Source of the DNA: Ophelia neglecta
Taxonomy: Eukaryota
NCBI GenBank assembly: GCA_965285935.1
Contig: OZ260661.1
Coordinates: 60,636,001 to 60,700,000 of the forward strand
DNA length: 64,000 bases
Direction: 5' to 3'
Shown: piece after piece, positions 1 through 64,000 of the stretch
How the letters are laid out: every line of letters starts with the position of its first letter
Numbering within the stretch: position 1 is the first letter of the stretch
The notes under the pieces: generated by a model
The model's input: only the letters and a program-made list of their open reading frames with translations
What the model was told of the DNA's origin: nothing
Database searches by the model: none
Translations under genes and position numbers: made by a program

Positions 1-3000
1 CCCCATAACATATATTGGTTTATTCCTTTATTCATAATACAATAGTACGTTTTATTAACACATTTTAAGAATTCAATTGCTAACGATTATAATAGAAGTA
101 GTCTGTGTCAACCTAAACTTTAAATGTTTAGTTCTCACTTTAAATAATAAACTATTGATTGCTCTGGTCGACACTGAACAAATTTCGCACTAGTTCTTGA
201 ATTTATTGGTCTTGTTAAAAACTATAATTAGAAATCTAAAACATTTACTGTAATAAAAAATATTCCAGACTTAAAGAGCATATCGGTGCTAGTCATCTTT
301 TGTTCCCCTGCTGTGCGGCTAGGGAGCTGAGCATCATCTGAAAAGAAAGAGACCCTGATGAGATCCGTATTTTATACATGCCTACGTTTTATGACATTGT
401 TCACTAGCTGGATTAGAAAATAACAACCAGACCTGGCAATAATCATGATTAGAAAATGAAAAGCCTCGCGGCTGCTTCGCGTTTCTCTCGAGATCTAAAG
501 CCCACCCAACCTGGAGTGGCTAGCAGATGATAATTATAGGCGACCCTCTATATAAATGTAAATGACCCTATTTCTTTTTATATTCGGATGACCGCTCCCG
601 ACAGATTTCTTTTTATAAAATATGCGGGTACTCTGCCGCTGGTCATTTACCATGCATAATTATGGCTTGAAAAGTAATTTTGCGGAAAAACCAAGACTGG
701 AATCTGATAACCAATTCAGGAGAGAGTTGTTTACTGATTTTGGGGAGTTCCTTCTGAGTCATCTTTTTTTCTGGTGAAACTTCTCACTTGAAGTGTAAAA
801 TCGTGCGACAACTCGACAGATGCGTTTTGTTCGAATTCAATGTGTCATTTCAGATATTCCAAGTCTGTGGAAAGATAAGACGAGGCAAGCAAGGCATCTC
901 AAACACTTTTAATGGAAAGTCATCCTCTTTCTATTCAGCTGTTTGTTCAGATCGACAGCCATTCAAGTTTTGGCGGACTAAAATTTCATTAGATGGCCTT
1001 TCTTCTCTAAGTTCAAGGGGCTGCTCCCCCACTTGACTCGGAGAAGACAGCTAGTCCGCTGCAGAGGTAGGGTTTAGGCAGAAGAATAGATAGTGTCAAT
1101 CAATTCATAAAGCATGCCAAGACGATGTCGGCAAATAAAGGTGATATTGAGCCGACACATGTAGGCTGAGGTCGAATATTTGCACGGTGAATAGATGTAG
1201 AGCTCCGCATTCTTTCTCTTTAGCCCAAGGAGAAGCCACCAACATTGACAGCCGCATAATTTGTGCCCAACATAAATGAAGCTTGTCAAGCTCAACACTG
1301 CTGTCTTTGCGCAGCAACTGTGCTCTGATTGCTATGACCCAAACATAGTTTTACAAAGATGAAATTCATATTAGCCTTGCCCGTCAGTCAGGGAGGCAGA
1401 AAATCCTTCACTATATGTCTAAGAGGACTAACATCAATTCAGCGACATGGCTGTGGAACAATGGAGGCTCCAGCAGGTGTCTGGCATCTCATGATACCTC
1501 TGCCGTGTGTTAAGTCACAAACAAGACTGTATTCTTTTGAGAATAATTTATATTTATGGCGAGGCAATTGGGGGTCTCTGTGCCCCAATTAGACTGTATA
1601 CAGGGGGAGGCGATCTGCACAGAAAGGGGAGAAATACTCTGAGGGGACCACATAAAGATGTTTGAAGATAGTTGTGGGGTATTCTTATCACGTGTGTGTC
1701 TATCATACATGTCTCTTGTGGATTAGGGGTGGCCAGAATCCTTAGATTATCCTTCTGATTATCGATTTAAGGATAAATGTAGGCCATATTAATCTGGAGG
1801 TCGTTTTTCATCCGCCTGTCAAACCGAATTATCCCTGAACAAGTTCGCAGAAAGTTCAGTGCCATTTTCTGACAGAAATACAAACGCGAGTAGGTTGGGT
1901 ACTCATACCAAATTTAATAAAATATTCGTACCGGAGACTGACACAAGCAAGAGCAGAGCGGATGTTTTCCTCACGAATCTTAACGCTTACATTAGGGGGT
2001 ATACGTGCTTATCTAGGAGCTTTTAAAATCCTAATCACATATCGGCCTCTAAGGGTTACAATTTGTTTTAATATTGTCGCATCCAGCAGAGTTATAAATA
2101 TTTCACTTCAATTACTAAGTTATGAATACAAAAACTATGAAATTGGGTTAAGCAACCTACTTAATTTGAAAAATGTCAAAATTGAACAATGAATATAGTT
2201 TCGTAAATATCATGGGCAAGGCTAGCCTGCGCTTTTAAAATGTCTCAGCAAAATACATGTATTATTAGATTTTCATTATTGACTGAAAACATTGAAAATG
2301 AAGTTAATATGTTATGCTGAAAAATAAGTTTCTACTTAAAAAAATGCCTTCAAAGTTTCTATCCTTGGAAACTTACAGTCAGATAAATGTCCGACACATA
2401 TTTCTAAAGGCCTATAGCCATATAAGTAATGATATATATATAGAGAGAGAGATGCAGTTCAATTCTTGAGAGTGGCGAGTTTCAATATGATTAAATATTG
2501 ATATGGAATAAGATAATTTCATGAGGGATAAAAATGTGCCTGAAAACCGGCATTAGAATACAGAACAGACTATATGGCTATCAAAGCCTAAATGTCATAT
2601 CTGACGAGTTTCTACGTATCTACTTTCGATTTGTCCTAGGCTCTCATAATACCATAAATCATAATTTCCACGCAGGTCCCGAGAGTTTTCGTATCAGAGA
2701 AAGCCTAAATTGTGAATTTGCAGAACGAATCAGGAACCGATAGTAATTTGGAGGGGTCCCCCCTGTGGCTGTTCATTACTGCGCCAGCTCGGCCAGCCCT
2801 GAACTTGTACTCCAAAATCCTATTAAAACGCCACGCCTTTTTGAAGTTGTGAAAATGTTTGTCTTTGACTAATGAAATAAGGTAAAAACTGACGGTGCTG
2901 GCAGGAGGGAACATGCGGCCAATTGACAGCTTGAGACGACATTATGAACCATGCAGGAGTTCTTAATGAAAATTGGAGTTCATAGTTGAGCGGAAAGCCT

Positions 3001-6000
3001 ATTTGTCTCCTAAGCATGGCGTGAATTGCTGGTTGAGCATTTGGCAATTAATTGACTCAGTGTCAAGTCTGAGACTCTCGCGGGTACTTAGTAAATTACA
3101 CTGACTCGCTGCTTGTTTGTTCTACGAAGGTCTACGACACACCTTTGCTGGGTTTTAAGTAAGTTTCCGTCAAGCGCTTGGCAGGGAGGCAGGGCGGCCA
3201 CAAGGCACGAGATAATGAGGTTTGGCCGTCAGAGACGGGGGCAGTGAGCCGAGGGAAGCCCAGGACACACCAGAGCAAGCCGGTCAATTAAAATGAACAC
3301 CGGATCAGTGGAAGCACGACAGGCGAATGACGCACGGGCCAAACCAACCGATCGGGCTCCTTTTAATAAAGTTAACCGCGGTTCCGCGCCCGAAACTGAG
3401 CTGCATACCAACCAGCTGTGGGTAGGAGCCGGACTACTGCGAGGACCCGGATCGCCCCCGCCATCTGGGAGATGTGTGAGGGCTGGGCGCAGCCGGCCCC
3501 GGGCCCATCTCCCATCAGAGTCAGCAGGGGCCTGGTACAGCTTGCCTAGCAGAGGAAAAACCGACAGAGACTGCATAGCTGAATGTTTGAACATGTGGCC
3601 TCTTTCCTGATGGGGTCTGCCTCAGACCAAAAGGCCCCGTAGACTCATTGCGATTGTATTTCTACCAAGCTGTTTTTATGAGTTTGTTTCAGTAAAGTTT
3701 GAAAGACATACATCCAGAGAATTCACAAAGGTGTTGAGCTTAACGATGTACTTTGAGAGGATAGCGATAGATGCATTTTATAGCCCTATTATTTCATTTA
3801 TCAGATTCTGTAATAGGCTACTAGGCTTCTGTAGATTTTGAGTTATAGCCCGTTTCTTCTGTTTTTATCTGTTTCCACAATAGTAAATAAAAAATAAAGA
3901 AAACTTCCATAACTTAAATACAACTTTTCACCCAATGAAATACTTATACGTACCGCATCTTTGTATTTTATTCTGTTCGGTGATAAGATTGACAACACAG
4001 ATAGTTGAAATTGTAAGCAGGGCACCTCTCCTGTCATCCATGACAGCCATAGGGTGCCTCGTCATTGGCCTTTGCCAACCACGACTTGCAACTCATTTGC
4101 ATATCTATAGCTTCTAGGTCACGTGAGGCAAAACAAACGATAAATCACAGGACGTGATTGGCCATTTAAAACTTGACATTTGAGGCACTTTCGATGACCA
4201 GCTTTCCAAGGCTAAATCGAAAGGGGTTGTTGTTTTTTTCTCGTGCGGATGGAGTACGCATATTCTACAATATTAAGGATATAACCTATTCCATGGACAT
4301 TCAGCCTCTTTTCCCTGTTAAACTTTATTGCATACATGCTGATTTCATTAACAAAAAATCCTCCATAGATACAATTAAGGATGCATAGGTGTAAGTGATG
4401 TAAAAATTGTTTAGGAAATATTACTCTTAACTAGTGAAATAAAAGTTGGTATGATTGAAATTAAATTCATTTCGGCGTGATGATAAAAGCGCCAATTTAA
4501 TAGAATTTTGTAAAATGATACTAGTTAAATAATTATTTATGAGACAATATGATCCCAATTTAAATGGTGTAAACTTGTCAGTTCTGTTCTTTAAACTTTG
4601 AAGGGAAATTTATATTTGTATTGCCAAACTTTAGATATAATTATATACTTGCCCACTGAGGGCCTATATCCCGCCCAGAATATCCAAAATGATGTTTAGG
4701 CTTCAAGCATCTACCAAATTAACAAAAAATTAAGCCAGTTACAGCAACCCCAAAAGAGCCAAGCCAAATAATTAATTTTTCCCTATCAAATAGTAATTGA
4801 AAATTGGTACTTTTTATTTAATTTTCCCTACATTTTATGTGTGTTTCACAAGTTCAAACGCAACCGCGAGCCAAGAATTAAACTTTGAAAATACAACAAA
4901 TGACGATAGTCCTAGTCAGAAAACAACAGGGACCATGCCTACCCCAACACGAATATTGAACGGATTTTTCTAATATATTGACGCATGTTATGCATAGAAC
5001 TAGGGACTAATCTTTACCCGGATCTGCGGCCGCAATACTGTCGGGATTGGGTAAATTCGAGCAGGAAGATGTTCAACAGAGATAACAGGATCCTATTTTG
5101 TTTCATTCAAAGCTCGACCTGACTTTATCGAACAGGCTTGAGTCTGCCCCAATCCCGGGCTCGACCCGGTTTTGTTGGGATTCAGCCACCGATCGATGTC
5201 CTAGTCACATAATCAGACAAGATTTTCTTCCTTCATTCGGAAGTTTTTCAATATTCTACGGAGTGCTCTCTGGAATTGAGATTTTTTAAAGTGGCTCCCA
5301 GCGAAAGTTGTGGAGGAGACTTGAATTTCCATTATTTTCATTATATGAAGTATTTTTGTGCATCATGGAATGTCTGACAGCAAGGCCTTGGCCCCACTAA
5401 GCTCCACTAGATTTAATTTATTAACATTTGAAAGGGCAGTTTATGCGATTTCCTGTGAGTTTCAAATCGCAATGATTTGCGCAATATTCCATCACGAAAT
5501 TGCGCTTTTGATACGAGGCATATTAGCAAAAATCAAATATTGCCTGGCGAAAATGTGATCAGAAACCGAACAGAGTAACAGTGGGATTTTCGTAATGAAC
5601 TATTGATTACATGTCTTATTGGTCCACGTGTTCTGGATTTCTCAGCCACGACAATACACCATAATGGTCACCACGCCAAGAATAATAAAGGTAGCTGCTT
5701 TAATTCAAGGGAGACACTTTTCCGAGTATTTCAGATTCAATCCTTGTGACTTATTTATATTGAGGCAACGTATATTTCTGGCTTTTATCAGGCACAGGCT
5801 GGTGATATTAGTATCGGAGAACAAGATTATGTTTCTCTTTCGAATGTACAAAATAACGAGACAGATTTCAAAAGCAAATGTCAGATGTGACCATATAGAG
5901 CCACTGATGGCAGCTTTGTCAAAGTTGAAACTAAACAAGAAATACTTAGACAATTAATTATTGTGTTCCTACTTGAATTTCGAAAATATGTTTATATTTT

Positions 6001-9000
6001 TGCCTGATTCTGTGGGTATATTTTGATAATTCTCTGCGCCCCTTTTTCTGGGCTAGAAGAGGTAGACTCGTGATAAACGTCCCTACATACCACTGTAGAG
6101 CCAATCTATATGCCTAGGCCCCCTATCAGAATGAAAGTAAACACATGATTTCTTTCGAAAATAATTGGATAAGTCTATTTTTTAAAACCTCTTCCAGCTG
6201 TCAATTATTTTCAAAGAAACGCAATGAAAACGTAGCAATTATCGAACAGCACGAACAGTCAACAAAAATCAAGAAAATATAGAAATTGAGACTCTGTAAA
6301 AACCAGTTTAACTTCTATCCAATTCCCTAAATTTTAAATGAAGTAGACCAACAGAAAAGATATCGATTATGTTCTTAGAATGCCAGCAGTTTCGATCGAT
6401 ATAGACAATACAAAGTGTGTGGCATATATAGAACTATTTTATGTATCAAGCCCGTGGGTTTATATTTATATCCAAAATAATATATATAGACATTTAACTA
6501 CATAGGCCTCTATCGAATGGTGAAATTCTGGGGCTGTGTATATAACTTAATTCGATCATAAGCCTTGCTGTAATGTTGGATTTCGGGCGATATTAGGTTC
6601 TCTCACCAGTATAGAAAATTTCGACATAAATAGATAAATATTTTAAGACATACACCATGGAGTATTGCTTCCGTACAGTTTATAGACATAACTTTCCATC
6701 GTCTCTGAAATTTTTCTTCACATGCATCTATCATCCATGCCCGTGCTCTCTCAGACACAAATAATCAGGCTATTCGTTTCTACTTTCAATAGTAAAATAT
6801 CAGAACTTCGCCGTAAGTTTAAACAAATTGAACCAAGATTGAAGAATAGTTGTGTGAGTACTAGCATATTTTCATATACATAAACCACCAACCACAAAAT
6901 AGCAACCGTACTCATGTTTTCGACGGTTTCAAGCTAACACATAGCCGACTAAGCATAAAAAGAACACCATCTCCGGGACTTTGTTCAATAGGTGCAAAAA
7001 GTACCACTCAATGATCAACAAACTTGGTGATTTCTGTTCCACGAACAACGATGTTTTTTCTATCGTATCGACCGGAATTCTCTTAGCCGCCATTTTGAAT
7101 TGGCATACCAGCCCTAAGTCATAGACACAGTTTGTTTTTCGACAGATACCGTTGCCATATACCGTAAATCATACATTACATGCGTCTACTTGTATGTTTT
7201 AATTAGTTTTAGTTGTAGTTAATGAAAAGTAGCAACATTTCAATTTAGACTTTGAAGGGACACTTACTATAGGGCCAAATGTATGAGACAGTACGGATTC
7301 ATTTGACTGATCGAATAACTTCAGGATGACAAATGTTGTTCCCTTACAACTGTTCTCTGTATTCTATAAGATATTCTGAGTAAATAATTCGTTGTAGGAG
7401 AACTTCTTCTCGAATTATCAGGCCAAACCCCCTTAAAGTGGTCTCTAATTTTAACAAAATTAATAAAAATGACTAGAACTAGTTATACTATCCAAACAGA
7501 AAACCTAGACGGAATGTGATCGTACTTTTCACTGTGTAGGTTTTCTGTTATTTTTACATTTTCACATGTAAGTAACTTCTTAGATGTTTGTTGCCTGACG
7601 ATATTTGTTCTGACAAAAATGTGTTTATTTTTTGCCGTTACAAAGATAAATTTCACATAAACTGCAGCGATATAGCACTCTCTTTTACTAGTTTTAAACA
7701 TCAGAGAGTTCTCTCATCGTTTAAATAATGTTCTTTTAAGAATCAATGGAGAATTAACAAAAACCTTGATGCTAAGCTACGAATTTTGTACGAATGGACA
7801 GTTGGACAAGTTTAAAGAGTATATTTGTAGCATTATATTTTCATAACATTCCGGATATCTGCATTTCTAGCCTTGAAAAAAATTTGTTGATAATATATGT
7901 CATCACTCCCGTACAGTTCCAGATTGGAAAATAACATAATGAAAAACAAATATCGAATAACTATATAGTTTCCGTGAATTGAGAGACATCTGTGATTGAC
8001 ATGAATTACATTTTGTTGCTTGCTATAGATATAGGAGAACGGCATTGGTTTCCCCAAGATCATTGTTTTCGTTCTTATATTTGAGATTAAATAAAATTAT
8101 TAAAGTATAAACGAACGCTTGTTTTATATAGAATTTATTCGATAACTTTAATGAAATTTACCCAAAATTATCAGTCCATCCTCTGGTGAAATCCCCAATG
8201 CTTAAGTGACCCTGTATCATAAAAAAAACTGCATTTATCATCAAAGTTAACAGCGACCTAAAGAACTGCAAATTACTCCGTCCTAAAACTTTTTTATGAC
8301 CAAACAGCTGGTATCGCATTGAAGTCAAAGAGGGCACGTGATAGAGGGCTCAAGTGGTCATTTTGCCTTTTACCTCTTGGGTGTGGACGGTACTAAAAAT
8401 AGATTTATAATTAAATTTTATGACCTCCCGCCAAACAAGACAACCCAGGCGGACGACACGGAGACAACGTGCAGGTACGTCTTAGAATCCTTCTTTTTAA
8501 CACTTTTCTGGCAACACAATCCATCTAAAAAATACTGTAAAAAATAGCTTTCGATTGGTTGCTACGAAAAGTGAAACATTTGTTATGTTTTAGTACCGGA
8601 ATCTGACAATAATTCCCAAGGTCCTATCGCTGTCTCACATGGACTGCCTAAAATCAAGATGGCGGCATATGAGCGTGATGAAAATTAAGAAATCTGGTTA
8701 AATATTTATACTGTTTTCCTCTCCTCTGATGGAAGTCTTTCCAGTTCGACGAAGGAGAAACAGTTATTTGATCGGTTTAGGGCCAGATTGACGAAAATCC
8801 GATATTTTTGTTGACATTTCCATCTCCGCTATCTCGACAAACAAAGGAAATCGTGGCAAGAATTTGAAAGACGCATCCGTCGGAAAATGAGCAGATTTCA
8901 CCTTCGATTATGCCAAACCACGTCAAGTTTCGTTGCGATATGGCAGACAGGAAATATGAGTCTTGATATTTTTCTAATTATTTGATAAGGAAGGTGAAAC

Positions 9001-12000
9001 CGAATGACACTCGCAGCATCTTCGAGGTTGAACCCAGTAGAGACCTTTGATTCAAACTCCTGGTTAGAATGGCAGACAAGCAGCCTTCACATTCGACCTT
9101 TCTCTTCTAAAAAATATCACATAATTTAGAAATGGAATAGTTTGCGATTATGCGCCCCCATTTTGCCCCGAACACCAGACGTAGAAATCTAATGAAGCAA
9201 ATTGTGAAATTCAAGATGGCGGAAAGCTTGCTAATGTAAACTAGCCGATGCCTTGCCAAGCTATGTTTTGAGATTGGCGAGGAATCATTTGACTCGTTAG
9301 ACTAAAACAACTGGTGGAAACTTTCCATATATTTATGAAGTATTTCGTATTATTTTCGCCGCGGTGAGGGACATTTTCATTGCAATAATCTCAATTCGGA
9401 CGAGTTTATTTGGTGAGCTTGTATAGGGCCTATACTTGATTTGTAAACACTCCCTGTCTAAGGATGTCATCATAGATTTGGCTAAGCCACAATGGTCAGA
9501 GAAATGCCGTATTTAATCTCCATTTCTACTTGCATGAACTGGGGTGGGAATATTCGAAAGAGCTTACCCGTGTGGAATTCTCTGAGTGCTACCGAGGCTG
9601 CAAGGCTATCGGCTTAATTCTTATTCCTAGCTGTCACTCGTTCTGTTACCATGGTTTCAATGCTTTCCTAGCCCTAGAATAGCAACAAAATATCCACTTT
9701 TATCACTATATACTGGTATTTTTACACTTTAGATTCACAGTAAATACAGTGTATGTCCACATCCGCTGAGCTTTATCCACTAGTGAACAGAGAGACTACA
9801 CTGTATATTTGTTAAATTATCAGACCAATTGAGGAAAACATTTAAAAAGATTTATGAGTCACATGACCTAGCGGGCCAAATGGGCACCCAACACAAAGCT
9901 AGTCACCGGAGAGTAAATTAATCATCTGTTAGGACCAGAGTTATTTATATTTAGACAATAAAGTTGATTAATAGTTTATTTTTGCACTATATGTAACATG
10001 AAAGGGCTTGTATAGTTTCGTAGTACTACCATTTAACGAACGGCATTCGTAGTTTTATCTACAGAAAGTGCTAAGAAGCATGTTTAATTTATATTCACCA
10101 ATTCAATGTCCAGCAGAGAGAGAGATCGATTTTTGATCTCTCGTGAGGTTAAATCCAATTATAAGTGATATATTGAGGGCGAGGATTTGGCCGAAGGTTG
10201 CAACATTAGCCTTAGGACAATCCTATCCGTACAATGCAGATGGCTCCTTGGGAATTGCCAATAATCCCGTTTCTCCATACCCCGGGTCATCCCTTTTCTG
10301 ACCTTTTAGCCATACAACCCAGCTAAATTGTCAACAGTTAGAAGAGTAGATATGGGTGGTACACATTAAGGCTTTGTCAACCCGATAGCTCAACAGGAAT
10401 TTTCTTTAAAGCATATATTATCCGTGTCTCCATTCTGTAGAATAAACTATTACTTTATTTCAAACAAACTACCAGTCTTAATTTTCCAAATAATGTATGT
10501 GCAGTATTTAATTGAAAAGCAAACGATATTCGAAAATACTGTTAAATTCTGAAATAAATAAGATGAACTTATTAAACAATGGACGTAAATTGTTTGAAAT
10601 GGGTCCACATTTTGACGGGGTCCTTGGCTGACACATAAATAAATATTGACACAATCCAAATACATCTCCACCATCCATGCGGATTATATCGAAATAAAGT
10701 GCAGTTTTGTATTTACCTCAATAGTAGGTTTAATAAATAAAATATTTCGAATTGTGATCTTTATAATATACAATTGTACGTAAATAACAATTATGAATTC
10801 ACAGTGCAAAGCAGATTTTTAACTTAAAACGGTCGAAAAATGTGGTAAACGAAATACCTTACAATTTTCCCACAAATCGACATTGCCTAAACAAAATATA
10901 CATTCACTTTAGCTAAAGTCATAACACAATGTTTTGTAGTATAGTTTTAATTCTGACTCCTGGTTACATGTGATATTTTTAGCCAGCCTTAGGTGCAAAC
11001 GACCTGGGTAATCCATCAACCTTCACATGAGGAAAAAAATCAAAGCTTTACTCAGAAAGAGGAGAAACTGTTGACCACCCATATCAATATTTTTTTCTAT
11101 TTTGTTTTACCAGTTGATTAAATCCACAAAAGACGATGGATATCGATTTTCCATGTCTGTCAGTTTAAGTAAAACTGTCAGCTGTGACATATGGAAGCCA
11201 TCAGAAGATCAAGTACACGAAAAACATGAATCCAATACTTTTGTTTATACACAAGTGTTTTTGGTTTCTAAATCAACTTGAAGCTGTTGTGGTTACAATG
11301 GGTGTCGTTGTGTCTACATGGTATAATGTTACGACAACACTACCTATTTCTGGCATTTGCCGACATTGTTGTACGGTGCCAGTCGACCTGGACAATGGGT
11401 TGGGTCACCGACAGAGGTTAAAGGAGTGATGACAACTGGAATTTAGTTTTGTTTAAAAGAAATTGCCAGAGGCTACCTTATTTTTTTTCGATTTCTCAAC
11501 TTTGAATTATCCTGTGTGTTGTTGGTTATTGGTTAGTGTCACTGTAGCAGACAAGCCTTAGGCTATATAAACAATTCAAAATGGATTTCAGGCATGAAGC
11601 TGGATCATGTATCAAAAATAATATACTGTTTGTTTGTTTAAACGATTGAACTGAAAGCATATTCAAAAACTAATGCTCATGCTATAAATGATTAGGCTAT
11701 CTCTGCAGGGTTCTGAAAGATCGATAGAAAATTCTCAAGAATTCTTTCAAAGCAAAAATGAACAGATTTATGCTTAGACATATTCAGAGTCTGACGAATG
11801 AATTTCGAATTGTTAGATTGGCTTAACCCCGCGGGAGAATTTTAGATGGAAATCAACCAAAACTATGGAAATATCTTAGAACAACTCCCAAATTGTGACT
11901 GGGATGAGTTAGATTTTGCATATTCGAAGCGTTTTTTCTGTAAAGAAATCCCTCTGCACTGCTCTTGTCTTTCGGGTGCAATTTATCGGGCTGGTATTCA

Positions 12001-13027
12001 GCTGCAAAGAATGTTAAAATTAGCAAGCAGGGCCGGCCGAAAACTGACAGGTACACCAACTACGGATTGACAGTGATGAATGATCTGCAACCAGCACAAG
12101 GAATCTTGCACGTAATTTCTGTGCAGAACCATCATAAAAACCTGCATCCTCGTCTCGGGTAGTCAGCTTTGATTCGAGCACATCTCCTCTTTATTTAGAC
12201 ACGCACTGAGGGAAATAATTGAAATAATTTGACAAAAAATCACACCCCTTTATCATCTGAAATGGAAAACGTCCTAGAAATTGACAGAGTGAAGGCTGAC
12301 GAGAATTATACGTAATTTTCTAGAAAGCATCTCGCAAGATTACGAATAATAAGGTGTAATTTTGTAATTTGGAGCCAATATCAAAGGCTGAGTGGCGCTT
12401 AGTGCGCGCACAATTCTTTCGTTTTCAAACAGCAAGAGGGAGCCTGTTTCCAACGCCGAGTTTCGTAATGTAATGTAACGAATGATGCTAGCCTCCATTT
12501 ATTACTACAACAATCCATCTTCTCGAGTGAAGAGGACGAGTCTACTCTGCCGAGGGAGGACGGATTCCTTTAGAGCTTTTATGCGGTCGATTTATGGTCT
12601 ATATTCTTTTCCAAAGCGTGTGGTGCTTATCATAATAACCCAAAGATGATAAGCCGGTATATCACCGCCCTTTTTGTTTCACTGGGATCGCTCATTACTT
12701 CTTAGTTGAACATTTTACAGTCGGTTTACTAACAATTGCCAACCCTTCCACCCTCGCGATTCTCGAATGCCTGTTCCTGTCATTTTGTCAGCTTCATATA
12801 CAAATAATTGATAAATGATCATTTGGTTTGAATCCAGGGACCATTCTGAAGTTCATAACATAATAGGTAGAGCGTTATTTCCATGAAGGCTCCAGAGTTG
12901 AAATGTCAAAAGCAAAACTCAAACCGCAACGATGAAAAGCGTTTTTTTTAAAGGAAAAAAATACTTTAGGCAAACACCGTTTTGTTCATTCATCCATAAC
13001 ATCTGGTTTCAAGTTCTATTGATCGGC

Positions 13028-13330
13028 TGATTGATGGATTGATTGATTGATTTATTCACCGTAAATTAAAAGGACCTTTTAAGGTTGAATTCTATTAATT
13101 TTTTATACGAAACAACGCAGAATTAGAATATCATTTATAGTATACATTATACTTTATTATATAGATGTTTAAAGTCGGTAGCCACTCATACTCATAACAC
13201 AAGCCCGCCTTCTGGCCCATCTCAATACGATATAGTATATAATATAAAATTAATCACTAAAACTCTAATTTTTGTATTTTTAAATACTGAAGATGCTGAT
13301 TTGCGTATTGGGCAAGAATTCTCTAGGTTT
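13028..13330 (-). mobile_element. Decayed 3' end of a CR1/L2-like LINE with AATAAA + (TCAA)n tail
   Basis: The minus strand has GAATTCTTGCCC followed by codons IRKSASSVFKN (13308-13276), resembling the WNSLP..IR.S.S...FK ORF2 C-terminus. Then come an AT-rich UTR, AATAAA (13056-13051) and a (TCAA)n tail to 13028. Confidence 0.45.
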
Positions 13331-13759
13331 ATTGTTTACTTTGCGTAGAGTATACATTTAACTTCGGCCTTGACCAAAATGTATTTACATGTTAAAACAC
13401 CCTTTCTTGGTTTGCCTAAATGTGCTGAATTTTGGTCTGGTTTTTGAACTAATCTGCCGGTTGTCATTTAGTGTATAAAATCCCAAACAGCACTATCAGT
13501 TCTAAAGCCCCTAATTGACTTCAAAGTAAAGCGCTGACCAATACAATGTTTATGAGCCGTGCTTAACCTTTATGGTGATTTAAGCTGTGTGCCAATAACG
13601 TATACCGCGCATGAACGAGGGCGATACGATTGTTGGCGATGATAAAAACGACAACTCCCCTTCAGGGCAAATATGTTTGGCTTTGTGCCTTGCCTATAGA
13701 TAAACTTTTTCCTTGATGAGACCACAACAATCTTTTTTGCTGCAGAACCAGCAAGACGG

Positions 13760-13975
13760 TTTTATAGGTTAATTCTATCTAATTTTGCACCACCCCGTGG
13801 CCACTGCTAGATTGGCCGAGGATTGCTGGCCCTTAAGGTCCAGTTGAAAGTAATTCGATTGGTTGGACTTTTCAATTTCTCAGGTTCTGACATAATTGTC
13901 GTAATTGAAGTGGATGTAAGACGAGGCGGGCGCGGAGGCGGTCTGATCCCGACCCCTCGGGCGCTGGCGGGTTGG
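13760..13975 (-). promoter_or_regulatory. Candidate RNA polymerase II promoter (GC boxes, two CCAAT boxes, TATAAAA)
   Basis: In minus-strand order: a GC-rich block ~13975-13920, CCAAT at 13862-13858 and 13815-13811, and TATAAAA at 13766-13760. The spacing is canonical for a TSS near 13735. Confidence 0.45.
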
Positions 13976-16900
13976 TGACAGTAGGGAGGCCACTATAGGA
14001 TACACACTCCATACGACAAATAAATAGGCACTCCTAGTTTCGGGCCATCGCTTTTTATGCACTGGGTCAAGTCATTTCAGCTGACATGAAGATTTAAGCT
14101 CAACAAAGTTTATTCAATTGTTCGTTCAAACCAAAACTATGCCTGCTAGTCATAATGCAAGAATGTATACAGCACTGGCAAGGGTGCGGACTGGGCGTCA
14201 CTCCGCATACAGTGATATACGTTCACACCCCATACATCTCAGAGGCGTGAATTACGCGGAGGGCAGTAGACACTGACGCTGGACAGGGCCGGCCAGCAGC
14301 TATGTGTAGAGTGGTGCATTGCCCCGGGGGATCAAAGAGGATTACAACTACCATTGTTCTAAGCTAGGATCGAGCATACTCTACCTGTATCTGGTATCTT
14401 AGGAATTCTTGACCTTTTGACCTAAATCTGCTAGTAAACAGTCAGACAAGAGAAGAGTCGTGAACGATTGTGTTTGGCTACAAAGGCCGGACACTACTAC
14501 AACGACAACCCACAGCCCACCCGTACGAGTTCCTGACAACTTCTTTACTTTTTTTTACCAATTTGGTATTAAAAATATCAGCTCAAAAACTCTGACTGAC
14601 CTTTCGAATGTTCTACACCGAGCGGTATATCTTCATTAACTGACTTATGGCGTAGGTGAACTCAAACAAATCTTTACAATTCAGCTCTCATTAATCGACA
14701 GTGTGATTGATAAATAGTGCTCATTTGCGAACGTAAAACACAGTTATTCTATTTATTCTCATAATACAAAGATTAAAGCCAACTCCAAACGTCTGCCTTC
14801 TTTACCAGGGGGTCGGGTTAAAGGTGCCAGGTGCTGTTATTTGCAAGCAGGTATCCCCCCTGGGTAGCACAGCATGGCGCTGAATTCGTCGTTTTAGATT
14901 TCTAATTGGAATATTCTAGAACGACACCTAAGATAGATTGTATAGACTCCTTACTTCAACAATGATTAATAGCTTATAGTGGATTTTTTAGTGCCACTAA
15001 TCTACTTAGAACTGTTTTTAATAGGCTCTAGCTAAAGGCTTAGGAGCGAAGCTGGTTTTTTCAATCATAATGTCAAACTCTGTTTCAAAATTACACGAAT
15101 TCAATGCATGTATGTAAATCAATCCGCTAAGAATCGTTGAAACAATAGCAGCCAAGCACAGAGGTAGCGAGGCTGAGACATGCCTAAGTAGTCCGGCGTC
15201 CACAACAAGTTCTTCCCAAGGCATCAGCACTGTTGCACCATCTTACGAGAGAGACGCGAGCAAAGCAGTAGATGGAATTATCGATCGATGCATTCTCGAC
15301 TACAGCAGACTGAAGAAAGTTAACTTCTGCTTTTGCGCGGGAAATTGGCGTCAAAGCGAGGGAACTTGGTCAATCGCAACTGCTGGACGTGGTTTCAATA
15401 CGGCTATGCATGCCAACTTCCGCTTCCGTTTAACTAATCCTGCTTTACATGTTTTGTACACACAGTAGACACGTTATACATCCAGATTATCTAATTTCTT
15501 GATCTCATGGTCGAGTTATGCAGACTTTCCAAACTTATCTGACAGTTATAATATCAGACTGGGATGAAATATCAAATTAATACTGGCCGCTTATACCTTA
15601 TAGTCGCTAGAGCTAATGCAAATCAATTTGGAAAGCAGGGCAGACATATTGATTTTCATTCCACTTACAAGATGATATGCTGTACGAGACAGATGCAAAA
15701 AAAAAAGAAAAAAAAAAGCTAGAAAGGAACACGCGATCTACCTGCAAAATAGCGTGTGCGACTAGCTAATTTAGTTTTTTTAAAGTTCAAATTGAAAAGA
15801 ACATTTCACAATTATCAAGTTTTTCCCGCTTCTACCATGGAATACAGACGAACTGATTGTTCTGTTGCAGGCTCTAACTCGCCCAACAATCATACAATTA
15901 TATAGATGCATGTTTGCAAGCCCAACAATTGCCGACTAGCTTTTTACGAGGTGTATTATATTCGTGTCTGCGACTTATTTCAAGATTAGTTTGGGCTGTT
16001 TCTTTGCAGAGTAAAACGACAAGGATGAATCATTTTGTCATTTAGATGCCTAGGCATGACGTGTGGTAGCTATGCTCGCCTACAGTCCAAGTCTGGCTGA
16101 TCGTGCCCGGCCGCATTGATCGGTAGAATTGATTATGACACCCTAGAAAACATGATTTATGTTCTGTCAATGGGTGATACGATCGGATTGTAATTTTCTA
16201 GATTAGCTGGGTCAGCGCGGGGAAGTAATGAATGCATCCGGGGACTTTTGCTCAAGTGTTCGCTCCGGTCACCGATTTAATTAACATGGCCGCCATCAAT
16301 ATGTGCATGCACAATAAGGGCAGTGACAGGGACATATTTTGCCCGGTGTCTTAACAACGAAATCCGGACAACATCGTCGGTTGTGCCAGTGACCAGCCGC
16401 CGCTAAAGCCTCCAAGGCGCTCCTTGCTCGGCTAATTCCGGTACGGCCAGCGACACCTCATCCATAATTGAAAAATGCCATTCACGACGATGCAGCCCGG
16501 TGGCCAATTGTTATATCTGTCATCCTTATACTAGCTCATCCAATAGCCGTGTCCCTTAGTTGGCATACATGACGGTGACAAACCCAGCCAGTTAGTTTAT
16601 GTTTGCACCATAATGGGTTGGCTGTGACAAATAGTAGTGGTAGTATCTGACCACTTCCGGAGATGGTCAGCCCTGAGTGGACAGTCTACCGGCTCATCAC
16701 AGTGGTTATTGATGCTAATGAATCTCTAAACTACAACGAGCCTAGATTGTAAGGACCTTTAATAAAAATGACTCTAGCGACACTCCTCAAACAGTGGCCT
16801 CATTGGTCTTAACTAGTCACGGAATGGAGGTCATAACAAACTAACAATTCCGTAAGTGCTCTCGTACCAAGCAAATAAATCTTGTGGTTTATTTAATAAA

Positions 16901-19000
16901 CAAATGTAAAACTATAGCACGGATCTGTAAATAGATATGCCCTATTTTCTAGTATAGCTTAGTATAGCTTAACTTCCGGTGTTTTCTGTGCGTCCGGGTA
17001 ATTTCATTTATGATCAGGGGCATTGACTATAATTCTAGGATAACCTTAGCTGACCATGTGTAATTTAGTAAGGTCACGTGAGGATTGACTGTGGAATCCA
17101 GGACACACAACCAACCGAACAAGTAGCAATCTGCCTTACAATTACCACATGGATCGATAAGTGAGTGAGCAGGTGGAAGAAGTAGATTATTATCAAAATG
17201 GTCATGCATTCGGTCGGTTATTGATTGGGCAAGAAATGGTGTTGGGTCCTAACCACCTGATCCTGGGGCGGGGAAGCTTCCAGTCATCCCGCAACAACAG
17301 CCCCATATCAAAGCTCGCCTCAACCCATCACAGGAAACCCGAACAGTGGGGCTGGCCAGATTATAAGAGCCACACCAATATATACTGCTTCCCGCATCAA
17401 TCACGGGAGGCCGCCCTGCTTTTGCGTGATCGGGCGGCTTCGATGATGTATCGTCAGGTAGTCAAAACGACACGTTGGAGGGAGCGTGAAATGACCATAA
17501 AATTGGGATGAGCGCTCACCAGGGAAGTGGGCTGCGGGCCTGTAAGTGTTACATGATAGGTGTAGGTGTGCTGTCAGTGGGGGGTTTACTGTACATCACT
17601 CACAAGACAAGACCGCATGTGAAGTGCCGCTCCAGCTCAAAACGGCAGCTTCAAATCACACTTTTATTACATAAACATTGGCCCGAAGATTGGAATACCG
17701 AAGACCAGGGAAAATTTTCGTGAACCGGAAGTTTTCACACAAAAAATTCCAGCAGAGCATGTCCTGTATGTGCTTTCTTTACGTAGCCATAAGTTTCAGA
17801 CGAATCTCTCCAAGAGATAGTAGTATAGGGCGACGAAATCTCACGTCGAAAAATATGGTAGATCGTGGTTCGGGAAATTTACCTGCTCGCCAAAATGACT
17901 TTGTTGAGGCGTTCAGTTCTAGCGTTTGTTTTGTGAAAACTACCAACAAATCGCCACTAGAAACAAAATAAAGCTTAATCGATGAAAGTATATAGCCATT
18001 TTTTGGTCAATGGTTCAAGTATAGGTCCGCCGACATTTCATGATTAGTTAAGGTTTAAGCAGGTCACATAAGTGACAGCTGTGCTGTGTATCTGTTGTAC
18101 ATTGTTACATCAAAGTTTCCAGTCGAGACTCACGAATACAAAATCAATAGTTTGGCGACAACCCATTCAAATTTGTATACATATTTATATAATTAATGCC
18201 ATTTTTTTTCTCATTCTGATTTTATTGAATAACAATTCTAGCCTCAAACAGATTGCATGTTCATTTAATGTGGACTTACCCTGCTAAACCAAGGATTTGT
18301 TTGTCCGGATAGCCTTGACGAATTGATACACGGCGCCAGACCATGAAACTTAATCAAACAAATCCTATTGGACATATTGGAATATACATGTTATTGCCAC
18401 AGCCTCAGCATGAAATTGAAATATAGGCCCATCTTTTAACGAGATTGTGTGATTCCCGTTAAACTTTTAAAAAACTCATCATGTCTAATATTTTGTAGGA
18501 TCGCAGTTCGGCGATAAAGCTGTTTGAACTGTTTATTCCTGCAAGTGGCATGACTGATGAGGAAGTTTTATTTGTGTTCCAGTGAACGTTATGTCTATCT
18601 TTTTTCTGACATTAATTTACATTATATTTATGTGGCCACTGCCACTTATTCTGACCTAGTTCTATTAAGTTGTAAATGTGGGTCACGTGACCGCTCGTTG
18701 GTCTGTATATTGTAGTGCATGGCCTGGGGATACGCTCCAAAGCCTTGACCCTTGGTCCATCAGCTCGCCAGTTATTGGCCCCTAAAGCTGGACGCTTTTC
18801 ATGAGGTCAGGAAGTGGAAGTTTAGTTAAACGATAGCACAGGAGGTGATTGTAAACACGTTTCAAATATTTACCTGGACTAGGGCCAGACATCCATACTA
18901 ATTTGATTGGTATACCGTGGTGAACTTGATCTTAGGTTTCACGGTGACTGCATGGGAAACACTATGTATGGCAAACATTACTGTTTATATATGAGGGATT

Positions 19001-19070
19001 TGACCTGCAGCCATAGAACCTTTGACCTCTCTCGTGGTAACATTTGACCTTGTTTTGACCCTTTTGACCC
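19001..19070 (-). promoter_or_regulatory. Array of five RGGTCA nuclear-receptor half-sites including a perfect DR5 and an overlapping DR3
   Basis: The plus strand has TGACCT at 19001, 19023 and 19045 and TGACCC at 19056 and 19065. Bases 19045-19061 read GGGTCA-AAACA-AGGTCA on the minus strand. Confidence 0.5.
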
Positions 19071-22000
19071 GTACTACCCTTCATGCTTTTCTAGGAGTAG
19101 TCTTGCACTCTACTCTAGAAATGTTCGCAGTGGCTTTGCAATGTCATTGTCTTTATTGGGCTCTCAGCAATCTAGTGGTATTGGCTCGCTTCATATTGGA
19201 AAAGAATCAGAAAATTAGATTGCGAGAAATGAACCTTGGGCCATCAGCATGACCCAGCGCTTACCATGAAGTCTGGTGACACGCTGGGCTTTATCAGAGC
19301 AATCCCAGATTGAATTGCCATTGCTTGAGAGGTGGAGAACCCAAATCTAAAAGTGAAAACGGACTTCTGTCTCGGCTTTTTAACAATGTGTCATCTTCCA
19401 TTGTGAAAGATTGGGTTGCGTCGAATAAAACGTATCTTGTATAGCATGAGCCTATCTCCCTGACCAGTCTAGTCTCTTTTTTGGCAAATGTGATTATTTC
19501 TGTGTTTTTTTTTTTTTTGGGGGGGGGGGAAGTGGCCCTGATCCTGACCCTATATTTGTTTTAGAAGTACTGAAAAATGTTTTATTAAAAGGGGAAACTT
19601 TATAACAATGGGACATGTATTACATTCTACTCATGTGAGATGTTAAGTCAGTAGGTCAAATGAAATAAACTTCCGGTTTCATGCCTGCATGCTTATTAAC
19701 CTGCAAAAAGGTTGAAATCGGTGCCGAAAGCACACCTTAAACAATATTCAGTTATTGACGAGTTGTAATATAACATTTAATATTATAGGAAGCGTTCAAA
19801 TTACATGGCAAAAGTCGTCTGGCATCGGTAGAAACAGTCGATAAACAAGAGGATCGTCTTCGCCCAAACTCATGGGGAGCCAGAGTAGTAATGCCAGATG
19901 CCAAGTTTCCTTAATGAAACTTCTCCCAGGGCGACTGTTCCAGTCAGGCTATGACACATTGGAAAATGAATTTTAAAGAATCTGTCCCTGTGCTTTGTGG
20001 GATTGACGGGACTTGATATGATCCGTCCGATCTCTGATATGGAAAAAGTGTTAGGAAATGAAAATGGGAGTGATGTGATTTAATCTCGTTTGGAAGCGCC
20101 AGGCACTGTCTGGGCCATAAGGCCGGCAGTCCAGTGCTGGTCAGTGGGTTGCCTGCCCTACAAGGCATCACATTCAGCAGCAAACATGTAATATAACCTT
20201 ATTTGGAATGGTTCATGCGACGCACATAATATTCTTTGAGTGTTCATAAAAGTGCCGTATTACTCATTCCGGGCAGGAGACGGTTTCTGAATCATAGAGC
20301 TCGGACTGTAATCCCAAAATCTTTCAGGCAAATCACAGAGTGATTATGTAACGGGATCATTCCAATTAAGATAATCGCATAACATCGAGCCGCCTAAATA
20401 CAAAGCAGACGCCACTTGCCCTTTTCCGGTCATTTGGGAGCGGTGTTTCAGTTACAGAGCCGTCTGCTGTGCCAAGTTAAATTGATAAAAAGAACGCTCT
20501 ATTGTTTAGAGAAAAAGAATGCTATTGGCTCATTAATGAGTGTCAGTCCTAGTGGGAACAGCTAGGAAAGTTTTGCTGCTGATACGGTTGATGTTCTTTT
20601 TTTTATCTCTGTGTATAAAAAGAGGACTGGCAGAACTGTAGGCTGGCAATATGACAGTTAAACATCAGGCGCAACTCTCCAGGTAGACGCATTGGACAAT
20701 CTCACCGAGAGCGTTTAATTTCAACATTGATATCCATCCCCGATCTAGTTATTTTTTCCATTTCATTTTTTCTCACTGCATAGAGACCGAAATTAATCAT
20801 AATCTGCAGCGATGTCGGCGATAATTTATCACTCTAGGTCATATTAAGAAAGGTGTGCTGACGTTTATTAAGTATTTAGTCATGCATCCTGGAGACAGCA
20901 AAGTAAGTCGCCGTTGTTGAGCAGACGATCATATTAAATTCATATCATTGGAGTCTGCAGCAAAGTCTTCAATTATCATACGGTATTGCTGCATGGTGAC
21001 ATGCGCTTTATTCTACTCGATTTCACGCCTGCCAATGGGTTTGTGTTAACAACTGCGGAAAATCAATTAATGTTCTTGTAGGTGTGTTTTCATTAGTCTG
21101 AAAAAGAGCTGTTAACTTGCACAACATTGTGTGAGGAGAGAATGGGCGATGTTACGTAATCAAAACACCCGGATGAACGGTTCCGCCAGACAGACAGATC
21201 AAGCAAACACAAGAAGTAGGCTTTTCGAGGGAGCGTTAAAATCCGTTCAGGTCTGAAACAATGTCGATGGAATATCGATGTTGCCATGACAACGTGTGAT
21301 TCCCCATTCGATCCCACTGTGGCTAACCGACACCCACCGATGAACCGATAAGCATCAGCGGAAGTATCTGGGCGGCCGACGGCGTGTATGTGTGGGGAGC
21401 CTGCAGGGCCCAGCCGCACGGAACGCTAGCTTCCAGGGAAGGTCAGGCGGACCGCCCCCCTGCAGATAGGGTCGCAGAAGAACCATGTCAGGGAAACGCT
21501 AATAATAAAAATAAAGATACAACTTTTGATTAATCAGCGAAAGTGTAATTCAGACCAGAGATGGGACATATGGATTTTGGCATTGCGTGATCGGGTTCGG
21601 CCTGGCCGAAAAAAAGCCAAAGTTGGAACCTGGTAGAGCCCGGAGAAAGCACGGTATCGTCTGCCATCGTCTGACACGACATGCTAACTTTGAGATATCA
21701 ATGGCATAGAAGCAAGGCCACTATGAAAAGATCACTGGTAAGATCGTTAATTTGGCATTTTGGTTTTCTTTTCATTGGCTGAACAATGGACTCAATTGGT
21801 GGCTATTATCAAGGAACCATGGATGCCGAAGGTAATGGCAGAGCTCAGAATAAGGTCTCTTATACCACCTCTGGCGGCCAAAGGGGTCGGGAGTGGGGAG
21901 GCACTGAATTGGTGTGCATGGGCCACAGCTGGTCGGGTCTGCCAACTCTGTTATCAGGAGCAAGGGCCTTGACATCAGAGGCCGGTGGGTGACAGAGGCG

Positions 22001-22815
22001 ATGTGCCCCCAACAATACCAGTCGGACCCTCTTACAGTCTCTTTGAAAGATTGACCCTGGCAAGTCGTGTCTTCTGAATGGGTGACAGTGCAAATAATTT
22101 CAAATTTCAATAAGTGAAGTGGGCTACTCGGAGTGGAAATGCTGCCTCTCTTCTTGGATCGATGCCATTGATCTATTCTCGTTCACGGGCCCCTGTATTT
22201 GGCTTGGCCAGAAGTCATGTGCGCGTGCTTTCCTTAAAGTTGGCCATCCTCTAAGAGCAAGCGGTAGTCTCCTCTCTTGTATGGGAACATGTGTATTAAA
22301 CAAGGATGGAACCTTCCCCAAACCCAATTGTCAGCAGACTTTGATGTATGAGAATCGTTGATACCCTTTCTAATAGCTACATACAATATCCTCCAACATT
22401 GTTTTCAATATCAAATTTATGGTCCAAATGAACCAGTCGATCGATCCATATTCCATATAATTGAATATAGTCGACCAAGGAAGGATCTAGTTTAAAGCTG
22501 GTGGTTTGCTCATCGAAATATCATGCTCTTCATGGTTTGGCAGTCGAATCAATTTGACGAGAACACCTCAGAACCTCTCTTTCAGAAGTAACTAAAGAGA
22601 CTTTAATACCTTTTTACAGAGGAGGAAAGGCATTTGAGCCACTGGTAGATAGGCCTAACATAACCTCTTAGAGAGATAAAGCGACAAGGGATGCTTCAAA
22701 GATTTAGAGACACGATTAACCTAACAGCTGCCATTTCATTTGCAATTAGATGATTCTGCATCTAACACTATTTGAACCTATTTTTTTTAAAGTAAATAAT
22801 CAGTTGGTTATAATT

Positions 22816-22879
22816 GGCAGTTCTACATATCTAATTTGAACAAAGATCTATAATCACTTGGCGATAACTCTGGGTTACA
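22816..22879. repeat. Copy 1 of a ~64-bp dispersed direct repeat
   Basis: GGCAGTTCTACATATCTAATTTGAACAAAGATCTATAATCACTTGGCGATAACTCTGGGTTACA is near-identical to 24574-24636. Confidence 0.9.
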
Positions 22880-24573
22880 AGAAATAGATCAGATGAATAT
22901 ATTAACCTAGGTGTTTATTGGCGCAGTCTGATCATAAATTGTGTATATATTTGAATTATATTTAGTGCCCTAAATCTTTAGCGATTGAAACAGATTAGAT
23001 AATCGATCCTGCAATTCACCAACATGTCAGCTGTCTCCATTTTATACACACTGTTTGCAGTAAAACCTTTTTTTGCTGAACATACACCGCCTAGATTATA
23101 TAACAGTACAAACACAATTATTTTCAAGCCGACTGTATTATTAAATTCAATGAGCCTCTTGCACAGATGCTTTTGAAATGTTTATTCAACCTTCGACCCA
23201 ATATGCATTATTCCACGCATTAGTTGAGTGATTATAGTATTTTGTTGGATATCGTGTGAGCGTACGATTTAGAACCACAATATATCATTAGAGATGCAAA
23301 AAGGTGTTGAACAAATCGTGATGATACCAGCATGTTGTAGGCGAAAGCAACGGGTGTAAAAACCTTCGAATTATATCCAATTGACTGGCGTTGGGTGAGA
23401 TGTAAGGGGGTGGGAAACGGGTCACCACGAAAAATCTAGTAAAGTGAGGGGGAGGAGAGATATCGTTCAAATCTGACCCTAATTCCTTTAACTTTCAAGT
23501 CAAGTCTGGTTGTCCAATTTACAGATCACTTTTCAAGAGATTTTATGTTTTGTCCAGCTTGAAGTGTTTGAAGTAATTATCACTCTTCCCGGGCATATGG
23601 CGTGCACTTATTTCTGAGATAGTTGAAGGCGAACAAAGAGTTATTTCTAAACGGCAGGACTTGTGGTGAGCGCAAATGACATATTTTTCAAAGAAAGTTG
23701 TTTTTTTCCAGACAGATGGTCGATCTTCAATCACTCTGTCTAGAACTTTTGCCATTTCGCAAGGGATGGGAGAATCTCCTCGCACCTCATTACACCGAAA
23801 CGGACAGTTAACTACTAAAACAAAACGCTCTGCTTTGAGTGCTCATTAACTTGGCCCCACAGCTCGTCTTGATGGACAGTCAGTGTCCATTTAGTTGTCT
23901 AGCAAAGACACGTGCCAAAGAGGACATTATACATCAATCAAGGATGTAAATTAACCCCCCGTGGAGAAAAACCTGTGCTTAGAATCCCTCTCGTGGCAAC
24001 TTAAGTCAACTGGGACCCCAAAAATTCAACCTGGGACTTTTTGACTCTCTTTTGAAGACAGGTGCTAATTCACTAATATATTTAACTACCACCCCTACAT
24101 AGGACTTAATGGGAGTTAGCTAGTTGTGCAATATCCAATGGGAACTGAGCATTTATTTTGCGCGGAAGTTTGAGAATTTAATTTTATGCGCATAAAAACT
24201 GCCTTTCTTCATCAGGTCTGGGCTACCACGAGATAAATCACGCCCTATCCATATTTTCGGGAATAAAATACTCTCGAAACGAACATACAACAGTGTTTAA
24301 CAAAGATAATAAGACAGGAATTGCTCTGATAAAACAGCAAAGAATTTAGCATTTCTTTTCTGATATTAATTTAGAGTTATCACCTTGAGTACAGGAAAAA
24401 ATGTGTGGTTTTCATGCAAGGTGCAATTTATGAAAATGGCGATAATGAAGTATGTGATAATTCGATGCAGTATCGTTAACAGTGTGTCGTGCATTATTTA
24501 TCTCGAGGCAATTATAGGCCAACAAACGTGGACACGCTATAACCAAGAACACGCTGATCAGATGTTTAGAACC

Positions 24574-24636
24574 GGCAGTTCTACATATTTAATTGAACAA
24601 TGATCTATAATCACTAGGCGATAATTCTGGGTTACA
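24574..24636. repeat. Copy 2 of a ~64-bp dispersed direct repeat
   Basis: GGCAGTTCTACATATTTAATTGAACAATGATCTATAATCACTAGGCGATAATTCTGGGTTACA differs from copy 1 by about four substitutions and one indel. Confidence 0.9.
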
Positions 24637-24659
24637 TTTAAATCGATATTGACATTATT

Positions 24660-26426
24660 CTAGAATCTACCAGATAGATTTATTCCAGTGAAAAATATAA
24701 CAAAATACACAAATATTTCTATGAATCTAGGACATTTGTCATGAAAAATGAAACCTGCTGCATGAGTGGTATATAATTACAAGTAAGCTGCTTTAACAAC
24801 TGTATGACATTAAACAAATGTTACAAATGGAGTTATTGGGCATAAACTTTTTGGGAAGGCTCTGAATGCATAAATTGTTTATATCATATCAACTTGTGCA
24901 TCGGTGCATCTATAGCATTTAGCACCGTCAATTCGTATTATATATACACCATGACACACCGTGCTGGCAAGTAGGGATAAATAGATTATAGAAATGTGCA
25001 TACTTTCTGCTAAAGGCATGTAACTGGTTTTCATTATGTATAAGTGATATAGAAAATGGAACATGCATATTCGAGGGATTTATACACACTCGTAGAGCTC
25101 GAAACAGCTGAGGCTGTTAGACTACACATACAACAGCGTAGTATGATTGACCTAGAGCCTAACCTGACTACAGACAAAATGATAGGCCCTACTACCAACC
25201 TACCGCCGAAGCCGCCCTGGGCAACGGCCAACGGTCACAGGCTTGTAGCTAATTATGCGGATCGACAAAGGGCAGGAACTCGTAGGCATATAAAACTGCC
25301 TACGAATACAATGAATTTAGACGAAATTGAACCAGATTATAAACAACTAAAACGACACTGATTTTGTAGGCCTACATATCTATTTTTCGTCTGCTGTTAA
25401 TGACCTTTGACCCAAAGTGTTAATAGTGAGAAGCTCTCTATTGGGAAATGTTAATTCAAATAAAAAATGACTTTACACTAGTTTTGACGGTTCAGCCAAA
25501 TAAAATGGACGCTACAATGATAGCTTAAGAACAGTGATGAACCCAAAAGCTCCTGTATGATAAGCATAATGAAGAACACAGCAGAGGATAGCTTTACGAA
25601 TATTAAGACAGATATTTTGGTCTATACCATATCATATACACATTAAAAAAATTGTATGATACATAAAAGTGTCATAAAATCTGCTGACCCGCGAACCCGT
25701 ATCGTTTTCAATACTACAATATGTAATATTTTCTTCAAAAACATTACGATTTACCATATTCCTATGCATATACACTTACAAATGCATAAATGCAAGAACA
25801 AAATCGCCCAATATGACTCCCAAACAGTTGGACAATGAGGGAACAATACTAAAGCCAATAGTTAGAAATAAACGTATATTTATATACATCAAAAGTTGGA
25901 AGTTGTGCTTGATCCTTTGGGATATTCCCTAGTGGGGTTACAGCAATTCCGCTCACAAAATTTAAACGAGAAATCTGGATAAACACGAAATAACTACAAC
26001 GTCCAGTTATACATTTACATTATGATTTTTTAAACGAGAGACCAACTTAAAGGCTGCAGGTCTTGGTAACACCAGGTATACCAATTCTGCCTATAGCAAC
26101 CCAATGGGGGTATCAGGCCGACACAAAAATCACTCATATATAGGGTCGGGACAACTTCAGCATGGACCATTAATATACCTAAACAGTTCCTAAAGTGCCT
26201 TGGATGCCATTCCTCGGATAGCATCGAATATCTGTATCCAACAACTTATATAAATAAACTGGCGATTTACAGGCTAAGCGAAGTATACAGCATTGTTTAC
26301 AAAGATTTTTGACAATTCAGGTGAGTTGGTGGAGGTCGGTGAAATGTCGTTTGCATACAGTTTTTCATGGGAAGAGTTAATGATACATATGGTGAAATTC
26401 ACTGGTGAGGTTTTTTGGGGCCTGGA
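24660..26426 (-). other. Hox4: Probable Hox4 3' UTR (~1.75 kb) ending near AATAAA at 24684-24679
   Basis: The minus strand is U-rich with many TGTA words. Perfect Pumilio-type TGTATATA elements occur at 25881-25888 and 24941-24948. The first AATAAA I could find downstream of the stop is at 24684-24679. The end point is inferred, not shown. Confidence 0.5.
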
Positions 26427-26779
26427 CTAAGGCATGTCCGAGTTTATTGCCGAGTCAGTGGATGTATCAGAAGTGTTAAGAGCCTGAGAACAGATGTTGG
26501 TTTCATTGTGACACGATGTAGGACTGGAAACGCCAGAGCCGTCTGATAGCCTCGTTTTCGTGTTTGGTAGCTTGTGCTCTTTCTTCCATTTCATACGGCG
26601 ATTTTGAAACCAAATCTTTATCTGTCGTTCTGTCAAACACAAAGAATGTGCTATTTCAATTCTTCTCCGCCGCGTTAGATATCTATTGAAATGGAATTCC
26701 TTCTCCAGTTCCAGAACTTGGTGTCTTGTATAAGCCGTCCGAGTTCGCTTGTTGTCCCCGTTGAATACGCCATTGGATG
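26427..26779 (-). CDS. Hox4: Hox4/Deformed orthologue, coding exon 2 (homeodomain ~26753-26574, stop TAG 26429-26427)
   Basis: The acceptor TTTACTTTGCAG|CA at 26780 joins exon 1 in frame (G+CA=Ala). The homeodomain [60 protein letters not shown] is followed by the PG4-diagnostic LPNTK. The spliced CDS is 759 nt, or 252 aa plus stop. Confidence 0.98.
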
Positions 26780-27549
26780 CTGCAAAGTAAAGTAAACAGA
26801 GTGAGCTCCTGCAGCGAGAAGTTGGTAGCACAGTGGCGTAGACTTCACTAACATTTTGGAACTAGCTGGTGTAGTGTACTATACACTTATAAATCACGGC
26901 CGACCTAACATAGCAGACGAACTCGCAGGCAACAGCGTGATAACGAGGCCTCACTTTATAAAGTACCCATAAGCTAAGAAATGACCATTAGTTCGACCTT
27001 TGAACGGGAGGTTTAATGTAGGCCAATTAGGCTCCCGGGCTGTGTGACCAGGGGGTGGGATGTCTAGTCTGGTAATTTATCCCCTCTGCCCTTCGCTAGG
27101 CTGATAGCAACTGATGACCCCAAATTGATGTTGTAAAGCAATTCTCCCTCAATGGTTGGTGCTTGTACTCACACCTCAAACTCCACTCTGCACTTAAAGC
27201 TTGGTGATTTGAAGAAAGTTTCGTATAGTAGGCCAGAGTACTTTCTGTTTTACTACCAAGAGGCTATAAAACACGACTCCAGACACGATAAGTACGCGGA
27301 GGGCCGTCATAGTTATTGCCCCATTTATGCGCTGATTTATTATTATTACCGACAATTATGTGTACATGTGATCTCCGTTTACCAAACAATTCCACGCGGA
27401 AAGAAACTTTGTTTTGATTTGGAAACGAGCATTGTGCGCATGGTTCTGAAGCCACTAGCTGTCTAAAAGTTAGCCAAAGTATACAAAGATGGCGTAGGTA
27501 TCAGATGTTATACCTGACAAGTTAGCTGAAGGTAGTAGCAGTTACTTAC
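26780..27549 (-). other. Hox4: Hox4 intron (770 bp, GT-AG, phase 1) between hexapeptide and homeobox
   Basis: GTAAGT donor, pyrimidine tract plus CAG acceptor, and the canonical Hox intron position. It contains TGATTTAT Pbx/Hox-type sites at 26889-26896 (-) and 27333-27340 (+). Confidence 0.95.
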
Positions 27550-27955
27550 CTGAGCCCATATGTGCTTTTTTCATCCACGGGTATATCATAGGTGTGCTAG
27601 TGTTTGCTGCCGTGCAAGGGACCATCCGTCCGTTGGTGGGAGTAGGCGATGGGACACTTTGCGGACTTTGTGACACAGGGGTGTATCCTTGAGCAGGGAC
27701 CGGGTTGGGTGGCTCCGAGACCCGGTTCATGGTCGGGGGTCCGGTCGCACACGCTCCATAGTTTGTGTTTGGAGAGTAACTCTCCTGCGAAGGATATCCT
27801 CTTTGCTCATGTGGAAAACCATAGCTGTGTCCAGAACTTCGGTAGAAATCCTCGTGTCCACTGGAAATATAGTTATTTTGTGAATATTCCTCATTTGGAG
27901 GGAACTTAGGCTCCGCAAACGGAGATGAGTTCATCAAAAACGAACTCATGATCAT
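27550..27955 (-). CDS. Hox4: Hox4/Deformed orthologue, coding exon 1 (135 codons + 1 nt)
   Basis: The N-terminus MIMSSFLMNS..EPKFPPNEEYSQNNY is the paralogue-group-4 N-terminal motif. The hexapeptide IYPWMKK lies near the exon end. The exon ends at the strong donor CAG|GTAAGT (intron starts at 27549, phase 1). A second in-frame ATG is at 27949. Confidence 0.97.
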
Positions 27956-28032
27956 TAATTTTGGCTGAATAGGGTCGAAATAATATTACTCAGTACTTGT
28001 CTTCTTCCAACTCATTGGGACCTCCCTTCGGT

Positions 28033-28115
28033 CCGCCATTTGCATATCACGTGGATAGTGGTGACCAATCAAAACAGTGCGCAGTGACCTTTGTGCATTT
28101 CTCACCGATTGACAG
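28033..28115 (-). promoter_or_regulatory. Hox4 proximal promoter/5' leader motif cluster
   Basis: Within 160 nt of the ATG lie YY1-like CCGCCATTT (28033-28041), octamer ATTTGCAT (28038-28045), E-box CACGTG (28048-28053), CCAAT box (28065-28069), nuclear-receptor half-site TGACCT (28085-28090) and Pbx/Meis-like GATTGACAG (28107-28115). Confidence 0.7.
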
Positions 28116-31100
28116 CTGCCTGTAACGGCCTCTGCATATAACTCGCAGTGGAAGTAGTGCGCTGTGTCGTAGCGATCTGGCAACTAGCGAATGTGTTTGT
28201 AATAGCCAGTCAGGTCAATACAGGTGAAACAAGTTGAAAGAAGCTCAATTTCTGGCACTTAAATGAATGAAAACTGCTAATGTTATGGCAGTTATCCTAG
28301 GCTCGCACGCAATCGCGGAGAAAGGGCCTAGCGAATTTTTTTGCCGGTTTTAGGGCTTCCGCCTAGAACAATACAACACGTGCGTTTTGAACAATAAGTT
28401 ACATTATTCACAGTTCTTCATAAATGTATCGTCTGCAGTCAAGAGGCTGTGCCATGGGCAAAACAACCTTATGCATGTAAACAATAAAGAAAGGCCCTCA
28501 AAAGTGTTATGCGCTCATTTAAAGCCGCTGGCATAGTCTATTAAAATTAGCCGTCTGCGTGATTTATTTCTAAGCTATTAGGAGAATAAGCTGAAGGAGA
28601 ATTAAGATGTAAATAAGGCTCCACGATAGAACATTAGCCTGTTTGTTAAATGATTATTATTAGTGTTATGTGCGCGAGATGGGTTGCTAAGTCACACCTC
28701 AGGAATCAAATTGATATCTATAGCTACATTAAGGAGCACCGTAAGCACCACAAAGTTACCGCCAAAGGGTAATCAAATCCCAGGCGAAATCCCAACGTGG
28801 ACAAAATTGCTCATTTATTTACACGAGTTTATGAATGGCGCTGTTCGCAGATAAGGCACTGGATGCGATCCAACTAGCAAGGGTGACCTTTTCATTTGGT
28901 TTATCAGCACAGTAACAAGGATGGATTGACCTCCCATTCAAGTAGTCATCAAAGGCAAATAAGCTACATGCTTAGCAAAATGCAGAACTGTATAGGGCCT
29001 ACATCAGTAGGTCAGCACTTTGCACCAAACCATCGCCTCGACCCAATTTCATTCATCGTCCTCGACGCTGACCAGTTGCACAGATTTTAACTTATATTAA
29101 GCTTGAAATACAAATTCTAAAACGTGCTCTAGGCGTTAAATATAGGGCCAAAATAAACTTTCGTTCATCAACATATCTTTAAATTCATTAACTCATTTTT
29201 ACGAGAAATAGCTGGACTCGATTCGTTGCTGAAAGTTGGAAGTTCGGTCCATTGTTGTCGGCCTGGCCTGTGAGAGTGGCGTCGTTGTTACATAATAACT
29301 AGGTACCGCCCCTCCACATGAGCTAATTGTTGTGTTAGCTGGCTGCCTCGATCATTGGTCCTGGCAGAACCATTACCACTCGATAGAGGATGGACAGTTC
29401 GGCATCGCCTACGGGTTCAGGCGAGTGAACGAAACCTGACCACAGGGAGCCACACGGTCAAACTCGGCCACATAGCTAGCTGCATATTCAGACAGCAAAC
29501 ACTAAACACGTGCTCTCTGTTTACATAGCACACTTGCGCCACCTAGTACAGATGTCCGCCAAATCAACATCTTACTACCACGCATTTGACCACGATCTCT
29601 CTGTTTATGTACTGGCTACAACGGTGTCACTGTACCACGGTCAAATAAAGTAGAGCACTGCACCAACAACAATAATTGTCAACACATTCATTGATACACA
29701 ATGGAAGTTTTCGATTCCATAAACTTAAAGTCAATAGAAACTTTAAAGCCAAACACTTCAAACATACAGACATTAATTAGTCTAATGAGATTAATTAAAG
29801 AGTAAATATGCGAATTTTCGATCAGCTAAGGGAGGAAGTTCGTTTAAGGGACCAGTGGGTAAGGCTATTGAGAACTGTACAGCTCATTGACGATTCGGGG
29901 CACGCACTGTGGGATAAAGTCGCAGATTATGAAGCAGAAAAATGAAGTGGCGAGGGACTTAGTCAAGCAAACATATACATGTATCTATAATTGGGCGTGT
30001 GCGGGCGGAATTGTAAGCGGTCAGCCGTGCTGTGGCAGGCGACAAATACTTCATTTGGGCGCTCTCATTAAGCTGTCATTCTCTTTTCCATATCGAATAA
30101 TTCAAACCTCACAGGAAATGCATCTTCTAGATGGGAGCGTTTTGAAAACCAAATCACGCAGTTGTGATTGAGAGCATCGGTTGCTATGGAGATGTAATCG
30201 CGTCAAAGAGCCTTCTGGACGTTGGGCAGTGTAGCGGAATGGTCAATGAATGGACGCTGAGGTCTAGAGAGGGAGGGACTGATGGGAGTGGTCACTCGGC
30301 ACGGCCGACCCTGTGGATCCGGGTGTGTGAGACTTTCAGACGACACCCCGAATTCACCGGGGGCAGCTGGCCGAGCACATGTCAACCTTTACACGCTCAC
30401 CCTAATGACCAACGAAAATTAACCCAAAATAAAAACGGTAAAAAAAACCTAACAGTAATTGGCATGCACAACCATACGAAACACACCCATATTAGGACAT
30501 AATTGCGCCCCCTACTCCCAGAGTTTCCCATTAACGAGGTCCCTAAAAGAATTATTTCATTACACAAATGAATCAGAAATATCTCATCTCGCCAATGTGG
30601 CTCACATTTCGCATTGAGTCATATCTAGATAATACCAAGTGTTGACTGTTTGATTAATGTCCTATGAGCCATTTGCTGTCCCTTTCGTTGTTTTAAGAGA
30701 AAGCACTAAAAATGGATTTATGGCTGCTCGGGTTTTAAGTTAGTCTTGTCATAGCTGTTTCTAATTGACAACATGCGAATTCATGTAGGGACCTGATTTT
30801 GTGCCATAGATTTGCGAGTGTTATAAGTTATGAGGTGCTGGTTTAGATCCTAGCAGTGTAAGGTCTTGGCCGGGACGATAAACCGCTCAGCGGGCTTTCG
30901 GGACGCTCTACCGCCGGCAAACTAATCAGTCACATCTCGAGTGATAATAGAGCAACATAAAACGAATATTAGAATGGGCAAAAAGTAATCGCCAGTATGG
31001 TTCGGTGACTACCGCCCAAGGAGCATTCACTTAACATCGATTCAAAATAGGCTTAGAGACTTTGACACCACTTTTAATAATTTTATCCCTAAAAAAAGGC

Positions 31101-33620
31101 AACCACTTAGATTTAAATTTCGACATGGCTCCTGGTACATCTGACAGTCTCCGCGCTAGGATATGAGTTATTGAGTAAGACATTAATAAATCTTAATTCT
31201 GTTCACTGAAAAAAATTATAACATGTGCACAACTACATTTGCCAAATCATATAGCTGACTTTTTTTTTCGGGTGTTAATATTCGCCACAGCTTCGCTGCA
31301 TCGCTGTCTTTTGTCTTTTGATTTATTAACTTTGCGGTTTATAAACCTTGTTTACTTAAATGACAAGACAGTCATGTTCAACAACTTTTTAGAGAGTATG
31401 CATCATTTTATTACTCGTTCGGCCTAGGCTTGGGACTAATGCGGTGTTTGTTAGTACCAGCATAGGCCTATGTCTCTCACAAACTTATAAAGACAGTTAT
31501 AAGTTGTCTACTTGTAAGATCAATGTGCACTACAGAGACCGTACAAGAAATACCACACGAGAGCCAGTGAGTATATTTTGAATTTAAACGTCCCATGATA
31601 AACAAAAGTTTAATGGCATGCTAATGGCTATTGTGTTGATAGGCCTAAAGAAATAGCCACTGGTTACTGACTCATGTTTGGTCTATTTGTGTTCCCTTGG
31701 CAGTTGGCTATTACATTTAAAGTATTTCTGAAATGATTTCGGGAATATGTGAATATGGGAAGTAGCTTGGTGGAAACTTAGACAAACCGGGTGGCATGAT
31801 GGAGTGAGAAATAAGTGAAAAGAGACAGCGGGTGATTTGGGTTTGGTACACGCGTGTAAACACCGACAGAAACCGCCCTCGTCAGTCACATAATCTGCTC
31901 TTGTCGGTGTCACTCAAAACTCAAGTTTGAAGATTGTGTTTTCTCCATTCACTCCTCACCTGTAACCAATATACCCTTGGGTTATTTATCCGGCGGGGTA
32001 AATATTCGTGTCGGGTGATGACTGAGCAAGTGGCTGATATAAAAAATAAGCCAGTAGATGAAGAGAATTTGGCTACTTCTGGAGATTGTCTAGTATCACT
32101 GGCATTAACATATTGCTCTCTGAGATCTACGTGATTTATTTGAGGGCAAAAACGGATCTTGTGTTTTATGCCAGAAACTTTTTTCATTAAGTGGAAGCAA
32201 TCTGGAATGTCTCTGCTTCCCGAAAACATCACCAGACTCCCCCTGGGCTTTCTCTGCTGGCAACCCGCCTTTGTCTTGCTGCTTCGATTTGAAGAGGGGA
32301 TCTAAAAATTTTCAAGTTTCAAAGTAACCGCTGACTCATTTTCATCATGTTCTTAATTGACTTGTTGCGGGAGGAACCTGAAGAGTTTAAGTTTGGTCTG
32401 GGGGTAGTATGTCTTAATGGGCGCGGCGATTTTCGGTTGTTGAAACACGCCATCAGCTGCTCGTCATTCATAGATATCTGAGCAGACGAGATTTAGGCGG
32501 TGTGAGCCAGAAAGCTGGCGAGGGTCGTCGATCACCGCTGATTGACCTTTTGCCCTCTCGCTGGTCAGCACCAGCTGAGTATACACTCAAACGTTTACAT
32601 GTATCGATATTTTTAGATTCGGCCATTCTCAGCGAATAAGCCCACCTAGAGAGATCTAGGCTGGTATTTGTTTGAGCTACCTCACTTGGACCACCAACAG
32701 CCCAAGGTTAATCTCTGCCGGAGGATTGAAATCCGAGTGGTCAGGCCTCAAGCCAAGTTCTACAACTATTCCTGGCTGGATCGCCGGCTTCAAATATCAA
32801 TTCTGTTGCAATAAGATACATCACATTGGCAAGCAGCCTTGGGCAGGCCTTGACACACAGGGCCAAGAGTCAAGGGAATTAAACAAGTTGGCCAGCGGAG
32901 GTAAAAGGGCCACTAAGATATTCTCGGCATGACTGCTGTCTCGAAGAAATATTCCAGATATTTATATCGTATTTTGTGGTTTTACTGAAAAATATGAAGG
33001 ATGGTGTATTTCGATACGGGTGGAACTATGCACTGACATGTTCGCATCTTAAATATAGGCCTCTTTTCAAACTACAGGCAACCAAAAAAGTTTATCATTA
33101 GACGAGAACGTTGCCAAATTACTTCAAAATAATAAAAAAAGAATCTTAGTGCATCTGTATTGTTACCCTCGATACCAGTTGATGTTTTTACTAAAAGGCT
33201 CATAAATCATCGAAAAAGTGAGACAGGTAGCAATATCAAGAATATTCTTAATTATATTTAATAAATAAATTAATGCCATTCTTGATAAATGATTTTATAT
33301 TGGCAGCTTTTGGTGCGAATTTAATGAAATATGTATTTAGAGTTCTAAAATTAATAAAATTCAAATCTAATGAGCGCCCCCTATCTGTGAGCGTTCACAT
33401 ATAGTGTCAACCAATAGCGAGCGTTCATTTGGCCTTTCCGTATTGTTAACGCCCTCAATCCCTCATGTCTAGTCTTTGCCTATTGTCTCTTTATTTAAAT
33501 ATAGGGCCGTAGAAAACACCTGTTAACTAATATTGCCAATTACTAACAATTAGCAATGTGATATATTAAGACAGCAAACACGCAATTACAATCACTAGGA
33601 GATAAATTTCCATCTAACAC

Positions 33621-34040
33621 ATCATAAAAACTGACAAATTTCGAGAAACTGGGCTTTTATTTATGGCCACTTATAATAAACTAAAACAATAATGAAAACG
33701 GAAAGTTTTTCATTTCTGGCAACGTTAATAAACTGATAGTGCAGTGTAATGATTTATGTTTTTCTTGGCCGCCATTTGCCTAGAACTCAGCAGTGCCATA
33801 AAACAAATTTCGATGTCGTAAAAGTCACTTGGTTTTTATGAGTTTTGTCTGCCGAGGTAATTGCTTTACTGGGTTTTTATAAAAAGAAATTTCCGCAATG
33901 TCTATTTATTGTCAAGCGTGAAGATTTTGTTGTAATATTTTCATGTGATAAACAGCTTTATTTCTACTGAAATAAGCGTTCAAATGAAAAACAAATATTA
34001 AAATCTGAAAACAAAATCTCTGTTCGCTCGGTCGTAAACT
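33621..34040. promoter_or_regulatory. Cluster of Cdx/Hox-type TTTAT(G)/TTTAC(G) sites; candidate Hox4 upstream enhancer
   Basis: TCATAAAA, TTTATGGCC, TGATTTATG, GCCATAAAA, GTCGTAAAA, TTTTATGAG, TTTTATAAAA and GTCGTAAAC occur within ~420 bp. Confidence 0.45.
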
Positions 34041-37000
34041 AGTCCTTTTTGATTAGGTCTACTATGAAAGGGTCTTTCTTATCACATTTCAGTATTTGAT
34101 AACATGCCTCGATTGCTTTTAACTTATTTAATTGAAGTTTCCCCAAGTAACTCTCCAATTAATTTGACCTTGGCACAACAGTGCAAAATGTTTCCCATCG
34201 CTTGAAAATCAATTTCAACAAATTGTGAGCAAACGAGACAAAAAACTAACTCTGAATTGTAGACAATTTAAACTGTTTAGTCAGTAAGTCAGTCTAATCT
34301 CTTGTGATTGTATCAGGCCTTACAAAAAACCCTTAAATGTGGTAAAATGTGAATCCATTTTTTGGAAGCCGTTTAAACTGCGATGAGTGTGAATAAAACT
34401 GTGAAGCCTCGAAAGTCTCTGTCAACTTTGAGGAAAGGTGATTAATTTTCCTGCAGTCATTAATCACACGTAGGTCAAATTAAAAGGAAGGCCATTTTAC
34501 TAATTACTATATGGCCAAGGTTGTTAACGGGCGGTAATAGAGTTTCATCTGCCAGAGTGCTCGAGGTCATTGAATCTAGACGCCGACGATTCTGAGTGAA
34601 CCTCCGCTAGTCCGCTACCAGCTGATTGAAGAATGCATCGAATTTCCCGCTAATTCCAGTGTAATAGATCTAAGGAACGCCAAAAGATGAGTATAATAAA
34701 CATCTTCGGACAGTGCCAATCCTGTGTATTGTCCGAGCAGACTAATTTTGTAGTTTGACGACAACCAAGTATCAGACAGGGTGATTAATACGCCATTCTC
34801 TGATAGTAAATTTGTGGGTTTCAGTTAACACGTGTAGATGTGTGTGTAACACATGGCTACTTGTCAGCCGATGAGGAGATGGCCCATAATTATGAGTAAA
34901 CAAAGGCCGGGGGGCACCATCCAGATTTTCATGAGTTTACATAGCTTGTGGTTACAGAATAATAAATGTTTCTAGCAGCGCGGCCATTCCCACAATCCAT
35001 CTTTCTTGGTGCCACAACTCCTGATAAAATATTGACGGTATTAACTTTCCTATTATGGAAGAAGGGTGATGTAGATTATAAATAAGATATTAAATTAGTC
35101 CACTCCTACTATGCTCACAAAGCGGCAATATATCATAAATTTCCATTCCATAAGTCAAGATTCGATAGACTTCTTTGACAGGACTTGTCGGAGATGAAAT
35201 TAATACCATTAGTTTTGCTCCATAACTATCTAACTCATTTTACCCTCCCGAGGGTGAATCGACTTTAAATAGGAATTGAAGAAAGTGGCGTGTTCAATTT
35301 TGATCAAATCCTCGATATGAAAAAGCCAGGAAAAGTTTAATAGTGTGCTGAGCCCTAGGAACAATGTTATCTTCTTTTCCACCCATTTGTTGCAAGAAAG
35401 GGTGTTAGTCGTCTGGAGTCGTTTAATTCCCAGATTACTCAAAGGAGTGATCGGTAAAGACAATGAGATCGTCTTAGGTTTCCTTCCAAAACGTGCATCT
35501 TCACAATAGAACTTCAGGTTGGAGAATTTTGATGAAACTAATCTGACACACGATCCAGATTAATTTACCATGACAGTGTTTGGGCGAGGCCCTAAGTGGT
35601 TAGAACTGCTTTTTCCCCCAAACGTTGTGCCATTTTCTTCACAATAGCTAAACAGCCATGCGACCCTGTGTTTATTTCAGTGTGAAAAATAGACGGAACT
35701 GTATACAGTCAATGTTAGTGAAAAAAAAAAAACAATATGCATCTATTCTTTTTCAATCTTATCTCAGACCCACCTATGGAAGTATTTCAATATTTACCAA
35801 TATGAAGTCATTCCTTCCGCATCAGTTGAAATTTCTGACTCTGATGCGCCGACAAAACTCTTTTCAAATAAGGCTACGAAAAAACGTTAAAATTTTGTTC
35901 ATGCTTGTTGCATTCGTTGAAAGGCGGCTGGGCTGTGTTTGGTCTGAAGGTGTGACCTAGTCACACAACTGTCAGCAGTCATGCCATGCGGAACAATGCT
36001 ATTCATTCATTTCATTTAATGGAAAAGATTGGTCGAATACGAAAAAGTTAAAGCAGCTACACACTCGAGGTTGAGGAATGTTAAGCGCTTATATTTATGT
36101 TCTTCGTCTAACGAATAAAATATAAGAGCCCTTTGTCAAAATGTTTATTTATAAGAAGTTTTGGCAATACTCTCTAAGTGAGTGTAATTGAAGACCATTT
36201 ATAGAGACATACAGGAATATCTGTTTCTTCTTTACGGCCGAATTTGTCATGTATATGACTAAATAGCTAATTTGCCTTGAAGAGTCTTGGCCATAGTCAC
36301 ATGCAGTTGCCCTTTCAAAAATTAAAACGGACATGTATAAAAACAACATGTTTTTCTGGTTTGGAACCAAAGAGACAGTCATGATATCAGTTCTGATGCC
36401 TCCGTGGAAATTCTAACCCTACAAGATAACTGCATCGAAAATAGATACAGACCCACAGAGCATTCGATAAGCAAAGGAAAAAAATAAGGCTACATCAGTG
36501 GTACAAATTAAACATATATTCTGTACATTTGTTTGCCAGAGACATCTAGATCAAGTCGTCGGCCCTATATGACCATAACTGTTCAATATCGTCTGCCATC
36601 ACAATAATTATGTCGTTAAGATTTTCTTTTACGTTGACGATTCTACTAGTACAGCCAAGAGTAATTAGGCTACATCAACAGACCGTTTCTAGGGTGTTGT
36701 AAACACGCCACCACGTCGATAATAACCTGCCTTGACTTTTTTATGGCTTCAAATCACGTGATCTGCCACCTTTTTGTACCAGTCGCTAAAGCCTTTGCTC
36801 CATATTTAGATCTGTTTATGCCTAGGGTTATATTATGTCGTCTGGAACACTTCCCTTCAACTAAGTAAAATGCCACCTACTTTGCTCGAAGGGGATTTCA
36901 ACGACAAAATATCAAACATGTAATTTGTTACTTTCTGACTAAAAAAAAGTTAGGCAGTGCAGTATATTTATGTTAAAAAAACGCCCCAAAAGTCCTCTTC

Positions 37001-40000
37001 TCTGTCAGATAATAAAAGAAAAAATATAATGTAATCCCTGGATTTTATCTAGTAAGATATGGCATCAACAACCGTATTTTCTTGCTCTACACAATATTCG
37101 AATTAAATGAATCAGAAAAATATATTTTCAACTTGAGCGGTATTCTAATGCACCCTTAGAACAATGTAAAGAATATAATTTCTGTTGTAGTAGTGAGCAG
37201 TCGCGAAGAATCTATAGCCTTCAGGGACAGTTAGTATATAAGGGTAATATTAATTTCACGGGATATTGCTGAATACAATGTTTTAAAGTTGGCAGCAAAG
37301 ATATAAATTTATATATTATATATCATAATACATGTATAAGTAATGATATGTGAAAAAGAAGATAAATTAATTATTTATTTTGCTATCCAGTAAACACAGT
37401 TAGTGGATTTTATTAAACTTAAAGTATAAACGACCTATTGTAAGGCTTCAAAAAAGCGCAAGCCATTATGATCTTGTGAACTAGATGGTCCTGTGCAGTT
37501 TGAAATGATAGTATTAATCAGTATGACTCACCCACGAAAGGAAATTTGAGGGTTTTCTAAGAGTAGCCCTGTTAAATATACAGTATAAGCGCCAAGTTCG
37601 TTAATTTTGACGAATACCTCCTCCCCCCAGATTTCAAAGTCAAACCGAATGAAACATTTACTAAATTTCTAGTCAGTTAAGCAGGAACATATCTTTTCAA
37701 AGAAGGAAAGGCCAGGTTAGAAATTATCCAAGATACCTTTTGTTCCACTTGTAAGTGATCAATACATTTATTTTGCCTACCATGTAATGCAAAGCCACTA
37801 GAATGCATCGAAATTGAGTTTTTTCAATATACTAGTGGCCTTGAAAAAGAGGTCTAGGTCACATTTAAGTTCACAAGTGGAGTCCATGTATGTTGCGTGA
37901 AAGTGGTTAACACAACTTAAGAAAATAAAAAGTCGATGTCAAATGGTAGACAGTAAAATATATGCGGTGCATATGATCTGTAATAGTGGTCAACACATTT
38001 GCCATGCTTTTCTTGCCCATTCAGTAACTAGATACATTAAATTTTTAATTTGAATTATAACCATGTCATTGAAAAACAGGTCAAAGTCAAATTCCAATTA
38101 GCCAGCAGGTCTCTGACATATGATTTCCCTATTAACATCCCATGCTCTAAACAAATTATCTACCTTGGCCAATTCAGCCAACAACACACAAACAGTGCTT
38201 GACTTTTTTCATCTTGCCCCAGTTTCTAAAATTATATCTGGCAATGAATTTTGTTTAATGGCAATAAAATTGTGTTACATTATTAGACAATTGAACATAT
38301 GGATTATCCTATCGATTATAAATACGTCTAATTGACTAAGTTATAGAATCGATAGGATCACCCATAAATTAGACAGAAGAGATATCTGATTGTGTTCTAT
38401 TGTTTGACCAGAACAATGATGAAAAACTCAAGACAATTCCTGAATTACCACAGTGCAGTCGGAGAGAGGCAAAAAATATATCACTGTCAATAAAGTGAGG
38501 AGACTATAGGCAGGTAAAGATGGTACCAGTGTAAATAGTATATTACCTTTCTTTTTCACATCATCAACAATGTATAGGAGTTACTTCAATAATTAAATCA
38601 TAAATGTCAGTTAATACCTCTTTTTGCTAATTAGAAGATTTTTTTACAGTACTTTACACACGCCTGGTATATGTATGTATATTGCAATGATGGAGATTGA
38701 TAAAACTTATGAATATGTAAAGGACTTAAGGTTAGTAACATCACATTAAAAGAAGTAACCATGTCAACAAAAAAACACATCTAAGCTTAGTTGTGTCTGG
38801 AATAGGTCAAGCAGAACTCATATGCTTATTTTAATAATTTATTTGTAAATATAAATTTTGCATTTTATGATAAAAAAAAAGAAGAGCGAGGAAATTACTT
38901 ATCCAAATGAGTCATAACTTTAAAATTAAGTTTTTTTTAAGGTAAGCATAAGGCACAGGCATATACATCAACATTTAGTTATCTTGATGAAGTGAAAGGA
39001 AAAAATTCCAAGCCAAGAGTTTACTGTTATAAGATTTTTTTTACATATTTTATAGACAATCATGTAATACCTGCTGTAGGCCCAGTTCGTTCCTTTGTAT
39101 GTCAAACTACTGTCTGGAGACGAGATTTTCCCCTTTCTCTCTATCTGACTTTTTGTTGTGTTTTAGTAGACACGTTTTATAATTATTTTAGGTGAGCCTT
39201 TTTGCGTCCCTGCTTCAGGATCATGTTGTTTTTAATTTTTATTTCTGTTTCCTTATTTGCTGCACTCCGTTGTTTCTTCGTAAATGGTTACTTTTGTTCA
39301 AGTAGTTATTTATACACTTTTTCTCTGACCTAATTGCTTATTATTTGTGTTTGACACTTTAATTTCCACACATACTTTAATGATTTAAGAGTGACCCTTA
39401 TTAAAGTGACTTTATATTGTCAGTAAATATAACTTAATTGTTATGAAATATTCAAATTCAAGTGTGTCTACATAAAATATAACCAGGCTGGCTCATTTCC
39501 AGGAGTTACAAATGCCTAACTTTAAAAAATCAGTTTCTAGTTAGATCAGTGCTTCTTTGCATACTCCAAATTGTTTACTTGAATTATCAATTTAGAATTT
39601 ATGAAGTGGTATACTTATCAGTATATAATTCATAAGGGCTACGTATAAATAATAAATTTAGCAATATGACTAACTCATTATAATTCTACAAGTGAGATGA
39701 GAAGACAGAACACGGTTCAATAAATTTCGAAATAGTAGTATTATTTCGAAAATAATCTTAATTCATTCCACGAGAGGGCACTACTTATCTTTTTTGATTC
39801 AGCCAATCAAATGTCCACATTTCACGTATTGCACGACGGGTGAGTGGGTAAATTGTTAAAAATTGACAAACGAAATTTCAAAACCAATCATTTATGCGAG
39901 ACAGTTTGAATTATATATAAATCTAACAGTACATTTTTTCCCGGCTGCATCATGTCCCGCACCCTTAATTGTTTACACACCCACTTTTGTCTTGTTTCTG

Positions 40001-43000
40001 CCATTTCACTCGACTGTCAATAAATATTTATAAGACAACATTTCAACCGCCTCTTGAACTTAGGCGTTCAAATTTGCAAGAAACGAACTCAAGTATTCAA
40101 GGGTGTCTCCCTGTTCAAAACCGTGTTCATTTGGCAGACAATAGGACATAGTTGAGACAGATAACTTCTTTCAGCGAGTGTTTTTCTCAGTTATTTTGTA
40201 GGGCAGACGGATGATCTCTTCATTTTCAGACGAGGGCAAGTTGTTTTAAATAAACCAAATGGCTTTTTTTTAATGTCTGTTTTTCCTCTCCAGCCTCAGA
40301 TGGATAATGGTTATTATATTTAAATAAATTCATCGCATTAGACATGGTGTTGCTTTAATGAAAATATCCAATAATTGGAACAGACTCAATTCCATGCACA
40401 GTGTCTGGCACAAATTGAAGCGGGTTCATTTCGAATACAATGTTTTCCCCAGGGCCTTGCACCATTGTCCATAGATATGCAGGAACAGTTGCAGACTAAC
40501 AGTTGGTCTGCGTGTAATGAATTTAATCCCATGAATACCCAGCGTGCTTTTATGACCAAACAAAACCTCATTAGAGGTCATGCGAACAAACGCGCAAATC
40601 TCATTTTCGAGTATGTAATTTCACAGGCAGGTAGCTAAGTGAAAGAAATGGTTATTTCTCGCTGGATTATAAAGTGTACATATGCCGGGGGGAAGGGGTG
40701 GGTGCGTTTGATTTATTGTCGATTTCAGTCGATGCCCATTGTGTGCCCCAAGGATTCTTTGGTGTCAAGAAGTTCCTGGTCGGGCTCCACTGCTGGTCGC
40801 TTATTAGATGTACTTCTGATGCGTCTGTCGATTATTAGCGTTTTGCGGAGAATAGAGAAGGGTCATGACTTTCCCCTGAGGGGAGTCCGGCTAAATTGCA
40901 CATTGCTACAGTAATAGGATCGCTGAGCAAGGGATCTTTGTTTGAATGTGACTGATTGACCAGGGCGCATGTGGTCACCGTATTGGGTTGTGCTAAAGGT
41001 CAGCTAGTTAAAACCGAATGACGGCGGAAAATTAACGAAATCTGCTTAGGTTAATGGCGATTTTCCACCTTGAAAGTGACCATCTCTGTAGATCACAGTG
41101 GTCAATATTCCGAGTCCAATTGATTTGATGCCATTGCGGGCGTGACTCAGGGGTTAGGGGTAAAACCGATCTCCTGATCCCGCCACTAGTTCTACCAATT
41201 AAATGTTTACTTTAATGTTAGTAAACCTACCTATAAAATTTCACACACAGTTCATTATGATATTGAAACTGCGCTGAGTTTTACAAATAAAAACTTCAGT
41301 TTATACGCCATATGACAATTTAAAGTCATCGTTGGTAGATGTCGTTTTAAACGGTATCGATCTCTCCACAATGTGCATTAAATTGGTTATGGGCATTTAT
41401 GTCAATTTCAAACGGGGACTGAATTGTACCGTTTACAACTATTGTGTCGATATACACAAAAATATCCATTTAATTGGACGCATGGCGTGTAAGCCTATCG
41501 AACATAGGCGTCTAATACTCACAATGAAAAATGGCTTTTTACTAGGTTTAGTTATCGATTCAAACATTATACATTGTTTTCTGATAAAACAAATTCACCA
41601 TTTACATCAAATCCATCATTTCCTTAATACTAAACATTATTGATATCCAGGTAAAGTATGCATTTAGGCAAAACGCAGCCGTGGGCCTATGTATAATCAG
41701 ATGACAAAAATTTAGCAAACACCAAACATACTTTATAAAGGGCAACTCGAGATGACCATAAAATAGTACGACAACAAAAGGAAAATACACAATTCTTTAT
41801 ACTTCTGACATAAAATTCCATTAATTACGACTATATTTGACAAGATATTTGGTTCAGGTGTGTCAGAGTCTCGACATCTGCCATGTTTTAGCCACCAAAT
41901 TGTAATTATGCCCATCTGCATGGCAAGCTGGCGATGGAAGGAGTTGGTAAATAAAACTTATACTATAATGAGATCCATTACCGTTTAGGACACTACTCCT
42001 TTGAACATTTTAACTTGGATTCCGTTGAAGTTGCTAACCTTTGACCCAGCTCGCTATAAACTGTCACCGCATTCCTGATTAAGGAGATAGCATAAACGAA
42101 TAATCACGCTAGGGCTATCTTATCATGATATTAGGGAGACAAATGAATCATTTGTTGATAGTTCCGGTCATGTTTCTTAACTGGAGATAAATAAAAATAA
42201 CAGATATAGATATATACATATATATCTTGAAGTATTAGTAATTGTAGCCGAATATTGCTGCGGAGTTAACTTATGATTTATTTTCCCAGCTTGAAAGAGG
42301 GAGCCTGGGTCCTGACCTTCATAACACTCGTGTTGGTCACCTCTAGGTCAAAATACCGCATCACTTCGTCTGACGCCAAACAAAGGCCCTCTCACGAGGT
42401 TTCTGTTAATACAGACGACCAAAATATTCAGTTGCCCCATGTGTATGTCAATAAGTTGACCTAAGCCCGATGTTTTTCGGTGGAGGGCACAGCCATTTCT
42501 TGACAGACGGCTAGAAAAAATCGCGCGGGAATTTCTAAAACGGGATGCCCAGTCTTGATTACATACTGATACATTCTTGCCAGATGGCAGAAGAACGACG
42601 ACTGACAACAGACCTAATAATTAGGTACCGAAGGCCAACGGCAAGTGGCATATTCAAAGTATGCCATGTGTGCACTATCAAAATACACTCAACAACAAAG
42701 CTCCGCATAATATAAGGAACAAAAACAACTACCCATTAACGGATACTTTGAAATCTTAAAATATCGTTTTATTTTGTTGTTTTCGTTGAACGCAGAAGTA
42801 TTGATTTGCCATGTTCTGTCTTAAAGTTTAATAATACTATGATAGCCCCTGTTGCTAGTTTCCCTAACTTAAACTGGACTGTATCTATAGATGCTCTAGA
42901 TGTTAATGGCATAGCAGGGACCCTACTCTCGTGATCTCCGTGTAGATTTCAAATAATATCATGTCATATTTCGAGTTGACAGTACCAGGTCATACGAGCG

Positions 43001-46000
43001 ATTATTACTATCAACCATCGTTGGCAGTGACAAATGATCTCGGACTTGGAGCCGGCCAACTCAGAGCCTAGAATTATGGCGATGAAAACCCACAGAGTGC
43101 TTTGATATCAGATTGGAAATTGTTGGTATTTGCTGTGGTTGCCAATCTAGTTGATTGAATAAATGCGAGGCGATAAATCATCATTTTCTTACTTGTAAAA
43201 TGTCGCGGATAGGAAAGTGACAATCAGTGTATTCATTTTCAAACGCTCCATAAAAGGCCTATTGATGGAAGATGTTTCAACAGATGTAATCACAGAGGGG
43301 TTGTATCTTTTATATTTTAATGGCTGAAAGAATTTTCCTTATCTTGATGAACAACAAGACTAAGTGATTTTTTAAACTGCAAATTGGGGACAAAATAAAG
43401 GCATACAACCCTTGGCCGGCCAGGCCAGGATTGTTGGAGCCATGTATCCGAATATATAATTGTATATTAATATATAATGTATTTCATATTTTTATGTGAA
43501 ATTATTACGTCGATACAACGTATATTGACTTTCGACCTTTATGAGAGACTTATGAAGGTCACTGAGATGAGACACATGGCGTGACAATCGTGACAATATC
43601 CTAAACTTAAAACATCCACCTTGTATCATTGTACACCGCAGGGCGTCCCCTTCCTTTTTAGTGAACAACGCCTTATTCAATTATTTCTATCATGGTAAGC
43701 ACATCGACAATAGAACTGCATATACGTTGTCAATATTTGATTTCTATGATTTGTTAATAGACTTTCCCTTAAAAGAAATTACTGACTTAGGCCCGGTAAA
43801 AATATATGATATACAAAAGCGGGCGTCAGGTTTAAAAAGCACCAAGGTTAGGAAGAAAGATAAATCACCCAAACCCGCATTTTGGTTCTTTGTAGTTTTA
43901 AAACTATATCGAAATAAATTGTAATATAATTGTTTATGAAGCGCGGTTGGACTGATGATTGACACTCTCTGTAAGAACCTAAATTTGATTTTGTTCTAAT
44001 GTCTCCTGTCGCTTTTTGTTCTGGATATGAGGTATGTCTGTAGATGCAGGTTTTTAGCTTTGAAAAAACCTATGTTTGTTTTGTTTGTAAAGAATATTTC
44101 AGGAATTTTATTGGTTCTTTTTATGAAAAATGCAATTAAATATCAACTTGAGGAAAAAATGTGGTAAAATTAATTCGCCACAATTCAAGCAAAAGAATAC
44201 CACTCCACTCACACTGGTAAGTCCACAATGATACCTCCTCGACTTACCAGAAAGAGGTTGGGGTGAGAACCCCTTTTTTCTTGCCGCCGGGCCAGATGGT
44301 GTTTGGATGGTGGGTAATGGCGGTTCCTTGGCCCCCAGACCCCACTGGAAGGGTACACCCACACCACACCCACCAGTAGAAAAATGGTACAGGACAGTTA
44401 TACCAAAATCGCGGAAACGCCCCAGGGATATAGACACATATTCAGGTACAGAATGTGTTACAATTAATTTATTATTCATGACACACTAATTCCAAACCTT
44501 TCAAAGTGTGTGTGTTATTACCACGATTTAATTTTCGTCAATTATTGAATTAGTAATCGCGTTACACCGGCATTTTCGTCAAAACTAATTAAGATAAGCG
44601 CTAATGACCATTGTCCATACGCTGTCCAGTAGGGCATTAATTGAAAATAAACGAAATTCCTCCCTTAAGCTTTATCCGAATCTCTATGCCTGGCTAAAGC
44701 TATCTATCAGCATTAGCAGCACTTGAGAACTGTGCAGAAACAAAGCAGTGACAAGTGTTGGTAATGTCCAACACAGGTTTACAAGAACACTTTATCAATG
44801 AGACACGCTCTCGGCCCACTTTACCAACATCATGTGGCCAGGATCACGTGGTAAGCCACCCACTCCCCTCCTTACATCACCTGGTCTTATGTAAAACTCG
44901 AGTTGTAGTAAAACGTGTCAGTTAATGGTGTTTTAAGAGATATATGTGTTTGGGGGCTCATTTCGTCTGACCCGTGTGATTGTTATGGTCGTTTGGAGTA
45001 CGGCACTGCCGGGGTCCTATTTATCTACTGAAAGCTGATGTATTTCTGCGCTGCGCGGCCATATTGGTCCATTCTTTTGGCGCGCAATTCTGAATTCGAT
45101 CGTCTGCTTTGGCTGCTATTCGTGATTAAATTCATGCTTCTGCGGCATCCACAGAGGGTGTAGCCTAATCGATAAAGATGGATTCTGCTTAGACTGTGGG
45201 TTAAGAACGAGCAGACTATCAGCTTTAACAACTGATACCATCAGTGTCGTCAATTTCGTTGGGCAGCGATCGCAATGACAGGTTATTTTCTCCGACGTTT
45301 GGCCGGGCTATCTCGGTTGAATTTTACCCCAAGGGAGGTGTAGGAAAAGGGCCGGAGAGCTGATCTCTTGGCCCTGATTAGAAGGCTTTCTGCTAGGGGT
45401 TAATGTATGAGAGACGGGTCAGGAGATATTCCCTTTATTGCACGCTAACTCCTTTAATATTGTTTGCAGTTTTACTAGCAATACATCATCCGTCTCTCGG
45501 CTGTACACAATGAGAATTGTATTGCCTCTTCTGACATGCAAGCAGTTATGGCGAAATTAGCCCCTCTCATTCTGTCGAAGTAAATATTGTGTGTCCGCCA
45601 GAAGGGGTTCGTTCCATCATCGAGGATAATTTTCAAGGGGCAGTTCATGACACGCAAACACGTATAAAAATAGGCTGTTGAATGCAGCGAAAACTAATTA
45701 TTTCATGTCAAGCAGAACCAGTCGATCCAATACGAATATTATGCTAATTGTGGTATGTTTTTGAGACTTCAAACGCAGGGCTAAGTTTGCATTTAGGGGT
45801 AATTGTTCGAGGTCAACTGGAGGGCAAGTGTTGGGAAAGTTTGGGGTGCTGAATAAACAACTTATTTTATTAAATCTCTGAAGCTAAATGGTCATTAAGG
45901 GAGTTGGGGTGGGGAGAACGCCTGTGTCCAGACACACCCGTGAAAAATGAAATATTTGTTAATTTTCGTTATCAATCCAAGGACAGAGACAGATGCCCGG

Positions 46001-49000
46001 GCAGACGACTTCACGCTTATATTCACACTTTGATGACACCGAGGTCAAAGCGCCAAACGGCGCGGGAAATGATTAATGTGATATTTTAAGACATCAGAAA
46101 CCCAAAAGTTAGTTTTCTGGCTGAGTTAACCCAAACAAACGTGGGAGATCAGCGGTAATAACCTAACTGCCATGGTTTAATAACAGACCTTTGGCCCGGC
46201 TCCAGCCTCGATGATTAAGCTTTTCACTCCCCAACTTCGACACAAGAAATTTTATCTTTGGCCCACCAATGTCCGGCTTAGAGCGATGACTGACCGCTAG
46301 CAAATGCACCAATTTAGTCAGGCCATTCCCGAGAGAAATAGCAACGAATCCCCTGAATTAGATATAAATATTTAATAGTAGTCCGATGTTTTGGTTTGTT
46401 TGTATGTAAATTTGTGGACATGTCATTAATCAACGGTAGACAAACGAACTTAAACGTGAAATCCCGCGTGCTGCACTCATGAATTGGCAGGCAGGCCAGC
46501 TTAATTCTCATTGCAAATCGTCCCCCGAAATCATTGGAATTATTTGACCGTGAAACCCCTCAAGATTGCCCAAATGTTCGACAACAATGTGACCAACTGT
46601 TCACACAATACCAAAACCAATGTTCGTTGTATCTTAGTTAGCCTAACCCTCCCGCCCGACCCAATAAGACACCAGACAAACATTCTTTATTGATCAGAAA
46701 CTAGATCCAAGCACATAAGTCATACACCAGCCTTATCTTGACTAAGACTAAAAAATTCTCCTATAACTAACCATCCCTGCTATCGGATTAAAAATTGACA
46801 CCTTGAATTCATATGATATGGTTCATTTTTGATCTCTACTCACTATCTTAATGCAAAAAAATCAGATCCGGAGCAGCTGCAATAGATTTCAGAAGTGGAT
46901 GGAAATGCATTATCTTGAAAGGGTTCTACCACAGGTATAATGGAACTTTTAAGTAACCTGGATTTAGATACCAATCCTATGAACAGTGCGAGTAGACAGG
47001 TCAATCGCACTTCTGGTGAAACTGCACACAAGTTAGAGTGGTAATTACTGATAATTAATTTATTTATGACTATGGATTGGTGAAAAGCAAGACATAAGTC
47101 TCCAAGATATATTAAGATCAGGTTGGGCTGGAACAGATATAAAAACAGGCTGATACGCACTTGAGAAACTTCGGTTTTTGTTAGCCCTAAAGGCCATAAA
47201 TTGCACACGACCCACTTGGAGACCTATGACAATGAAATGAAAAAGAGGCAATATTTGTTGACAAGACCGAACGATTCTCGCCTTTTATTGGAGTAGGCCT
47301 AGGTTTGAAATTCAACGAAATCCGCGCAAATACCACTTGGACGAAGTTACTAATGGACGAAGCTTGTAGGCAAGTACATTATTTAGATAAGTGCAAGCAC
47401 AGTGAACCCTGTCATGAATACACCAGGAGGAATATATGAGATTAAACGAATGCCACCAGTTTCAATAACTTGAGTTTCTAGGCATTAGCACATCCCCAGG
47501 GCCCAAAGCGTTATTTCCCACAAACAGCACAGCACAACTGGTCAAATCCGACCCACTCGAGTGGTATTACTCACATCCTAGTAGAGTGCCATTGATTACC
47601 TCCTAAATATAGGTCATTGGATTGGGGAGATTGTTAGTTTCAGGCAGACGGCCAACTGCTGCCGACATTCAACCAGCCCGCCACTTTTAGCTCGAAAACG
47701 AGTAGTTAATAATATGGCCACCAGAGGGAAGTGCTGGAAGGCTGTGTTGCCGGGAGAGTTGAACTTTCTCACTGAAAGTTGGCATCACTTCAACATTCTT
47801 AGCGAAGTTGCCTTGCACATGTTTGGTAGTTGCTGGTGAATTTTCTCTCACGGCGACTGGGGCATCCTGCACACAAAATGTCTGGGCAAGAGTGGAACAA
47901 ATTTAAGACATCATACAATCAATGTCCTTATTGTTTGATCCACCGCGTTCGTTTTTCAAAATAAATTTAGCCATTGGTAGCATTTACTGGAGTCCACGAG
48001 CACATTTTGGCAGAACAGCATTTTTATTGATTTAAGTAAATGCTTCCTGATAATTGAGATAAAGGGGTGGATTCCATGCAGACCTTTATAACATAATACC
48101 TTAACTATGTTCAATTACCTGCAATCAAGAATACCAAATACCCCATGACACTTCTATTTCAGCTTAGAGAAGTTTCTAACCAGATTTATAGTCATACAAT
48201 TAGATCAATAAGATACCCTGTACCATAAGGTATCTGGGCGGGGGTGGGGGGATAACCTTGAAAGAAATTGTGTGTAGAACATACTTAGAGAGAAAAAATC
48301 TTTGCTTTCAAACCTGTGTAGAAGATGACAATGCTTGTTAAGCCCACCCACTTAAGCAAGAAATAGGTCTGAAGAGAAATGTTTGTCGCAACCTAGCTAG
48401 GCCAATTTCGATATTTTGGCGCGAATACGAGAAAAACATTTGGCGGAAAGGAATTTTCTCATATTGACATATGAACTGAATAAAATCGTTATCCCTCACT
48501 AATCCAAGGCATTGCAATAAACTTAAGCCTATTTATGAGTAAATGCATTTCAAGTTATGGAGATGCAAGTAAAGAACCCGTCCAAACTGATCGGCGCGAT
48601 GCATAAAAACTAAACCGGCGACACACAATACCTTAAATCGTGTTTTAACAGGTCTTCATGCATAATTTACTTCTGTTCTTTCTGTTTAGTTTGGAACTGA
48701 TTTATGTTAATAGACAAGAAAATTTGCTAGACAGGAAATAGAGCTACTGCTTTTTATTTACATATAGTTCAGGTAGATACAATCAAACAAATCATAATAT
48801 TCATGCAAATGCCTTAGGCCCATTTTAGTAGAAAACATGTATTATGTTAGGTCTGATAGCAAACTTAGAGACCCTTTTCAATCATTATGATCATTATGCA
48901 ATAAATCCATTTTATAATATAAACCAGTATAAACTTGGTTTAGCAACATCAAGTGACAGTCTTTCCTTTTCCAGTTCATTATAATATTCAATATGCTACG

Positions 49001-49134
49001 TTTATGTACAAGAACAACACATAGACTCTAGATTAAACTTCAGATATATTTACAGGGCCAGGCGTCCCATCCTCTGGTCGTATCTGATCTGACTGAGACC
49101 AGCCCAATGTGAGGCGAATGGAGACTGCAGAGTT

Positions 49135-49152
49135 CACCACCAGAGGGCGGTA
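49135..49152 (+). promoter_or_regulatory. CTCF-like binding motif
   Basis: CACCACCAGAGGGCGGTA matches the CCASYAGRKGGC core and is preceded by TGCAG, which resembles the CTCF upstream motif. It lies ~850 bp from miR-10. Confidence 0.5.
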
Positions 49153-49999
49153 CAGGCCTATCAATGACCCCAAAGCATAATCTAACTCACGCATGGTTTC
49201 AACACTCATGATTAAAAGATCTAGTTACAAGCCAGTCACTAAAATGCCAAATTCTTATTCAAATATACGCATGGATCTAATAAACATTAAAGATTTATTG
49301 TATACAATTTGTATATTAAATATCAGTTAGCAATATCATCAATTTCGTTGTCAAGCTTAATACATTTGCTTAATACTTACGTTGCATGCTATAAACAGTA
49401 CCCAAAATAAATGCAATTCAAAGCACCCATTTATTTTGAAGAAAAAAAACAGACCTTTCATGCAAATGTCAAAAATTAAACTGTACAGTTCTGTATTTGC
49501 ATTCTTGAATAAATAAAGTAAATCTACTCTGTACTCACTTCTCTAAAATCACTTTATAAATCAGAACTGTGCTCTTGACAAGTTAACGAATAAACAGACT
49601 ATGTACGGGAATTCAATATAGGCAACCAGCCTTTATTATACCACTTTGATATATACATCTTCAACTCTCCTTAGACCCATTTTAGTCCAATGGTCCTCAT
49701 GCACTGCTACATCACATTTGCTTTAAAGAAATATACCTGTTAACTTAATATTCTGTTTACTTTTCCGTCAAACTTTTTCCCAAATTAACTAGATAGATTA
49801 TACCAAACTATAAAATAAAATTGACAGTATAAATATATGTAAGAAACTCAAAAGCAATTGAACATCTGCTATCCATAGACTGGAAAGAATCAGAAACTTA
49901 CCATAGGATAAAATAAGTAGCCACGTATTGAACATAAAATCCCGGTTATTTATTGGTAGACTTTTTTCTCGAAACTTGCTGCAAAGCTAGCCACTACGT

Positions 50000-50057
50000 C
50001 ACACTCCGCAGATACGAATTTGTCGTTGTGAGCACACAAATTCGGATCTACAGGGTA
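50000..50057 (-). ncRNA. mir-10: miR-10 precursor hairpin (5p mature 50057-50035; 3p arm ~50022-50000)
   Basis: The minus strand reads TACCCTGTAGATCCGAATTTGTG (canonical miR-10-5p), a loop, then CAAATTCGTATCTGCGGAGTGTG, which pairs with the 5p arm. The lower stem CCATTAC/GTAGTGG extends the hairpin. It sits on the same strand as, and 5' of, Hox4, its conserved position. Confidence 0.97.
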
Positions 50058-53000
50058 AAGGTAATGGTGCATAAGTACATCCGGTAAAGATCCTGCTTGT
50101 TGAAGTCAAGTACATGTCGCTGTACGATCCCCAACGAAAAAGTCAACAGCTTATCATATATAATTAAAGCCCACTAGTATAAACGACAGTGGAAGAGGAT
50201 AAAAAACATTTGGCGTATGATCTCGAGAGCAGGACGAGTAATAAACTCGTATATATGGTGAAATAGAAAAAGTTACATTATGATGGCAAATACAATATCA
50301 AGAATGTTAAAGGGTTAATCTAAAACAAAATTGTGTTAACCTGCTTATACATGGTAGTTAGGCATCAATTAATAATGGTTTTACGTCACATAAATGGGTT
50401 GAGTTGTTGCATACACATGTTAGGATACCTAATGTTCGTATTTATGGCGCCTAAGATAAGGTTATTTTTAGCTTCAGACATAAATTCTTCCTATATCACA
50501 GTGCTTTATCTATCATGGTAGCGCGAGTTGGCAAGCTGTACATTTTAAACTTGCTGGAAGACCCGGGCACGCATAATCTTGCGCCAAATATCAACTTTAA
50601 AAGAGATATAAATCATATCAAGCAGAAGTCGGACAGTGAAAAAATATCATGATATCTTGGTAAGGTAGACAGCACTATTTTTATTGCTCCGAGTAACCAT
50701 TATACCATTCCTTACCATATCCATAACATAATGAGGCAGTCTCGCACGGTGACTACTAAATGTGGTACCATGATGAGTCAGCACCGAAAGAAAACTACTA
50801 AAAAACGGTTTAATGTGGCTTCCATCAAATTCAATGTACATTAAATGCGTCTAATTAAAGTAGGCACACAGAAGTCGAAAGCCATGCAACATGTATACTG
50901 TATGTTTTTTAGCGCGTTACCATACCAGATCAAGCACTGTATAATATATATACATATAGTGGAAAACTTTATTCGGGTTTCATTGTGTTAAAACATAAGA
51001 AGGCATTTTAGTGTGGCCTGCCACGGTCCCAGTATAGTTTTGTGTGGCTGAAACTTTTAAACTATGTTAGCAAAGCGTACACAAAACCATTCCATTAATA
51101 ACTCGACCATTTTCTCCCTGTCGGGCAGGACTTCAATGCTTAACATCCAGAGATGTTAAGAAGAGACAGTAAGGAATGAGATGTTGTTGTTTCATGACAA
51201 GGTGATAAACATTGCAGCCTAACTCCTTATGAACAGTTACACCAATTTTACTTCTCCGCAGAGCAAAATATGTTTGATAAATTTCTGTCCCGTATCAGCT
51301 AAAAACCAAGACTGATAGCCTACATCTAATATAAATAGTGTGGTCTAATACTGAACTGCCGGGTATAGGCCTATGCCACTACCCTACAGTGTTTAACATA
51401 CTCAAGTACCTGTACTGGCTAGATAATGCTTGACATATCAATTGTGTTATCCTACATAACAATTAAAGATTAAAGTGACAAAAATGCTGTTGCTCTATCG
51501 TAACAAAAACCGCTATCATCACCAGTACATATATTTAATCCTCTTCAAGTGATACATTGGAAAATAAATTTGCAACCAAATTTATTCGCCTGAGAAGAAT
51601 TCCAATCTTTTTCAGGTACTCCGCTTAAAACATGCCAGTACAACATGCTTTTAAACAACAGGGGTCAAAGTGCGCTGTCCTTGAGATTACTAGGTGAAAA
51701 TTAACTCTTCACAGATATAGGCCTATATTGTGTATACGAAAACAGTGTGCCTTCTCAAGCTTTATCAGCAACAGTAGAACACTTCTTAAGAAGTCATTGG
51801 AAAGTCGCACACTGATATATGCTGGCATTGATATTGTAATCTTTCTGTCGGTCATGTTTTAAATAGTTATCCAAGAACAATTGTATTAATATAACCTCTA
51901 AATGTAACAATTCAGGGTCTGACATTACGTTTAAAAAGTAACTGCCTAAACCTAATATCTGAGGCTTGCAACAGTGTGACCCATGGAAATGAAGCTAAAA
52001 TTCACTCGCCCGACTTCTATTTTTACTCTCCCCGGTCAGTCGGCCAGTCACATATATCAAGCCCTGAAAATGATACTCGGCAGAGAAGTTCAATTGATGC
52101 TAGGAATCACGTCATATGCATGAAAGTACATCACTGCCGAACCCAGGCTACCGAATACCAAGAGTGCTAAGAAATATTTAAGACGATAGACTCAGAAAAA
52201 GTTAATAAAACTTGTCTTGCAATATTATAAAACATGCAAGCTCCAATTTTTGCCTTAGTCTACAGTCAATTTAATCTTGAGTTTTGACTGCCTGCGCATG
52301 TAATAATATTTGCCAGATTATTACAAGTGCTATTTGTTGTTTTTTCTGAACTGAAATGCGACGAAAGTTAAGTTATTAAGGCTTGTTTGAAGAACTTCAA
52401 AGGGTGGTATCATAAACACCTGATATGCTAGACTGGCCTTGAGCCTACGCTACAGCAAGGCCACTGCGCCCATGGGTAGGAACTCGTATGAAGGGTCTTT
52501 GTTTCTGTTCTATACCTGTTCGAAACGGTTGTCAACTCTAGATGATTAATTACCATTTCATAGAGAATTCTCTTGTGTGTACAGATATGTATGTTAGATT
52601 TCTCTGCTGATCGCGCTTTTGAAAACAGACGTTGAAGCAAAGACTGCAGATTGTACAAAAGTGTATCAGACCACATCTTACATTCCATTCTAAACTGAAG
52701 AAATTAAAAACTCACTTCCTATTTGTTTAAGACTGACTGCATACACAATGGCTCAGCGTATTTCAAAAACTGCTGAAACTTTAACATAAATTAGTATATC
52801 ACACAAAAGTAAATGCTGACAGGAATAAATATAACTTGGCGCAGAATAACCATTATATTTGAATATGCCTGAGCAAATATATAGTGATGAGATGTGCACA
52901 GTTTGCTGGGCTAAAAAGGGGAAATATGCAACTTGCACCCATGAAATATTCTTGGGTCTATGGTTAGTTTTCAACACAGCGGGGAGGCAGAAATAGCACG

Positions 53001-54450
53001 TCAAGTGTCTTTAGCCACCCAGCAGACACTATAACTCTCAGCCGCCAAATCTGATTACTTAATCAAGGCTGAGGACGGACAACTACCAGGTGTGTGTAGA
53101 CAGGTGAGATTCAGCTCAACAACAACTAAAAAGACTGGCTTGCAAAAAGATGGTAGGTTGGACGTTGCACTGATAAGTAAAAGCATTTTAGACTATATAG
53201 GATATAAATAGTGCATTCTATATTAGTATGTTAACATGTGATAATATTATCAAATTGGGGGACCTTTGAGATGACGTTATGAAACTGAAGACATTTCCTA
53301 CGCAGGAAGATCTTTATCCAGCCAAATTCTGGAATAAAATGGCGCCCGACCGGCTTAGGCGCGCCTAATAACTCTACACCAAAATGCGGTATTATCGCTC
53401 AGGCAAAACAGCAAGCCCAAGGCTCGCGACTCAGCTCATTGTCTGTACAATTTGTTGGGGCATTCACAATGCAAGCACGAGTTTGATTGTCGCCATCGAA
53501 CAGTTTGTGTTAGTCGGAACTAGAAGCGAATTTCCTAAAGAATTTAATCCCATTGCCTCTTTGCAGTCCATGTTCCGGAAGGAGACCATGTTTCCGCTTC
53601 GAGAACGATGCTCCCATTTGATTTGTCTCCAACGTATTCCCACCGGACGCACTTCATATTGTCTAAAAGGCAATGGCTTTTGTCAGGTCAACTCCCATGT
53701 ATCATATCACTGAAGATTCTAGTAAATGTTGGCCGTAAATATTGTTGTATGCCGAACGAATCGTTCCCACAAGATGCTCCGTGGCGAAGAATGCTGCAGT
53801 TAGGCCTATTGGCAAAGTCTGATGACGTCATATTCCGCCACCGAAAAAATAAGTGATGTATGCTTTTTTTGCGTAAAACATCCGTATTCCGTTCATCGAT
53901 CCATGCATATGAACACGGTGTATCCACAAAAGCATCTGGCAGGCCAGGATTGCGTGTACAGACAAATCTTTCCTAGGGAACTGCCAGGTCATGGGTGTCG
54001 ACTGGATGCACATGATATATGCATAACTTTATACCTTCCTAGCAAATCGAATATAGACACGATTTCTAACTCATCCTCAGTCCACTTTTTCAACGGTGTA
54101 GACCCCGGGCAGTAGACTGATTGTATTATGGTATTAAGCCACTATCCTATACAGTCTGGCTGGTCGAGGTTAGCCAAGGACGCGACAATAGCCATTTGAT
54201 AACTCCCTATCTGTGGAAATGACTTCTACAAACTGAACACCACTCCAGACAGAGTCGTCGAAATCTAGCTAAGGGAACAAACAGCCACCGTTCGGGGTCA
54301 CCCCTGACTATCATCCATAGCAGGTCATGATATTTATCACCGACAAATGGTTGAAAGTAATTGCTCTCGGTGTTTGCCGACTTTTCAGGCAGTAGTAAAA
54401 ACTGTACAGTTCTCTCTTGTGTTTCCAGAAAATGACTCGTGAACTACCAT

Positions 54451-54492
54451 CTCTCTACTCTTTCTCTCTCTGTCTCTCTCACCCTCTCTCTC
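54451..54492. repeat. Imperfect (CT)n microsatellite
   Basis: ctctctactctttctctctctgtctctctcaccctctctctc. Confidence 0.8.
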
Positions 54493-57400
54493 TTATCTAC
54501 AAATATGCCTTGCCAGACGATATAAATAAGCTAGCGTGTCAGGCCATACACCACGAGGGAGTAGGGCCGTTGAGAAAGGGGGGACAGTTTCAAACCGTGT
54601 TGGTATTGTCGCCTGCATCAAATGATCCAAGTGTACAAAACACCCGTTAAACAAACGAAGCCTAGATCTCGTCCCTGCCCCCCGACCTTCACACCAGCTG
54701 ATATAAATGACCCCGAGCGACACTTCACATCACACATCAAGCTTAAAACCTGATATGCCGTATCAGTATAATTATAAAGGGCTTGCTTTTTTTCCATAAC
54801 AAACCAGTTTCAAACTCCGCCAACTTCTGATGTGATGTTTGAACTTGCGCCTGCGGCTGAGTGGCACAGACTCGAAATCGGAAATTGTTAGTGGCAGTGC
54901 CGCTTATTATAACACATCTAAAATCTTTGTCAAAAGTCACAAGGATTTAACTAGGGCAGATGAGAGTTAGCGTAAGTAGCCCCCAGCGAAATGTACACTT
55001 CTACAATATCCGAAACTAAAAGCGCACGTGCTGTCTGTACTGAAGAATATGTGTCAGATGCACATTCCGCAAGAAACTAGAGCATAAGCAAGTTAATCTC
55101 AAGGTGAATACCATATGAAAAATTCCAAAATCCATGGCCAACTCTTTCCCCCAGCCAAGAGTATGCATGCAAGCATTTTTTGCTGCACAAACGATGAAGG
55201 GAAGTTGGCATATAGACAGATTTTAGAGAAGGCATTTTTTCTTATTACGAATTCCATAGACGCCGTGGTATGTCACCTTGAGACAAGATCATCTACCGTG
55301 GCCTTTTCATGAGAAAATGATATATCAGAGTTTACCAAAACCTTCTGAAATAAAGACTACTTATACCTATGTCTTCTATAATCCGTGAAAGAGGAAAACC
55401 TCCCACTGCCTAGCCCTCGGTTGTGCGACTAGTTACAAAATTAACTTCGCCCCTTACCCGGCCCATACGAATACTTTATATTCAGTCGGTTGCGTCCAAA
55501 ACCAATAAAACTTGCAAAGTTCGTGCCCAATTTATGTGCTAGACAACGTCGCTGTGTATCTCAAGCCCTTAAAGATTGACTTTAATTGCAACTGATAGTT
55601 TTTTATAACCAAGCCGATGATAGTGTGTAACTTTATACTTTGTACACTATGGACTGGTACTGTGGCAAAATATGATCAGTAGCATGTAGTGTGTGTGGTT
55701 GTTGACTCATGTCGAGCCGTCTGCGCCACACTTCAGCACTGTAGTGGAACTTCGTACCGCAGTTCAGTGCTCTGTGTCTTTTCAGAGGGAGATAAAGCCT
55801 GCCAGACTGTAGAGAGTTACACTTTGCTGCCGGCAGAATGTCATTTGTTGGACCTCTGACCTACATGGAGAAGGCAACAGTCACGGACGAGGCACGTGAG
55901 AAATGTTGAGATCGAAAACATGTTATTTCCAAAAATCCTTCCATGTGATTTATTTCGTAAACCTTGGAAGCTAATATGCTGCACTTGGCGTCAATTTTCT
56001 CCTACTTAGATGTTATACTACTACCGGTACCTGCAGTCGGTACGCATACTTCAGTCCATCATCCAATATAAGTCACCTGGTGGGGGGGGGGGGGGGGTAA
56101 AGAATCGTGCCTTTGTGCGTATATGCGAGGGGGGGGGGCTACTAAGACCCACAAATACTTTGTTTTCCCTCCCACAAAAGTGGCACATTTAAAAGATACA
56201 ATTAAAAGCGTTCCGCACACACTGTCTAGCGGATTCTGTAGACAGAGATGTGCAACTTGTAAAAGGGTTACGCTGACATGTAAACAGGAGGAATACCATG
56301 ACCTCTAGATAACCACGTGACTAAGCGACCACTGGTTGCCATGACTACCTTGATGCTGTGAACGCCATATCGGTGTGATCCGAGATAATCCTAGCCGGGC
56401 AATGAGGTCTACGATAATGGTCGTTAGGGCGGCCATTTGGTATTTGTACTGCCGCCCCTGCCATGACCCCCGGTCAACCCCGGCCTAGTACGGCTCGTTA
56501 ACCGGCCGGTAACATGGCCGGGAGCTTGTTATAGTGTCATTACTAACAACTGATATGGTCACTTTAAACATCATTAGAAATAGTTTGGGATTGTTGGAGC
56601 ACAAGTTGTTGTTAGATGCGGCCCAAATTCAATATTTATTGATGCGTCCACAGGTAGGGGAAGCTGACCCTCGTGAAGCGAGCGCTGTTTGTTTTATTAA
56701 CCGCTCGTATAATACAGAAGGATTCTCTTGTTAATAAACAGTAAAATCGGCAGCTAAAAAGCACACAGGTTGATCGAGAGGAAACCCACAATATTTGTAA
56801 CAATCTAGGGTCATCGACAGGGCAGACGAGATAACCGCCGATATCTACTGATATCTCAGATACATCGACCTGTGTTATAGATAACGGGGTAGTGTGAGAG
56901 GCTGATGAGAGCAGACGACAGTTGTTGTTGTTCACTTTATTTCCTGCGTGTTTGAAGATTACAGCGAAATAGATATCCATAAAACAGGTCAATTTTTAAG
57001 TGCAGAACACGCCGGTGTAGACAGAATATTTGATAATAGTCATAACCGTACATGTGTTTCTAATAATCAATAAAAATATTTTAAAAACACAACCATAAAT
57101 CAAATCAAAATTTCACCGGGCACTCTGTCTTGCTGAGCACGGTGCGGGTACAAGGGTTAAAATCGAGGCAAACAAAATGGCGAGGATGCCCATGTGTTCG
57201 CATCGAGGTGAGGCTTAGGCTGTAGTAAACTCCTATGATGCAAGTCAGACAGCGTGTCCTGACTTAGTGTACGCTTGTACACCTACAAAAAGAGAGACTA
57301 ATCAAAAATGACATGTACTTCTACAGACTGATCATCCCTGCCTCTGTTTTTTACTACCCATACCTTATGTTAGGCACTCAGTGTTCACTATGCGTTACGC

Positions 57401-59459
57401 TGTTCACTGTCCAAACGTGCTAAAAGTCATTAATGGGACTTATCAAATTTGGGTCAATGCCCGTTGGATATTCGTCACGGCAACATTCCACGATTAATAC
57501 TCTCGTATTTTTCTCTTGTTACTCTTACAGCGATAATTGCCATATGCATGTCCTACATTATACATCATGTGCTATGTATATAAAACACTGGCAAGTCACT
57601 GTGACATAGCCTAAAGTGTTCCATAAATTACTAACATGTACATCAGCACTTCAAACATTATCTCCGAATGCAACAGGCCATTTTATTACATCAATCTAAA
57701 TATTTAGGTTACTGAATTCTTCTTTGCCTTACAATGACTCCACGGTTCAAAATATCTCCACCATGTGGATTGATAACTTATTGTATGTCTTAGCATCGTG
57801 TCTAATTGTGAGCATCGTGATCATATGGACCTCATATAGGCTACAATTAGTAAGTCACGTGCAAGGAACTCACTGGTGATCTTGAATGTGACCTTGACCC
57901 ATTTTCAGTGTCATTTTGAGAACAGTCTTCTGATTTCCATACCCATGGAGAAATATGCCAGTGCATTTTAGCACGTTGTCCATGGACAACTGCAGTACAA
58001 ACTGTGCCGAATATCATAAAATATGAGAAATTTGTTGCGAATATCACATTCATCATATATGTATGTTATTAATATACATCCGAACATTGGTTTGACAGAG
58101 GTGGATTCTTTAAATACAATCTTCTTAAGTGTACTAACTTTACAAAGTTTAGGACAGTGGTAAGAGTCTCTGATTCTCCTGTCCACGTGTCTTCATGCGC
58201 ATGCTCATTAACAATTATGTTGAATATGAACGTAACAGGTCATAGGTCATCATGCTTTCCTTTCATAACATATGTTGGAATGTCATCCAGGAAGATCTGG
58301 GTCAATATAATCGAAAGTAATGCCTGATATTAGCCTAATCATATATATTTCAATATTTCTTGTGAAGAATCTAGTATCTTTCTCATTTTTACATTAGTAT
58401 TTGCAGCTTTATCAAGAATGATTAATCAACTTCGCAGCTTGTCCCATATTCGACTTAGGAATTCGTAGGTTTCATAGCGAATTGCAAAAATAAGCAGTCT
58501 CTTAAGCTTGTAGCGATGAACAAACATAATAGTTCATTAGGTATCACCACACAATATAATTGGGCATAATGCCAAACATACATATTACTTCAATCCAAAA
58601 AGCTTTAAAATATATTTTAAGCAATACTTCATTTTTGCTTATAATTTCGTTCGCTGCATTGTCCTTAAGGAGACCCCATGCACTGTTTTTTTTAATGATG
58701 ACGAAATTTCAGTTATTTCCCGTTTTCACACAGGATTGCTATAAAGAGGATATATATATATATAATAAATAGATCTATGCCATTTGGTAGACTACTCACT
58801 TCTTAAGTTGGACTGGTGTGCCACGGAGACAGGTTTAACTTCCCTATTCGTGAATTAAGAGACAGCTTTATCGAGACAAGAATCAGGAGCCTCAACTGTG
58901 CACAACTCTTGTCACTTACGAAGTGCCCAAAATTAAACATTATTTTTTGAATGAATTACAGTTTAGCAAGATAATGTCATTTGTTTAGGGTATTCTCTGC
59001 TAGTATAGTGATAACCAGACCATGCCCAAACACTGAACAGATAAAGACAGAATACAAGCATTTTCAGTTTTTTGCCGCATGTGCCATACACGCAGAGTAA
59101 TGTCGGTTTATAGTTGTTATGCAAATAATTATTTTGAGATTCCTATCCTAGTTTTTACAGGACGGGCCCATGTGATATGGATTTGTCATATCGACTACAT
59201 AGAAATCGTTTTAATTTGATCATGAACGTGGTTTGCACTAGCTTGTTTGTATATGGGAAATTGACAAAATAGTAGAACACCAAAACTTTCTAAAAACAAA
59301 TATGATTACTTTCTTTTAGATGCGAGTTTTAGTAGCCACCAGCTGTGAGAATTGCCTTGTTCAATCGATGTATAGAGGTAGTCTTCCACCAACAAAGAGG
59401 CCTAAATAATATATAGATTCTGTATTGTCTGAACACAATTTTTACGATGTCAACATCGT

Positions 59460-59591
59460 ATAAGCCCTGCAACCATATTCCAGTTGTAAACACTGTATTA
59501 CTTTATAAGCCCTGCAAACATATTCCACTATAGCCCTACAACTATATTGGCCCTCGTCTGAAGGCTCGAGCCAATATGACTTTGTAGGGCT
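59460..59591. repeat. Short tandem-duplicated and palindromic repeat element (MITE/helitron-like remnant)
   Basis: Three copies of AGCCCTRCAANNATATT start at ~59460, 59505 and 59531. The third opens a hairpin AGCCCTACA..ATATTGG / CCAATAT..TGTAGGGCT (59532-59591). Confidence 0.6.
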
Positions 59592-62500
59592 TAAACTCAG
59601 GCCAATTTCCAACTGACTAACTAATTCGGAGAAGATGAATATTGAAGTTAGTGCCGATAGGATACTGCGAATGGTTCATGGTAAAATATAGGTCCTAATG
59701 TACGATCATGTACAGATCCAAGGTCGAGAAATATATGAATAATGCAAGCCTTAGTGGAATAAAGTTGTACAAAATTAACAAGAGCATTGCCCTTTGTGTA
59801 ACATCATTATGATATATAGGGGAGTTGCAAGCCTCGCGTCTCGAAGTCCCAAGGACGTAAGGTCAATGTTTTATCGTACTGGGGAAGATGTCATCTGCCT
59901 TTATGTCCTTACTGATAACCTTCTGTGACTTTAAACACATGTTGTATCTTGTTAACATGGATGCGTGCCATATAGGATAATGAGGCACTGCAGCCGATAG
60001 CTTCATTATTAACCTGAACAGGTGTTTCAAACAAGTTTAAGGTCTTAACGGTGTTTATTTCCTGATTGGAGCAGACGTCTTAGTATAGTATGAAAGGGCC
60101 ACGCGGGAAAGCGCGTACATATAAATGTTGTTTGCACAATTATTGAAAACAACTAGCCTGAAAACACACTGAAAAATATCAATGCACTTCCGACATATTT
60201 GGTAAACGTAAAATGGCAAATGGGACTTAAAAAGTTTATTAGCTTTTTGAGCGTCATTCAAATACTAAATGGGTGATCTATCACTCCGACAGGTCCTGCG
60301 TATCGGCTTGAAAAAGCAACAAATTTCTGCTCATCGCGATGACGTTCAGCCTGCAGTAAATGGTAGCGACTACCAAAGTCGTCTGGCGATTGGCTTAAAA
60401 TGTAAGGCAGACGACACACTATAGCCGTGCGCAGTGAGGGGTGAAACGATACGAGGGCTCTCATTACCGATACAAGATGGGTCGGCCAGGAGAGGCATTC
60501 AAGCCCAAATCACATTTCCCCTTTAATTAACCCAAGTTTAAACACGCTAGCCGAACAAAAGGTTTCAAGAAAACCTTATGCGAATTAGAGAATTGCAACT
60601 TTCCCTGACCAATTATAGTTTAACAACGACAATAATGTGGGGAACGAGGACCTCCAAAGGTGGCGGATGAATTCGACCAAACGCCATATGTGTTGCGCCA
60701 CATAATATTTTATTCCACTCCATGCTTACAACGGATTATTCCGCCCTCCACGGAGGGACATATAGATTATTTGAGCAGTGGATGGGTTAGCTTACTGCGC
60801 CATTAAATAACACATGAATGTATACTAAAACTATCCTTGCATCGGCAATAGGTCTATCCATATATAGGCTTTGGCGAGATAAATTCGGGACATCATTAAA
60901 CATACACTTTCAAAGAATAAATAACCAAACCTGCATTATATTCTTAAATGGGATTTGTACACCTGTCACATTGGTGTGCTTAGATAACCAGGATCAATTT
61001 TTGATTAATCTAGCATTCTTGAAAAGGTCACATTGAGGGAAAGGCTGGAGGCTTGCTAATTGCGCACATTGCGCAATAACAAATGAATGTTTACTAAAAT
61101 GCCATCCCACTATACATATGTCTATCTAGAGCTAGTATTCTGACTATGACACTCGACATTAAACAGGTTTCGTCCCCTGATAACAGGCCTGGCTGTTTGT
61201 ACCTATTATTGTTATACATTATGTAACACATGCAGCTGTGTCAGGCACGGAGTGCTGTGTAGCAGACGTACTTGATTAGAAACTCACCCGTTGGCTAAAA
61301 AGATAACCCTAGATTATGTTTCACGTGTTTATTACTCGGCTTCTATGCCACCATAGTTGGCATGGCCTCTCATCCGACTCAAGGCAATGGCGTCTCCATG
61401 ATAACATTATAGGCCCATGTGTTCTTTGTCGTCACCCTACCCTCTCTTGTTCTTTCCTTTATCCAAACTTTGTCTTAACTACCGATTATATGTGATCAAA
61501 TTCTGTTAATTTCACCCGAACTAACCTATTGCAAATCATGAACGTATATCATATACGAGAATTGTTCAGCTCAGGCAACAATTACCATGAAGATAATAAT
61601 AAGAAGTAAGTGGACAGGAATGGGTGACATTCTTGAGAGGTTGTATGTGTAACATGGCACATTTGGCAAGAAGATTATTAACGGTTTCCTGCGCTACCAA
61701 GGATATCTTCTACGCCAAATAAGCGGCAGCTGTATCAACTTAAAGAACCGGAGAAGAGTTTGACCCGAGTCCTTCTTCTATTGCCAGAGTGATCGATCAT
61801 GTGCACTTGCGGGCTGGTTCTCTTGTGGATTTGGGATCATCTGAGATGTGATAGGTTTAGCCTTCCCCAATCTCCCTCAATGCTAAGCTTTGGCTGGACA
61901 GCATCGGGTCCTTCTTAGGGTAATAAATCATGCGGCCCTTCAGGAGCTGTCAGTCCAATTTATACAGGGTTCTGGGCACAAACAACCTCCAAGGATTCAC
62001 TAATCACATGCAAATGAGTGAGCATTAATGCACCCTCCATTTTCTAGATCTTCACATCTCTGAAAACATGGGATGTAGCCTATAAACCTAAATGGCTAAA
62101 TTTGAGAAAGACGTAATTTAAAGTTTATGGTGGAGAGTTCTGGGATACAATATTGCTAACTAAATATAATGCATTAAATTTCTCTCTTTTTCTATCTCAT
62201 CACATTCCACGCGAAAATAAATGCACACTTTAATAGGTGCCCTGGTTAACTTGGTTTAACACAAGCTATAGGCAAGCTTATCGCCTGGACATTACAAGCT
62301 CCACCCAGCACACGCATGTCACGTGGTTAAGTGACGTGTGTATATCTAGGGCCTTGGCCCATATATTTGCATGATCCTATAAACTCGCGCGAAAGCAAAA
62401 TTTAATTGTTTTTCGAGCATCATATATTAACAAGTATTACAAGTTTAAGCATGAGGAGATTGAGCAGGTGCTGATAAAACAACATAATTTAGCAGGATCT

Positions 62501-64000
62501 ATTTTTTTGCTATTTATTTGTCTAATTACTCGCATGAAAGTAGATCAGTCTGGTTGCGCAAAAACGCCGAAAATATAGGCCAAATATAAGTTAATAAATA
62601 AAGATGTTTATGGTGAATTATAAGTTGTATGGAGATATGGTTGTTTCTTAAATCTTTCTTTAGTTCTTTGATGTTACAATAACCTTTCAGTTGATAATTC
62701 GAGCTTATAATATAGTAACCCGCCTGAAAGTTTGGAGAATGTATCAGAATGTAATACGTTCACTTTTCTCTTTCATTGATGATGCTGACCAAATGTGGTT
62801 CTTTATGACACATTAATGAAAACATGACTTTGGGCAAAGTGCTACACTTTGTCCGTTTCGGACAATTTTTCTTACGTTCAGGTCACACCCGATTGGCAAC
62901 ATGGAACTATGGCTACCCAAATCATAAAGGCGGATCTTTTAAATTTCCACCAGTAATATAAACTTTACCGCTTGTCGTTTAAAATTCAGGTTCCTTCGAG
63001 TAGTTATAGTCAGGTGTGACCACAGAATATGCAAATGTTTCACAAACATGGCATCATTTATTTCATGTCTTTAACAGAAAAATAGAAGAAACCATTCTGC
63101 CGTGTTACAGAATTTTGACATGACTTTGAAATATTACCTTATTGGTGCATAACCAGTCGACAAGTAGCTGAGCGCACATTTCAATTGAATTAACCGAGTG
63201 TGCAACATTGTCTAACTTTCCTCATAAAAGAGATATCATAAGCTGATTACACGGTCCAAGTCGATTGACAGCAGATAGAGCTAAGTGAGATCAAGTGAAA
63301 TAGTTTTGAAATACTTCAATGTGCCATTTATCTTGGTGAATAGAATGTATTCCAATCAAAGAGAAATAAAAATCAATCCCAGTAAATTTCAATAGCAATT
63401 TAATTCTCAGGGTGGTATAATTCAAAGGAAAACATATTAATGCATACTTTTCGTCAAAATATGACAGAAGGATTTTCACAAGCCGATTTAATTATTTGTC
63501 TCACTTAGCAACCCAGGAGCCCGCAATGAGAGTTTGTGTTCCATAGAGAATGCGTATATAATTTGGGACTTTTACTGTTTGCTATGCAATGCTTAGCACC
63601 TGTTTTTCCCTCATGGGCAAATACCATCATCACCTTCATTCTTCAACGCAAGCCTACTGTTACAAAAACCTGTATTTGTAACTAACGTAAAAAAAACGTT
63701 GGCCTGTTTTATGGCTGTGTATCACGTAGTTGATGTAAGGGCGGAGGAGTGGGTGTTCGGGGGTTCGGGTGGGCCGTTGGGGTGCGTGTATGTGGGGGTG
63801 GGGGAGACTAAACATGGACAGGAGGAAGGAGAACAAGTTTGATACAATTGACATTGACTGTAGTTTATTAAAGCATAAGGTTTTAGCTTTGACCATAGGA
63901 GAGTCATCGAGCGAAAAATACAACACGGACCCAAGCATCCGAACAAATATCTTTCTAAATTTTTGTTTTTGTGTTTCTCCATAAAAAGAAAGACAGATAA

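Follow-up and report, generated by a model that had tools for sequence, protein, structure and literature searches.

The closest described counterparts of the locus considered here are the DR5 elements that lie 3′ of vertebrate group-4 Hox genes, those of Hoxb4 and Hoxd4 appearing in Table 1 of PMC4009813 as elements conserved between fish and mammals. In amphioxus, DR5s of Hox1 and Hox3 have been demonstrated by transgenesis (PMC3227721), most predicted Hox retinoic acid (RA) response elements (RAREs) are reported as not common to two congeners (PMC3534614), and position 4 of the spacer is a purine in the validated DR5 consensus (PMC5247814). As far as the available part of that study extends, no conserved DR5 was found for CYP26 in Capitella or Lottia (PMC5247814). 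The annelid RAR has been characterized as a sensor of low affinity that, paired with RXR, binds DR1, DR2 and DR5 in vitro. RA treatment of Platynereis reduced hox1 expression at both the cirri and the stomodeum; in the portion of the paper available, the anterior neuroectodermal boundaries of hox1 and hox4 were unchanged by RA, and that of hox1 was also unmoved by rar knockdown (PMC5821490). In the oyster, an RAR antagonist lowered hox1, lox5, lox4 and post2, and the accessible text records no hox induction by atRA (10.1101/2025.03.09.642214). A snail preprint cites mollusc RARs as having lost RA binding and retained RARE binding (10.64898/2025.12.01.691671). A literature search covering titles and the beginnings of abstracts turned up no published RARE in a spiralian Hox cluster, although this does not prove that none exists.

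We analyzed a 64-kb stretch of DNA from Ophelia (the window; C1:60636001-60700000 within a 762-Mb genome) that carries an array of RGGTCA half-sites near Hox4. Like the vertebrate Hox4 elements, the array includes an RGKTCA DR5 on the 3′ flank of a Hox4 gene, in the interval that separates it from Hox3; unlike them, this candidate DR5 is one pairing within a five-site array, and the RAR pocket of the animal is of the non-chordate type. It likewise resembles the amphioxus DR5 RAREs (Hox1 3′, Hox3 5′ and the CYP26 cluster) as an invertebrate DR5 near developmental genes, and the amphioxus CYP26 cluster also has a DR5 beside DR3 elements (PMC3227721, PMC5247814). The amphioxus elements, however, passed a cross-species conservation filter plus EMSA or transgenesis, and the spacer of the Ophelia DR5 departs from their consensus at position 4.

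Homotypic transcription-factor binding-site clusters form a general class, and the array resembles its members in repeating one word on one strand at nearly helical intervals, within unique non-coding sequence beside a developmental gene.

The half-site array and its Hox cluster setting

Ten Hox homeodomains lie collinearly on the minus strand at 60.53-61.08 Mb, forming an intact cluster of about 550 kb. The order, with names that we presume from parapeptide signatures, is Hox1, Hox2, Hox3, Hox4, Hox5, Lox5, Antp, Lox4, Lox2, Post2; Post1 was not seen in the 620 kb read (60470001-61090000). The spiralian identity proposed in the original prediction was upheld by the Lox5, Lox4, Lox2 and Post2 homeodomains that share the cluster with Hox4. 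We consider the animal probably an annelid, because, among named proteins, Hox4 exon 1 matches best one from the annelid Paralvinella (48% identity, 111 bits; next named match, 80 bits). On the minus strand, Hox4/Dfd comprises coding exon 1 with the YPWM motif (27550..27955), its putative splice point placed from the sequence and from the Hox4 protein of a close relative (P0001, 82% over exon 1), and coding exon 2 with the homeodomain and the LPNTK peptide, running from a predicted exon start to the stop (26427..26779). The Hox3 exon 1 hexapeptide is at 60,575,842, about 79 kb from the array. The Hox region is repeat-poor, with 2.8% TRF-masked versus 13.9% in a background sample, and when the window was compared with 1.12 Mb of other DNA from the same genome the homeobox was the only match.

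The window also contains a miR-10-like minus-strand hairpin at 49985-50070, located through the miR-10 seed. It occupies the canonical position between Hox4 and Hox5, 22 kb upstream of Hox4, and has a fold z of -5.3; Rfam at its gathering threshold did not report it and gave 0 matches in the whole window.

The array itself is a homotypic cluster of five RGGTCAAA words, each a nuclear-receptor half-site plus AAA, at 18999..19070 on the minus strand, which is the sense strand of Hox4. Its RGGTCA starts are at 19070, 19061, 19050, 19028 and 19006, giving spacings of 9, 11, 22 and 22 bp in this direction. On re-scanning, the five half-sites, the 22/22/11/9 spacing, the DR5 and the DR3 of the original prediction were recovered at exact coordinates, and its estimate of about 7.4 kb from the Hox4 stop (26427-26429) came to 7.36 kb, with the array 3′ of the gene. 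By motif match, the DR5 is perfect (GGGTCA-AAACA-AGGTCA, 19045..19061, minus), as is the DR3 (19056..19070, minus), which coincides with an exact 9-bp tandem duplication at 19053-19070 that constitutes the last two half-sites. These are the sole RGKTCA-type DR5 and DR3 within the window. Overlapping the 3′ half of the DR5 is CAAGGTCA (19045..19052, minus), a 5′-extended half-site of putative NR5A/ERR type, and a DR2 with one mismatch begins at the fourth half-site (19015..19028, minus). A wider, single-copy stretch at 18600..19300 (strandless), the candidate extent of a module, contains 10 RGGTCA (8 minus, 2 plus), 2 RGTTCA and one E-box. The RGGTCAAA word shared by all five sites, the 9-bp duplication and the RGGTCA-dense 700-bp surroundings are additional to the features noted before.

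We considered and rejected two other sources for the array. A transposon or dispersed repeat is contradicted by its single-copy state, since it matched only itself in two own-genome DNA searches (very common words skipped) and blastn of the region against 1.12 Mb of fetched own-genome DNA gave no match; a coding origin is contradicted by spacings that are not all multiples of three and by open frames of at most 82 codons over the array.

Array rarity and the repeat landscape

Assuming independence, five RGGTCA in about 70 bp would be expected 2e-5 times per window. An empirical null was drawn from 1.02 Mb (620 kb Hox plus 400 kb background) by counting every non-low-complexity 7-mer with at least 5 copies per 75 bp. 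This yielded 8 clusters, seven of them within TRF arrays, the Hox4-adjacent array being the sole one outside; with at least four copies, 3 of 35 clusters fell outside TRF arrays, and two of these three are TGACC words. RGGTCA occurs 10 times in the 700 bp around the array, compared with a mean of 0.83 per 700 bp, and 0.58% of 869 tiles reach that count. Two spots within the 620 kb are denser, both apparently tandem arrays, and with these excluded the next-best 600-bp window contains 6. Collectively, the array is more than chance, a statistical outlier in unique, repeat-poor DNA, and it has the features of a homotypic cluster: several copies beyond chance, non-tandem, in single-copy sequence. 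The half-sites are phased at 10.5 bp (R=0.87; post hoc simulation, p about 0.01), yet phase cannot separate selection from a minisatellite origin because 22 bp, the maximum searched, is also the commonest spacing among the listed RGGTCAAA-triplet places of the genome. Polymorphism was uninformative on constraint, with 22 variant places in 1,410 bp and 0 in the cores (P=0.53), and Fox/GATA co-motifs, as in endoderm-type clustering, were not significantly enriched near the array.

We then placed the array against the repeats of its own genome. A search for three RGGTCAAA spaced at most 22 bp apart gave 147 matches against 33 for the control, and the first 100 of these, the matches listed, collapse to 45 places once overlapping rows are removed. 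Among these listed places, 42 are tandem arrays and 3 are non-tandem; the Hox4-adjacent array is the only non-tandem one with five words, and another (L211) appears by eye to be a decayed 11-mer. The commonest triplet spacings among the same 45 are 22, 17, 21 and 11 bp, with 22 bp, the maximum searched, in 12. At three spacings, RGGTCA pairs outnumber the reversed word 4.5-5.5x, an excess to which numerous unrelated minisatellites are the main contributors; their periods are often 10-11 or 20-22 bp. The array has the same word and the preferred 11 and 21-22 bp spacings as these minisatellites; however, they repeat a whole unit, whereas the array shares an 8-bp core only. Its three 22-bp units have identical cores, but their spacers match one another at 4, 4 and 3 of 14 positions, so that head-to-tail similarity across the unit is absent, and TRF reported only the 2x9-bp duplication (score 36), nothing at score 40 and no 11- or 22-bp array at the cluster. 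The four-site 22/11/9 layout recurs in 37 metagenome stretches, by eye all short TGACCY tandem repeats; none aligns to the array flanks, and no orthologue of the array is among them. A literature search on TGACCT-rich repeats in invertebrate genomes found nothing relevant among the papers listed.

DR5 frequency and the encoded receptors

Genome-wide, exact RGGTCA-N5-RGGTCA occurs 3,143 times against 701 for the reversed control (4.5x), and RGGTCA-N6-RGGTCA (DR6, a non-RARE spacing) 2,740 times against 499 (5.5x); the corresponding counts are 4,326 and 872 for the N1 arrangement (DR1), and 4,820 and 2,175 for RGKTCA-N5-RGKTCA. Strict DR5s thus occur at one per 242 kb, and the 620-kb Hox region has one, that of the array, versus 2.6 expected from this rate, so neither the frequency nor the placement of DR5s exceeds background. 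Shuffled windows are expected to hold 0.02 strict DR5s (present in 2/100 shuffles), and 40 background stretches (400 kb) held 1, the per-place rate being below the genome count because many matches lie within tandem arrays. By arithmetic from these samples, the chance of a DR5 inside 10 kb of a chosen gene end is a few percent. The triple combining a DR3 and a DR5 occurs 10 times genome-wide and 0 times in the control. Collectively, DR5 spacing is not in itself special in the Hox4-adjacent array.

RGKTCA-type DR5s in the 620-kb Hox region number 10 at 3 places, 8 of them inside one repeat, built on a 35-bp period, that lies immediately 5′ of the Lox4 homeobox (60878384-60879749). A perfect DR1 (25401-25413) and a perfect DR2 (14410-14423), both on the minus strand, lie beyond the Hox4 stop on its 3′ side, at distances of about 1 kb and 12 kb, so that 3 of the 12 strict DR1/2/5 matches of the 620 kb fall inside 11 kb, a modest and post hoc observation. 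Another perfect DR2 precedes the homeobox exon of Hox1 by a few hundred bases, within the intron (60527888-60527901, minus). CYP26 was sought as a DR5 control, and a P450 profile search of the genome gave 96 matches without subfamily names.

With respect to receptors, a zf-C4 profile gave 72 genome matches, and in 40 stretches read by eye we recognized DNA-binding domains that, from their signatures, we take to be those of RXR, COUP-TF, HNF4, NR2C, ERR, NR5A, NR4A, TR and others. An RAR gene at C9:51.14 Mb was identified by search, its DNA-binding exon matching RARs first (E 9e-24). The spiralian retention of RAR/RXR that had been anticipated is thereby confirmed by search for RAR, and by eye from the DNA-binding domain for RXR. 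Two RAR ligand-binding exons match best to chain 6eu9, presumably the Platynereis receptor, with human RARalpha next. Helix 3 has Val where human RARalpha has Phe, the non-chordate state also seen in 6eu9. The Platynereis residue V356 has been equated with human F228 (PMC5821490). In the oyster RAR, Val-to-Phe restored vertebrate-like behaviour (10.1101/2025.03.09.642214), and the same change lowered activation in Platynereis. The RAR gene is about 37 kb from a putative thyroid hormone receptor gene recognized by eye (C9:51.14-51.19 Mb), a proximity reminiscent of the vertebrate THRA-RARA neighbourhood.

Set against what defines a RARE, the locus has two RGKTCA 5 bp apart in direct repeat in a genome that encodes RAR and RXR; it lacks a chordate-type RAR pocket, in that Val aligns with Phe 228 of human RARalpha. 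The spacer, AAACA, has C at position 4 and departs from the amphioxus consensus NNN(A/G)(A/C/G), which is weak evidence because a hemichordate CYP26 element likewise has C there. RAR/RXR could well bind this DR5 in vitro, although such binding would not itself imply that an RA gradient is read.

Readings of the array

We tentatively favour, at a little short of an even chance, the reading of the array as a candidate homotypic nuclear-receptor half-site module that reads no RA gradient. Receptors recognizing RGGTCA would load several sites on the same helix face as monomers or loosely spaced dimers, the candidate binders being orphan or unliganded (COUP-TF, RXR dimers, NR2C, ERR/NR5A, apo RAR/RXR), and the bound module may tune transcription of Hox4 (or Hox3) in some tissue, with the five cores presumably maintained by selection. 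Hox4 is the predicted target because it is the nearest gene, the Hox3 coding sequence being far more distant. The 9-bp duplication probably created the DR3, and an 11-bp step in that local expansion the DR5; both would then be by-products and not homologues of the vertebrate Hox4 RAREs. This reading is favoured by the array being the only non-TRF cluster of at least five 7-mer copies in the 1.02 Mb sampled and the only five-word non-tandem place among those listed, by its single-copy state, unrelated spacers, intact cores, phasing and RGGTCA-dense surroundings, and by the RGGTCA-type receptors recognized in the genome. Monomer receptors classically read 5′ half-site extensions, unlike the extension common to the array words, which is 3′ (AAA), so these words may be bound by a protein other than a nuclear receptor. 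The abundance of RGGTCA minisatellites, with 22 bp as their commonest listed spacing up to the 22 bp searched, and the tandem-like metagenome stretches of identical layout also argue against a module. They point to a neutral history, in which an old 11- or 22-bp RGGTCAAA minisatellite decayed, a recent 9-bp slippage was added and no regulatory role exists. We regard this history as a serious contender, if on the whole unlikely: the predominance of tandem arrays among the listed triplet places, the preferred spacings, the decayed appearance of L211, the perfect duplication and the enrichment of RGGTCA pairs at all three spacings are what it predicts, but three AGGTCAAA cores are intact beside spacers of random similarity when neutral decay should strike both, TRF finds no 11- or 22-bp array, and the surrounding region is repeat-poor. 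The slippage caveat attached to the original prediction remains serious and fits the repeat landscape of this genome, and it sits less well with intact cores between unrelated spacers.

The vertebrate parallel suggests a true RARE, at which RAR/RXR on the DR5 would let RA raise Hox4 as at Hoxb4 and Hoxd4. In its favour are a perfect DR5 3′ of Hox4, the sole strict one in the 620-kb cluster, where both vertebrate genes have theirs (PMC4009813), the same-strand perfect DR1 and DR2, an encoded RAR whose annelid counterpart binds such repeats with RXR (PMC5821490), and the hox changes seen in Platynereis under RA and in the oyster under antagonist. We nevertheless judge it improbable given the background frequency of DR5s, the helix-3 valine, the unmoved Platynereis boundaries (PMC5821490), the reported lack of atRA induction in the oyster (10.1101/2025.03.09.642214), the limited sharing of predicted amphioxus elements between congeners (PMC3534614) and, weakly, the spacer. 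In vivo binding of RAR/RXR at the DR5, giving Hox4 either a retinoid input or ligand-independent RAR repression in an annelid, seems similarly doubtful; if it were true, RAR would have been wired directly to the 3′ flank of Hox4 either before chordates arose or on two occasions, and that wiring would include the DR1 and DR2 beyond Hox4 as well as the intronic DR2 of Hox1. The array could alternatively be a boundary or tethering element that separates the Hox1-3 group from the central genes through a non-receptor protein, for example a zinc-finger protein, reading TTTGACCY. The 3′ AAA common to all five words fits a longer fixed motif, and a preprint on Capitella (10.64898/2026.05.18.725834) describes a boundary motif specific to the lineage and a Hox TAD divided into sub-domains, one of which groups Hox1-3. 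This explanation is suggested by analogy with those sub-domains only, and we hold it to be a long shot, as non-tandem clusters of the word make up 3 of the 45 listed places, whereas a boundary motif is used at hundreds of sites.

Of the nuclear-receptor input between Hox4 and Hox3 that was originally proposed, the general idea remains plausible for an outlier cluster in unique DNA, while its RARE component is unsupported. As a motif cluster the array is real and unusual, and it is a candidate defined by motifs in a non-model animal; we do not class it as a RARE, and its vertebrate-style DR5 gives little reason to infer vitamin A control of Hox4. If functional, the favoured half-site module would constitute a compact candidate nuclear-receptor input within the Hox cluster of a spiralian, a setting in which hardly any enhancers of individual genes have been described; the main text of a 2026 preprint on annelid Hox regulation mentions no retinoic acid, RAR or nuclear receptors (10.64898/2026.05.18.725834). 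A half-site cluster already present 3′ of Hox4 would also offer a substrate for later capture by RA control.
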